A DNA stretch of 64,000 bases from Gemmatales bacterium (GTDB lineage: Bacteria > Planctomycetota > Planctomycetia > Gemmatales > HRBIN36): NCBI GenBank assembly GCA_041640595.1, contig JBEPZY010000006.1, positions 1 through 64,000 of the forward strand, given 5' to 3'. A program made the translations under genes and the position numbers. Below are positions 1 through 64,000 of the stretch, one piece after another. Each line of letters begins with the position of its first letter. Position 1 is the first letter of the stretch. Below the pieces are notes generated by a model. It was given only the letters and a program-made list of their open reading frames with translations. It was not told the origin of the DNA and searched no databases.

Positions 1-2
1 TC

Positions 3-200
3 AAACCGGATCAGCCCATCGCCGATGCCCTGCGGCTATTTAAGCGAGCCCGACGGCCCATGGCGATAGTCCGCGATGAGGACGGCCAGGTACTCGGCCT
101 TATTACCCTGGAGGACATCGTGGAGGAAATCGTCGGAGATATTGAGGACGAGCACGATCGTCCCGTGCCCCGCCGCCTACCCTACCACCGCCGCACTTGA
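3..200 (+). CDS. 3' end of a CBS-domain (hemolysin/CorC-like) protein, truncated by window edge
   Basis: Manual translation gives [52 protein letters not shown]...*, with the [19 protein letters not shown] signature of CorC/HlyC CBS pairs. Confidence 0.85.
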
Positions 201-263
201 CGGTGTACAAAAATAATATGCACAGATGCTATGGGATACCTTTGAGCAGATGGAGAGACAAGA

Positions 264-845
264 ATGCGTTTTTGCGAGCTCCCATGGTACGTGGCAATTA
301 ATAAAGTGTGGCAGCAACTAGCAAGCGATGGGCAGAAGCCCGGTGCAGACGAGTGGGTGCTTCCCCCTCGCGTACTGGAGCTGTATGAAAAGGTGGTTAG
401 AGAGATGGTCTATTGGTTAACAGAGCAACTTTCTGCAGCCCAACCCAGTCACAACATTAGTATCGATCGTGCTAATCAGCTAATCTTCTTGGGTACAGCT
501 GGAAGCTCTCCCTATTTCAGTTTACTTATACTTCCAATTTCCGAGGTGATAAAAGCTTGGCTTAATTATCGAAAGTCAGGGGAAGTTGGATCGTCGCGTA
601 TTATTGAAGTGGCACTCGATCGCCAACAATACATCTGTTTTTACAGGAAATACGATCCTCGTCCGTCCACGTCGCAAAAATGCAATCACTTGAGTAAGGT
701 GCACGTCGATCACCTCACTCCGATATCAAAAGGAGGAAATGATAATCCTGATAACCTCGTGCTCGCGTGCCGTTTTCACAATAGCGAAAAAGGGGACAGG
801 AGTTTAGAAGAATACCAAACCTTTCTACAACAACAAGTGACGTAA
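264..845 (+). CDS. HNH endonuclease domain protein
   Basis: C-terminal HVDHLTPISKGGNDNPDNLVLACRFHNSEKG is a McrA-type HNH motif; the N-terminal two thirds are unrecognised. Confidence 0.85.
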   Translation: MRFCELPWYVAINKVWQQLASDGQKPGADEWVLPPRVLELYEKVVREMVYWLTEQLSAAQPSHNISIDRANQLIFLGTAGSSPYFSLLILPISEVIKAWLNYRKSGEVGSSRIIEVALDRQQYICFYRKYDPRPSTSQKCNHLSKVHVDHLTPISKGGNDNPDNLVLACRFHNSEKGDRSLEEYQTFLQQQVT

Positions 846-860
846 CCTTCCTGACCTTAA

Positions 861-2660
861 ATGGGAGGGCCCGTAGAGGTGAGCGACGTAAACGTAAGTC
901 ACGTGTGCCCGGAACTGAACCGTGTTTACTGCGCTGACTGCGTGGCCTTCATGTCCCGTCTTCCCAAAGAGTTTATTGATCTAATAATCGCCGATCCACC
1001 CTATAACATCGGGTACACATATGACATATATCAGGACAATCGTCCTGATGAAGAATATCTAAGTTGGACAGAAGCTTGGCTGAATGCTGCAGCAAGTCTC
1101 TTGAAGCCGACCGGGGCCTTGTGGGTTGCGATCGGAGACGAATACGCTGCAGAAGTCAAGTGGTTAGCCACAAGAAAGTTAGGGCTTCATCTGCGCAGTT
1201 GGGTGGTCTGGTATTACACATTTGGTGTGTTATGTGGCAATAAATTTAGCCGGTCGCACACGCATTTGCTGTATTTCGTCAAAGACCCGAAAATGTGCAA
1301 GTTTTATGCGGATCGCATCCGCGTTCCATCTGCCCGGCGTCTGGTTTACAAGGATCGCCGGACCAATCCCGTGGGCCGCACGGCTGAAAATACGTGGATT
1401 TTCCGGCCTCACGTCGAAAATGAATCATCTTTAGATTTAGACGGCAGACTAGGTTTCCAGGAGAACGTATGGTTTTTGCGGCCACAGGATGTTCCGCAGG
1501 GTTTCAGACCCCTGCACGATACTTGGTATTTCCCAAGGGTGGCGGGGACTTTCAAGGAGCGTGCCCACCTTGTGCCCTGCCAGTTGCCAGAAAGACTCCT
1601 GGGGCGCATAATTGTTGCTTGTTCAGATCCGGAGGACTTAGTGTTCGACCCCTTTGTCGGGTCCGGCAGCACGCTAGTTGTTGCAAAGAAGTTGGGACGG
1701 CGCTGGTTCGGTTGCGAAATATCTCCTAATTACGCGAATTTTGCTGAGCAACGAATTAGACTTTGTAAACCCGGTGATCCCCTCGAAGGTCCAGAAGACC
1801 CGTTGACAAGTAGTCCCCCGACTCCAATGTACTTCCCAGGGGTATGTCTTAGCCAAGAGGAACGGGAAGAGTTAGAAGAGAAAATTGTGGCCTGCTTCAG
1901 AGAGGCGCACCAGGGCTATTCATTAGACAGGCTCCTCGCAGATCCAGTGTTGCAAGCGCAATTTATTGATGCGTGTAGCAGGCATAGACTGCCCGGCGGC
2001 CCTAGAGATTGGAATCTCACTTTGCTTAAGCTTCGCAAAAATAAGAGGTTGACTGTCCGCACTACTAGTAAAGGCCGGATAAGTTGGGATGACCTTGACG
2101 ACAGCATTTTATATGCTGCCGAAATAGCGTTGCGGAAGTTATTAGACCAGGGCTATCCGAGTCTGGATTACGTGCTAGCGGACCCAATAGCTGCCCTCCG
2201 GTTTGATGAGTACGCGCGCCGCATAGCCACAGGGTATGAAAGCTTCTACTACAGGTGGGCTGCTCTAATGTTGCGGAAAAAAGCGAAAACGCTGCGAAGG
2301 CGATGTTCGATGGGAAATATTAATCATTGCGAATTCCGCATACTACCTTTGGAAGCGGACATGAAAAAGAATTTGCCCAGTGCACCTGGGATCTTCTACC
2401 TGTGGCAACGTTTGGGGAAGAACGATAGTCCGTTCTCTGTTTATGTGGGACAAGCACGCAACTTGGCGACAACGATAGCAAAACTCATGGAGACAAAAGA
2501 GCGGATTGCCGCCTTGTGCCGACGACCAGGCGATCTAGACATAAGATACTGTTCAGGTTTGAAAAGCGTCGAAATTGGCGCGCTCCAATACTACTATGCT
2601 AGTAAGGATAAACCTGAGCTCAATTATCTGGGGGTAAAGGATACTGAGGAATCAGGGTAA
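861..2660 (+). CDS. Beta-class N6-adenine/N4-cytosine DNA methyltransferase with long C-terminal extension ending in a GIY-YIG-like domain
   Basis: DPPY (motif IV) precedes DPFVGSGST (motif I). The C-terminus has LPSAPGIFYL...VYVGQARNL and a terminal PELN. Confidence 0.85.
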   Translation: MGGPVEVSDVNVSHVCPELNRVYCADCVAFMSRLPKEFIDLIIADPPYNIGYTYDIYQDNRPDEEYLSWTEAWLNAAASLLKPTGALWVAIGDEYAAEVKWLATRKLGLHLRSWVVWYYTFGVLCGNKFSRSHTHLLYFVKDPKMCKFYADRIRVPSARRLVYKDRRTNPVGRTAENTWIFRPHVENESSLDLDGRLGFQENVWFLRPQDVPQGFRPLHDTWYFPRVAGTFKERAHLVPCQLPERLLGRIIVACSDPEDLVFDPFVGSGSTLVVAKKLGRRWFGCEISPNYANFAEQRIRLCKPGDPLEGPEDPLTSSPPTPMYFPGVCLSQEEREELEEKIVACFREAHQGYSLDRLLADPVLQAQFIDACSRHRLPGGPRDWNLTLLKLRKNKRLTVRTTSKGRISWDDLDDSILYAAEIALRKLLDQGYPSLDYVLADPIAALRFDEYARRIATGYESFYYRWAALMLRKKAKTLRRRCSMGNINHCEFRILPLEADMKKNLPSAPGIFYLWQRLGKNDSPFSVYVGQARNLATTIAKLMETKERIAALCRRPGDLDIRYCSGLKSVEIGALQYYYASKDKPELNYLGVKDTEESG

Positions 2661-2691
2661 GATTGGGATCGTAAATAAAATTGCTGGCTAG

Positions 2692-4701
2692 CTAGCGATT
2701 CAAAGGCACAGTCGATCGGCGGAGTTGGAACGGGTCGGAGTGGACGATAGCCAATATCAGAGCGGAGAACCGATCGCCACCCTGCTTGGTTTGGGCAACG
2801 ATTTCGCGGAGGAAGACGTTATCGGTGGGCTCGAGGCCTCGTCCCAGGGCGTAAGTGAGCAGCTTCTCCGCCAGACAGCGGCGAAACTGATCAGACTGTT
2901 TCAGAAGGGCCTGGCGCAACTCAGCCGGGTTACGGAAGGTGGTGCCGTCGGGTAATGTGCCGGAAGGATCGATCTCGAACGAGCCATCCTTAGTTCGCCA
3001 GGCACCGATGGCGTCGAAATTTTCCAAACCAAAACCGAGTGCGTCCATTTTGACGTGACACACAGCACAGCCGGGGTTTTCGCGATGTTTTTCCATGCGC
3101 TGCCGCAATGAACCGGTCAGCACGGCGTTTTTATCGTTATCGAGTTCTGGCACATCGGGCGGCGGTGGCGGCGGTGGTGTGCCGAGAATGTTCTCCAAAA
3201 TGAATTTGCCTCGCTTGACTGGTGAGGTGCGTGTTGGGTTGGAAGTGACCGTCAAAATACTGGCATGGGTCAAAATGCCCCCACGACGGCGGTCTGGCAA
3301 CTTGACCAGCCGCATTTCCAACCCCTGTACGCCTTCGATGCCGTAATGTCGGGCTAAACGCTCGTTCAAAAACGTGTAATCCGAGTCGAGAAATTCCAGG
3401 ATGCTTCGATCCTCACGCAGGATATATTCGAAGTACATCTCGGTTTCGCGTTGCATGGATTCCCGCATGAAGGCGTCATAACGGGGGAAAAGTTTGGGAT
3501 CAATCATGATGCTGCTGAGATTGCGCAGCTGCAACCACTGCCCGGCGAAGTTTTCCACGAGAGCACGCGATTTTGGCGACTGCAGCATGCGCTTGACCTG
3601 GGCATCCAGGTTCTGGCGGAGCTGTCCCTTGTCTGCTAGCTGGAACAATTCTTCATCGGGCATGGAACTCCACAGGAAGTACGCCAGCCGTGTCGCTAGT
3701 TCGTATTCGCTGATTGGATAAACGCCCGGCACGTAGCGTTCGGCGGGAAGCGGTAATGGACGTTTTTCATCGGGAGCCGGGTCGCGTTCGATGCGGAAAA
3801 GAAAATGCGGCGAGACCAGCACAGCTTTGAAGGCAACCTGCAAGGCTTCTTCGGGCCCGTCGCCATCCTGCCGAGCCTTATCCACCAGTTGCAACAGGCG
3901 TTCGACTTCCTGCGGCGAGACCGGGCGACGGTAAGCCCGGCGGGCGAATTCGGTGAGAATACGTCGGGCAGCTTCCCGCGGATTGCGTGCGTCGCCCCGC
4001 CAGGATAGGAAACGCTCGCGCCGCTTGACGTCGAGGAACACCTCAGAAACGATTTTTTCCGCAGCCGCCAGGTATTTCTCCAGATGCACCGGTGCTAGAG
4101 AAAGTACGTCGGCAATGTTGTCGAAACCATAACCGACATCATCGCTGGGCAATTCTTCCGTGGCCGGATAATCCACGCCCATCAAATCGCGGATGGTATT
4201 ACGGTACTCGACGCGGTTGAGCCGACGAATGGTTACTCGCCCCGGATCGCGAGGCAGGCGGGCGTAAGTGCGTTCCAGTTCCGCATCAATAGCAGCAGCG
4301 GCTCGCTGAAACACAGCCGGTTCTGGTCGCTTTCGACCGGGAGGTGGCATGTCACCACCTCGTAAAACAGTCAGCACTTTTTCCCAGGCAACGATGTTTT
4401 TCGCAAAGTCCGGCTTTTGGGCGAGTTGGTCGAGCGGTAACTGGCCACGCGGCTTGGCTCCGCCATGACAGGTCACACAATATTCCAGCAAAAGTGGCGG
4501 TACTTCGCGGCTAAAGGCGGTTTTCCCTTCTGGCTGTTGAGGTGTCGCGGAAGTTTTCTCCGCAGGATTCGCGGCCCGAGCTGCATCCGCAATCCCGTAG
4601 GGAATCCATTTCCTGACCAGCACTACCAGGACCAGTGCGAGCAAAATCAGCAGGGTTCGGGTAGCAAAACCAATTCGGCCGTTCATGGACGCGTCCAGCA
4701 A
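2692..4701 (-). CDS. Planctomycete cytochrome c / DUF1587-DUF1595-DUF1592-DUF1588-DUF1585 protein
   Basis: CVTCH and CAVCH heme motifs, RRLNRVEYRNTIRDL, ELATRLAYFLWSSMPD, TSPVKRG. Confidence 0.9.
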   Translation of the reverse strand: MLDASMNGRIGFATRTLLILLALVLVVLVRKWIPYGIADAARAANPAEKTSATPQQPEGKTAFSREVPPLLLEYCVTCHGGAKPRGQLPLDQLAQKPDFAKNIVAWEKVLTVLRGGDMPPPGRKRPEPAVFQRAAAAIDAELERTYARLPRDPGRVTIRRLNRVEYRNTIRDLMGVDYPATEELPSDDVGYGFDNIADVLSLAPVHLEKYLAAAEKIVSEVFLDVKRRERFLSWRGDARNPREAARRILTEFARRAYRRPVSPQEVERLLQLVDKARQDGDGPEEALQVAFKAVLVSPHFLFRIERDPAPDEKRPLPLPAERYVPGVYPISEYELATRLAYFLWSSMPDEELFQLADKGQLRQNLDAQVKRMLQSPKSRALVENFAGQWLQLRNLSSIMIDPKLFPRYDAFMRESMQRETEMYFEYILREDRSILEFLDSDYTFLNERLARHYGIEGVQGLEMRLVKLPDRRRGGILTHASILTVTSNPTRTSPVKRGKFILENILGTPPPPPPPDVPELDNDKNAVLTGSLRQRMEKHRENPGCAVCHVKMDALGFGLENFDAIGAWRTKDGSFEIDPSGTLPDGTTFRNPAELRQALLKQSDQFRRCLAEKLLTYALGRGLEPTDNVFLREIVAQTKQGGDRFSALILAIVHSDPFQLRRSTVPLNR

Positions 4702-4890
4702 TCCCTTCTGCGGTGGCTACGAATTACCAGGTTGTGTCGGCACCGGATTGCCGCAATCATAAAATCCTTTCGGGCAGGCAAAAGTATTGTATAACCGTCC
4801 GGCAGCTAATGCCACCTTTCCCGACCAGGCGAAAAATCCAGACGCCACGCCGCGAGCTTCTGCGAGATCAGGCTGGCAAAGGGTAACACC

Positions 4891-5961
4891 GTGCGCTTGG
4901 GCATTTTAGGATTGGGGCGAAACTGGCAATCGCTGCGAAATGCCTTACGGCGGAGCAAACTTTGGACGGTGGCCATCGTTTTTGACCAGGTGCATCATCT
5001 GGCCACGCAGGCAGCCCTGCCACTTGGTGCGAAAGTTGCCGAGAGCGTATGGCAATTCCTTTCCTGGTCGGGCGTGGACGCTTTCATCTACTGCGACAGT
5101 CAATGGTTCGGTCTATGGCCTCTGGAAGTTGCCCTGCAGATACCGCAACATGCGGAAGAAAGTGGGGCAAGTAGCCGCATGGGACTGCAAGTCGAGCACA
5201 CAACAAATGAGTCCCGAACGCCTGCAACTCATTATCGTCCCTGGCTTTGCTATGTGCCTCCCAGTGTTCTTGACGCAGCCGACCAGCGTATTCTGACCCG
5301 GCTGGCGGAGGTCGGATTCCCCATTTTCTTCGACTGGCCGGAGTGGCACACCCTGCCTCTGGCGACGCTAAAAAAACGTGTGCGACACCGGTTGGGACGG
5401 CTTCTCTGGGCCAGCGCGGAATGTTTCGCTCGCCCCAACGCATTGGGTTATCCGAGCCTGTCCCAGTCTTCCGCCAGTCAGCGATGGCACACCTGGTGGT
5501 TGAGCGGACTGAACATGCTGACGCAGCTGACCGGAAGCACCGCCGAGTTGTTGCAAACACACGTTTACCGCTTCGATCACGAAACCGGCGTGGGAATCGT
5601 CCACCTGACACTAAAGACGAGCGAGCATCAAACCCCTGCCCAAATTCGCGTGGTGGAAACACCGGACGCCGATATTCCGCGGTTCGCTGATCGTTCCAGC
5701 CGGGATGCCGCGATCCAACGGGCCCGTGCCTGGCAATTGCGGCTCATTGGGGAGAATGGCGAGCTGGTCATTCACGGGCCAGGCTATCTCGAATGGCGTA
5801 CCAGTCGCGGACGAACCCTGGAAACGTGTCCCCATCAGCGCTCGCCCTGGCGAATAAGCCTGCGACGGTTTCACCGGCACGTACAACGGGGCGATTGGCA
5901 ACAAGCACCGTTGCTCGATCTGGCGCGATACTGTCAGCAACTGGCCCAACTGAGTAGCTGA
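4891..5961 (+). CDS. Divergent Gfo/Idh/MocA-like oxidoreductase homologue
   Basis: N-terminal MRLGILGLG Rossmann start and C-terminal LRLIGENGELV; canonical EKP motif not evident. Confidence 0.5.
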   Translation: MRLGILGLGRNWQSLRNALRRSKLWTVAIVFDQVHHLATQAALPLGAKVAESVWQFLSWSGVDAFIYCDSQWFGLWPLEVALQIPQHAEESGASSRMGLQVEHTTNESRTPATHYRPWLCYVPPSVLDAADQRILTRLAEVGFPIFFDWPEWHTLPLATLKKRVRHRLGRLLWASAECFARPNALGYPSLSQSSASQRWHTWWLSGLNMLTQLTGSTAELLQTHVYRFDHETGVGIVHLTLKTSEHQTPAQIRVVETPDADIPRFADRSSRDAAIQRARAWQLRLIGENGELVIHGPGYLEWRTSRGRTLETCPHQRSPWRISLRRFHRHVQRGDWQQAPLLDLARYCQQLAQLSS

Positions 5962-6090
5962 GCGAATCTCGATGGTTTGAACGACTCGCCCAGCAGCACG
6001 ATGTTACCAGTAGCTGGTGCGAAATGGGGATCGTTTACCGAACACAGGTTCGGCGTCTGATCGCTTCGGTACTTTAACGGGACTCAGGGG

Positions 6091-6870
6091 TCAATCCACT
6101 TCGTATGTGTGAGCGATATGCTTGCGTTTCTTCGTGGGGCGAACAATGACATAACCGTTGTTCGGCCCGGGCACCGCTCCCTTGACGAGCAACAGATTGT
6201 TGGCTTCATCCAACCTCACGATGGCCAGGTTGCGAATGGTGACTCGCTCGTTACCATACCGACCGGCCATGCGTTTGCCTTTTTTCATCCGCCCACTGTT
6301 ACCACGGTCTGTAGCATGACCGCTCAAGCTACCAGGAGCCCGGTGGTGACGTTTGACACCGTGGGATGCTCCCAAACCAGAAAATCCCCAGCGCTTCATG
6401 ACCCCCGAAAAACCTCGCCCTTTCGTCCAGCCGGTTACATCTACAGCCTGAACACCTTCGAACACCTTCACCGTCAGCTGGTCGCCGACCTTCACGGCGA
6501 GGTCGTCTCGCAGCTTGGCCGCTACCAGGCCGTTCTCCGTCTGCACCGCCGTGGTGTCCAGACGAAACTCTTTGATAAAGCGTTTCGGTTCGCAATTGGC
6601 TTTCGGGGGAATCCGCACACCGGCTGCCAGTAAGGCTCGCCGACGTTTGGAATCAAGTTCTGCTACGTGTCCGCGTTCGGCACGACTGGCTTTGCGACGG
6701 GGTTTATCGTCGAAACCCAGCTGGACCGCCGCATAGCCGTCCCGCTGTGGTTCGCGCACTTGCAGGACAGTGCACGGCCCGACTTCCAGCACGGTCACCG
6801 GCACGGCTAGACCCGAGGCATCGTATATCTGCGTCATCCCGATTTTTCTGCCCAGCAAACCGACCGACAT
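6091..6870 (-). CDS. rplC: 50S ribosomal protein L3
   Basis: GLLGRKIGMTQ, DGYAAVQLGF, KGRGFSGVMKRWGF, KGAVPG. Start set at ATG 6870 behind an AAGGAG RBS. Confidence 0.97.
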   Translation of the reverse strand: MSVGLLGRKIGMTQIYDASGLAVPVTVLEVGPCTVLQVREPQRDGYAAVQLGFDDKPRRKASRAERGHVAELDSKRRRALLAAGVRIPPKANCEPKRFIKEFRLDTTAVQTENGLVAAKLRDDLAVKVGDQLTVKVFEGVQAVDVTGWTKGRGFSGVMKRWGFSGLGASHGVKRHHRAPGSLSGHATDRGNSGRMKKGKRMAGRYGNERVTIRNLAIVRLDEANNLLLVKGAVPGPNNGYVIVRPTKKRKHIAHTYEVD

Positions 6871-6932
6871 TTCCATGCTCCTTTCGGCTGTGGCTCGTGC
6901 AGCCATCATCGGTTTTCATGGAACAACTGATT

Positions 6933-7712
6933 TTACGCACGCCTGCTCCCTTCGGAAAGAGTCGCATGGCTGGGGAGCGGTCGGCGAAGCAAAGCCTGCA
7001 CCACCTCCACACATCGGCCAATCACGGCTTCCAGCATTCGTTTGCCCTTTTCGGCACTGGCCAGTTGCGGGTATCCGAACGAACCCCGTTGTGTCCGCTG
7101 CCGAAAATCCTCCACCACTACGACCCCTCGCAACTCCGGCATTTCTCCGCGGCAATCATCACGGGCCAATTCTCGCCGCACCAGTTCTGGACGCAATGCC
7201 AGCATCATGGACGTTTCAAATTCACAAGCATGTCCCATCCGTTTGCGAGCCCCCTCTGCGATAGCAGCTAACTCAGCTTCGGCAATGTCCCAGTAGCAAG
7301 CCGCTGCTAGCAATCGGTCGGGAAACTCTGGCTGCAAGCGACGCAAAGCCACCTGCATGGTGTCTATATTGCCACCATGCCCGTTCAGCACCAGCAGTCG
7401 CTGGAAACCTTCCCGCAGCACAGGCCGCAACAGATTCGCCAGCAATGCGGCGTGATCCAGTGCATCCAGTGACAGCGTTGCACCAAACGGCAGATGGTGA
7501 TGACTGGCTCCCAGCCAGAGTGTTGGCAACAGAAGCACGCGGTCCTGAAGCCGACTTTCCACTCCTTCCGCCACCGCTGTGCACAGAAGCGTATCGGTCA
7601 GCGTCGGTAAGTGAGGCCCATGTTGTTCACACGCAGCAATCGGGGCCACCACTACGACCTGATCGCGCGGCACTGCCTGTAACTCCGGCCAGGTCATCTC
7701 TCCCCAGCGCAT
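6933..7712 (-). CDS. Creatininase / creatinine amidohydrolase family protein
   Basis: EQHGPHLP..TD, NGHGGN and GHACEFETS motifs. Start ATG 7712 with AAGGAG RBS. Confidence 0.92.
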   Translation of the reverse strand: MRWGEMTWPELQAVPRDQVVVVAPIAACEQHGPHLPTLTDTLLCTAVAEGVESRLQDRVLLLPTLWLGASHHHLPFGATLSLDALDHAALLANLLRPVLREGFQRLLVLNGHGGNIDTMQVALRRLQPEFPDRLLAAACYWDIAEAELAAIAEGARKRMGHACEFETSMMLALRPELVRRELARDDCRGEMPELRGVVVVEDFRQRTQRGSFGYPQLASAEKGKRMLEAVIGRCVEVVQALLRRPLPSHATLSEGSRRA

Positions 7713-7805
7713 TGTCTTCTCCTTTTGCCAGCCAGAAATTTTCCCAACGGGACACGCCATTAGCATACAGAAAACCAGGGCACCAACGCATCCCAGCCGA
7801 CCGTA

Positions 7806-8456
7806 CTAAGCTGCCTGGGCCGCTGTTTGTTTTTCTTTGGCCGCCTTTTCCTTAGCTTGTTTCCGTCGTGCCAGCCAGGCATCCACCGCGGTATCGCCTA
7901 GCCCCTGAAGAAATGCCCCAGCCAGAGTTGCACCCAACCACAACCAGCCCAGGTCGTTACCCTGCATACCAGAACCAACCATCTGCCAGACAATGGTCTC
8001 TCCACGCACGCCAAGCCAGCCCAAAGCCGCTGCCAATACCCACACGCCCCCTCCTGCCGTCACCAGCCGCACTACCACTCGAAACAGCATCGTGCTGACA
8101 ATTCCCCCGATCATGAAACAAACCAGGCCGTTGGCCCACTCCACGCTGACCAGACGCACTGTTTGCCAGCAAAGCCAGCCCGCCGCGACGAACACAAGCA
8201 ATCGTGTCAGGGCCAGCGCTACGCAGCCTGTCCCGATGGCCGTCAACACTCCCGCCACTAACGGCGACAGATGATACTGCTCCGCATGAACTAGGCCCCA
8301 TAAACCTCCCAATAACGTGACCGCCCACGAAAACCAGAATCGGTGCCACCGCCAACCGGTCACGATCAATATCCCCGCTCCTCCCGCCAACGCATAACGT
8401 AACCAGTTGGGAGCTTCGCCAATTAATCGTAATAAATGCACCAGCGCTGCATCCAT
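7806..8456 (-). CDS. Multi-pass membrane protein (DUF4203-like)
   Basis: About 7 Gly-rich hydrophobic segments; co-oriented with its neighbours. Confidence 0.6.
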   Translation of the reverse strand: MDAALVHLLRLIGEAPNWLRYALAGGAGILIVTGWRWHRFWFSWAVTLLGGLWGLVHAEQYHLSPLVAGVLTAIGTGCVALALTRLLVFVAAGWLCWQTVRLVSVEWANGLVCFMIGGIVSTMLFRVVVRLVTAGGGVWVLAAALGWLGVRGETIVWQMVGSGMQGNDLGWLWLGATLAGAFLQGLGDTAVDAWLARRKQAKEKAAKEKQTAAQAA

Positions 8457-8518
8457 GCACTTAACCTTTCTTACACCCGGCCGCCGGTTTCATGTTTACC
8501 AGAGTAGCACTCCTGATT

Positions 8519-10426
8519 CTAAATATCAAGCTCTTCAGCCAGAGCCGTCGCGTTCATGATGAATTCATAACGCTGCGACGGATCCTTACCCAGCAAACGC
8601 ACGAACACCTGATCCGCTTCTAAATCATTATCAATCTGCACCTGTAACAGTGTGCGGTTTTTGGGATCAAGAGTCGTTTCGCCCAGCACACTGGGACGCA
8701 TTTCACCCAATCCTTTGAACCGCTGGATCTCCACCTTGACATTTTTTGGTAGCTTCTTCAGGATTTCCTCCTTGTGCTCATCGTCGCGTGCCCAATAAGT
8801 TTCCTTACCAGCGTTGATACGGTACAGAGGTGGCTGAGCGATATATACATGGCCGCGACGAATCAGCTCAGGCATGTGTCGGAAGAAGAACGCCAGCAAT
8901 AAAGTGGTGATGTGGTTACCGTCATGATCGGCGTCCATAAGCAATATGATTTTGCCATAACGCAACTTGTTGATATCGAATTTATCTCCGATACCGGTGC
9001 CGATAGCAGCAACTAAGTCTGACAATTCCTGATTTGCCAGAACCTTGCTGGTAGGAAGTCCCTCGGAATTCAGGATTTTACCGCGCAATGGCAGAACAGC
9101 CTGGGTCTTGCGATTGCGGCCCTCGATAGCCGAGCCGCCAGCTGAATCCCCTTCCACAATAAACAACTCCGATTCCTCTAAATTGGTGGAAGTACAGTCG
9201 GCCAGTTTACCGGGCAGGTTTAGCCGCCTCTGTGTTACAGATTTTCGCTTGACTTCGTTAGCCGCAGCCCGCGACGCTTCCCGTGCTCGCGCCGCCAGAA
9301 CAATACGGCCGACGATGCGATCCGCGGTTTGCTTATTCTGATTGAGCCAGTTCTCCAGCGCTGGTCGAACGAAACCTTCCACCAGTCCGGTCATCTCAGG
9401 ATTATTTAGTCGTTCCTTAGTTTGCCCTTGAAACATTGGGTCCCGGCAGAAAACGGAAAGGATGGCCACAATTCCTTCGCGAATATCCTCGGCTGTTATA
9501 GTCAGGCCCTTGATTTTAATATCATGCGTATCAATGTAGTTACGCACTGCACGAACGATTGCTTGTCTAAGACCGTACTCATGCGTGCCACCGCTGATTG
9601 TCCGTATGCCGTTGACAAAACTGCGCACCGTCTCTTCTGTGCTCTCCGTCCACGCCAGGGCTACCTCCATGGTGTCACCGTCGTTACGCACCGCATGGAA
9701 AAAGTTCTCAACTACAGGCTGCTTATTCTGCTGTCGAATCACATTCTGCAAGTAATCAGGAATCCCCCCAGGGTGCGACAAATCGAATTGCTCGCCAGTG
9801 ACCTCGTTCACAAAAATAAGTTTTAACCCACGGTGGATATAACCAATCGCATCTAAATGTTCGCGGATCACTTCCGGATCAAAACGAACGCTGCGGAATA
9901 TCTCCGGGTCCGGTTCGAAATATATAGTCGTTCCATGCCCCCGAGCTGGACCTACTCGTTTCAGCTCTGTAACCGCCTTGCCACGGCGGAAGGTTTGTGT
10001 CCATTCGTAACCGTCTCGTCGTACCGTGGCTACCAGTTTTTGCGACAGGGCGTTGACCACCGAAGAGCCAACACCATGCAATCCACCCGAATGGAAATAA
10101 CTGCCAGAATCGCCGAACTTAGCGCCACTATGGAGGGTCGTAAGAATTAATTCCAGTGCCGGCTTCTTATATTTGGGATGGATATCTACGGGAATGCCCC
10201 GACCATTGTCCTGCACTGTGACCGCTTCGCCACTTTTGTGCAAGATAACCTTGATGGTGTCGGCGTAATTGTTCAGGTATTCATCTACTGCGTTGTCCAC
10301 GATTTCCCATAACAAGTGATGCAAACCGCGGCTATCGGTGCTACCAATATACATCGCCGGGCGACGCCGCACCGGCTCCAATCCCTCTAACACTGTGATA
10401 TCTTTTGCCGTATAGGAAGCCGCCAT
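8519..10426 (-). CDS. parE: Type IIA topoisomerase subunit B (ParE/GyrB-like)
   Basis: LEGLEPVRRRPAMYIG, GGLHGVG, VEGDSAGGS, PLRGKILN, DADHDG, RFKGLGEM. Confidence 0.9.
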   Translation of the reverse strand: MAASYTAKDITVLEGLEPVRRRPAMYIGSTDSRGLHHLLWEIVDNAVDEYLNNYADTIKVILHKSGEAVTVQDNGRGIPVDIHPKYKKPALELILTTLHSGAKFGDSGSYFHSGGLHGVGSSVVNALSQKLVATVRRDGYEWTQTFRRGKAVTELKRVGPARGHGTTIYFEPDPEIFRSVRFDPEVIREHLDAIGYIHRGLKLIFVNEVTGEQFDLSHPGGIPDYLQNVIRQQNKQPVVENFFHAVRNDGDTMEVALAWTESTEETVRSFVNGIRTISGGTHEYGLRQAIVRAVRNYIDTHDIKIKGLTITAEDIREGIVAILSVFCRDPMFQGQTKERLNNPEMTGLVEGFVRPALENWLNQNKQTADRIVGRIVLAARAREASRAAANEVKRKSVTQRRLNLPGKLADCTSTNLEESELFIVEGDSAGGSAIEGRNRKTQAVLPLRGKILNSEGLPTSKVLANQELSDLVAAIGTGIGDKFDINKLRYGKIILLMDADHDGNHITTLLLAFFFRHMPELIRRGHVYIAQPPLYRINAGKETYWARDDEHKEEILKKLPKNVKVEIQRFKGLGEMRPSVLGETTLDPKNRTLLQVQIDNDLEADQVFVRLLGKDPSQRYEFIMNATALAEELDI

Positions 10427-10428
10427 GC

Positions 10429-12840
10429 CTAATCCTCCGAGTCCGAGTTCTCACTATATAAGCTTCCCTGTTCCGTCGTTTCGGAAGGGGAGGACGGTTC
10501 AACGACCTCCCAATTGACCAATCGGGGCGGTGGCGGAATAACTCGGACTATTTCACCCCGTTTGATCAGCTCGACACCTTTGCCCGCCCGGCTGGCCAGT
10601 TCGCGCTCACCATTCACGATTAGCTCCTTACCACCGGATGTCTGCAGTATAAGCTTGTCTTCCGGTGAGCTAATCAATAAGGCGGCCAGGCAGCGTGCTC
10701 CTTCTTCGAGACGGATACCGATGACGCCTTTACTCGGCCCGGCAAAAATCGGAATCTGTTCTAGCGGAAAATGTAAGATATGCCCATCCGAAGCTACTAA
10801 CAGGAGCGACTTTTCCTCCCGTATTAGACCCACATACACCACTCGGTCGCCGTCTTGCAGACGGGCATAAGTTCGGCCGCGAACTGTGGACTCCTCTAAA
10901 TATAGCCCGAAAGGTAAACGGAATACCTGTCCGCTCTGAGTAACGACTACCAGGTGCGGACCCAGTGGCTCCCCATTAACCGGTTGACCAGGAGCGGGGA
11001 TAAAGCGTAAATCCGTAGGCAATGCCGCGACCAGACGCGCACCTTCACCTAAACGAACAAATTTACTAATTGGCTCGCCGTAACCAGAGCTCGCCGGGAT
11101 TTCATGAATTGGCAGCGTATAGGCTATTCCATCGTCGGCAAAAAAGACTACCCGATCCAGCGTGCTCCCTGGCACTACCGCTAAAATTTCGTCACCTTCG
11201 CGAATCCGTGTGTTCTCCAGCGAACTAAGGCGGGTTACACGCTTGATCCAGCCATCCCGACTAACCACCACATGGGTATTTTCCCGCACAATAAAGGCCT
11301 GGGGATCGTACTGCGGTAACTCTTCCTCATCTACGATCTTAGTCCGGCGTCGGTCACCATACTTCTGGGCGATCTCTTCTAATTCTCGTCGCACCACTTC
11401 CCAGAGCTTTTTCTCCGAGCGAAGAATCGCCTCGATGCGCTGGGATTCAGCGCGTTTCTCCTGTAACTCGTCAAGGATACGCTGAATTTCCAGGCGTGCC
11501 AGTTTATATAGTAACAGCTCTAATATCGCATCTACCTGAACCTGATCGAGAGGGAATTGCCGCAGAAGTTTCGCCGCTGCATCTTCTTTATTCTGGCTAC
11601 TACGAATAATGCGAATAGCTCGGTCCAGGTCCTGGAAAAGGATGCGAAACCCCTCCAGGATATGGATACGCTGACGCAGTTGTTCGAGCTGAAATTGAAA
11701 ACGCCGCCGGACGGTTTGCAGACGGAAATCCAAGAAATGGCGCAACATTTCCACCAGTCCGAGCCGTCTCGGTCTAAGCGCGGTTACCGAGGAAGCCGAC
11801 CGGTCGGCAGCACCCTCGCGGAGCGTGACTGGAACAAGACAGGTCATGTCGTAGGTATAGTTCTCTTGCAAGGCAGTGTGCTTATACAGGTACGCCATGA
11901 CTACTTCCGGGTCGGCGTCGTGTCGCAACTCCAGAACAACGCGAATGCCATCCTTAGCATTGGTTTCGTTGACAATGTTGAGAACCTGAGGTATTTTGCG
12001 CTCGGCGATTAGCCTGCCGATGTGTTCTTCCAACGACATCTTGTTCACGCCGTATGGGATGGAGGTGATGACAATTTGTCGGCGTCGTCCCACCTGCTCT
12101 ATTTTCCATTCTGCCTGTACCTTGATAGTACCGTGGCCCTGTTCATAGATTTGCCGCAAGGTTTTTTTATTGGCCAAGACCTTGCCGCCTAGCGGAAAAT
12201 CCGGCCCCTTGATAAATTTTAATAGCTGAGCAACACTGGCATCTGGATTTTCGATCATAAAGACAGCGGCGTCAATGACCTCCTGTAAGTTGTGCGGCGG
12301 GATGTTGGTCGCCATACCCACAGCGATCCCGGAAGCGCCATTGACCAACAGGTTCGGAAAGCGTGCAGGCAACACCGTGGGCTCTTCGTCCACGGCATCG
12401 AAAGTGGGGCGCATATCTACCGTGCGTTGCCGCAACTCCGTCATTAACTCCTCAGCAATAGGTGTTAGCTTGCATTCGGTGTAACGATAGGCAGCAGCTT
12501 CGTTCCCATCTACAGAACCGAAGTTTCCCTCGCCGTGAACCAGGGGATAGCGAAAACTAAACGGCTGAGCCATTCGCACCAGGGCGTCATAGACGGACAT
12601 GTCGCCGTGAGGGTGATATTTTCCCAAGACTTCACCGACTACCTTGGCGCATTTGATAGGGCGTTGATCGTGGTACAAGTGGAGATCGTGAAACATGTTA
12701 TAAAGGATGCGCCGCTGCACGGGCTTGAGCCCGTCACGAACGTCGGGCAAAGCCCGCGCCATGATTACCGATTGGGCATAGTTGAGGTAGCGTCGCTCCG
12801 TTTCGACGACAATAGATACTGGCTCTATGCGTTCTGGCAT
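10429..12840 (-). CDS. parC: Type IIA topoisomerase subunit A (ParC/GyrA-like)
   Basis: [29 protein letters not shown] catalytic Tyr, and a C-terminal beta-pinwheel with no clear GyrA box. Confidence 0.9.
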
Positions 12841-12917
12841 AGGTCTAGCTCACTCACACAAAGAAGGTGTGCGCGAGACTTGCTGAGAAGCTAAGCCGCC
12901 GCAACACCTCTGCGACC

Positions 12918-13868
12918 CTAATCCACGTTCAGGACATAAATATCATACCCACCGCAACGAGTCGAGACGAAACCGATTTGACGGGAGTCCGGTGACCAGG
13001 TAGCGAAATGTTCCCAGGCCGGCGATTGCGTTAGGTTCCGCAAGCAAGTGCCATCCGGTCGGACCAGGTATATTTCGTAATTGCCGTCGCGGTTGGAAGT
13101 AAAGGCCAGAAACCGACCGTCTGGCGACCAGACTGGCCAGCAGTCCAGGGCCGGGTGATCGGTAAGACGACGTGGCTGGGAACCATCGGCCCGCATAATC
13201 CAGATATCCCAGTTGCCACTCCGCGCGCTGGCGAAAGCAATCTGTTTGCCATCGGGGGACCAACTGGGGTGCGTGTCGGGCGCGGGGTCGTGAGTCAGCC
13301 GTCGCACATTCTTACCGGAAATATCCGCAATGTAGATCTCCTGGTTGCCATCCCGCGCACTGACGAATAACATCTGCCGGCCATCCGGCGAAACACGCGG
13401 GCATTCTTCAAGCGCCTGATTAGGTATTAGCATCACCGGGTTACTGCCGTCTGGGTCAATCGTATAGATATTTAGCTTCCCATCCGTGCCCTGCAACTGG
13501 TCATGGACATAAACCAGACGCTTGCCATCGGGAAACCAGGAGGCGTCGAAGTCAGGGCCATCTTCACGCCGGCTCAGTTTCGTTAGAGCCGTGTCCGCCA
13601 GACGCAGCGACCATAGCCCCATTTTGCCCTGGTGAATGCGAGTGAAAACTATCCGCGAACCGTCAGGCGACCAACTCAGGTGAGCTTTATAATCCCCATC
13701 GGTGGTCAGGCGACGAATCGCATCTTTGTTTTGCAACCCTGCCACAGGCAGCGATACCAGTATAGAAAGTGCACCGAGAACGGCCAAACTCAGCACAACT
13801 CGAATATGCCAAGATTTATTAGTTGCCTTTCGCGACATTATCATCCACATAAGCCACCGGCCTGTCAT
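12918..13868 (-). CDS. TolB-like PD40 beta-propeller protein
   Basis: Repeated (P)xWSPDG motifs after an N-terminal hydrophobic segment. Confidence 0.9.
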   Translation of the reverse strand: MTGRWLMWMIMSRKATNKSWHIRVVLSLAVLGALSILVSLPVAGLQNKDAIRRLTTDGDYKAHLSWSPDGSRIVFTRIHQGKMGLWSLRLADTALTKLSRREDGPDFDASWFPDGKRLVYVHDQLQGTDGKLNIYTIDPDGSNPVMLIPNQALEECPRVSPDGRQMLFVSARDGNQEIYIADISGKNVRRLTHDPAPDTHPSWSPDGKQIAFASARSGNWDIWIMRADGSQPRRLTDHPALDCWPVWSPDGRFLAFTSNRDGNYEIYLVRPDGTCLRNLTQSPAWEHFATWSPDSRQIGFVSTRCGGYDIYVLNVD

Positions 13869-13904
13869 TCATCACACTTAGCGAGCAACGCAATGCCAGC
13901 CCCA

Positions 13905-15278
13905 TCAGGCGAGTATAGCATCGAGTACCTGACCGTCGCTGGGTAAATTCAGGTTTCGTGCTACCTCAGGCGAGATACCTAGTGCAGCGAGTATAGTCGC
14001 ATGGAGATCAGCCGGTGTGCACGGGTGAGCACGAGGACGCTCACCACGATCATCGCTTTCCCCATAGACCATACCGCGACGGATACCCCCACCGGCCAGC
14101 AGGGCACAATAGCAATGTTCCCAGTGATCGCGACCGGTTTTGTTATTGACCTTGGGAGTGCGTCCGAACTCCCCCATAGCCACTACAAGGGTGCTCGCTA
14201 ATAAACCCCGCTGCTCTAAATCTTCTAATAAAGCGCTGAGTGCCTGGTCCAGTATAGGAGCATGCCGATTCTGCATAATTTCAAAGTTGCGATAGTGCAT
14301 ATCCCAACCGCCATCGCCCGCATCTTCTTCCGCCTCAACATGATTGCTCCAATTCACCTGCACGAAAGGAATATGCTTTTCGACCAGACGGCGAGCAAGC
14401 AAGCAGGATTGTCCAAAACGGGTCAGGCCATAACGCTGGCGCACTGCTTCTGTCTCTTTACTAAGGTCGAATAGCGATATAACCTGAGGAGAAAGAAGCA
14501 TATTGAATGCCTGTCGCTGGTACGTATCAAAGGCGGCAGTAGTCGAAAAAGTTTCATACCACCGGCGGGCCTGGTCGAGCTGTTTCCAGAGGTGCTGGCG
14601 ATGCAGTAAGCGCTCTGGCGTCAAGTCCGGTCCAAGTTGCAATGCTTCGATGTGCACACCGTCAGGGCGATATTCGAGACGAAACGGATCGTAACGGTGT
14701 CCAAGTGTGCCGCCCCCTTCGCCGACAACGGGTTTCTTGCCCTGATGAAGCCGACCGCCCACGATGAAATAGGCAGGCCAGTTGCCGGCAGCTTGTCCCC
14801 TAACCCGAGCGACAACGGCTCCCAGTGCGGGTCGGAGATTACCGTTTAGAGTTTGTCCGCCGAGGTTCACCGCTCCATTCATGCTTCCGGTCAATCCGAT
14901 CGTTCCTGCAACACCGTGATCGTTGGAGCGAGTCTGCAGGGAACGAATGAGGGTACAACGATTTGCCAGGCGTGCCAACTGCGGAAACAGCTCGCAAAAG
15001 CGCAGGCCGGGAATGCTGGTCGGAATGGTGCCGAATGGTCCACGGTATTCCAGAGGCGCTTGCGGCTTTGGATCGAAAGTGTCCAGATGGCTGGGCCCAC
15101 CCCACAACCAGAGCATAATGACCGACCGAGCCCGAAGCGGCGAAGCTGCACGCGCTTGCTGAACGCGGAGCCAATCGGCCAGGTTCAAACCCAGGGCTGT
15201 GCACAAACCTACCTGAACTATCTCCCGCCGCGACCAACCCCGGCAGGTTCGTTGCCGTTGAACTCCCAGTGTCAGCAT
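13905..15278 (-). CDS. DUF1501 family protein
   Basis: Tat-like SRRE leader, GGPSHLDTFDPKP, CLLARRLVE, WDMH, GEFGRTP, GRDHW. Confidence 0.92.
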   Translation of the reverse strand: MLTLGVQRQRTCRGWSRREIVQVGLCTALGLNLADWLRVQQARAASPLRARSVIMLWLWGGPSHLDTFDPKPQAPLEYRGPFGTIPTSIPGLRFCELFPQLARLANRCTLIRSLQTRSNDHGVAGTIGLTGSMNGAVNLGGQTLNGNLRPALGAVVARVRGQAAGNWPAYFIVGGRLHQGKKPVVGEGGGTLGHRYDPFRLEYRPDGVHIEALQLGPDLTPERLLHRQHLWKQLDQARRWYETFSTTAAFDTYQRQAFNMLLSPQVISLFDLSKETEAVRQRYGLTRFGQSCLLARRLVEKHIPFVQVNWSNHVEAEEDAGDGGWDMHYRNFEIMQNRHAPILDQALSALLEDLEQRGLLASTLVVAMGEFGRTPKVNNKTGRDHWEHCYCALLAGGGIRRGMVYGESDDRGERPRAHPCTPADLHATILAALGISPEVARNLNLPSDGQVLDAILA

Positions 15279-15323
15279 GGCACACCCTCCGAAATTCGGG
15301 CACCCTGCCAGCGCCAGACGCCT

Positions 15324-17849
15324 TTATGGTTTGCAAAGAGTTTCGTCCAAATTCAGGAGGACATTGGCGACCACCGTCCAGGCAGCAAGTTCAACGGCGG
15401 CTTCAGAAGAAGCTGGCTGCGGCTCCAGGGGCTGAATTAGCCTGCGAGCAGCATCGGGTTGCTGCTGGTATTTGATGCGGGCCGACTGGTACAGTTCCAC
15501 CAGCGGTTGAATCTCTGCCGAACCAGGTCGGCGAGCCACGCATAAACGAAAACCGTACTCTACACGTTCCCGAACGCTGCCGGTGTGTTCCCGAAGCATA
15601 CGTCGTCCCAAACCGATCGCGGCATGGAAGAAAGCCGGATCGTTCAACGTAACCAGAGCCTGCAAAGGTGTATTGGTACGTGGCCGTCGGTCGCAACAGA
15701 CCTCGCGGCTCGGGGCATCGAAAATGGCAAAACTCGGATAATGTGCGGTTCGCCGCCAGAATGTGTAGATGCCACGCCGATACTGATCACCGCCCGTGCT
15801 CATGACCCATTTATCCGAGCTATACGGGTTGAGCCAAATTCCCTCCGGCTGGTAAGGAAATACGCTCGGTCCGCCAATCTTGCGAACCAAAAGCCCGCTG
15901 ATTGCCAGGGCGTTATCGCGGAGCGTTTCTGCATCGAGTCGAAAACGTGGGCCACGAGTGAACAAACGATTATCCGGGTCGCGTTCACGCAGCTGTTCGG
16001 TTACGCGGGAGGATTGTCGGTAGGTGCTGGAGGTAACGATAAGGCGATGGATGTGCTTCAGGTTCCAGCCGCTTTCCATAAACTCGACAGCGAGCCAGTC
16101 GAGCAACTCCGGATGACTGGGCAGGTCTCCCTGGTAACCAAAATCGTTGGAAGTTTCTACCAGACCGCGTCCCCAGTACTGTGCCCAAAGGCGATTAACC
16201 ACCACCCGTGCTGTGAGCGGATTGCGGCGGTCTGTCAGCCAGCGGGCCAGACCGAGACGGTTGCGGGGAGCGTCGGCGGGAAATGGGTGCAATTTTGCTG
16301 GCGTGTCGGGTTGAACCCGTTCTCCGAGATTCCGGAACTCTCCGCGAATCATGATGCGGGTTTCTCGCGGCTGCGGTAACTCCTGCATGACCAGGGTCAC
16401 GGCTGGTTGCAGACTGGCCAGCCGTCGCCGCTCTGCCTCGGTTTGCTTGAGTGCCTGCCGCACGAGCACGGCGGACATCAAAGGGGACGGACACACCGCT
16501 GGCGCAAATGCTATGGCTAAACGGTTCAGAAGTTCCTGCCGCTCTCGCGCGACTTCCGGTGGCCAATATGCCAGCTGCGGATCATTACTGCGTCCTCGAT
16601 CGGCTGTGCTGTTGAAAAAGGCAAAGAGCTGATAGTACTCGCGGGTGGTGAAAGGATCGTACTTGTGGTTATGACATTGCGCGCAACCGAAAGTCAGGCC
16701 CATCCAGACGGTCATCGTGGTGTTCACGCGGTCCACGATCGCGGCCACGCGGAATTCTTCGTCATCCGTCCCGCCTTCGGTGTTGACGAGGGTATTGCGA
16801 TGGAAGCCGGTGGCAATGCGCTGTTCCAGTGTGGGATTCGGCAATAGGTCACCGGCCAGCTGTTCCGTCGTGAACTGGTCAAACGGAAGGTTCCGGTTGA
16901 AAGCCTGGATCACCCAGTCGCGGTATGGCCAGATGGAGCGGCGATAATCGGCTTCGTAACCGTTGGTGTCGGCATAACGAGCCAGATCCAGCCAGTAACG
17001 TGCCTGATGTTCGCCGTAATGCGGAGAAGCCAGCAATCGCTCGACGTATCGTTCATAAGCATCCGGCTGCCGATCGTTCAGAAAAGCCTCGACTTCTTCC
17101 AGAGTCGGAGGTAATCCGGCCAGATCGAGGGCAACCCGTCGCGCCAGGACTGCCGGTTCTGCTTCCGGGGAAGGTCGCAACCCGGTCGATTCCATCCGTG
17201 CCAGGACGAACTGATCAATTGGATTACGCACCCAGCCCGGATTGCTCACCGGCGGCAACGGTGGACGCTTCGGTGGAACGAAAGCCCAATGCTCCTCATA
17301 AATGGCTCCCGCATCAATCCAGGCACGGAGCTTGGCAATTTCCTCTGCCGACAGAGGTTCAGCACCGCGAGGCATCCGGAAAGACTTGTCCGAAGAGATG
17401 ACCCGGCGGATTAACTCGCTGGCAGCACTGTTTCCGGGAACTATAGCTGGTTGCCCCGATTGGCCCCCTCGTAAGGCTGATTCACGACTTTGCAAATCCA
17501 GTTCGCCCTTTTTCACATCGAAACCGTGGCACTTGAAGCATCGGTTGGACAGAATGGGACGAATATCCCGATTGAAGTCAGGCGTCGTGGATTGGCCTTG
17601 ACCGGAAGCAGAGCCCTTACCGTACACCAGTCCCCAGGCAAACACTAGAACGGCTGCGCTGACTACGCCGATTCCAACTGCAGCTATTGCCCGGGAATTT
17701 CGCAGGAACAATCTGCCGTTAATTCGTGCCGGCGACTGTTTCCGGACGGGATACGAAGGGGCAGCGCGGCCAAGCTTGCCGCCATCGGTTACAATGAGTG
17801 CTGCGTTTTCCGACATAGCTATTTCATCCGTCGCCATCATTTTCAGCAA
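15324..17849 (-). CDS. Planctomycete cytochrome c / DUF1549 / DUF1553 protein
   Basis: [44 protein letters not shown]. True start may lie downstream. Confidence 0.92.
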
Positions 17850-18092
17850 CTGTGCTGGTTTACTGGCATTTTACTAAACCGAAACCGACCGGTACACGGT
17901 TTTGCGGGACGCCGCGTCTGGCAAGCGGCAAGTTATGCGGGCAGGTGTAGTCGCTGCAAACTGCGATTCTTTGGCTATAATTGCATATTGATGGGGCTGA
18001 CAAATCCACGACAGCACGGGAATGCGAGACTGAAACCCTCAGCAATCGAGGTACGAACGGTTCTGCCCCGAAAGAGACAGTGAGCATCTGCC

Positions 18093-18614
18093 ATGAAGAT
18101 TTACCTGGTTCCCGAGGACGGTTCCCGGCCGTATGAACTGGTAAAAGACATAACCCTGGTCGGTCGCAGTCGCATTTGCGACATTCAATTGCTCGACAAA
18201 TCGGTTTCCAAACTCCATTGCGTGCTGGTCAAGACAGACAGCCTGGTTTTAGTGCGCGACTTAGGGAGCACTAACGGGACACGGGTGAAGGACCTGACCG
18301 TGAAACGTGGCTTTCTGTTGCCGAACGATGTGCTGGAAATTGCCCGGTTGCGGTTTCACGTCCAGTTTTTGCCAGACGATGCCGCGCCACCGACGCCCTC
18401 GGAGTCCTGGGTTCGGACCGAGCAGATGTCTCGCCAGGAGCTGGAACAGTTGCTCCAGGCAGCCGAAAAAGAGGATTCCGTTATTGATGACGGGCCTCCC
18501 AGTTCCCCGCTACCCCCGGGAGGGCCAGAGGTAGTGGGAATGTCACCCCCGGAGAATGTTCCAAGTGTACCGCCGATACCGCCGGTAGTGGAAACCGATC
18601 AGCCAGCACCTTGA
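18093..18614 (+). CDS. FHA domain protein with Pro-rich tail
   Basis: VGRS..CDI, SVSKLHC, DLGSTNGT. Confidence 0.92.
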   Translation: MKIYLVPEDGSRPYELVKDITLVGRSRICDIQLLDKSVSKLHCVLVKTDSLVLVRDLGSTNGTRVKDLTVKRGFLLPNDVLEIARLRFHVQFLPDDAAPPTPSESWVRTEQMSRQELEQLLQAAEKEDSVIDDGPPSSPLPPGGPEVVGMSPPENVPSVPPIPPVVETDQPAP

Positions 18615-18687
18615 TCCAGGATAACAGGGGCCTTTTCCCGAAGTTTGGGACCGACAAAGAAACATTGAGGTTCGTTTAGATGCTTCA

Positions 18688-18916
18688 GGAAAAGGCCCCG
18701 CCGGTATATCCCCGGAGGGAGGACCGCCCTACCCTCCGGTCAAGCAGCTCTACTGTGAAGCGCTCACTGGCGTGGCCGACCCATACCACGTTCCCAGTGA
18801 GTTCGCTTGCTTCTACCCAGGAGGGACGGGCAGTGCCGGTGTCCCGCAGAATCCGGCACACAGTAGAGCCAATGGCGTTCGCTATAGGCACGTTGTCGAA
18901 CCAGTTCCCCGTTTCC
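18688..18916 (-). ncRNA. Structured non-coding RNA, 6S RNA-like candidate
   Basis: Four perfect inverted repeats (two nested in an 11 bp stem), an imperfect terminal stem and an upstream sigma70 promoter; no credible ORF. Family assignment is tentative. Confidence 0.6.
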
Positions 18917-18927
18917 AGAGCGGCTGC

Positions 18928-18956
18928 GATATAACACGTTGACACTGCCTTGTCAA
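18928..18956 (-). promoter_or_regulatory. Sigma70-type promoter TTGACA-N17-TATATC
   Basis: Reverse complement: TTGACA at 18956-18951, 17 nt spacer, TATATC at 18933-18928. Confidence 0.7.
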
Positions 18957-18981
18957 TTGCGATTGCCGCGAACAGTTGGAG

Positions 18982-20328
18982 TCAATTCGCTGCCGTGGGA
19001 GGATTGCACAAATCTTCGGGTTGCCCCGTGGCTTGCAACAAGGAAAGCCACAGGGGGCCACACGGATCAACGCGCTTGATCCCCCGGGTAACCGCGGTTA
19101 AGGGAACATGCACAAAATGGTTATTCCACAAACCGACCAGCATCGCCGTCCGGCCACTCATACCGGCATGAACTGCATGCTGCGCGAGCTGTAAACAGAA
19201 CACGGCGTCACTCGGAACAGCCGGAGCGGCGCGAATCAGGTAACTCGGATCGAGATAGCGAACGCGCACGCCCAGGTGTGTCTCGATAAGCTGGCGCAAG
19301 TACCGGCCGATGTCAGCCAAGCGCTGGTTTCCTGATTCATCCCGACCGAGGCGCTGCTGTTCCTGCTGCATCGCCGGTAAATGCTGTCCTGCACCTTCCG
19401 CCACCACAATAACGGCATGGCGACGAGCTCGCAATCGCCGATCTAGATGGCATAACAGTCCATTCGGGCCTTCCACATCGAAGGGCACTTCCGGGATAAG
19501 GACGAAATTGGCATTCCCTTCCGCCAGGGCGGCGAGCGTGGTTATGTATCCGGAATGTCGCCCCATTAACTTGACCAGTCCTACGCCATTGGGAACGCTG
19601 AGGGCCTCTTCGTGGGCTGCCCGTATCGCTTGCGTGGCTAACGAGAAAGCAGTTTCAAAGCCAAAGGTCTTCTCGACATAGAGCAGGTCGTTGTCAATGG
19701 TTTTCGGTAGGGCAATGACGGCAATGGCTAAACCGCGCCTTTGTATTTCCTGAGCAATCGCCAGCGCGGCACGGGCAGTACCGTCGCCGCCAATCATGAA
19801 AAGAACCTGCACATGATGCCCGACCAGAAAATCCACCATCGCACTCACATCTTGCGGTCCGCGCGACGTGCCCAGCAATGAACCACCCCGTTCGTGAATG
19901 TCGCGGACCAGGTCTGGCGTGAGGGTCATGGGTTCCGGCCCACCTGGAACCATGCCAGCCAGGCCGTAACGGATGCCCAGCACCTGTCGCACTCCGTATT
20001 GCCAGACCAGTTGCATCGTCAAGGCACGGATAACATTGTTGATACCAGGACACAATCCGCCGCAGGTTACGATCGCTGCCACCGTCTCCGGCGGATTGAA
20101 AAACAACCACTCTCGCGGGCCAGCCAGTTCCAGATACTGAGGTTCCTGATCGGGTTGCGACTCCGCGGGCAATTCCCAGGGCGCATGCACAATGTCGTAA
20201 AGCACCCGGTCCTCGTGCGTGACAAAAAAGCGACACATTCGCTTCCGCAATCGGTCGCGGAATGGCGAAGGATATTTCGCCGGGCCGAGCCGGGTTATGC
20301 GAAAATCCGCAAAATTCTGCTGGCTCAC
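18982..20328 (-). CDS. pfkA: ATP-dependent 6-phosphofructokinase (long, group X-like)
   Basis: TCGGLCPG, GGDGT, PKTIDND, MGRHSG, VAEG, DPSYLIR. Confidence 0.92.
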   Translation of the reverse strand: MSQQNFADFRITRLGPAKYPSPFRDRLRKRMCRFFVTHEDRVLYDIVHAPWELPAESQPDQEPQYLELAGPREWLFFNPPETVAAIVTCGGLCPGINNVIRALTMQLVWQYGVRQVLGIRYGLAGMVPGGPEPMTLTPDLVRDIHERGGSLLGTSRGPQDVSAMVDFLVGHHVQVLFMIGGDGTARAALAIAQEIQRRGLAIAVIALPKTIDNDLLYVEKTFGFETAFSLATQAIRAAHEEALSVPNGVGLVKLMGRHSGYITTLAALAEGNANFVLIPEVPFDVEGPNGLLCHLDRRLRARRHAVIVVAEGAGQHLPAMQQEQQRLGRDESGNQRLADIGRYLRQLIETHLGVRVRYLDPSYLIRAAPAVPSDAVFCLQLAQHAVHAGMSGRTAMLVGLWNNHFVHVPLTAVTRGIKRVDPCGPLWLSLLQATGQPEDLCNPPTAAN

Positions 20329-20709
20329 GGTCTGGGCGTCTCCTCCGGTTAGCGCTTGCGGACACGATTTTCGGAGCCTGCTCTGATACCCTCTGGAAGC
20401 GCTGCAAGCTAACGGCTATTCGGCAGCGCTAACATGGTGATTTTACCTCAGCGCAGGGCGACGAGAAGGCTGGTTCGTGCATTCTCGAATTTCCACGCGG
20501 CAGCAGAATTTTGTGCCCTATTTTCCCCGCCGTATCTGACTGCACCGCGCTATGCGAATTTTGCTCTGGTTGACCTCAGCTTTGGCATGGCGGGTGCGTT
20601 TACGCAATCGTCCATGCACAAAACCGCTCGTGCGAGCCCCTCTCCCCTCGGATGGCTGGTGGTGCGTGTCCAACATCAGGTGTCTCAAAGCAAAAAGGAG
20701 GAATTGCCC

Positions 20710-21021
20710 ATGTGTCAACTTGCACAACGACTGTGGAACGACGACAGCGGTGCCCTGCTCTCTTTCGAGTGGATTTTGCTGGCTACCATTCTGGTGCTGG
20801 CAATGGTAGTCGGCCTGAAGGCTGTCCAGCAAGCGGTGCTCAACGAATTCGAAGATGTCGCCAATGCCATCGGTGCGCTGAACCAGACTTATCATGTCGG
20901 CAGTGCCCGTGGGTGTTGCGCAAGCGTCGGTGGTTCGTGCTTCAAGGACCACGGCCGCACGTTTGCCATTGACACTTGCACAGGCGACTTTCACCGCTTT
21001 AGTGCTCCCTGCGAGGAATAA
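20710..21021 (+). CDS. Flp/type IVb pilin-like protein (planctomycete family)
   Basis: RLWNDDSG|ALLSFEWILLATILV prepilin-type cleavage with Glu+5; AAGGAGG RBS before ATG 20710. Confidence 0.8.
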   Translation: MCQLAQRLWNDDSGALLSFEWILLATILVLAMVVGLKAVQQAVLNEFEDVANAIGALNQTYHVGSARGCCASVGGSCFKDHGRTFAIDTCTGDFHRFSAPCEE

Positions 21022-21350
21022 ACCTTTCCGTTTCGTGGATGCACTGACCTGTAGCTTCGCTGGGTGCTGCTACGGCAAACTTGAAGCGGGTTATCCTTCA
21101 ACCTGGCGTGACCGGAACACAAAGACGCATACCGGCCATGCCAATTTTTACTTGAGAAACAAACCTGCCTTCAGCATTAGCCCGGCAGCGTAGCGCGTTA
21201 CTATCGGCGACCGGTAGATTTTGCCGAGAAGTTAGGGATTGGCATTAGGCTCGGGAATTGGGGGACTAGGAATTGGAAATAAAGGGTTGGCGGTGAGCCA
21301 TCAGAGGCGAAAGGTTCGGAATGAGGGGTCCAGAATGAGGTCGCCCACCG

Positions 21351-24300
21351 ATGAGCTATCATCCCGCTGCACAGACTGGGACTTTTTGCACTTACATGCC
21401 AGACCGAACAGGAACTAGTATTCCGCTGTGGTTAGAAGGGCCCAGCTATCCGCATGGGCATCCGGTGAAGATAGGTGTACCGTTTCCGCGAGGAGTACTC
21501 GACTCGAAAGAAGCCGTCTGGTTGATGGACTCAGAAGGACGGTTCGTTCCCCTGCAAACCGAAGTTCTGGCTTATTGGCCGGACAAAAGTATCCAATGGC
21601 TTCTGCTGGATTTCTGGGCCTACAAAAATGGATTGGAGCGTCAGACATGGCATTTGCACGTCGGTCGAGCTCCCTTTCCGAATCAGACCTGCTCCGTTCC
21701 TGGACCGCCTAACCGTTTGCCGGAAGTAGCACGCAGCACGACCGGGCTTCTCGAGCCAAGGGGCGAGACGCCATCGGTGGAACAATTTTCGCTCGCCGAA
21801 TCTGTTGCTGGGTATAAGCCTGCGTCCGAGCAATTCGCTCATGCTCCCTTATCAGGCCAGCAAACAATGGTGCCGACACCGGGAGCAGCGATCCGCGTCT
21901 CTCAGTTCGGTTCAAGCCTGTGGGTTGATACTGGAGCAGTACAATTCAGCCTGGACCAGGGTCGCCTCGGACCGATCCGCTTGCTACGGCCCAGCACTGT
22001 CGGCGCAGCATCTACTGAAACAGAAAGCCAGGCCAAGGGTCTGTGTGGCACAGCGTCGCTGGCTGAACTGCAGACTCGATTGAAGCTTGAACGCGGACGA
22101 TCACGGGAAATCGTCACTGATGGTTGGCAGGTCGAATATGGCGGGGCAGTACGGCTTACTCTGCGGGCTGACGGCCGGGTTCGCGGTTGTCAAGGTTTGC
22201 GGGTGCGTGCGCGTTTGAGCTTTTTTGCCGGCACCGGACTGGTTTGCTACCGCCTGACTGTGCACAATTCGAGACGGGCCAGACACCGAGGTGGCTTGTG
22301 GGATCTGGGCGATCCTGGTTCCGTGCTGGTGAAGGACCTTTCCGTCTTGCTGCGATGGGATAAGCCGATTCGGAGAGCCTCCGTTAAAGTCCAGAGCGAT
22401 GGCGGCTTGGCCGACATTTCTCCGCATCTGCAGCGCGGTATCTGGCAATTGCATCAGAACTCCAGTGGAGGCCCCAACTGGCAAAGCCGCAATCACCTGA
22501 ACCGTCATGGCCGAGTACCTTGCCGCGTGCCAGGATACGAAATTCGCGTGTTACCAACCCATTCGTCGAAGGCTTCCTTTACGGAACGGATATTCCGACG
22601 CGAGTCAGGCCATTCAGCTGCGATGATGCTGGAACAAGGTCGCCGAGCATCGCCGACGGCAGCGGTGAAAACCGATGAGTTTTGTGCCGCGGTAACAGTG
22701 CCGGAGTTCTGGCAACAGTTCCCCAAGACACTCGAAATCACTGCCAATTACTTGCGGGTCGGCCTCTGGCCTGAGGAGTGGGACGACCTGCATGAGTTGC
22801 AGGGTGGGGAACGAAAGACGCATACCGTGTGGTTCAACTTCGAGTGCATCACTCCCGGCGACAACCAGGAGGCTTCTCGATGTTTGGACGATTTGGTTGG
22901 GCCAGTCAATCAACTGGCCTGGGTACATGAGCCAATCCTGATCGTGCTGCCTCCATCAGTGTGGGCCGAGGCTGGCGTATTACCGCATTTCATCCCGGCG
23001 GGCACGGACTCGGCTCGCCGTCTGGACAAGATTCTCACCGAAGCCATTACCGGGCCGGACAGTCTCCTGCAACGGCGGGAGATTCCCGACGAGTACGGCT
23101 GGCGGAATTACGGCGATCTTTACGCCGACCACGAAAACGCCCACTATCCTGGCCCTGAGCCGGTCGTCTCCCATTACAACAATCAATTCGACGTGATTTA
23201 CGGAGCCATTTTGCAAGAGGCACGCACGGGCAATCCGCTTTGGCGAACTGTTTACGATCCACTTGCCCGCCACGTCATGGACATTGACCTGTACCACACC
23301 GAGGAGGATCGGCCTGCGTATAACGGTGGCCTGTTCTGGCCAACGGATCATTATCTCAGCGCCCAGACGGCTACACACCGCACCTATAGCCGCGCCAACC
23401 TACCGCCGAACGGAAAGCCCTACGGCGGCGGTCCGAGCCCAGAACATAATTATGCGACCGGCCTGCTCTATTACTACTGGCTCACCGGAGAACGCGACGC
23501 CCTGGAAGCAGTGTGCCAGCTGGCCGACTGGGTGCTGGCTATGGATGATGGTAGCCAGACCCCGTGGGCCATTTTCGACACAGGCCCGACCGGATTAGCC
23601 AGTGCTACACGAAGCCCGGATTACCACGGCCCCGGTCGCGGGGCTGGTAACTCCATCCAGACTTGCCTCGACGCCTGGCTAGCCACTGGCCAACAACGGT
23701 ATCTGGAGAAAGCGGAAGACCTGATTCGTCGGACCATTCATCCGGCAGACCGTGTTGAAGAACGCCAGCTGCTAAATGCCGAGGAACGCTGGTCGTACAC
23801 GATGTACCTGGTCGCCCTGGCTCGATATCTGGACTTGAAAATACGCCATGAGCAACTGGATGACATGTATCACTATGCCCAGGCTGCTCTGGTGCACTAC
23901 GCCGCCTGGATGGCCGAGCATGAACAACCCTACCTCGACCGGGCGGAACAACTGGAGTATGTCACCGAAGCCTGGCCGGCGCAGGAGCTGCGCAAGGCCA
24001 ATGTCCTGCGTCTGGCAGCACGTCACGCCCCGGAACCGCTTCGCAGCCGACTTTTGCAGCGGGCAACGGAACTGGCTGATCGCGCCTGGAGCGATTGGTC
24101 GGCTTTTCCCACGCGGATGAGCACTCGGGCCCTGGCAGTGCTTTTGGTGGAAGGCGTCCGTGATGCCTACTACCGCCAGTACCGAGAGCCGCCCGCACCC
24201 CGCCTGGCCGAACCGATGCACTTCGGCTCGCCGCAACCTTTTCTGCCCCAGCGTGAGCGAGTCCGCCGATTACTTCGACAGCCAGGAGGATGGTTGCGAA

Positions 24301-24371
24301 TACTCGGAGCCTTAATCCGTCCAACCAACTGGCTGCGTCTCATGCGCCATCTCTGGCGCCACCGCAACTAG
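21351..24371 (+). CDS. Large YetA/PcRGLX-like (exo-rhamnogalacturonan lyase-like) hypothetical protein
   Basis: GVPFPRG, WPDKSIQWLLLDF, FWQQFPK and YGWRNYGD motifs typical of RIFT-barrel plus alpha/alpha toroid proteins. Confidence 0.6.
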   Translation: MSYHPAAQTGTFCTYMPDRTGTSIPLWLEGPSYPHGHPVKIGVPFPRGVLDSKEAVWLMDSEGRFVPLQTEVLAYWPDKSIQWLLLDFWAYKNGLERQTWHLHVGRAPFPNQTCSVPGPPNRLPEVARSTTGLLEPRGETPSVEQFSLAESVAGYKPASEQFAHAPLSGQQTMVPTPGAAIRVSQFGSSLWVDTGAVQFSLDQGRLGPIRLLRPSTVGAASTETESQAKGLCGTASLAELQTRLKLERGRSREIVTDGWQVEYGGAVRLTLRADGRVRGCQGLRVRARLSFFAGTGLVCYRLTVHNSRRARHRGGLWDLGDPGSVLVKDLSVLLRWDKPIRRASVKVQSDGGLADISPHLQRGIWQLHQNSSGGPNWQSRNHLNRHGRVPCRVPGYEIRVLPTHSSKASFTERIFRRESGHSAAMMLEQGRRASPTAAVKTDEFCAAVTVPEFWQQFPKTLEITANYLRVGLWPEEWDDLHELQGGERKTHTVWFNFECITPGDNQEASRCLDDLVGPVNQLAWVHEPILIVLPPSVWAEAGVLPHFIPAGTDSARRLDKILTEAITGPDSLLQRREIPDEYGWRNYGDLYADHENAHYPGPEPVVSHYNNQFDVIYGAILQEARTGNPLWRTVYDPLARHVMDIDLYHTEEDRPAYNGGLFWPTDHYLSAQTATHRTYSRANLPPNGKPYGGGPSPEHNYATGLLYYYWLTGERDALEAVCQLADWVLAMDDGSQTPWAIFDTGPTGLASATRSPDYHGPGRGAGNSIQTCLDAWLATGQQRYLEKAEDLIRRTIHPADRVEERQLLNAEERWSYTMYLVALARYLDLKIRHEQLDDMYHYAQAALVHYAAWMAEHEQPYLDRAEQLEYVTEAWPAQELRKANVLRLAARHAPEPLRSRLLQRATELADRAWSDWSAFPTRMSTRALAVLLVEGVRDAYYRQYREPPAPRLAEPMHFGSPQPFLPQRERVRRLLRQPGGWLRILGALIRPTNWLRLMRHLWRHRN

Positions 24372-24926
24372 ATGGCCGCGAGTAGTCCGCTGCAACTCCG
24401 AATTCGCTCCGTTCGCAAAACTTTACTTACACGGTTACTTGCTGAATCAGCCGGGCGAGCTGGCCGTCGAAAACGGTATGCGTGTTATTCGACCACACTG
24501 TTCACGCCAACCCTCCAGCACCGATGATTACAGACGGCAGAACCAACACTCATGCGCAAGACCACCTTCAGGGCTAAGGTCCTGTTTACACCAGCCAGCG
24601 TGTCATGCTCAACTTTGCCCATTATTGAGTGCCGTTGCTGGCTCATTCTGGAATCGAAAGCCACGCGTTTTTAGCCGACGAGACGTTCCGCTGTGGCAAT
24701 CCCTTTGGCGGTCACCCTGTACGCACGGTTCGGATTCGACCGAAACCAACTAAGCCAAAGGTGCGCGACAAAGTGATGGTCTCCTTGCGCTTTGCGATCA
24801 CCACCAATGAGGACAAAGGCACAGAACCCACGACTACGATGCCGGGTGGCTGGCTGTTGCTCTGGCAATTTGTAACTTCCAGGATATGATGCTGCGATTG
24901 GCGAGCAAATTGGGAGCATACTGCAG

Positions 24927-26069
24927 ATGCGTCAGGTGCTGATCCGGATTCCCACGCCTTTTGGGCAGCTGCCGATTTTCTCCTTTGGCATGATGTTGCT
25001 GGTAGCGTTTCTGACCGGCACCTGGCTTGCCTCGCGTCGCGCCCGTCGGGAAAACGTCCCCACGGAGGCTTTGTGGGACATTGCTTTGTACGTGTTTTTC
25101 GCGGGTATCATTGGTGCTCGAGTATTGCATTTCATTCTCTTTCCGCAACGGGGCAATGTCTGGGAGCAATTACTTCGTTTTGTGAAAATCTGGGAAGGTG
25201 GTCTGGTCTTCTACGGGTCGCTTGCCGGCGGGCTACTCGGATTCGTTCTCGCCTACCTTTTCGTCATCCGCCGACTCGGCCTGCGCACCTGGCAAATCGC
25301 CGACATTATCGCTCCTTCCATCGCCCTGGGAATTTTTTTCGGAAGGATTGGGTGTTTCCTCAATGGTTGTTGCTTCGGTAACGTCGCGGATCCATCGGTG
25401 CCCGGTTGGTTGACAGTTCGTTTTCCGCCACTGAGTATTCCTCACCGTGCGCTGGCAGAACAGGGATATCAAACGCTGTTGGGCTTCGGTGTCCTCGGAC
25501 ACGATTCACCCGACCAGGACAGCCGTACCGTCATGTTTGTGGAGCCCGACACACCAGCAGCCCAGGCCGGGCTTAAACCTGGCGATGTCATCGTGGAATT
25601 GAACGAACAAGCCGTGGAATCCGGCGAACAATTAATGAAACGGCTCTTCGAACTAATCAGCCAGGCTGGCGGTCCTCGTGCAACACTCACGGAACTGCAC
25701 CTTTCCGTGAGCGTGCTTCGCGGCGGACAAGTTTTGCGACCTGACAGTGAAACGGGCGTGGCTACTTTTACGCCGCCTTGGAGTTTGCCACTCTACCCGA
25801 CCCAGTTGCTGAGTGCTGCTGATGGCCTGCTGTTGTGGGGGTTTTTGAGTTTGCTGTATCCGCTCCGGCGACGCTATGGGGAAATTTTCGCCATCTTTCT
25901 CGCCGCTTACGCTTTCAGCAGGTTTTTCATCGAACAGCTCCGTAGCGACACCCCCCGCATTTATTGTGGCATGACCTTCTCACAGTTAGTGAGTATCGGT
26001 CTGCTGGTTGCAGCGTGCGGATTGTGGCTGGCTCTGTATCGCTGGGGGACGAAACCGGAGAGTGCGTAA
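24927..26069 (+). CDS. lgt: Prolipoprotein diacylglyceryl transferase with inserted PDZ-like domain
   Basis: GAR, IWEGGLVFYG, GRIGCFLNGCC, YPTQL, RFFIEQLR; insert VEPDTPAAQAGLKPGDVIVELN. Confidence 0.9.
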   Translation: MRQVLIRIPTPFGQLPIFSFGMMLLVAFLTGTWLASRRARRENVPTEALWDIALYVFFAGIIGARVLHFILFPQRGNVWEQLLRFVKIWEGGLVFYGSLAGGLLGFVLAYLFVIRRLGLRTWQIADIIAPSIALGIFFGRIGCFLNGCCFGNVADPSVPGWLTVRFPPLSIPHRALAEQGYQTLLGFGVLGHDSPDQDSRTVMFVEPDTPAAQAGLKPGDVIVELNEQAVESGEQLMKRLFELISQAGGPRATLTELHLSVSVLRGGQVLRPDSETGVATFTPPWSLPLYPTQLLSAADGLLLWGFLSLLYPLRRRYGEIFAIFLAAYAFSRFFIEQLRSDTPRIYCGMTFSQLVSIGLLVAACGLWLALYRWGTKPESA

Positions 26070-27820
26070 TCTCGACCGGGTTTCGTAACCGTTTGCAATT
26101 TGGAATCAGCCCAGCAGTTCAACTTGCCCCAGACCTGCCGGCACGGTTACAACATTCATCCGAGGCAACTATGTCATCGGCACACAGGCAAACTATGCAA
26201 GTCGCGCTCAATTCGCTGGCCCGCGCAACCTGCAGGGCAAATCGCTATCCATCGCCGAAGATTAGCGACGCGGTCTTCGGCCTCTCGCTGCTTTTGTTTT
26301 GCTGCAAGATTTTTGCTCGAGCCTGGAATGGTTGCTCTCGTGAGATACCGCTCTACTTGGCGGTTCTGGTTTTCGGTTGCGCTGGCCCGGACAACTATAC
26401 TCACACGCTGGTCTTCATTTCGCCTCACCGGGATGAAATCCGTTACGAAGCGGAACACGGTTTTTCTCGCTGGCTTGCACAACAGCCCGACTGGGAACAC
26501 GCTCGCGTTCAATTTGTCTGGCGGGATATCGGTGGCGGTACCTCGCAGATCATCCGTTATTTAGACGCCCAGTACCAGACTAATCCCGCTACTTGCGGCA
26601 TTGATATTCTCTGGGGTGGCGGTACCGACATTTATCTCGATCTGAAAAGCAAAGGTCTGCTGGAACGTTGCCCATTGCCCGAGGACGTGCTGGATTTTCT
26701 CGGTCCGGGCGAATTTGCAGGTATCGAGCTGCGCGACCCTGATGGCTACTGGTATGGTTGCATGCTGACGACTCTGGGGATTTTTTACCATCGAGGAGTG
26801 CTGGCCCGGCTTGGTTTAGCCGACTGGCAACCGCAACGCTGGTGGGATTTCACCGACGAACGCCTGGCCGGGTACATTTCTGCCGGCGACCCACGCTTCA
26901 GCGGTAGCGTGCACTTGTTGTATGAGTGGATTCTGCAGGTTTACGGTTGGCAACAGGGTATGGAGCTGCTTTTGCGTTTGGGCGCTAACACGCGTGCGTT
27001 TGGCCGTTCCAGCGACAGCGTGAGTCGGGATGTAGTAATTGGAAAAGCGGCCTGCACGGGCACTCTGGATTTTTATGCCCTGACAGCAATGGCTCGCGAA
27101 CACGAGCAGGTTCGCCGCGGTTGGGCCGATTCAGTGGAGCTCGGTTTGGTTTTCCCGGTCGGCGAAACTATCCTCAATCCGGACAGCATTGCCATACTCA
27201 AAGGAGCCCCGCATGTTGAGCTGGCTCGGCTGTTTATCACCTGGTGTTTGAGCGAGGTCGGCCAGCAGACCTGGATGTTAGAGCCGATTCCTGCCGATGC
27301 TGTTGCCGAATCGCACAAGTCGGCCAGTGAAATATCGCCCCACACGTTACGGCAGCGCTATCCAGGTGCTCCGGTGCGCTACCGCATTTGTCGCCTGAGC
27401 ATTGCGGAAAAACTTTACGACCCCGCTAAATATCCGCTGGAGGTGCGGTCGGTACAGATTAATCCGTTCCAGATGCTCCGTGAGGCTCCGCCAGACCGAC
27501 CTGTTCCCCGCTATAACAATCGTCTGGCTGAGGCCCGGCGTCGTGCTCTGGACGACTTAGTGGGCGCATGGATACTTGATTCACATAGCGAATTGCGCGC
27601 TGCCTGGGAAGCGATACGTACTTTGCCTCGCCATCAACGCGCTCCGCTTGAAAAAGACCTTTTCGCCCCGCCCTGTGAGGAGTCGGTTCTTTTCGCTTTG
27701 CGATCGGACTTAGCCGACCCCCGCCGGAGGATTGCGATTGTCACCGACTGGCTCCGTCAGGCCCGCAACCGCTATCAGTCGATCCGTACTGCTGCCCAGC
27801 GTTACTTGGCAACACGTTAG
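25964..27820 (+). CDS. ABC transporter substrate-binding protein (Fe3+/polyamine/thiamine-type); real start probably downstream of 26070
   Basis: LVFISPH, DILWGGG, GDPRFSGS, NPDSIAILKGAPH; LVFGC possible lipobox. Confidence 0.75.
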   Translation: MWHDLLTVSEYRSAGCSVRIVAGSVSLGDETGECVISTGFRNRLQFGISPAVQLAPDLPARLQHSSEATMSSAHRQTMQVALNSLARATCRANRYPSPKISDAVFGLSLLLFCCKIFARAWNGCSREIPLYLAVLVFGCAGPDNYTHTLVFISPHRDEIRYEAEHGFSRWLAQQPDWEHARVQFVWRDIGGGTSQIIRYLDAQYQTNPATCGIDILWGGGTDIYLDLKSKGLLERCPLPEDVLDFLGPGEFAGIELRDPDGYWYGCMLTTLGIFYHRGVLARLGLADWQPQRWWDFTDERLAGYISAGDPRFSGSVHLLYEWILQVYGWQQGMELLLRLGANTRAFGRSSDSVSRDVVIGKAACTGTLDFYALTAMAREHEQVRRGWADSVELGLVFPVGETILNPDSIAILKGAPHVELARLFITWCLSEVGQQTWMLEPIPADAVAESHKSASEISPHTLRQRYPGAPVRYRICRLSIAEKLYDPAKYPLEVRSVQINPFQMLREAPPDRPVPRYNNRLAEARRRALDDLVGAWILDSHSELRAAWEAIRTLPRHQRAPLEKDLFAPPCEESVLFALRSDLADPRRRIAIVTDWLRQARNRYQSIRTAAQRYLATR

Positions 27821-28014
27821 AGCGCGCCTCTCGGTGCCGTGCTGAGCTAAACGATTCAGGTTCGCCAGGTTACTTAGCAACCCTTTAGAACCTGCTTTCG
27901 CCTGCCGAGATTAGTCCCTTTCGCACACACCATAACCGCGCACGGCCATGATCTGCATCGGCACCACCGCTGAAATTTCCGATCTCCCACTCAGCGGTTG
28001 CGGCCGAAAAACGT

Positions 28015-29919
28015 CTAACCACCGTGGATGCTGGCCAGGTCGCGGAGCAAAGCAGCCAGGGAAGGTTCGACCCAGTCGAGCACCGAACGAGGCCAAACAC
28101 CCAGCAGGATGGCCAGCACGACGATCGGCAAAGCACATAAGAATTCGCGGAAGGTAATCTCCGGCAAATCCGGGCTGGGCGGACGATGGCCCAGATACAC
28201 CCGCTGCAGAGTCCACAGAATATAGCCCGCGGTAATGACGACGGTAGCGGCAGCCAGGACGGCAAACACTTTACCCGCCCATTCACTGCCGGGCGGCGTA
28301 AAGTTCCAGGTGCCGAGCACGGTGAAGAATTCTCCCGGAAAACCGCAAAGTCCCGGCAAGCCCATAGCCGCGAAAAAGATGATGAAACTCAGCCCGGCAT
28401 AAAGCGGCATAGCATTGGCCAGACCACCCATGCGATCCAGGTCGCGGTGATGCAACCGGTCATAGATGACTCCGACCATAAAGAACATGCCCGGCGAACT
28501 CAGCCCATGGGCGAGCATTTGGAACATGGCACCGTTCATTCCCCAGTTCCAGAACTGCGACCGTTCCAGCGACGTCCAGATGGCAATGCCCAGCAGCACA
28601 TAACCCATGTGGCTGATGGAACTGTAGGCGACGAGTTTTTTGAAATCGGTCTGGGCCATAGCAGCAAACGCCCCGTAAACAATGCTGATTACTCCGAACA
28701 AGGCTACCCACCAGGCCAACGCATACGCCGCCCACGGGCAGATGGGGTAAGCAATACGCAGCAAACCATATCCGCCCATTTTCAGCAGGATGCCAGCCAG
28801 GATCATGCTGATCGGAGTCGGTGCCTCGACGTGAGCATCGGGCAACCAGGTGTGGAAAGGCACCATGGGTAATTTGATTGCGAAGCCGATAAATAGCAGC
28901 ACGAACATGATTAGCTGGAAAGTGGGCGAGAAAATCTGGAAACGTTCCTTCTGAGCAGCCACCTGATTGCGCAGTTGGCGGGCCTGTTCGATTCGCTGCG
29001 TGTCGCGGCTGGCCAGGGCCTGTTCGTACTGCTGTTCGACGCGCTGCCATTCGGCTTCGAGCCGTGCGGATTCCCGACCTACTTTGTGCAAAAGCAGGAT
29101 GTCGAAGGTGTTGAGCGTGGCTTCGCCGCGTGCCTGTCGTTGCCGCAACGCCTCTTCCAGAGCGCGGGCTTCCCGCTGAAGTTGCGTGCGATCCGCGTCG
29201 GATGCTTGTCCCGCTCGATGTTGCAACCAATTTACGAGTGGACGCAGATCGGCAAAGTAAAACGCGATCATCGCAATCAGGATGAGCACACTGCCGAGCA
29301 AGGTGTACAGGAAAAACTTGATAGCGGCATATTCCCGGCGTGGTCCGCCCCACAAACCGATCAGGAAATACATCGGCAGCAGCATCACTTCCCAAAAGAC
29401 GTAGAACAGGAAAAAGTCCAGGGCCAGAAACGTTCCCATCATGCCAGTTTCCAGGATCAGGAACAGAATCAGGTACCCCCGAACGGCGTTTTCGATGTTC
29501 CAGCTGGCTCCAATGGCCAGCACGCAAATCAGCGCCGTCAACACCACCAGCGATACACTGATGCCATCAGCACCGAGGAAGTAATCAATATTGAAGCGAC
29601 CAATCCAGGACCGGCGAGCCACCAGGTCAGCGTCGTTGTGTCCCCGACCAGCTTCGTTGATCCGTGCCTGATCGGCGCGTGCTGCCAGCGTATGTCCGTC
29701 CTGGCCGGTGTGCCGATAGCTGTCGAGCAACTGATACCAGTCCACAAGCAAAAACACGCTCAACAGCAACGTCAGCACGGTGCCTGCCAGGGCCACTATC
29801 CGCATCAGGTTCTCCTGGCCGCGAGGAATCAGCAATAGCAAAAGAGCAAAGAGCGAAGGGACGAAAATAATCCCAGTCATCAGCCAGAGGTCGTATTCGA
29901 AGTATGGCATAGCCAGCAT
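28015..29919 (-). CDS. nuoM: NADH-quinone oxidoreductase subunit M
   Basis: FYVFWEVMLLPMYFLIG, PFHTWLPDAHVEAP, KKLVAYSSISHMG. Confidence 0.95.
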   Translation of the reverse strand: MLAMPYFEYDLWLMTGIIFVPSLFALLLLLIPRGQENLMRIVALAGTVLTLLLSVFLLVDWYQLLDSYRHTGQDGHTLAARADQARINEAGRGHNDADLVARRSWIGRFNIDYFLGADGISVSLVVLTALICVLAIGASWNIENAVRGYLILFLILETGMMGTFLALDFFLFYVFWEVMLLPMYFLIGLWGGPRREYAAIKFFLYTLLGSVLILIAMIAFYFADLRPLVNWLQHRAGQASDADRTQLQREARALEEALRQRQARGEATLNTFDILLLHKVGRESARLEAEWQRVEQQYEQALASRDTQRIEQARQLRNQVAAQKERFQIFSPTFQLIMFVLLFIGFAIKLPMVPFHTWLPDAHVEAPTPISMILAGILLKMGGYGLLRIAYPICPWAAYALAWWVALFGVISIVYGAFAAMAQTDFKKLVAYSSISHMGYVLLGIAIWTSLERSQFWNWGMNGAMFQMLAHGLSSPGMFFMVGVIYDRLHHRDLDRMGGLANAMPLYAGLSFIIFFAAMGLPGLCGFPGEFFTVLGTWNFTPPGSEWAGKVFAVLAAATVVITAGYILWTLQRVYLGHRPPSPDLPEITFREFLCALPIVVLAILLGVWPRSVLDWVEPSLAALLRDLASIHGG

Positions 29920-29983
29920 CCCTGTTGGAAAGTGTCTGGAGAGAGCCGTTTGTTGGCGACCGGCATCACGCCATCGGTCATGG

Positions 29984-32557
29984 CTAGCCGATCAGCGCCA
30001 GGATATAGGAGACCACGGCAAAGATGCCGATGGCCGCCAAAGCTAGAAACAGCACGTAGTTGCGGAGCAATCCGGTCTGGACATTGCGAAGCCAGGCACC
30101 GATGGCGTAGATGATATTGGCGGTGAGATTCACCAGCCCGTCAATGATGCCGAGGTCAAATCGGCCATCCCATTGCGAGATTTTGACGGTAGCCCGGGCA
30201 CTGCCGTCCACCAGTCCGTCAATAACCTGCAGATCAAACCAGCGGCAGACCCGTGCCAGTACCAGCGCCGGCCGAACCACCACCCAGCGATACAGCTCGT
30301 CGAAATGCCACTTTTCCCACAGGAAAGCATACACCCGCGCAAACTGTTCGCGGGTTGCCTCGGGATCCAGGTAACCCCAGTAATAGATGGTGGTGGCGAG
30401 CAAGAAACCGATACCCGCCGATAACAGGGCGAGCAACCCGGCCAGTGTCCCGGGCTCAGGCAGGTGAATATTCGGAAAAGCTTCCGGTTGCTCCACGTAT
30501 TTGCGCACGGGCGCCAGGAAAGCATCTTGCAGCTTGTTTTCCGAGTCCGGATGCAGATAAATGGGCATTTCGTGGTCGAGGTAGTGCTCCAGTGCACTGG
30601 CATGCGGATCCCAGGGCGGTAACCCCCAAGCCACGGTTACGCTGAAAAACGCCAGCACCACCAGCGGCAGGGTCATCACCCACGGCGACTCGTGGGCGTG
30701 CTGGTAGAGGTGCTCGTCGCGCGGCTCACCGGTAAAGGTCAAATACCATAGCCGGAACATATAGAACGCAGTCATCGCCACGGTCACCAGCGGCAGCAGG
30801 AACAGCAGTATGTGCTGGGGATAATGCGTAACGAAAGCCAGGGCGCTGACCATAATCGCATCCTTGCTGTACCAGCCGCTGAAAAGAGGCGCCCCAGCAA
30901 TGGCAAGCACTCCGACCAGCATCGTGCACGCCGTGATTTTCATCTTGTCGTATAGTCCGCCCATTTTCATCATGTCCTGCTCGTGATGGCAGCCGTGAAT
31001 GACGCTGCCCGAACCCAGAAACAGCAACGCCTTGAAAAAGGCATGCGTCAACAGATGGAACAGTCCGGCGATCCAACCCCCCACTCCGAGAGCCAGCATC
31101 ATGAACCCGAGCTGGCTGACCGTGGAATACGCCAGCACTTTCTTGATGTCGGTTTGCACCAGGGCAATGGTGGCCGCGATGAATAGCGTCGCCGCACCTA
31201 CGTAGGCAATGATCAGCAACACCTCTGGGGTGAAGAGCGGAAATGCCCGTCCGACCAGGTAAACGCCAGCGGCTACCATTGTCGCCGCATGTATCAACGC
31301 ACTCACCGGGGTCGGCCCTTCCATAGCATCCGGCAACCAGACGTGCAGCGGAAATTGAGCCGATTTACCTACACACCCCAGGAAGATGCCAATCCCAGCC
31401 GCTACCAGTGCCCAGTATGGGATCACTGCCAAACCTTCGTTCGTCGGAAAGGTGCTGGCGGAAATTCCTTCCGGACTGGTCAAATCGTCGCCGTGAAAAT
31501 GTCCGGTGAACAGCAGAACGAAATCTCCTTGCGGATGGAGGCGGTAACGCACTTCCGCACCGCTGACGGCTGCCGTCTCAATGGGTTGTACCCGAACGAA
31601 ATTGCCAAACCATTTGTCCAGTTCGCCGGGCAACGGATCACCGTGCGCGTCTTTATCCGGCATACGCACGCGGCTGAACACCCCCGGTTCCAATTCCTGG
31701 CGAACCTCACCCTTGGCGGTCTTTCGTTCCTGCACCGTATCGTGAAGGGTCAGGGTACCGGTATAGGTCCACAAAATGGCCAGGCCCACGATGAATCCGG
31801 CATCCCCGATACGGTTGGTGATGAAAGCTTTGTTGGCCGCGTTGGAAGCACTCTGTCGCTCGTAGTAGTATCCGATGAGCAAATAGGAACAAATGCCCAC
31901 CAGCTCCCAGCTGATGAAAATCTGAAAAAGGTTATCGGCCAGCACCAGGTTGAGCATCGAAAAGCAAAACAGCGACATGTAGGTGAAAAATCGCGGATAG
32001 CGACCGCGACGAACGACGTGGGCCTGGTGGTCCTCCACCTCCGCTTGCAACTCCTCAGCCATGTAGCCGGTGGAGAAAATGTGAATCAGCGTGGCCACCA
32101 ACGTGATCATGACGAACATGGCGACGGTTAAACCATCCACATAAAAGCCCAGTCGAAATGCCGACGCCTGGCCCACTTCGCCGCTACTGGTTTGCGCCCA
32201 GACTACGCCTCCCTGCCAGGGCGGTATCGCGGGATCACGCTTCCTGGCTGGAATATGGTCGTGGCTGCGGTCATGGCGATCAGACATGCCTCCCTGAGCC
32301 GGCTTGTGTTCGTGCCCATGGCCGTGTTTATCGTGGTGGCTGGCAGAACCGTGCTCGTGGTCATGAGTGAGCAAACCACTGTAAGGCAAATAATAGGCAA
32401 AGGCTATCACGCTGAGAACAAAAGCACCTCCGATGGCCGCAGTGGCCACCCAGCCTGCCATTCGACCCCAGTATCGGCCCCCAATGAGCAGGAGCAAAAA
32501 CGAAACCAGTGGCAGGAGTGTGGCAGTGACCAGCAGCCAACCGGGATTTTCCATCAT
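29984..32557 (-). CDS. nuoL: NADH-quinone oxidoreductase subunit L
   Basis: WELVGICSY, KSAQFPLHVWLPDAMEGPTPVSALIHAATMV, HAFFKALLFL. Confidence 0.95.
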   Translation of the reverse strand: MMENPGWLLVTATLLPLVSFLLLLIGGRYWGRMAGWVATAAIGGAFVLSVIAFAYYLPYSGLLTHDHEHGSASHHDKHGHGHEHKPAQGGMSDRHDRSHDHIPARKRDPAIPPWQGGVVWAQTSSGEVGQASAFRLGFYVDGLTVAMFVMITLVATLIHIFSTGYMAEELQAEVEDHQAHVVRRGRYPRFFTYMSLFCFSMLNLVLADNLFQIFISWELVGICSYLLIGYYYERQSASNAANKAFITNRIGDAGFIVGLAILWTYTGTLTLHDTVQERKTAKGEVRQELEPGVFSRVRMPDKDAHGDPLPGELDKWFGNFVRVQPIETAAVSGAEVRYRLHPQGDFVLLFTGHFHGDDLTSPEGISASTFPTNEGLAVIPYWALVAAGIGIFLGCVGKSAQFPLHVWLPDAMEGPTPVSALIHAATMVAAGVYLVGRAFPLFTPEVLLIIAYVGAATLFIAATIALVQTDIKKVLAYSTVSQLGFMMLALGVGGWIAGLFHLLTHAFFKALLFLGSGSVIHGCHHEQDMMKMGGLYDKMKITACTMLVGVLAIAGAPLFSGWYSKDAIMVSALAFVTHYPQHILLFLLPLVTVAMTAFYMFRLWYLTFTGEPRDEHLYQHAHESPWVMTLPLVVLAFFSVTVAWGLPPWDPHASALEHYLDHEMPIYLHPDSENKLQDAFLAPVRKYVEQPEAFPNIHLPEPGTLAGLLALLSAGIGFLLATTIYYWGYLDPEATREQFARVYAFLWEKWHFDELYRWVVVRPALVLARVCRWFDLQVIDGLVDGSARATVKISQWDGRFDLGIIDGLVNLTANIIYAIGAWLRNVQTGLLRNYVLFLALAAIGIFAVVSYILALIG

Positions 32558-32563
32558 AGCCTT

Positions 32564-32878
32564 TTATCCCTTCAGTTCCTCAGCGGTATCCACGTCCACG
32601 GTGAGATAGTTGTTGTAAAAGTTCAAGACAATGGCCAGAGCGATGGCCGCTTCGGCAGCTGCGAGCACAATGGTAAAGAGTGCAAAAATCTGGCCTTCCA
32701 CCCGGAAAGCCTCGTGGAACCGGGCGAAAGCAGCAAAGTTCACCGTGGCTCCGTTAAGCACCAGTTCGACACCCATCAGCACGCCGATGGCATTGCGTTT
32801 GATGGCCATACACACTACACCGCAGACGAATAACACTGCACCAATCAGCAGATAGTGCGTTAGTCCAATGCCAGTCAT
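32564..32878 (-). CDS. nuoK: NADH-quinone oxidoreductase subunit K
   Basis: KRNAI..LMGVELVLN, AAAEAAIALA. Confidence 0.95.
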   Translation of the reverse strand: MTGIGLTHYLLIGAVLFVCGVVCMAIKRNAIGVLMGVELVLNGATVNFAAFARFHEAFRVEGQIFALFTIVLAAAEAAIALAIVLNFYNNYLTVDVDTAEELKG

Positions 32879-32985
32879 GTGGATATCCTTGCTGAGTTAG
32901 GCAATGATTGCTCACCTCGCTGAGCCGCGCTTCGGGCCGATAGGTGTAACAATCCACGCACCGAGGCGGGCGTAATCAAAGCCTT

Positions 32986-33642
32986 TCATCTTTCGGCTGA
33001 CGCCATGGAAGCCGCGCGTTTTCGCCGTGGCCGAGCCAGATAGGCCGCACCGATCAGCACCACCAGTAAATGCACCGAGACAATTTCAAACGGTAGCAAA
33101 TAAGCCGATGCGCTGCGTTGGACTGATGCTTTTTTGCCTTTTTCAGGACCTGGAGCTTCAGCAGTCGGTTTGGCACTTACGTTGGGCAAAGCAGATCGCG
33201 GCTGCACGGAAACATCGCCGAGCAGCGCCCTCCCCAATTGCTCCGTGTGGTACATCTGCTTCGGGTCGTCGGGCATAGCCGCTTCCGGAAGCTTCGACCA
33301 GTCAGCGAAAAACCAGCTGGCGGCTATCAATCCATATAGCAATAAGCCGACGATAATCGCCATAGCCCATTCGCCTGCTCCCGCCCGCAACTGAATGAAG
33401 GGCCCGGTCGCGGTCAGCATCACGCCGAAAATCACCAGTACCAGCGTCCCGCCAACGTACACAAACAGCTGTGTAGCCCCCAGAAAATCGAGTCCGAGCA
33501 AGAAAAACAATCCAGCCGTTCCCGCGAGCGTAAAGAGCAACCAGATCGCGCAGCGCACGATGTGTTGCGTAATCACCACCATCACCGCACATACAGCGGT
33601 GCCGAGAGCGACAATCCAGAAGAGTATTTCGCTGGCGTTCAT
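32986..33642 (-). CDS. nuoJ: NADH-quinone oxidoreductase subunit J
   Basis: QLFVYVGG..VLVIFGVML, YLLPFEIVSVHLLVVLIGA. Start set at ATG 33642. Confidence 0.93.
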   Translation of the reverse strand: MNASEILFWIVALGTAVCAVMVVITQHIVRCAIWLLFTLAGTAGLFFLLGLDFLGATQLFVYVGGTLVLVIFGVMLTATGPFIQLRAGAGEWAMAIIVGLLLYGLIAASWFFADWSKLPEAAMPDDPKQMYHTEQLGRALLGDVSVQPRSALPNVSAKPTAEAPGPEKGKKASVQRSASAYLLPFEIVSVHLLVVLIGAAYLARPRRKRAASMASAER

Positions 33643-33704
33643 GCTTTTATGTCCCGAGCCGAAGCCGATAATCGTCTGATTTGTCCAGCCAGGCATCCAT
33701 AGTG

Positions 33705-34802
33705 TTACCGAGGAGCTGCTGGAAATGCTGGAGGATTGCGGAATGGTAATTTCACCCAGCTAGGAAAGACACTGTGCCATACCAACGGCAGCAGACTGGC
33801 GCCCAGCAACAAAAAGCAGGCGATGGGGAGCAGATATTTCAAACAGGTGGTCATCACCTGGTCAATCCGCAGCCGCGGCAAGGTCCAGCGAACCCACATC
33901 ATCACGAAAACCAGTATCCAGCATTTGGCGATAAAAACCAGCACGCTAAGCACTACGTAAAGCAACCAGGCGTTTTCAAACACCCAATCGCTCAAGCTCG
34001 CGGGTACTACCCCGGTGTGCCAGCCGCCTAAAAACAACGTCGTGGCAATACCGCTTACCGCAAACATTGAGCCATACTCCGCCATGAAGAAAAACGACCA
34101 GCGCAGTCCGCTATATTCAGTATGGAATCCCGCCACCAATTCGCTCTCGGCTTCGGCTAAATCGAAAGGAGCACGCTTGCAGCTAGCTGTGGCACAGGTG
34201 AAATACGTCCAGAACGCCAGAAAAGTGAACGGGTCGTGGAAGACATACCAGTTCCAGAACAGCCCGGCCTGCTGCTGGGAGATAACGTTGAGGTTGAGCG
34301 TGCCGGCCACCAGGACCGGTATAAGCACGCAGATGGCCATCGGCACCTCGTAACTGACCACTTGGGCAGCTTCGCGCATCCCGCCGAACAAAGCCCATTT
34401 ACTCCCCGAGCTGTACCCAGCCAGGATCACGCCGAACACTTCCGTCGCCATCACCGCAAGCATGAAAAAAAGGGCAATGTTCATTTGCAACGCCACCACG
34501 TCCCGACTGAACGGCAACGCCAGGTACGCCAGAAACGAACCGGTAAACGCCAGATACGGCCCCAGTCGGAATAGAAATTGATCAGCGTTGGCCGGTATAA
34601 GGTCTTCCTTCGCCAGCAATTTGATGCCGTCGGCGATGGTTTGCAGCCAGCCGAATTTACCGCCGGCTCGTGTGGGGCCAAGGCGGTCTTGAATTCGACC
34701 CGCGACCTTGCGCTCCAGCCAGATGAAGAATATCGCCGACAGTGCGACGAAAGTGACCAGCACAATCGCCGCTAAGGTCAATATCAGTAGTGTCCAGCCC
34801 AC
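33705..34802 (-). CDS. nuoH: NADH-quinone oxidoreductase subunit H
   Basis: ERKVAGRIQDRLGP, DGIKLLAKE, PFDLAEAESELVAG, TLPRLRIDQ. Confidence 0.96.
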   Translation of the reverse strand: MGWTLLILTLAAIVLVTFVALSAIFFIWLERKVAGRIQDRLGPTRAGGKFGWLQTIADGIKLLAKEDLIPANADQFLFRLGPYLAFTGSFLAYLALPFSRDVVALQMNIALFFMLAVMATEVFGVILAGYSSGSKWALFGGMREAAQVVSYEVPMAICVLIPVLVAGTLNLNVISQQQAGLFWNWYVFHDPFTFLAFWTYFTCATASCKRAPFDLAEAESELVAGFHTEYSGLRWSFFFMAEYGSMFAVSGIATTLFLGGWHTGVVPASLSDWVFENAWLLYVVLSVLVFIAKCWILVFVMMWVRWTLPRLRIDQVMTTCLKYLLPIACFLLLGASLLPLVWHSVFPSWVKLPFRNPPAFPAAPR

Positions 34803-35120
34803 AGCTGAGGTCCCAGATCGCTTTGCCGCAGGGGCAAGCCCTGCCCAGGAAAATGCGTCTTCTGCCGGATATGGGTTTAATCCGGAAAATTAGAGCGTGC
34901 GCCAACGAGTTGCCAGGATTGGCCGTTACTTTATAGGACAACCTTCCCTGTGGCCAGAAGCCTGGAGAAAAATTTGGCCAGGAGCTGAAGCTTGGCCGAC
35001 CTGGATTAGCCTGACACCAATGCGGATACATTGCAGCCGCGCTGGTCCTTGTTTGTGCAAGCAGGAGCGTCAATCCGACGGACGCCACTTACTCGTGCGA
35101 TACCACCGCCCTGGGAGAAG

Positions 35121-36263
35121 ATGATGCACGCCTATGGTGCTGGATTTGGTACGGTGAAATGCCTGAGTCTGTGCACTGCCCTGATGCTGGCCGGTTGCCA
35201 GGGAAGCCCGGGTACCAGCATGGAAAAGCCGACTCCCTCGGCAGGACAAACCGAAACAAAATCTGGCACTCATTCATTCGAGGACAGGACGGCAAGGGCG
35301 AATTCGGACGGAGCCAGCGAGGTAAATTCTGGGCAGGCAAAGTCCGCCAGCTCTGCCAAAGATAAAAAGGCTGCCGAAAAGCCCAAGAAAAAGCCCAAGC
35401 CGGGCGCTTCGTCGGCCGTGAACTGGCTAACCGATTATCCAGCGGCCCGGCAGCTGGCCAGGCAGACAGGCAAGCCGATTTTCGTGGTTTTCCGGTGAGA
35501 GCGGTGAGCGGATTGCACCGCATTTGACGAACAGGTGGTTCGTCCTGCTGACCCCGAACTGATTCACCTGATGCAGCAATTCATCTGCGTTCGCATCCTG
35601 CAGATGAACGGAGTGGATATCGGCCTGTTCCAGTTCGATTTCGACCTGACCTGGGCAGCGTTTTTCCTGAACGCCGATGAGCACATCTACAGCCGCTACG
35701 GTGGCCGCGATGCCGAGGATGCCGAAGGGCGGATGTCCGTGGCGGGGCTGAAATATACCATGCGGCTGGTGCTCGAAGCACATCAGCAAGGGGAAACTGC
35801 ACCAGCCGGACAAAAACGCGAGGTGTTACCTGTCGAAAAAGCGTTTCCTGTCAAAGGCAAAGGGTGCCTGCACTGCCACCAGGTTTACGAAGGCTTACGC
35901 AAAGAAGCGCGGCGTCAGGGAACCTTTCGTTCGGAAATGCTCTGGGTCTATCCCTTGCCGGAAAACATCGGCCTGACACTTGACATAGATGCTGGCAACC
36001 GCATTCAGCGTATCCTTCCCGGTAGCGCTGCCGATCGTGCCGGGCTGCAAGCCGGTGATGTGCTCATCAGGATCGGTACTATTCCGATTCGTTCGCAAGC
36101 CGACTGCATGTACGCTTTACATGTTGCTCCACAGCAAGGCGAACTGCCGTTGCTATATAAGCGCGGCACGCAAACCTGTAAAACAACTCTGCTACTGTCT
36201 TACGGCTGGAAAAAATCCGATTTCTCCTGGCGCCCCTCCATGCGTAAGGAGAAACCGCAATAG
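35121..36263 (+). CDS. Thioredoxin-like/CxxCH/PDZ lipoprotein, probable selenoprotein with two UGA-encoded Sec residues
   Basis: ORFs 35031-35498 and 35535-36263 share a frame; readthrough gives KPIFVVFR-U-ER-U-AD-C-TAFDEQVV. LMLAGC lipobox, CLHCH, C-terminal PDZ (PGSAADRAGLQAGDVL). Confidence 0.8.
35526..35544 (+). promoter_or_regulatory. Putative bacterial SECIS hairpin
   Basis: GACGAAC-AGGTG-GTTCGTC: perfect 7 bp stem with G at loop position 2. The loop starts 25 and 34 nt after the two UGAs. Confidence 0.6.
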
Positions 36264-36280
36264 CTTCGCCCGCAAGCTGC

Positions 36281-36343
36281 CCGAACAAGCTCGCCAGCGG
36301 TCCGAACCAGCTCGCCAGCTGTCGGAACGAGGTCGCCAAATTA
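36281..36343 (+). repeat. Three imperfect 21 bp tandem repeats
   Basis: ccgaacaagctcgccagcggt / ccgaaccagctcgccagctgt / cggaacgaggtcgccaaatta. Confidence 0.75.
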
Positions 36344-36673
36344 CTGGCGCAAGCGTTTTTCTAGAAAGGAAGTGCCTCGCTTGCAGGGAGGTGGCAACTT
36401 CCTCCATGTCCAGACGTCGGTAAGTCTGGCACTTCCCACCACTTTCCACAAACCCAGGTCGAGGCAACAATCCTCTCTATGTCGAGACTTCGGTAAGTGC
36501 CAGCGCTGTTCTATCTGTCAGGGATTACCAGTTGACGCTAAATATACTACCCGTGTCCAGGCGTAATCGAGATAGAACATACCGCCAAAACTCGGGCGGC
36601 CCTCCGTGTTCACGGCAGCTTCCGTTGCACCACAGCAATGGCTGGAATCTTGCCGATTGCCTGACTCGGATGC

Positions 36674-38512
36674 TCACACCGGTTCGGCAGCACTCGACGG
36701 ACATGTTTCCCGCGCAGGCAGGTAAATGCGAAATGTGCTTCCGCGACCTGGCTGGCTTTCCACTTCGATACGGCCACCAAGCATATTCACATAGCCCTGA
36801 ACAATGGCCAGTCCCAGACCAGCGTGTCCGTCACTTTCCCCACGAGACGTGTCGGCTCGATAGAAGCGCTGGAAAATACGTGCCCGCACTTCCTCGGTCA
36901 TGCCGACACCGGTGTCCTGGACTTCGATGTAAAGCGAACCATTGTTTTGTTCAGCGGAAACCTGGACGGAACCGCCAGGCCGATTGTATTGCACAGCGTT
37001 ATCGAGCAGGTTGATGAGGATGTCGCGGAGCTTAGCCGCATCCGTGTAGCACAGCACCGATGGCACCGATGCACTGAGGGCAACCTGCTGTTGTTTTGCC
37101 AGCGGTTCGACCGTGCGAATGCAGTCCTCCACCAGCGCGGCCAGATCAAACCAGTGCCGACGTACCTGGTCCACTCCCGCGTCCAGTCGCGCCAAAGCAA
37201 GCACACGTTCGGCGAGGTGGCGAAGCTGCCGGCCAATCCGCTGACAGTTCTCCAGAGTGGCACGGTATTCCTCAGCGCTGCGAGGTCGCCGTAAAGACAC
37301 TTCCAGGGTAGTCAGCAAAGCCGCGATAGGCGTGCGAAGATCGTGCGAGATGTCGGCGATGGCCTGCTTTTCTCGCTCGAATGCCTGTTGTAAGGAGCGA
37401 AGAGTTTGCTGCAATTTTTCCACAATCGGCACCAGTTCTCGCGGCACGGGCTGGCCATCCAATGGCAGCGAAAAAGTCTTTTCATTCACCTGACTGACTG
37501 CATCAGCGATTCGGGCCAGCGGTTTTAAGTTGTTCCGAATCAACGCCCAACCTCCGATCCCGGCCCCAGCAAAGGTGGCAAGATTGGTCAACAACAAAAG
37601 CAGCCCGAAAGATCGCAACGCCGAACGGGTGTCGGCTTCGCTTTGCCGCCAGCCTTCATCGCGGCGCTGGGCGAGTCGTTCCAGTTTTTCGGCCAGCGGA
37701 GCCGTACTTCTGGCGACGGAGATAAACAGTTGCGGAGCTGATTGGTCCACAAAGGGAGGCAAGTTTCCGACTGGCGGCTTGCCTGGCGTCGGCGGGCGAA
37801 GAGTGCGTCCGGGAAACTCTGAAGGTCGCCCGCGTCCGGAAGGTCCGCTTCGTTCTGCTGGCCAGCCTCTCCACAGGAAAAACCGCCAGCGGCTTACCGG
37901 CACACGCACCGTGACTCGCCGCATGGGTTCACCTTTGGGGCTTTGAATTTCGTCATAGTACGGCTCCAATAATCGCAACTGCTCCCGCCATGTCGTCGGC
38001 AGTCGCCACGGCTCGGATAGGTTGGGTGAATAGTGCAGCACCTCCCCGTTGGGAAACGTGAACTGATAATAGAGCTCCTCTTCGCCTTCGACAAAAAATT
38101 CCTCAGAAATTTCCAGATTGGGAGCCACCAGCCAGTGCAAACGCAGGGCCAGTGGCGTATAAGCATCCTGTCCGAGCCAAATCGGCACGGTCGCAAAGGC
38201 GTTGGCGTCGAGCACAGCCGTCAAACACCCCAGGGCGAAAAACCGCAACCGCGGCCAACGCCATTGCAATCGGGCAATCCCCGCCAGAGCGTGTGCCTGG
38301 TGAAGCAAACTTTCATCGAAACGCTCTCTTTCCTCCCGTTCCGCGCTTTCATATCGAGCCTGCAACATTTCCCGAATGCCGTTCTGGCGCACTTCCAGCG
38401 AATAACGAGCCAGCGCGTACGCTGACCACGACACCCATCCCAGGACCAGCCCAAGAACCACCAGCAAGCTTAACAGCAAGCGTAATCGTATCGAACGCAT
38501 CGCATCCCTCAT
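36674..38512 (-). CDS. Sensor histidine kinase (2 TM, HAMP, HisKA, HATPase)
   Basis: DISHDLRTP, NLLDNAVQY, DTGVG, GLGLAI. Confidence 0.95.
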   Translation of the reverse strand: MRDAMRSIRLRLLLSLLVVLGLVLGWVSWSAYALARYSLEVRQNGIREMLQARYESAEREERERFDESLLHQAHALAGIARLQWRWPRLRFFALGCLTAVLDANAFATVPIWLGQDAYTPLALRLHWLVAPNLEISEEFFVEGEEELYYQFTFPNGEVLHYSPNLSEPWRLPTTWREQLRLLEPYYDEIQSPKGEPMRRVTVRVPVSRWRFFLWRGWPAERSGPSGRGRPSEFPGRTLRPPTPGKPPVGNLPPFVDQSAPQLFISVARSTAPLAEKLERLAQRRDEGWRQSEADTRSALRSFGLLLLLTNLATFAGAGIGGWALIRNNLKPLARIADAVSQVNEKTFSLPLDGQPVPRELVPIVEKLQQTLRSLQQAFEREKQAIADISHDLRTPIAALLTTLEVSLRRPRSAEEYRATLENCQRIGRQLRHLAERVLALARLDAGVDQVRRHWFDLAALVEDCIRTVEPLAKQQQVALSASVPSVLCYTDAAKLRDILINLLDNAVQYNRPGGSVQVSAEQNNGSLYIEVQDTGVGMTEEVRARIFQRFYRADTSRGESDGHAGLGLAIVQGYVNMLGGRIEVESQPGRGSTFRIYLPARETCPSSAAEPV

Positions 38513-38635
38513 CGTTCTCCGACACTCTCAATTGCGGTTACCGTCCGTACGATTATCGGCGAGTGCCTGGATGGTCGCGGACCCAGGCACTTCTACGATT
38601 GGGCATTGCCAGTTTGAATCCACGCATTGCTGCCA

Positions 38636-39319
38636 TCATACTTCATCTTCCTCGCTTCGCAGCATGTAACCTTCGCCCCAGCGGGTCAGGATGAGCGGCG
38701 GTTCGAACCCTTTGTCAATCTTTTGCCGCAGATAGCGAATGTACACGTCCACGACATTGGAAGTATTTTCGTCATGTTCGTCGTAGAGATGCTCCCAGAT
38801 CATGGGACGAGTGACCACCCGACCACGGTGGAAGGCGAGAAATTCCAAGAGCGCGTATTCGCGCGGGGTGAGATGAATGACTTTGCCACCCCGTTTGACT
38901 TTTCGAGCGGCGGTGTCAATTTCCAGGTCGTAAATGCGTATGATGGGATTTTTCACCTGATGTTTGCGACGAACCAGCGCACGGATGCGGGCGAGCAGTT
39001 CCTCAAACTGGAACGGCTTGGCCAAGTAATCATCCGCTCCCAAATTCAAGCCGTGTACCTTTTCTTCCGTGCTCCCGCGAGCAGTCAAAACCAGGACATG
39101 GGTAGTCAATCCCCGTTCCCGCCAGCGCTTCAACAGCGTCCATCCGTCCACTTTCGGCAACATGAGATCGAGCACGATGACGTCGTACTCGTTGACCCGC
39201 GCTTTGTAGTCGGCTTCCTCACCATCGTAAGCCACATCTACGGCAAACCGCTCTTCCTCTAAACCTTGCTTGAGCGCTCCCGCTAAGGTTTTATTATCTT
39301 CGACGATGAGAATCCGCAT
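38636..39319 (-). CDS. OmpR-family response regulator
   Basis: MRILIVED, LDLMLP, GADDYLAKPF, NVVDVYIRYLRQKID. Confidence 0.95.
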   Translation of the reverse strand: MRILIVEDNKTLAGALKQGLEEERFAVDVAYDGEEADYKARVNEYDVIVLDLMLPKVDGWTLLKRWRERGLTTHVLVLTARGSTEEKVHGLNLGADDYLAKPFQFEELLARIRALVRRKHQVKNPIIRIYDLEIDTAARKVKRGGKVIHLTPREYALLEFLAFHRGRVVTRPMIWEHLYDEHDENTSNVVDVYIRYLRQKIDKGFEPPLILTRWGEGYMLRSEEDEV

Positions 39320-39646
39320 GGTCAGCACTCACCGCCTTGGTCCACTGAAACCGACTCTTGGGCATCCCCCAAGGTAGTGTACGCCAGCAATTCTTAAATG
39401 GGTATGAGCAAATCAATCGCACACCGTTACGCTCACCGGGAATTGCTGGCGGGGCGAACAGGGAACACAGCTCGATAGATTTCTCGGCCCACCCTGAAGA
39501 TCCTGTATCTGATTCCGGGACCGATTGCTCTTGCCTACTTTTGTGAGCGCGGTTATGCAACCGGGTCTAGGCGGCGAGGTCAGCGGCTCGTCAAAAGGCA
39601 GGACCGCAAACCTCCCGAGTAGTACGGTGCAAACTCACGCAAGGAG

Positions 39647-40513
39647 ATGGTTATGGGCAGGAAGCCCTGGTGGCTGGCCATGATGGCTGTCAGTGTGGTG
39701 CTGGGTTGCCAAAACAGCAGCGGGTCGCGGCGTGCGAATCCGCCGGCCCCGAACCTGTCCGCCAACCCCAATCCATCCCCCAGCACGAGCGTTCCCCGTA
39801 ACGGCAATGCCTACCCGACTACTTCCGGGTGGAATGACCGCCTGCCTGGCTATACAGCGCAGCCTACCAGCGTCCCGGGCACTTTACCGCCTAATCCAAA
39901 CAATCCGGCTGCTCCAGTTAATCCCGGTATTTATCCGCCAGTCCCTGGCAATCCCAGTTCTTATCCCGCCCCCGGTGGAACTCCTATTCAACGGTCGAAT
40001 TACAATCAGCCGACCGGCTCTGCTCCTGGCGCGAATTTTCCCAGGTCCGACGCTTCCATGTTTCCTAGTTCGGCCTCGAACGCCAGGAGCTTTTCCAGTC
40101 CTGACACAGCAGGCAAATCAGGCACCGAGACGGTTAACGGAAATCGCCCAAGCAGCGGATCGTTTTCCGCCAGCCAGCACGCCGATACTGTTCCTTTACC
40201 GCCACTGCCGGGAACGTCTGGCAACGGAACCTTCTCGCCGGGCATGACGAAACCGAACGGCGACACGCAAATGCCCGATAAATACGTGCGCACAACAATC
40301 CCGATGGTTCCTCCGCCGCCTGCCAGTGCCGGCACAGCTCCCCATGTTGGTGGCGCCGAAAGTCCTGGCTCGCAATCTCCCTCCGGCTCGTCATCTCGCG
40401 CGTCAAATAATCCTTCCGAAAGCCTGGCCGTGCCTCCACCGCCTGTTCCAAACAGCAGCGGCAATGCGGAACCCGTGTTTCCAAGCTCACCACCACCTCC
40501 TCCCGTGCACTGA
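39647..40513 (+). CDS. Pro/Ser/Asn-rich low-complexity lipoprotein
   Basis: AAGGAG RBS, signal ending VVLGC, then a disordered P/S/G-rich chain. Confidence 0.75.
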   Translation: MVMGRKPWWLAMMAVSVVLGCQNSSGSRRANPPAPNLSANPNPSPSTSVPRNGNAYPTTSGWNDRLPGYTAQPTSVPGTLPPNPNNPAAPVNPGIYPPVPGNPSSYPAPGGTPIQRSNYNQPTGSAPGANFPRSDASMFPSSASNARSFSSPDTAGKSGTETVNGNRPSSGSFSASQHADTVPLPPLPGTSGNGTFSPGMTKPNGDTQMPDKYVRTTIPMVPPPPASAGTAPHVGGAESPGSQSPSGSSSRASNNPSESLAVPPPPVPNSSGNAEPVFPSSPPPPPVH

Positions 40514-40865
40514 CCAATCGGGGCAGCCTTGCCAGCGTATTCCAGGATTGCTCCGTTGCAGTTGGGATGTGCCGTCACGCTCAGCCGTTTCCTTCATTCA
40601 GCAGTAACTCCTGGCAATCACAGCGAACCGCACAACTACCCTGGCTGATGCGGAGTTAACTCAGCGTGGCACGGATGGGCAGCACCGAGTTACCAGCACA
40701 GTCGTTGCCATTTCGCATCGCGATACGGCTATTTCGCTGGTTCAAGCTGGCAGCGTGTAGAATAGTTTTTGAGGACGATATCCTGGCTGAACCATAGCAG
40801 CGCACGGCCTTACGCCGTCGTTGTGTCAGATGTAAGTCAGCCAGAAGCAAAACCGGAAACATCCC

Positions 40866-41336
40866 GTGAACGCAACCCAGACTGTATTGTCAGCCGAAAC
40901 CGCCGGAAAAGCATTAGCAGAATTACCCACCGATCGCCCGGTGGTCATATACGACGGTCAATGTCCACTGTGCCTGCGCAGTGTTGCTGTTTTGAAACGG
41001 CTGGATGTGTTTGGCCGGCTGGCCTATCACGATGCCCGACAACCTTTCGCTGTTCCTCTGACCTCACCGGCACTCGACCCGGACAAGTTACTGGTGCAGA
41101 TGCACGTGGTCACGCCGGGAACGACACGGCGGCGTTGTTACGGAGGTTTCTACGCCTTCCGCACCTTAGCCTGGTATTTGCCGGCTTGCTGGCCAATCCT
41201 TCCACTGCTTTACTTACCGGGAGCCGCCTGGGTCGGGGAAAGAATCTATGCCTGGATTGCCCGCAATCGCTTTCGGCTCCTGCCATGCCGCGGGAAAGTT
41301 TGCCGATTATCACCACCGCACCATGGGCAAGCATAA
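40866..41336 (+). CDS. DCC1-like (DUF393) thiol-disulfide oxidoreductase
   Basis: YDGQCPLC (DxxCxxC) and YAWIARNR. Confidence 0.9.
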   Translation: MNATQTVLSAETAGKALAELPTDRPVVIYDGQCPLCLRSVAVLKRLDVFGRLAYHDARQPFAVPLTSPALDPDKLLVQMHVVTPGTTRRRCYGGFYAFRTLAWYLPACWPILPLLYLPGAAWVGERIYAWIARNRFRLLPCRGKVCRLSPPHHGQA

Positions 41337-41398
41337 ACCCCGATGCAGCCCACGCCGTCGGTTTCCCAATTCCACCATGACCTGGCCAATTCCTGGTA

Positions 41399-42304
41399 AT
41401 GCCGTCGAGGAGGCCAACCATGTCTGTCCCGGTGCTGGCGCCGGTCTTGGATCGCGAGGAATATGTCGAACAAGCCTACTTCTTCCGCACCTTTGCCGAG
41501 CGCCTGCGCGAAGGTGTCCCCGCACAAATCGCCCTGACGCAAATCCGCGATGAATTGCTGACCACAACGAAATTGCCCCTCGCCCTCGATTACCTGGCCA
41601 CGGAACTGAAACACTCCGGCTTATTAGGAGTCGGAATGAAGCGCTTGCCGCACTATTTCACGCCTTTCCAGGCCTTTGTCGTGTGTAAGGCGGAAGAGGA
41701 AGGCCTGCGCTTCAGCTTCGACCACGCCCTCAAAGTGCTCGAAGGAGAAGCGCGTTATCGCTCGGAAAAACCGACGCCAGCCGGGCTCTTTGTGTACGAG
41801 TTTGAAGTGTTGGCCCGCTGCCAGCTCGGTTATCAGGAGGGCCTCGATTGCATGGAGCAGGACAGTTTCTTCAACGAGGATTGGCGACGGTTCTTCGAAA
41901 CCCTGCGGCGAAGCATGGGTGAAGTCGAGTTCGCCGACCTGATTTATCTGCATTCCGAACAGTACATCCAGGACCAGCAGCGGCTGGGTCGTGAGGGCCC
42001 CTGGCCAACTCCCCTTTTCGGTCTCAAAGAAGGCCGCATCGCCAAAGCCAGTCACGGACGCGATCCGCTCTATCTGTTTGCGGCATTACAACGTCAGCTC
42101 GGCTATCCCGAGGTGCCACGGTTGCGGCCAGCAGCGGAAGAGCGCGGTGTGTTACAAATGCTGGAAAACAAAATCCGTGAGCTGGAGATGCGACTCCGCT
42201 TGCTGGAAGGAGAAGTCCGCGGCCAGATTGACGTAATCCAAAGCCTCGGCCAACCGGAAATCGCCGAACCGCCTCCCAACCCCCTCCACCAGCCGGAAGA
42301 ATAG
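41399..42304 (+). CDS. Hypothetical protein, probably a conserved planctomycete family
   Basis: Long ORF with host-like codon usage; LDREEYVEQAYFFR and DPLYLFAALQRQLGYP. Confidence 0.7.
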   Translation: MPSRRPTMSVPVLAPVLDREEYVEQAYFFRTFAERLREGVPAQIALTQIRDELLTTTKLPLALDYLATELKHSGLLGVGMKRLPHYFTPFQAFVVCKAEEEGLRFSFDHALKVLEGEARYRSEKPTPAGLFVYEFEVLARCQLGYQEGLDCMEQDSFFNEDWRRFFETLRRSMGEVEFADLIYLHSEQYIQDQQRLGREGPWPTPLFGLKEGRIAKASHGRDPLYLFAALQRQLGYPEVPRLRPAAEERGVLQMLENKIRELEMRLRLLEGEVRGQIDVIQSLGQPEIAEPPPNPLHQPEE

Positions 42305-42329
42305 CCAGAGCCGGCAGCAACACGCCTAG

Positions 42330-42750
42330 GACATCGCATCATGAGCCAAACTTCCTGCAAAAACCAGGCCTTGAAACAAGCTCAACAAAATCTCTATCCT
42401 TGTGCTAAACAAACCCACGGGCACCAAAATCGCTTCGTAGAAGAACCCAGTAAACCGGTTCCAGAAACCGCGCCCAAAGCGCTTGAGTTTATCCCACCAC
42501 GGCGATCCCGTGAGGTCGACATAGGTGGCTTATTGAGCACATACTTGCCTTGTACACGTTCGTATCGCCGGCGGTAAGCGACAGCCGGTCCTCGCGCAGG
42601 AAGCGACCCGCTTGCGGATCGTACCAGCGGGCACGGTAGTAATACAGGTTCTGCCGGCACGCTAATAATACAGACTTAGGGCGGCGTCGAGTTCGCGGGC
42701 GGTGAACCTGAACCGGTCGCCCGCTGGTGGACTTGGTTCGTTCAACAGAG
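42330..42750 (-). pseudogene. Degenerate RHS core end plus toxin-tip remnant
   Basis: Frame-broken GDRFRFTARELD..LYY*RA, NLYYYRARWYDPQAGRFLREDRLSLTAGDTNVY, KYVLNKP, YVDLTG. Confidence 0.8.
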
Positions 42751-42993
42751 CGAGAAAACTGGCGTAGCCTAGACCACCGCTTAGCTACTGCTTTCATACA
42801 TCACAGATACGCGGTGAACGGGATGCAGACTCAGCTAACGGCGCACCGTGGGTCGTGTCATCTTCTTGAAATTGGTTCCTCACACCCCTAGCCTAGACGT
42901 GATTCGCCTAAGCATCTATGCAAATCAGTCCGTTATTACCCGACCGGTGATGCCGAGCATTCTTTTGGCATAGAAGACCAGCAAGCCACTGCC

Positions 42994-43311
42994 CTAGGCT
43001 CCGCCGGACCGTGTGCTTTGGATTTCCTCATATAATCGGAGGCCGCAGTGGATGCATCTTCCAGCCACCGTGTTAACATAGCACCATGTGCCATGCAGAG
43101 GCCTGCCACACCGTGGGCAAGGGAAATAAACCCAGCGCAGATTCAGCACTCCCCAAACCATGCATATAGCAATGAACAGTGCACCGGATGCCCAGAAAGG
43201 AAGCTCCAGCCAAGCCGAGACAAACATTAGACCGAACAGCATAGGTATCATAATTACAAACCAAATACGAGCAGCACGTCTTCGCCTTCGATAAACGTTC
43301 CACTCTTTCAT
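42994..43311 (-). CDS. Small membrane/zinc-ribbon protein, candidate immunity protein
   Basis: Two TM segments, CPRCG...CIHCG; lies directly downstream of an RHS tip. Confidence 0.55.
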   Translation of the reverse strand: MKEWNVYRRRRRAARIWFVIMIPMLFGLMFVSAWLELPFWASGALFIAICMVWGVLNLRWVYFPCPRCGRPLHGTWCYVNTVAGRCIHCGLRLYEEIQSTRSGGA

Positions 43312-43436
43312 AGTAGCCAGTCTCCGTGAAGCCGAGCATTTTCTTTATACACACTGTCGGGGTACATTCCACAGTCAGAAACAACCTCACTACTGCTTGT
43401 GACTATCTCCGCCATTGACCAACAGTCTACGCTAGC

Positions 43437-43940
43437 TCAGAACCATTGCCACACCCAGGTTCTTAAGTCCCCCACATGTATCCCGCCACCTACAGTGAAC
43501 GGACTGGGAAGTGTTATGCTGAAACCTTCATACGGTGGAGGAGCCTGCCGGGGCGGCTGTGGATCTTCGATGAGATAGTCAAACCCGCAATACCGAGAAC
43601 TGAAACCTATGTACGTGGTCCAGCCGGAGAGGTCTGCAACAGATTCAGCAGTAGTGACGGTCACATATGGGGATACGCCTCCTCCGAGCCCTACTCCAAA
43701 CTGCGCGCCTCCGGTGAATGTCATGCCGCCACTAAAGCCTTTTTGCCAACTCCAACCGAACGTTATGTCTACATTCACCTGAAAATGCAATATACCCAGG
43801 TATAACTCTCCACTAACGCCCAATCCGATCGTAAGTAGCCCCGAAGGGTCTCTTAATACAACCGGATTATTGAACACATAGCGGTACAAATTCGTATCGC
43901 CGGCGGTGAACGACAGCGGGTTCTCGCGGAGCAAGCGACC
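43437..43940 (-). pseudogene. Orphan RHS C-terminal toxin cassette
   Basis: LLRENPLSFTAGDTNLYRYVFNNPVVLRDPSGL followed by a Gly-rich beta-type tip; no full RHS core upstream. Confidence 0.8.
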
Positions 43941-44121
43941 CTGCTGCTCATGAAACTATAACAAGCAGCCGACTAGCGGATGCCACTTTGGTATGCGACG
44001 CGACTGCGGAGCGCAGGCCTATTGTCATGCATGTTCCGTTTTATGCTTAGGCCCGCCATCGCGTGAGTTATGGCATTTCGCCACTTTTTCGCTCTATTTC
44101 CATGTATGTTTTGTCGTATGG

Positions 44122-44337
44122 TTACGCACCTAGTCTTGCACGATATGCCGCTTCACTAAGCGCTGCAGCTAGTTTCTCCGCATCCTCAGGACGCAGGTCC
44201 ACTTCAATGTCATTGATTCCGAGAACGTTCAGCACTAGCCTGACGTACTTGCCCTCGATAAGGTAAACCCCAATATAGAGCTCCTGGCCTTCTAATTGGT
44301 CGGTGGTCGTATGCGACCAAAAGGGTTGTATACTCAT
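44122..44337 (-). CDS. Small acidic protein, candidate immunity protein
   Basis: AAGGAG RBS; immediately follows a toxin-tip remnant. Confidence 0.6.
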   Translation of the reverse strand: MSIQPFWSHTTTDQLEGQELYIGVYLIEGKYVRLVLNVLGINDIEVDLRPEDAEKLAAALSEAAYRARLGA

Positions 44338-44359
44338 ATCAATCTCCTTGTGGAAGGCT

Positions 44360-44900
44360 CACTTCTGGAAACCCGGCATCGGGTCTCCGGGGACGAATGT
44401 GTCGCGCCTAACTCCGTGATAGTGTATATGCCAATGCGGATCCCTATGCTTTGGCGGGCTGTCGTATCATAAGGATGGGCTTCAAATGTGATTGTTATTC
44501 TATCAGAAGGCTGCCAGACGACCTTATTTCTGCCGGGGGTCACGGGGCTGTCGGGAATGCGCTTACCTTCGATGCCTAACAATCTGTCCATCTCCTCTGG
44601 CGTGCTGGGCCAAACTGTCCGCTGCGTCGGGATTCCTGGTCCGCTACGGGTAAGAACGCGGCGAATGCACCGACCAGCATAGCGACCAGCGTACACAAGG
44701 GCAACAGCCCGCCGTAAGGGCCGATGACTTCTCCCAGTGGTTCCGGGTCGCCGGTAACAATAGCCACCTTGATTTTCTCGTTGGGGCCGGGCAGGCCGAA
44801 CAGCACCTCGTCGAAACTGATGTGCGTTACGATTCGGATAAAGCCAGCTTCGTCGCCGGCGGTTAAGGAGAGTGGGTCTTGGCTGAACGGACGATTGAAC
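44360..44900 (-). pseudogene. Frameshifted RHS toxin-tip cassette (His-rich, putative nuclease)
   Basis: QDPLSLTAGD remnant near 44850-44885; WPSTPEEMD...TPGRNKVVW...EAHPYD, then in a shifted frame KHRDPHWH...PGDPMPGFQK*. Confidence 0.65.
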
Positions 44901-45357
44901 CGCGGGCGGCTACTGTGTTCGACTCAGTTGCATACGGTTTTATAAAAAGCGAATAAGCGGGAGAGTGTGCTACCGAGCCAGGCAACACTAGACAGTGAAG
45001 GCGGCGCCGCTCGGTGATTTCGGTTGATCGATACTTAGGGCTAGCGCTGTTTGCCGGCAGCTGGGACTCATTACAGCAAAAGAGCCGAGAGTTAATCGCT
45101 GGAGCTTGACCTAAGCTACTCATCTATCGGTGAATGAAAGCAGTGTTCTGCACTAATCTAAACGCTGATTCGACAATCGCAGGGTTGAACGCTCGCTGAC
45201 TAACACCGATGTTCTGCACTAAGCTCAATACCAACGTGCCACCTTGCGTACGCTCTGACCTGCCCAACGTGTTTTGGTAACTTGCTGGGGTTTATAGAAC
45301 TTATACGGGCTGAGTACCGGTTGGCCGCTTGTAAGAGCTAAGCTTTCTGTCGAGCGG

Positions 45358-47121
45358 CTACGGTAGGGTTTGTACCAGTTCCTCGGCGAGTTGGTTGGTG
45401 AGGGGGTCGTCGTTGTCGCGGAGGGCCTGGAGGTTGCGTCGCACTCGCCGCGAAGCCTGGGCCAGGAACAACTGGCCGCGCTTCATTAGACTCGCAGCCG
45501 TCGTATCCCTATTTCGCTCAAGCAGCGTATCCAATCGGCTCAGGACACAGGAAGCCAGATACAGATCCGTCGCGGCATCAGCCAGTCGTTTCTGGATATG
45601 CTGTTTCTCGACAATCTCCTCACGATATTGCAGCAGGACCGATTCCACTGCTTTGCCAAAAGTGGCAATATCGCTGGCCAAGCGTGTCGCGGCCTCGGCT
45701 AATTCGGCATGGCGAATCGGGATGTGCGGAGGGCTGAAGTAAATGCGGCGACCGGCAAAGCGAAGTAAGGCTTGCCATTGCTCCCATGGTCGCCACAACG
45801 CTTCGGAAAGCAACCGCAATTGTTGGCCGACCTCGCGCAAACCCACCAGCGCGACAAACGCCCGCAGTACATCATTAGCCCCTTCGCCGATCAGGTTGAT
45901 GCGAGCATCGCGCATCATGCGTTCGTAAGGTTCGTCGCTGAAGTAAGCCTGGCCGCCGAAAATCTGAATTGTGTCGTTGACGATTCGCCACAACGCTTCC
46001 GAAGCGAATACCTTGACCATGGCGGTTTCGAGCATGTAATCGCCGGTCTGGGCATCGAGTAACGAAGCGGCGTGTTGCGTGGCTGATTCCATAGCGAAAA
46101 TGTCGGCGGCCATCCGGGCGAGCTTTTCCTTGACCATTTCGAACCCGGCCAGCGGTTGGCCAAACTGATAGCGGGTAGCCGCATGCCGAACCGCCGCCTG
46201 CAAGCAAACCTTAGCGGCTCCCGTACAAGTCGCTCCGAACGTGATCCGACCGTAATCCAGGGCCGTTAGCGCTAGTTTCAATCCTTCGCCAAGTTTGCCG
46301 AGCACATTCGCCGCGGGCACGGGCATGTGATGGAAAGCAAGCCGGCTGGTAACGGTGCCGCGAATGCCACACTTTGGCATCCGTGCCTCCACGATTTCAA
46401 AGCCGGGCAAGTCGGGGGTAACCAGAAAGGCCGTTACGTGAGTACCTTCACGTCCTGGCACAGGTGCCCGCGCCAGCACAGTGAGCACACCAGCGATGGA
46501 ACCGTTGGTGATATAGCGTTTCTCGCCATCGAGATAATAGACCTGCCCATCCGGGGAAGGCGTGGCCATGGTCTGAACGGCGGCAGCATCCGAACCGGCG
46601 TTGGGTTCGGTGAGGGCGAATGCAGCCAGGATTTCGCCGCGAGCCAGGGGTGGCAGCCAGCGCTGCTTCTGTTCATCCGTCCCGGCCAGCAAGATGACCC
46701 GCAGACCAATACTGTGATGGGCGTTAAGCATGACGGCGATGCTGGCATCCACACTGCCCACTGCCTCCATCACCTGACACGCCGCCGATTGCGATAATCC
46801 CAAACCGCCAAACTCACGCGGCACGGTCAGGCCGAACATGCCCAATCGGGCCAATCCGCGCATCACGGATGCCGGGATGTCCGCCAGACGGTCAATTTCG
46901 AACGGATCGATCTCCGCGTCGGAAAAAGCGCGAAACTCGTGCACCAGGTTCTGCACAGCCTGTTGCTCCGCCGGTGGCAATTCCGGCCACGGAAACATCA
47001 AATCCGAGCGAAACCGGCCAAAAAATAGGCTTCGGGCAAATCCTAACCGCCGCGCTTCCAAACCCAGCACTTCCTCGGCCTGACGAATTTTCGCACGGCG
47101 TTCCTCGGTTTGAACAGCCAT
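45358..47121 (-). CDS. Acyl-CoA dehydrogenase (VLCAD/ACAD9-like)
   Basis: AFALTEPNAGSD, GEKRYITNG, QIFGG, RDARINLIGEGAN. Confidence 0.95.
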   Translation of the reverse strand: MAVQTEERRAKIRQAEEVLGLEARRLGFARSLFFGRFRSDLMFPWPELPPAEQQAVQNLVHEFRAFSDAEIDPFEIDRLADIPASVMRGLARLGMFGLTVPREFGGLGLSQSAACQVMEAVGSVDASIAVMLNAHHSIGLRVILLAGTDEQKQRWLPPLARGEILAAFALTEPNAGSDAAAVQTMATPSPDGQVYYLDGEKRYITNGSIAGVLTVLARAPVPGREGTHVTAFLVTPDLPGFEIVEARMPKCGIRGTVTSRLAFHHMPVPAANVLGKLGEGLKLALTALDYGRITFGATCTGAAKVCLQAAVRHAATRYQFGQPLAGFEMVKEKLARMAADIFAMESATQHAASLLDAQTGDYMLETAMVKVFASEALWRIVNDTIQIFGGQAYFSDEPYERMMRDARINLIGEGANDVLRAFVALVGLREVGQQLRLLSEALWRPWEQWQALLRFAGRRIYFSPPHIPIRHAELAEAATRLASDIATFGKAVESVLLQYREEIVEKQHIQKRLADAATDLYLASCVLSRLDTLLERNRDTTAASLMKRGQLFLAQASRRVRRNLQALRDNDDPLTNQLAEELVQTLP

Positions 47122-47369
47122 AGCACGCTTCTCCGCTCCCGTCGGTTCCCGTTTCAGCTCAGCAAGGCACGTAACCCATCGTTTCCTGGAAGTGTCATTG
47201 TCAACGAAGCCCGATGCTCTTGCCTCCTATGCCATTTTACGCTGTCCGTGCAAGTGCAAATTATCCCCGGCTGGACAGGAAAATCGGCCAGACTGTCGCG
47301 GTGATTGTTAGCGTTCTAAAATGGAGATGCACCGCACGATCCAGTACTTCCTCTAAGAAGAGTCCACGG

Positions 47370-48029
47370 ATGCGGATAGTCCTTTTAGGCCCACCGGGCA
47401 GTGGCAAGGGAACGCAAGCTGAGTGGTTGCACGAGCGCTTCGGATGGTCGCATATCGCTACCGGCGACATCCTGCGGGAAGCGGTACGTCTCGGCACACC
47501 GCTGGGCCAGGCAGTCCGGCCGTACATGGAACAGGGGCTTTACGTGCCGGATGAGCTGGTCAACAGCGTGGTGGCGGAGCGCTTTCGCCGGCCTGACCGA
47601 CCGGAACATTTTGTTCTGGACGGCTATCCCCGCACACGGGTTCAGGCCGAGGCACTCGACGCCGTGCTGGCTGAGATCGGCTTGCCTCTGAATTGGGCCA
47701 TCTGGCTGGACGTTCCTGACGAGGAAATCGTCCGCCGCATCAGTGGCCGACGCAGTTGCCCGAAGTGCGCCGCTATTTACCATCTGCTAAGTCGGCCACC
47801 TCAGCGCGACGAGCTTTGCGACCGTTGCGGCACGCCGCTGGTTCAGCGGTCAGATGACCGTGAGGAGGCGGTCCGCGAACGTTTGCGAGTCTATCACGCG
47901 ACGCTACCGGCCGTGGCAAGCCATTACCGCCAGCAGAACAAACTCCTAGAAATTAGTGGCCTGGGTGAGCCTCAGGAAGTGACTCGCCGAATTTGCCACG
48001 CCCTGCGGTTATGTCCGACTGATTCCTAA
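47370..48029 (+). CDS. adk: Adenylate kinase (zinc LID)
   Basis: GPPGSGKGTQ, LDGYPRT, CPKC...CDRC, RSDD. Start ATG 47370. Confidence 0.96.
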   Translation: MRIVLLGPPGSGKGTQAEWLHERFGWSHIATGDILREAVRLGTPLGQAVRPYMEQGLYVPDELVNSVVAERFRRPDRPEHFVLDGYPRTRVQAEALDAVLAEIGLPLNWAIWLDVPDEEIVRRISGRRSCPKCAAIYHLLSRPPQRDELCDRCGTPLVQRSDDREEAVRERLRVYHATLPAVASHYRQQNKLLEISGLGEPQEVTRRICHALRLCPTDS

Positions 48030-48066
48030 GTGGCCATGCTCAGTCCTACCGGATGGGAATTCACCT

Positions 48067-48855
48067 ATGCTCAAGAAAGTGCAGCAACAGAAAATCGAAT
48101 ATAAACGGCCGGAAGACATCGCCAAAATGCGGGAGGCGGGCAAAATCGTAGCCGCCGCTCTGCGTCTGGCACGCGAGATGGCCCGGCCTGGCGTTCGCAC
48201 TCTGGATATTGACCAGGCCGTCGAAGAGTTCTACCGCCAGCAGGGGGTCGAACCGCTTTTCAAAGGGCATCCAGGGCGGGTACCGTTTCCGGCCTGCTGC
48301 TGTATTACCGTCAATGAACAGGTGGTACACGGCATTCCCGGCCCCCGTGTCTTACGGGAAGGAGACTTGCTGAAGATAGATACCGCTTGCAAAAAAGACG
48401 GTTGGTGTGCGGATGCCGCCATCAGCATTATCGTCGGGGAAGGTAGTCCCGCCATTCGCCGACTCGTTCAGGTGGCTCAGGAAACCCTGGAACTGGCGAT
48501 CCGGGAAATGGGCCGGCGTCAGTGGTGGTCGGAAGTGGCCGCGCTGATGGAAAAGTACGTCAAGGAACACGGGTACTCGGTCGTCGAGAAATACGTTGGC
48601 CACGGCATCGGGCGTACTATGCACGAACCGCCTCAGGTTCCCAATTACACCAACTGGGAGCTTCGCCGCTCGGATTGGCGATTAGAGCCCGGTATTGTGG
48701 TAGCCGTCGAACCGATGGTGAATATGGGGCATAAAGACGTGGTTACTCTCCCCGACAAATGGACGATCGTGACCCGCGACCGTTTGCCCAGCGCTCACGT
48801 CGAGCATACCGTCGCCATCACCGAACACGGTGTCGAAGTGCTGACCCGCGATTAA
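48067..48855 (+). CDS. map: Methionine aminopeptidase type I
   Basis: VVHGIPG, GHGIG..MHEPP, AVEPM, SAHVEHT. Confidence 0.96.
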   Translation: MLKKVQQQKIEYKRPEDIAKMREAGKIVAAALRLAREMARPGVRTLDIDQAVEEFYRQQGVEPLFKGHPGRVPFPACCCITVNEQVVHGIPGPRVLREGDLLKIDTACKKDGWCADAAISIIVGEGSPAIRRLVQVAQETLELAIREMGRRQWWSEVAALMEKYVKEHGYSVVEKYVGHGIGRTMHEPPQVPNYTNWELRRSDWRLEPGIVVAVEPMVNMGHKDVVTLPDKWTIVTRDRLPSAHVEHTVAITEHGVEVLTRD

Positions 48856-48856
48856 C

Positions 48857-50428
48857 TCAGCTTCCCTGGGGTGTGCAAAGTTCCCTGAATGAGTCCAAAC
48901 ATTCGCGCAATTGCTCCAGCTGGCGCTGCAAATCCTTCCGCCACTTTTCCAGGCGGTCTAGAATGTTTTTGCTGTTGTTGTGGATGGTCTGGGTCCAGGT
49001 CTGGAGTTGATCCAGCACCTGCAAGCCTTTCTCGATAGCTTCGATGGATTTCTCCATTTTGCCGATGTCCGCCTCTGCACTGGAACGCTGCCGCGCCTCG
49101 CGGACACACAAAGCCTCGGCAACCAGGATAGCGGCATCCAGATAAACGTTTGTGTACGGGTCGTCGCTATCCCAGACGGTGACCAGATAGTTATTGCCCC
49201 ACCGAAACAGTGGAACCAAGTTAGCAGGAGCCACTTTCCTGGAAAAAACGAAGATACCGATTTGTGCCTCGCGGTTTTCACAGGCTTCAGCGATTTCCTT
49301 CAACGCCTTTTGCAGGGTGTATCCTTCCTCTTCCTTGGCTTCGATAACGATACGCGCTCCTTCGGCAGCAGAGGTTTCGCCCAGCGTAATCACAATATCG
49401 CCGACCTTGGAGCGTGGCTTTTTGCCCGGCGTGTCCCCGACAAACTCCACCAGATGCTGCCGCGGTGTTAAAAGACGCTTCAAATGATCCGCGAGGACAT
49501 CCTGGAATTCGATACCGTGGGCCACCGACTTTTGCATTTCCTCGCGGCGCGCTTGCAATTTCGCCAGTTCCTCGCGAACTTTCGCGTGAAACTCCTGCTG
49601 CTGACGTTGCGACTTCTCCAGCAACTCGACCAGCTCCTTACGGGATTCGGCCAGACGGTTGATCAATTCCTGGCGTAACCGCGACAATGCAGAGTCGCCC
49701 TTATCGAGGGAGAATTCCGCAGTGATTTTCTTTTGTGCCTCCTCAACATTGCGAACCAGGCGACTCAATGCGGAATCCGGCCGATCCAGCGAAAATTCTT
49801 CAAAGACCCGTGCCATTTTGGTCTGCAAGTCACCTGAAACCTGGTCATGGTGTTCCCGCAATTGTTGCAGGAACCGACACAGTGCACCGTCGGAATTATC
49901 CAGCGAGAATTGCCGCAGCAACTGTTCTCGTTGCTCGATGAGTTTCTCTTCCAGAAACGCGAAAAACCCGGATCGCTGCTGGGGAGAAAGGTATTGCATC
50001 AGCGGGCTATTTTCCCCTACATGAGCCAGCAAGGTTTTGGACATCTCGGAATCTTCCTTGCCGATATAACGTCGGAGAAATCCCTCCAGTTCGCCCCCAT
50101 TCCCGAGCAAACGCTGAATCCGTTCCGGCAGCTTGCCGCTATTGGGATCGAAATACTCGCGCAAGGCGCTTTCCAGCCGATTTTGCAATTCCCGTTGATG
50201 CGTATCGAGGACCTGCTCCAGACTCTCCAGCAGACGATTGGCTTCATTACGCAAACCCTGAATATCCAGGTCGCCGCGAGCCTGTTTCAGGGCGAGAATA
50301 CCAATGCGTAACGCTGTACGGGCCAACTCGTCGCGTTCCTGACCCTCGGGGAGCCTGGTCAGTTCCTCAATCACTTCCGCGTCCCAGATTTCTAACTCCA
50401 GGCGCAGTGGACTCACGGCGGCAATCAT
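48857..50428 (-). CDS. Coiled-coil protein with PD-(D/E)xK-like domain (RmuC/DUF2130-like)
   Basis: Long helical region with three FSLDxxDS/GAL repeats, then GIEFQ...GDIVI...IVIEAK. Confidence 0.6.
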   Translation of the reverse strand: MIAAVSPLRLELEIWDAEVIEELTRLPEGQERDELARTALRIGILALKQARGDLDIQGLRNEANRLLESLEQVLDTHQRELQNRLESALREYFDPNSGKLPERIQRLLGNGGELEGFLRRYIGKEDSEMSKTLLAHVGENSPLMQYLSPQQRSGFFAFLEEKLIEQREQLLRQFSLDNSDGALCRFLQQLREHHDQVSGDLQTKMARVFEEFSLDRPDSALSRLVRNVEEAQKKITAEFSLDKGDSALSRLRQELINRLAESRKELVELLEKSQRQQQEFHAKVREELAKLQARREEMQKSVAHGIEFQDVLADHLKRLLTPRQHLVEFVGDTPGKKPRSKVGDIVITLGETSAAEGARIVIEAKEEEGYTLQKALKEIAEACENREAQIGIFVFSRKVAPANLVPLFRWGNNYLVTVWDSDDPYTNVYLDAAILVAEALCVREARQRSSAEADIGKMEKSIEAIEKGLQVLDQLQTWTQTIHNNSKNILDRLEKWRKDLQRQLEQLRECLDSFRELCTPQGS

Positions 50429-50448
50429 AGAGCGCTCCAGTTACCAGT

Positions 50449-51015
50449 TCAGGAAGAAAGAACTTTCAGGAATTGCGCCAGCCAGGCTGGATGTGCTGGC
50501 CAGGCCGGAGCAGTGACGAGATTCCCGTCCGTAATGGCCTGGTCCACGGGAACCTCGATATATTCGCCACCTGCCGCTCGCACTTCTGGTCCGACAGCTG
50601 GATAGGCGGTCACTTTTCTTCCTTTCAAAATACCCGCCGCTGCCAGTAATTGCAAGCCATGACAAATGGCGGCGATCGGTTTGCCCGCCTGGGCAAAATG
50701 CTGCACCATTTGTATGACACGCGAATGGAGTCGCAGATATTCTGGCGCTCGACCGCCCGGCACGACCAGAGCGTCGTAATCTTCCGGGCGAATCTCATCG
50801 AAGCTGGCGTTGAGGCGAAAGTTGTGGCCGGGCTTTTCGCTATACGTCTGGTCGCCTTCAAAATCATGGACAGCGGTACGGACGGTCTGACCCGCACGTT
50901 TGCCCGGACAGACCGCGTGGACGGTGTGGCCAAGCATGCTCAGAGCCTGAAACGGCACCATCGCTTCATAATCTTCCACATAATCGCCCACCAGCATCAG
51001 AATTTTCCTGGCCAT
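50449..51015 (-). CDS. DJ-1/PfpI family protein
   Basis: [19 protein letters not shown]. Confidence 0.95.
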
Positions 51016-51032
51016 GTTCGTCCTCCACCATG

Positions 51033-52049
51033 CTAACGTGGGAAAAGCGACAGCACATGTTGGATCGCATCCTCCTCGCTGGCTATTTTTTCCCGGAACG
51101 GCCTGAGTTCCCAGGTTTCGGTGTGCAAAACTTCTTCGCCTGGCTTGAGCGTAACCAGCGGCCCGAGCGTTTCCATCTCCAGCATGTCCTCGTTGGTAAA
51201 GGTCTCGTAATTAACGCCGAAATCGGGATACGTGCGGTCGGGAAAGTGGTTGAACCGTTTGATGAAAAGTGCTCCGCGATTCGCATAAGCAGCCCAGCCG
51301 AGTGTGTGGCGCAACCCGATCTTGGTTGGGCCGCGCTTGGCATCCTGGCGCAAAAGAATTACTTGCCGGCCGAAGGTATATCGCGGGTCGGTGAAATCAA
51401 AGTACGGCCACAGCACTAAGACCTGATTGGGCAGCAGGGCTTGCGGATGCGGTCGCTTGGGCGGCAAGGGAATAATCTCTACACCACCCGGAGCCATCAC
51501 GCTGATCGCCCACGGTGCAAGTTCCGTTGACGTTTTGCCCACATTGCGAATGCGATGTAACACTTCCACCCGGCTTCCCTGCGGGCTAAGGAACAGTTCT
51601 ATCTGTTTTTGCAGGCCCCACGGAGACTCCGGCGACGGGGTCAGAACCACTCGACCAGCCCGTTCTTCGTAGGCCACCCCTGCGTTATCCGGGAAATAAG
51701 TACGCTTCTCATCCTCGGGAGCGACCCACAGCCGATGACCGCCGCGAATCTGCCAATCCTTCTCACCGGATTTCCCCAGCTGGTCGGTGTATTCTTTGAA
51801 AACGTTTTCACCGCCGACAAACCCGTAACGGATCACGCGGGGGCCGATGTCGAGCGTGGCGATTAATTCAACCTGGCCGTTGGTGATACGCAGATTATTC
51901 GCCCAACCGCCGTAGGCCACTTTTTCGATTTTGACCGCAGGTTGGGCCTGACTTTGCGTCGGTTCCGTGGCAACAACCGCTAACCAGCACGCTGCAATCC
52001 CAGCCACCCAAGTCCCATGCCGAAGCATACCTGACTCCCGTTTCTCCAA
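51033..52049 (-). CDS. Exported hypothetical protein (DUF4380 / mutarotase-like fold)
   Basis: Signal peptide, [23 protein letters not shown]. Confidence 0.7.
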
Positions 52050-52440
52050 TCCTCTATTCCACTCACCAATGCTGGCGTGATTATAGCTGCAAATGGATAG
52101 GCTGGCATGGGCGAAGAAGGAACCGTAGGAGCCGTAGGGGAAAATGTGACTCCATCCCAGTTATGGGACGATAACAACGCTGGCTGGTAGTTCAGAAGCG
52201 AACCGGTAACATCCACCCCCCTGGTCCAGTGCCAAGTAAGAGCAAACGCTCGCCAGGCTGAGTCTTCCAGCAAGTTCGGGCCAACCGAGTCCATGACGGC
52301 TTGGTACACCGAGTCCCTGATGGCATGGTACAATGTAAAGAGCAGCACTCTCGCAGGCGGCGAAGCTGGGTGCTCGTGGGGAGGGACAAGGCGACACGCG
52401 GTCTGTCGCACCCAGGGTCGGAGAGAATAAAACCGCCGAC

Positions 52441-52519
52441 CCAAGCGACTCGCACACTCGGTCATACTCGGTAACAGGCATCAACAAATACTTCGCGGAA
52501 CTAAGTGACTCGCACACTC
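52441..52519 (+). repeat. 19 bp imperfect direct repeat, 60 bp period
   Basis: ccaagcgactcgcacactc (52441) and ctaagtgactcgcacactc (52501), 17/19 identical. Confidence 0.7.
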
Positions 52520-52723
52520 TGACGGTCCTGGTGCTCAGCCGGGCATCGCCTTAGGCCAGACGCAACCGCAAGCCATTGTTGCGCGTTTCAGCGCTGGATA
52601 TCGGATAGCCTGTCCAACTAGCGCAGCGCGACAAGCTCCCGACCACGGAGACACAAAATCAGCTGTAAATGGCTGGGCGAGCAACGGCAGCAGCATGAGG
52701 GACTTATCGGCTCAGAATTTGCC

Positions 52724-54253
52724 ATGCTTTGCGTCAGCATCGGGCGCACCCGACACAAGATGATGATTACGGAGATTCACGAAGCCGCACGTCGGGGCGC
52801 GCAATTTATCGAATTGCGGCTGGATTTTCTGGCGAAGGCCCCCGATTTCAACCGTTTGTTTGGCTATAAACCGTGCCCGTTCGTGGCGACCATCCGGCGT
52901 CAGGAAGACGGCGGACGATGGAACCGCAGCGAACAAGAGCGGCAGACGCTGCTGCGTTTGTGCATCGCCTCCGGCCATTTCGATTGGGTGGACCTGGAGA
53001 CCGACATCGCCGACAAGATTCCCCGTTTCGGCAAGGTCAAGCGGATCGTCAGCTATCATAATCCCCGCGAGTTTCCCAAAGATTTGGAGGCGATCCTTCA
53101 GAAAATGGCCAAACAGGATGCCGACGTTTTGAAGATCGCTGTGCGGGCCGAGCGTCCGGCCGACAATATTCGCGTGCTCTCGCTGATTGCCAAGTCGCCC
53201 AAACCGCTGGTGTCGCTCTGCCTCGGCGATCTTGGCGTTCCCAGCCGGATTCTGGCTGGCAAGTTTGGTGCGCCGTTTACTTATTGCGCGTTTAACAAAG
53301 AACGGGGAATTGCACCCGGGATACTTTCCATGGAGGAAATGCAAAAAGTTTACGCTTATGACCGGATTAGCAAAAACACGCAGGTGTTTGCAGTGGTGGG
53401 CGATCCGATTGAGCACAGCCTCAGTCCGTTAGTGCATAACGCCGCTCTGCAAGCGCTGGGTCTGGATGCTGTGTACATTCCTATCCGTGTTCCGCCGGGT
53501 GAATTGCCAGCCACGCTGCAAGCCTTTGAACAGGTACCTGTGCAGGGTTATAGCGTTACGCTACCACATAAAGAAACGGCAGCTCAACTGGCCCGCGATA
53601 AGGACGAATTGACGGCCCTAACTGGCAGCACCAATACGCTGGTGCGGTTGCCGCAAGGTGGTTTTCGCGCGTACAACACCGACGCTCCCGCAGCACTGGC
53701 CGCTCTGCAGGATAAGCTTGCCACCTTACCGGGCAAGCCGAACTTACAGAACCTGCATGTGCTGGTGCTCGGTGCAGGCGGAGTGGCTCGCGCAATTGTG
53801 TTTGCGCTGGTGCGGGCCGGTGCTCAGGTAGTGGTGGCCAATCGCACACTGGCTCGCGCTGAAAAACTCGCTCAGGATTCTGGCTGCCGCTTTGTGGATT
53901 GGAATGCACGGTACAACGTCAAGTACGACTTACTCGTGAATTGCACCTCTGTTGGTATGTTTCCCAACCTCGACGAAACACCGATGCATCACAGTGCGCT
54001 GCAACCGGGACAAATCGTGTTTGACACCGTTTACAACCCAGAAACAACGCTGCTGATTCGAGAAGCGCGAGAGCGCGGTTGCGAGGTGATTACGGGCGTG
54101 GAAATGTTTGTCCGGCAGGCAGCTTTACAATTCCGTCTATTCACTGGCAAAGAGCCGCCTCTCGACCTGATGCGCAAAGTGGTTCGACGGGCTCTGCTTC
54201 CGGTTCATCTGCGCGAGGAAGAAGAATTGCCGGAGCAAGACAGCAAGGCGTAA
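52724..54253 (+). CDS. aroE: Bifunctional type I 3-dehydroquinate dehydratase / shikimate dehydrogenase
   Basis: ELRLD, SYH, LKIA (AroD) fused to HSLSP, SVTLPHK, NTD, GAGG, NRT (AroE). Confidence 0.93.
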   Translation: MLCVSIGRTRHKMMITEIHEAARRGAQFIELRLDFLAKAPDFNRLFGYKPCPFVATIRRQEDGGRWNRSEQERQTLLRLCIASGHFDWVDLETDIADKIPRFGKVKRIVSYHNPREFPKDLEAILQKMAKQDADVLKIAVRAERPADNIRVLSLIAKSPKPLVSLCLGDLGVPSRILAGKFGAPFTYCAFNKERGIAPGILSMEEMQKVYAYDRISKNTQVFAVVGDPIEHSLSPLVHNAALQALGLDAVYIPIRVPPGELPATLQAFEQVPVQGYSVTLPHKETAAQLARDKDELTALTGSTNTLVRLPQGGFRAYNTDAPAALAALQDKLATLPGKPNLQNLHVLVLGAGGVARAIVFALVRAGAQVVVANRTLARAEKLAQDSGCRFVDWNARYNVKYDLLVNCTSVGMFPNLDETPMHHSALQPGQIVFDTVYNPETTLLIREARERGCEVITGVEMFVRQAALQFRLFTGKEPPLDLMRKVVRRALLPVHLREEEELPEQDSKA

Positions 54254-54316
54254 ATGTTTCGCCAGCCTCGGATGTCAACAAGCTGCATGGCCTCTCGCCT
54301 CAGGCAACCAATTAGC

Positions 54317-55744
54317 TCACCGTAGTAGCAACAGGCCAACTACGAAGCCGACCAGGGCGAACAGCAGAAGCAACAACCAGGTGGCGAGATCAGCAGCGCT
54401 ACGACCTGGGGTCTTGCTGGCCGGGATAGATGCCTTTGCCGCGGACGGTTGTGCGGATTGTGGCACGGCAGGGACACCTTGCCTTGCTTCCGAGCAACCT
54501 GCTGGAGCGTGTCCGGTTTCGGTTTCAGGCGTCTGCCCGGCTATCTCTTTCCTGGCCGATGGTGCTGGGTGCGCTGCCCCTGGCTCAGGTGACGCGAACC
54601 GTTTATCCGTAGCAGCAGGAATGTACGTGCTTTGCTTCAACGCTTGCTGGCTGGCACGCGGCAAGGATAAGGCTCCCGGCTGCATGACCAGGTCCCGCAA
54701 TTCGGCAAATTCACGCAGCGGTCGGAACGGGCCTTCCGCACAAAAACCAACCTGTACCTTATCCAGCGGGCCGCATTTTCCCTCCAACAAAGCCCGGCGG
54801 ATCGCTGCTAACGAGCCTTTCCGCGTGACCACGTGTCCTTCCAGGGTTGCGTAAAAAACATACCAATCTTCCGCTGGCCGGGCTACTACACGAAACCGAT
54901 CGTCCGCCTCCTCTACCTGCTGCCCCAGCAAATCTTCGACAAACTCGCGGACGTCTGCTGGCCTGCGATCCGGATCGGCACTCATGGCCCGCCGAATTGC
55001 CCAGTCCACGCGGGAGCTCAGATCCGGTCGCAGCTGTCGCGGTGCTGGCAAATCATTGTTGATTTTGCGAATCCAGGCGTCCAGCGGTGAACAGGAACGA
55101 AACGGCAACTGACCGGTCACCAGCATGTACAGGGTAGCCCCCAGCGAATAGATGTCGCAACGCACATCGGCATTCTTAGCATTGCGAAACTGTTCGGGAG
55201 CCATGAAGTGAGGTGTGCCCAGTCCGCGACCGGTGCGAGTAAGATTGAGGTCGGCATCGAGGTCTTTCACTAACCCCAAATCCGCCAGTTTGGCTCGGCC
55301 TTGACCATCTACCAGAATATTGTCCGGTTTGACGTCGCGGTGGATGATACCCAGCTGATGCGCCCGATACAGTCCCTGGGCTACCTGAACGATGTAATCC
55401 ACCGCTTCAGCTTCAGGGAGCCGGCCCAATCGTTCCACACGCTGACCCAGCGATTCTCCGTCCACTAACTCCATGACGATATACGGCACTTTGCCGTGGC
55501 GTCCCAGTTCGATCGCCCGCACAATGTTCGGATGCACGAGCCGGCTGGCCGCACGAAATTCCTGCTCGAATCGCTGCAACAACACGGGATTGTTCGCCAT
55601 CGCCGCCGGCAGAACTTTCAGCGCCACCAGTTCCCCATTTTCTCGATGGCGGGCACGATATACCGTCCCCATGCCCCCCTCGGCGATCAGGGCAAGGATT
55701 TCGTATGGCCCGATTTCCTTGAGTTCCATCTTGGTGGCGGACAT
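54317..55744 (-). CDS. Hanks-type Ser/Thr protein kinase with C-terminal membrane anchor
   Basis: GGMGTVY, VALK, HRDVKPDN, DLGL, GTPHFMAPE. Confidence 0.95.
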   Translation of the reverse strand: MSATKMELKEIGPYEILALIAEGGMGTVYRARHRENGELVALKVLPAAMANNPVLLQRFEQEFRAASRLVHPNIVRAIELGRHGKVPYIVMELVDGESLGQRVERLGRLPEAEAVDYIVQVAQGLYRAHQLGIIHRDVKPDNILVDGQGRAKLADLGLVKDLDADLNLTRTGRGLGTPHFMAPEQFRNAKNADVRCDIYSLGATLYMLVTGQLPFRSCSPLDAWIRKINNDLPAPRQLRPDLSSRVDWAIRRAMSADPDRRPADVREFVEDLLGQQVEEADDRFRVVARPAEDWYVFYATLEGHVVTRKGSLAAIRRALLEGKCGPLDKVQVGFCAEGPFRPLREFAELRDLVMQPGALSLPRASQQALKQSTYIPAATDKRFASPEPGAAHPAPSARKEIAGQTPETETGHAPAGCSEARQGVPAVPQSAQPSAAKASIPASKTPGRSAADLATWLLLLLFALVGFVVGLLLLR

Positions 55745-55840
55745 TTACTCAGCGCAGTTGATTGCTCAGCGGAATATGGTCACGCCTGAACCAACCTCCA
55801 CGTATTCAAGTTTAGCCCAAAATTGCCGTCCGCGAAAGGA

Positions 55841-57442
55841 TCACGCAGGCAACCAGGACTCTTCGAGGGTTCGCTGTACCAGTGCCACCGCTTCGGCAAG
55901 AACGGTGTCGAAATCACGGTCAGTATGCAGCGGGCGAGTATGCAACTGCGTTGACGGTCCAGGCAATTCCCAGTGCTGCGCCATTCCTTCATAAACCGAC
56001 CAGGTAGCATCGGAAATGTCCCCCTGGCGTTCGGCTAAACGTCGGCGTACGACGCTCGGATCGGCCTGGCAAAGCAACAACAGTGCCGGCACTGCCCATT
56101 GCTTTGCCAGGTTTAAAAACTGCTGGCGGTGTTGCTCCTGGGCGAACGTCGCATCCACTATCACACGCCGACCATCAGCCAGTAACGATTCTGTGCGACG
56201 GAGCATCTCCGTGTAAGTCCGCTCTGTCCACTGCGGCGTATAAATGCCCTGGCCAAACGATGTTGCCGCAGCACCACCCGCAGGCAACCCGGCCAATTCT
56301 TTGCGAATAGCATCGCTCCGCAACCAGACGGCGTGCAATCGCTGAGCCAGGGCCTGAGCAAGACGCGACTTACCTACCCCAGGCAGACCGCTGACCAGTA
56401 CCAGCACCGGACGATAGTCCGGACTTTCCAACACTTGCCAGGCCAGCATCCAGTACCGTCGTGCTTCCTGCCAGGCTCGCTGTTGCGACTCGGCGGGTAC
56501 TTCCGGTTCTTGCGCGAGCAAGCTTCTGACTTTGCCCCGCACCGCTGCACGATAACTTACATACCACGTCAGCAACTCCCGACCGGTTTCATCACCGCTG
56601 GCTTGAAAATAACTCTCCGCGAAAAACCGGGCCCAGTTGGGGCGATCTTCGTACAGCAGATCCATCACCACAAATGCCATGTCTGCCACCGGGTCTGCGT
56701 AACGGAAGCTATCATTGAACTCCACGCAATCAATAATGGCAATGTCATAGGGAGGCGGTTTGTCGGGGAAAAGATAAATGTGTTCCAGCCTCAGGTCGCC
56801 ATGCGTATCACAGGGTACGCCTCGTGCCACTCGTTCCTCAAACCTGGGGCGCAACTTTTCCAGCCACTGCTCAGCAAGTTGCTGTAAACGCTGCCAAACT
56901 GAAGCGGTGATAGTCCGGCCCACCTGTTGCTGGCCGACCTCAAGGTTCTCCCGGCATAGTCGCGCAAGGACTTCTGTGCGGGCATAGCAGGCAATCTCCG
57001 GGCTGCGTTCCGCCTCCCTGTGAAATTTTGCGATTCGCTCTGCCAGCCGCCGTAACGTTTCCAGGTCGAGTTCGGAGTGTTGCACCTGCCATTCCAGCGT
57101 CGCTTCTTCTGGCAACCGAACCATTTTCACTGCCCATTCACACACGGGCCCCGGTTGCTCGAAGGCCAGACCGGTGTCTGTTTGTGCAACAGGCACCACT
57201 GCTTGATAAACTTGCGGCGCCAGTCGCCGATTCAGCAATAGCTCCCGCTCGCAATAGTACCGCCTTTTTTCCAGCGTGCTAAAGTCCACGAAACTGAAAG
57301 CAATGGGCTTTTTGATCTTGTAAGCCCAGGGACCGGCCAGAAATACTACGGAAATGTGCGTTTGCCGCACCTCCACGTCCTTCACCGCAAACGGATACGC
57401 ACTAGGCCTGGACAGTTCCGCGATCAGATGCTTCAATTCCAT
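55841..57442 (-). CDS. Aminoglycoside phosphotransferase-like / AAA_33 kinase fusion
   Basis: QTHIS, YKIKK, HGDLRLEH, DCVEF, then GLPGVGKS and DATF. Confidence 0.92.
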   Translation of the reverse strand: MELKHLIAELSRPSAYPFAVKDVEVRQTHISVVFLAGPWAYKIKKPIAFSFVDFSTLEKRRYYCERELLLNRRLAPQVYQAVVPVAQTDTGLAFEQPGPVCEWAVKMVRLPEEATLEWQVQHSELDLETLRRLAERIAKFHREAERSPEIACYARTEVLARLCRENLEVGQQQVGRTITASVWQRLQQLAEQWLEKLRPRFEERVARGVPCDTHGDLRLEHIYLFPDKPPPYDIAIIDCVEFNDSFRYADPVADMAFVVMDLLYEDRPNWARFFAESYFQASGDETGRELLTWYVSYRAAVRGKVRSLLAQEPEVPAESQQRAWQEARRYWMLAWQVLESPDYRPVLVLVSGLPGVGKSRLAQALAQRLHAVWLRSDAIRKELAGLPAGGAAATSFGQGIYTPQWTERTYTEMLRRTESLLADGRRVIVDATFAQEQHRQQFLNLAKQWAVPALLLLCQADPSVVRRRLAERQGDISDATWSVYEGMAQHWELPGPSTQLHTRPLHTDRDFDTVLAEAVALVQRTLEESWLPA

Positions 57443-57614
57443 AGTCGCCGCCCTGAGAAACGCGATGCTTCATCGGAGTCCGGCAGGCATACCGGTACGA
57501 GTCCCGTCTTGGTCAACTTAGGCAAATCCGCAGCCGTGCCAACCGGCGCATCGGCAACCGTGTTTATACCAGCCCGCTTCGACGCTGTGCCCAGGCCGAA
57601 TTTCCTGGCCGTAT

Positions 57615-58094
57615 TTACCAGGCAAAATGAGCGAAAGCCTTGTTGGCTTCGGCCATTTTGATGGTATTTTCGCGTTTGGTCATGGCGTCGCCTTCGCGGC
57701 GATAGGCGGCCATGAGTTCGTCGGCAAGCTTGAGGAACATAGGTCGGCCCTTCTTGGCGCGGGCGGCCTGAATAATCCAGCGGATGGCCAGGCTTTGCTG
57801 GCGTTTCGGTTCGACCTGCATGGGTACCTGGTAAGTAGCGCCACCAACTCGCCGCGACCGCACTTCCAGCGTCGGCTTGACATTCTCCACAGCTTGCTCG
57901 AAAACTTCCAGGGCATTTACGTTTTCGCCCATTCGCTTCTGGATCTGCTCCAGGGCTTTATAAAAGATGCGTGCCGCCGTAGCTTTTTTGCCTCGCTGCA
58001 TCAAGCAGTTAATGAATTTGCTCACCAGAAGCGAGTTATATACCGGGTCGGGTCGCAATGTTTCTTCGCTAGCCGTCTTCTTTTTCCGTCTCAT
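57615..58094 (-). CDS. rpsG: 30S ribosomal protein S7
   Basis: [25 protein letters not shown]. Confidence 0.98.
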
Positions 58095-58247
58095 GGCGAA
58101 TGCACCCACTCATAGTCAAGCTACAATCAGCAGGCATGAGCCCGCAGCATTCGGTAAGGCATCACTGTGCCATTTTCAGCGCAAGACCTGTCGGATGAAG
58201 CCCAAGCCAGGGCCGGCTCTGCTTCTAGGCCCCTCGTAGAAACGGGC

Positions 58248-58622
58248 TTATTTAGCCTGTTTCTTGGCACCATATTTGGAACGTGCCTGTTTGCGATCCT
58301 GCACGGGCGCGCAGTCATAAACACCACGAACGATATGGTAGCGGACACCTGGTAAATCACGGACACGCCCGCCACGCACCAGAACCACAGAGTGTTCCTG
58401 CAAATTATGCCCTTCGCCGGGGATGTAGGCGGTAACCTCGATCCCGTTGGACAGCCGAACACGAGCCACCTTACGTAAGGCGGAGTTCGGCTTCTTGGGC
58501 GTCATGATTTTTACTTGCGTGCAGACCCCTCGCTTGAACGGACACGCCTGCAAAGCAGGTCGTTTAGTCCGCCGATGCTGCACGACACGGGGGCGTCGGA
58601 CGAGTTGATTGATGGTCGGCAT
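58248..58622 (-). CDS. rpsL: 30S ribosomal protein S12
   Basis: [26 protein letters not shown]. Confidence 0.99.
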
Positions 58623-58942
58623 GGCTTCTTTTCGTAAAAGTACAAAATTGTCTTCGCGGCGCTAGCCACGGACGCGGAAAAGAGAGTGGACACTCCCAGC
58701 CAGTATTTCCACGTTGATCGGATCAGCTTGTCTTTCGGATGCTGGGCTTCCATTCGGCATTGCCGTGGCCAGCGAGTACTTCATGCTATGAAGAAGGCTA
58801 CCACCAGTCAAGTGAGTGGCTGACCAGCGCGGTTACATTTACATTTTGGGGCAAGCTTCACAGAACCGGTAGGCTGTCAGGCGTGTCAAGCTATTCGGTA
58901 ATTTGCGGATTTGCTCGTTCCGTTAGCCGATCGGCAGGAAAG

Positions 58943-63331
<4,389 letters not shown>

Positions 63332-63534
63332 GGTTGTTCTCCTTGCCCTGGGAAAATCCCCTGCTGAAAAGCTACCGAGCTAGCCTGGGAAAATGGCTAG
63401 CCGAAATGGCGGTTGATTGCGGCGTGTACCGGTTAACCGCAGACCGCGACCTGCACCCCGCTGGTCCGCGGTGGGGATCGAAATAAGAGTTCCCCGCTGG
63501 GCCCTGTTTGCGGTACAGGCAATGTTCGTGGGGA

Positions 63535-64000
<466 letters not shown>

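Follow-up and report, generated by a model that had tools for sequence, protein, structure and literature searches.

The gene at positions 35121 to 36263 of the window, by which we mean the whole 64,000-nucleotide stretch of contig JBEPZY010000006.1 from a Gemmatales bacterium (assembly GCA_041640595.1) that was analyzed, is on balance best explained as encoding one exported, membrane-anchored selenoprotein of the Trx7/PDZ family with two selenocysteines (Sec). Judged from sequence comparison, the two in-frame UGAs, TGA35496 and TGA35505, are almost certainly both recoded as Sec by means of SelA, SelB, SelD, tRNA-Sec, and a SECIS element at 35526-35544. We offer a wider reading tentatively, as possible though somewhat short of probable: a two-hairpin signal would decode these UGAs three codons apart, with a hairpin (A) that has come and gone repeatedly in the family along with the first Sec and acts as a re-spacer or as a second SECIS, and the product would be a periplasmic, heme-wired U(-3)/U diselenide oxidoreductase.

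The codons in question follow each other as TGA (35496-35498), GAG, CGG, TGA (35505-35507), GCG, GAT, and TGC, and the two open reading frames called with translation table 11 (35031-35498 and 35535-36263) share a common frame. An earlier note on this DNA had taken these calls for one gene split by the TGAs, and this is confirmed; it is table-11 calling that divides the gene. When TGA is read as U from 35121 to 36263, a product of 380 amino acids is obtained with no further stop, which contains F-R-U126-E-R-U129-A-D-C132, the lipobox LMLAGC (C26), and CLHCH; the joined product had been described in that note with the same lipobox, the CLHCH at 35865-35879, and a C-terminal PDZ domain, all of which the sequence and Pfam bear out. 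A ribosome-binding-like GGAG (35114-35117) precedes the start, for which ATG 35124 may be an alternative. The true stop is the TAG at 36261-36263, and the orthologues in genomes G003 and G002 are of equal length. The features of the gene are as follows.

35121..36263, + strand: whole coding sequence, 380 amino acids with TGA read as Sec twice (sequence; NF041199 at 357.9 bits against a cut-off of 300)
35121..35198, + strand: putative lipoprotein-type signal peptide ending L-A-G-C26 (assigned by eye; similar lipoboxes in three same-genus orthologues)
35199..35414, + strand: tether rich in Ser, Lys, Pro, and Ala, residues 27-98, poorly conserved (sequence)
35415..35795, + strand: thioredoxin-fold domain, Thioredoxin_7/DsbH-like, residues 99-225 (Pfam; AlphaFold2; match to 3f9u_B)
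35496..35498, + strand: TGA, Sec126, an additional site lying three residues ahead of the canonical CxxC (every aligned homologue has C or U here; Ala or Ser in 3fk8 and 2lst)
35505..35507, + strand: TGA, Sec129, the canonical N-terminal (nucleophilic) thioredoxin position (alignment; published CxxU Sec site of the family)
35508..35521, + strand: hairpin A, immediately downstream of the second TGA, with a stem of 4 bp and a loop of 6 nt, -4.8 kcal/mol, candidate helper for the first UGA
35514..35516, + strand: Cys132, the second canonical thioredoxin cysteine (another residue in 14 of the 118 Sec-containing homologues that the phylum search gave)
35526..35544, + strand: hairpin B, bacterial SECIS, 7-bp stem and 5-nt loop with G at the second loop position, -8.2 kcal/mol
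35865..35879, + strand: C249-L-H-C252-H253 (CxHCH), candidate attachment site for a c-type heme, in a small linker domain of helices (present in all 201 long homologues)
35961..36221, + strand: single HtrA-type PDZ domain, the family's second PDZ being missing (Pfam and PDB searches; the NF041199 match ends at position 291 of 390)

The genome contains 93 instances of the bare pattern TGA-N6-TGA-N6-TGY. That the TGA pair in this gene is a chance occurrence is ruled out because each of the 70 aligned homologues has C or U at both TGA columns, an alignment that the earlier note had proposed as a check. Both TGAs are retained in all three same-genus orthologues, whose DNA identity to the gene is 72 to 76% for the two complete ones, the partial one reaching 83% over 138 nt. 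Contigs from four of four sequencing runs, belonging to four studies, span both TGAs with no other letter at either, so that the comparison with related genomes and the comparison with reads, which had also been suggested, together rule out a sequencing error. The runs that contain this DNA are mostly labelled hot spring or microbial mat. RNA contigs span the TGAs as well, one of them also running across intergenic DNA, and the seven-residue motif is identical in two named records labelled Gemmatales.

The readings in which the locus is a pseudogene, a sequencing error, or two separate genes are contradicted by run coverage, orthologues, and homologue counts, and we regard them as extremely improbable. 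One observation does point toward decay: the same-genus orthologue L066 (G002:C54) carries a downstream frameshift at about locus position 6770, near the end of the thioredoxin domain, with both TGAs intact, which may be an assembly error or real decay. Against this stand the constancy of the TGAs in the four runs, in the three same-genus genomes, and across 154 distinct UxxU sequences, and a covarying SECIS; moreover, the GTG start of the second open reading frame (35535) falls within the SECIS hairpin, and a start there would cut the thioredoxin domain. Behind the stop codon, short degenerate repeats occupy window positions 36254-36440, a stretch that differs between strains, and the contig from one run departs at 36254, which alters the last codons of the gene.

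The product scores 357.9 bits against NCBIfam NF041199, Trx7/PDZ (seleno)protein, over model positions 2-291 of 390 (cut-off, 300), and the same model is matched by 70 of the 70 aligned homologues. Pfam places Thioredoxin_7 at residues 101-164 (E 1.8e-11), followed by PDZ at residues 281-345. The suggestion that the gene encodes a planctomycete Trx/PDZ (seleno)protein with a thioredoxin fold and a PDZ domain therefore holds by family model, by Pfam, and by structural matches. The Sec of the published CxxU motif, at the second motif position, is present as U129, and the first position is U rather than C. The part of the model left uncovered corresponds to the second PDZ, so that full model length is not reached; since the cut-off is still passed, the product was classed as a shortened NF041199 variant. 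The lipobox, the long tether, and the single PDZ are traits of this genus and not of the NF041199 family, and DNA similarity to the same-genus orthologues starts only at about 35423-35455. A lipobox regular expression matched 1 of 240 rows and missed the same-genus orthologues in which a lipobox is seen by eye, so it suggests no more than roughly that few family members are lipidated.

AlphaFold2, run on the 70-row alignment, returned a model with a mean pLDDT of 92.6. Residues 1-127 of the model resemble DsbD-gamma/DsbH-like folds (best match 3f9u_B, Z 13.5, rmsd 2.2, 116 residues aligned), and model residues 177-269 match HtrA-type PDZ domains. In a sequence search of the PDB, PDZ matches alone fell below E 0.001, the thioredoxin matches being weak. 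Identity as an HtrA/MucD protease was rejected: there is no trypsin-like domain, the HtrA-family matches are confined to PDZ and lie far below cut-off, and the AlphaFold2 model leaves no room for a protease domain. Nor was an AhpC-TSA domain (PF00578) found in the product at E<=1. Elsewhere in the same genome, a full-length NF041199 paralogue (L022, G000:C4:309798-310904, minus strand) encodes C-x-x-U-x-x-C with one Sec, two PDZ domains, and no lipobox, and it provides a natural in-genome control for the double-Sec gene.

The genome carries selA, selB, selD, and a tRNA-Sec with a UCA anticodon and a G discriminator, so that the selA, selB, selC, and selD looked for at the suggestion of the earlier note were all found. 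The sel genes lie at G000:C2:20438-23869 (minus strand) and C1:725715-726641 (minus strand), with selB and selA adjoining, and selD has its own in-frame TGA, SelD being a CxxU selenoprotein. A further selenoprotein candidate lies at G000:C1:211390 (plus strand), where an in-frame TGA in a peroxiredoxin-like context (TxxU) is followed by a SECIS-like hairpin. Across 141 homologue-bearing genomes, among which kin are not independent, 23 gave no selA match; in 20 of these 23 only stop-free homologues were listed, and the remaining 3, which have TGA forms, are 67, 84, and 92% complete. One or both UGAs might instead be read as Cys by a tRNA-ReC (SelC*), giving a product with at most one Sec. Passages of a 2026 paper on UxxU hydrogenases report this tRNA in about 56% of the genomes that have them, where either UGA may be read as Cys (PMC13582414). 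In the present genome, however, there is a single UCA tRNA, of the tRNA-Sec type with a G discriminator, and one tRNA-Cys among 50 to 51 tRNAs, and general queries found neither a second SelC-like gene nor a second UCA tRNA in the assembly (95% complete). Cys insertion at either codon is accordingly regarded as very improbable.

The published bacterial SECIS model calls for a spacing of 16 to 37 nt, an energy of -7.5 kcal/mol or lower, and loops that usually begin with GG or GU. The distance to hairpin B is 25 nt from TGA129 and 34 nt from TGA126, and the hairpin satisfies these rules for both UGAs. Among distinct sequences, at least 6 of its 7 pairs are formed in 138 of 154 genes with UxxU (UU), in 37 of 54 with CxxU (CU), and in 0 of 32 with CxxC (CC). 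Over a set of 72 UU rows, out of 109, pairing in the hairpin amounts to 95%, and 5 of its 7 pairs show compensatory changes. An Rfam scan of positions 34800-36600 recovered no family, only three chance-level matches.

Hairpin A was scored within 18 nt behind the second UGA, with a threshold of -3 kcal/mol. It reaches this threshold in 138/154 UU, 15/54 CU, and 4/32 CC genes, and in 54/61, 15/54, and 3/31, respectively, when only genes not picked by DNA pattern are counted. Compared with synonymous shuffles that preserve the amino acids, it is significant (p<=0.05) in 102 of 154 UU genes, 5 of 54 CU genes, and 2 of 32 CC genes; in the gene at 35121..36263 itself the result is borderline (p=0.069). 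Flanking control windows, upstream and downstream, showed no comparable excess of hairpins. The nucleotides of hairpin A pair locally in 95 of 154 UU genes versus 4 of 54 CU genes. In the single-Sec genes they pair instead with sequence behind hairpin B, forming a lower stem (49/54 CU), a pairing that is also seen in 22/32 CC genes and so has a background. The register of hairpin A differs between genes, 58 to 63% of cells pairing in either fixed register, and its covariation exceeds that of all 500 shuffles, a control that ignores relatedness. On the tree, 19 of 22 disjoint contrasts, supported or not, run in the expected direction (sign test p=0.0009), and with treekit, on strongly supported branches, 12 pairs yield no significant association (median p of 0.125 and 0.45). 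The evidence that hairpin A tracks the first Sec is suggestive, with mixed tree-corrected support.

What hairpin A does can be read in three ways. The one that we prefer, at a little under an even chance, is that it re-spaces a single SelB-bound SECIS for the first UGA. Hairpin A would fold while the ribosome sits on the first UGA, the folded stem would absorb the extra 9 nt and so place the SECIS about as it is placed for the second UGA, and the ribosome would afterwards unwind it. It is rather unlikely, in our estimate, that hairpin B serves both UGAs unaided and that hairpin A is a by-product or just slows the ribosome. The distances of 25 and 34 nt both lie inside the 16-to-37-nt model, one downstream SECIS has been proposed in passages on UxxU hydrogenases (PMC13582414), the supported-branch test is not significant, and 16 of 154 UU genes have no hairpin A at -3 kcal/mol, all of which agree with an unaided hairpin B. 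However, the enrichment survives the amino-acid-preserving shuffles (102/154 versus 5/54 at p<=0.05), and both the 19 of 22 tree contrasts and the covariation above all 500 shuffles, relatedness being ignored in the latter, speak for a hairpin that goes with the first Sec. Less probable again, and in our view unlikely, is a tandem arrangement of one SECIS per UGA in which hairpin A itself binds SelB for the first. A G stands in the first two loop positions in 118 of the 138 UU genes with hairpin A, and in 93 of these 138 the loop begins 16 nt past the first TGA, the shortest spacing that the published model allows. However, this G belongs to the codon of Cys3 and is therefore fixed by the protein, the loops are mostly GCA(A) and not the usual GG/GU, and the energy, which averages -5.2, falls short of the -7.5 or lower that the model calls for. 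The hairpin A of the present gene has no G in its first two loop positions.

The earlier note had placed both stops at redox-cysteine sites of the thioredoxin fold. This stands for U129 and not for U126: in weak alignments (E 0.05-0.09) to 3fk8 and 2lst, U129 and C132 fall on the canonical CxxC, and U126, three residues earlier, falls on Ala or Ser, which makes it an extra, family-specific site. Motif positions 1 and 2 are always C or U, 14 of the 118 Sec forms have another residue at position 3, and the equivalent of Sec126 is seen solely together with the equivalent of Sec129. On this basis, we infer that positions 126 and 129 may be the indispensable pair and Cys132 auxiliary. By register, the canonical pair is U129/C132 rather than U126/U129, which counts against a Sec126/Sec129 pair.

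The CxHCH on the linker is quite likely to carry heme c. CxxCH is present in 201 of 201 long homologues; C249, C252, and H253 are invariant in the 70 rows, in which H251 and H221 are nearly so (His221 in 66 of 70); and two PF01578 cytochrome c assembly genes are found in the genome. A CxxCH motif in a predicted exported protein, together with maturation genes in the genome, agrees with established rules for c-type maturation. Pfam matches to the CxHCH segment are weak and mixed, to cytochrome c and zinc-ribbon families, in one or two of 70 members each, and an 84-residue model of the segment (pLDDT 76.6) had a best structural match of Z 3.0 and none in Foldseek.

We lean slightly toward the protein being a periplasmic thiol/selenol oxidoreductase. 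In such a protein, the lipid anchor would hold the molecule on the periplasmic side, and Sec126 and Sec129 would form the working redox pair, a diselenide when oxidized, with Cys132 as an auxiliary resolving thiol. The c-type heme of the CxHCH linker would exchange electrons with the selenium pair, with His253 as its proximal ligand and His221 as a candidate distal one, and the PDZ domain would grip protein clients by their C-termini. X-x-x-X-x-x-C is a spacing like that of metal-cluster motifs. It might therefore be asked whether U126, U129, and C132, perhaps with CxHCH, constitute a metal or metalloid site or a sensor, CxHCH binding zinc and not heme. Besides the spacing, the weak zinc-ribbon matches in single members and the failure to recognize a cytochrome fold in the CxHCH segment would fit such a site. 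However, 14 of 118 Sec forms lack the third ligand, the domain has the fold of a thioredoxin, and all 70 rows retain the His that follows the second Cys, which is what one would expect of an exported protein with heme c in a genome that has cytochrome c assembly genes; a metal site is accordingly judged unlikely, and the oxidoreductase remains our preferred reading.

A protein search of 400 other genomes of the phylum recovered homologues in 120. Loci were fetched from 105 of the 120; for the other 15 the listed matches were free of stops, and two matches were missing from the list. Of the 120, 65 have a UxxU copy, and, counted over the 105 that were fetched, 30 have CxxU alone and 10 have CxxC alone; the UxxU genomes span 32 family-level groups. 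By gene, the 133 homologues of this search comprise 76 UxxU, 42 CxxU, 15 CxxC, and 0 UxxC, in a set in which stop-free homologues are under-fetched; the first Sec is hence seen only with the second. A pattern scan of species genomes gave 118 loci, of which 101 were homologues: 71 from Planctomycetota, 13 from Poribacteria, 3 from Armatimonadota, 2 from Verrucomicrobiota, and 12 from other or unranked groups. On an unrooted tree that FastTree built from 201 rows after masking of the motif, UU takes 26 changes, of which strongly supported branches force at least 14. Two Sec three codons apart had been thought rare in the earlier note; in the sampled NF041199 family UxxU is the commonest state, and passages of a 2026 review tabulate UxxU in other bacterial families too (PMC13188914). 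Several Planctomycetota also have tandem or near-tandem pairs of family genes, mostly UxxU twice (L122/L123, L146/L147, L179, L257, L258, L237, and L102), L237 being a UU plus CU pair and L102 a UU copy with a C-x-x-C-x-x-L copy.

No conserved partner gene emerged across 65 flanked loci, in which ORF clustering for the most part grouped shadow frames of the family gene itself, along with small clusters from close relatives, and a promoter and terminator scan of the gene found no sigma-70-like site and no terminator behind it. Divergent from the selenoprotein gene lies a complex I membrane-arm cluster, nuoH-J-K-L-M (window 28015-34802, minus strand), in which nuoI is absent between H and J; Pfam identified H, J, and L, K and M were assigned by eye, and the cluster is syntenic in three same-genus genomes, the synteny being confined to the genus as far as tested. 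At 24927-26069 (plus strand) lies a gene for a prolipoprotein diacylglyceryl transferase (Lgt) that carries an internal PDZ insertion. Convergent on the selenoprotein gene is a pair consisting of an OmpR-type response regulator and a histidine kinase (36674-39328, minus strand). Fragments at 42489-44696 (minus strand), with short ORFs downstream, resemble what we take to be Rhs-repeat core ends.

The product shares with NF041199 a score above cut-off, the order Thioredoxin_7 then PDZ, a Sec in the second place of the motif, and export, and it differs in having UxxUxxC with two Sec, a lipobox, a tether, and one PDZ, where the tabulated form is CxxU with one Sec. Among other double-Sec proteins, the SelL/Prx-like proteins (PF00578; tabulated as UxxC and UxxU) have a thioredoxin-type fold and two Sec three residues apart, possibly as a diselenide, which a study of SelL is said to describe. 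In SelL/Prx-like proteins UxxU takes the place of the canonical CxxC; they belong to another family, and in the present protein the first Sec stands three residues before the canonical CxxC and is accompanied by CxHCH and PDZ. DsbH/DsbD-gamma-like domains (3f9u, 2ju5, and 2lst) are similar in their thioredoxin fold (Z 10.4-13.5). MamP, which combines PDZ with c-type heme motifs (4jj0), resembles the product in its PDZ (Z 10.8, rmsd 5.2, 93 aligned), although the match is mainly via that domain and NCBIfam MamP/MamE scores are far below cut-off. No solved chain with the whole thioredoxin-CxHCH-PDZ architecture was found among the structural matches.

Passages of reviews from 2022 (PMC9312934) and 2026 (PMC13188914) give the family as CxxU, the latter with one Sec, and the 2026 passages assign UxxU to PF00578, NF041115, and FmdB proteins. 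A passage of the GOS paper describes a CxxU selenoprotein, "putative secreted serine protease MucD," from two sequences (PMC2398784), which, from its motif and its citation in the reviews, appears to belong to NF041199. A term search of the Haft preprint (10.1101/2022.07.06.499078) returned no passage on PDZ or UxxU. For the UxxU Group 4 [NiFeSe] hydrogenases, passages of the 2026 paper propose a single SECIS, with additional factors possible, and report identical SECIS architecture in CxxU and UxxU forms (PMC13582414). Those enzymes share with the present gene UGAs three codons apart, CxxU/UxxU mosaics on the tree, and the decoding question (PMC13582414); they are unrelated proteins, and in the Trx7/PDZ genes the RNA behind the second UGA differs between CxxU and UxxU. 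In the passages searched, which came from freely accessible literature, neither UxxU in the NF041199 family nor a second hairpin is described. The sample counts, set beside literature passages that give one Sec, indicate that the double-Sec state is common yet seemingly undescribed.

Since the family and UxxU motifs in other proteins are already known, the gene does not represent a new class; its new features relative to the known family are the two-Sec motif, the lipid anchor, and the single PDZ. The commonest sampled form of the family carries two Sec, while reviews list one and table-11 calling splits the gene. In the Trx7/PDZ family, genes of the CxxC, CxxU, and UxxU types can be matched with one another and have changed state many times on the tree; together with the candidate RNA element that follows these changes, they would make the insertion of two Sec 9 nt apart testable by a simple reporter. 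The answer could aid the engineering of multi-Sec proteins.
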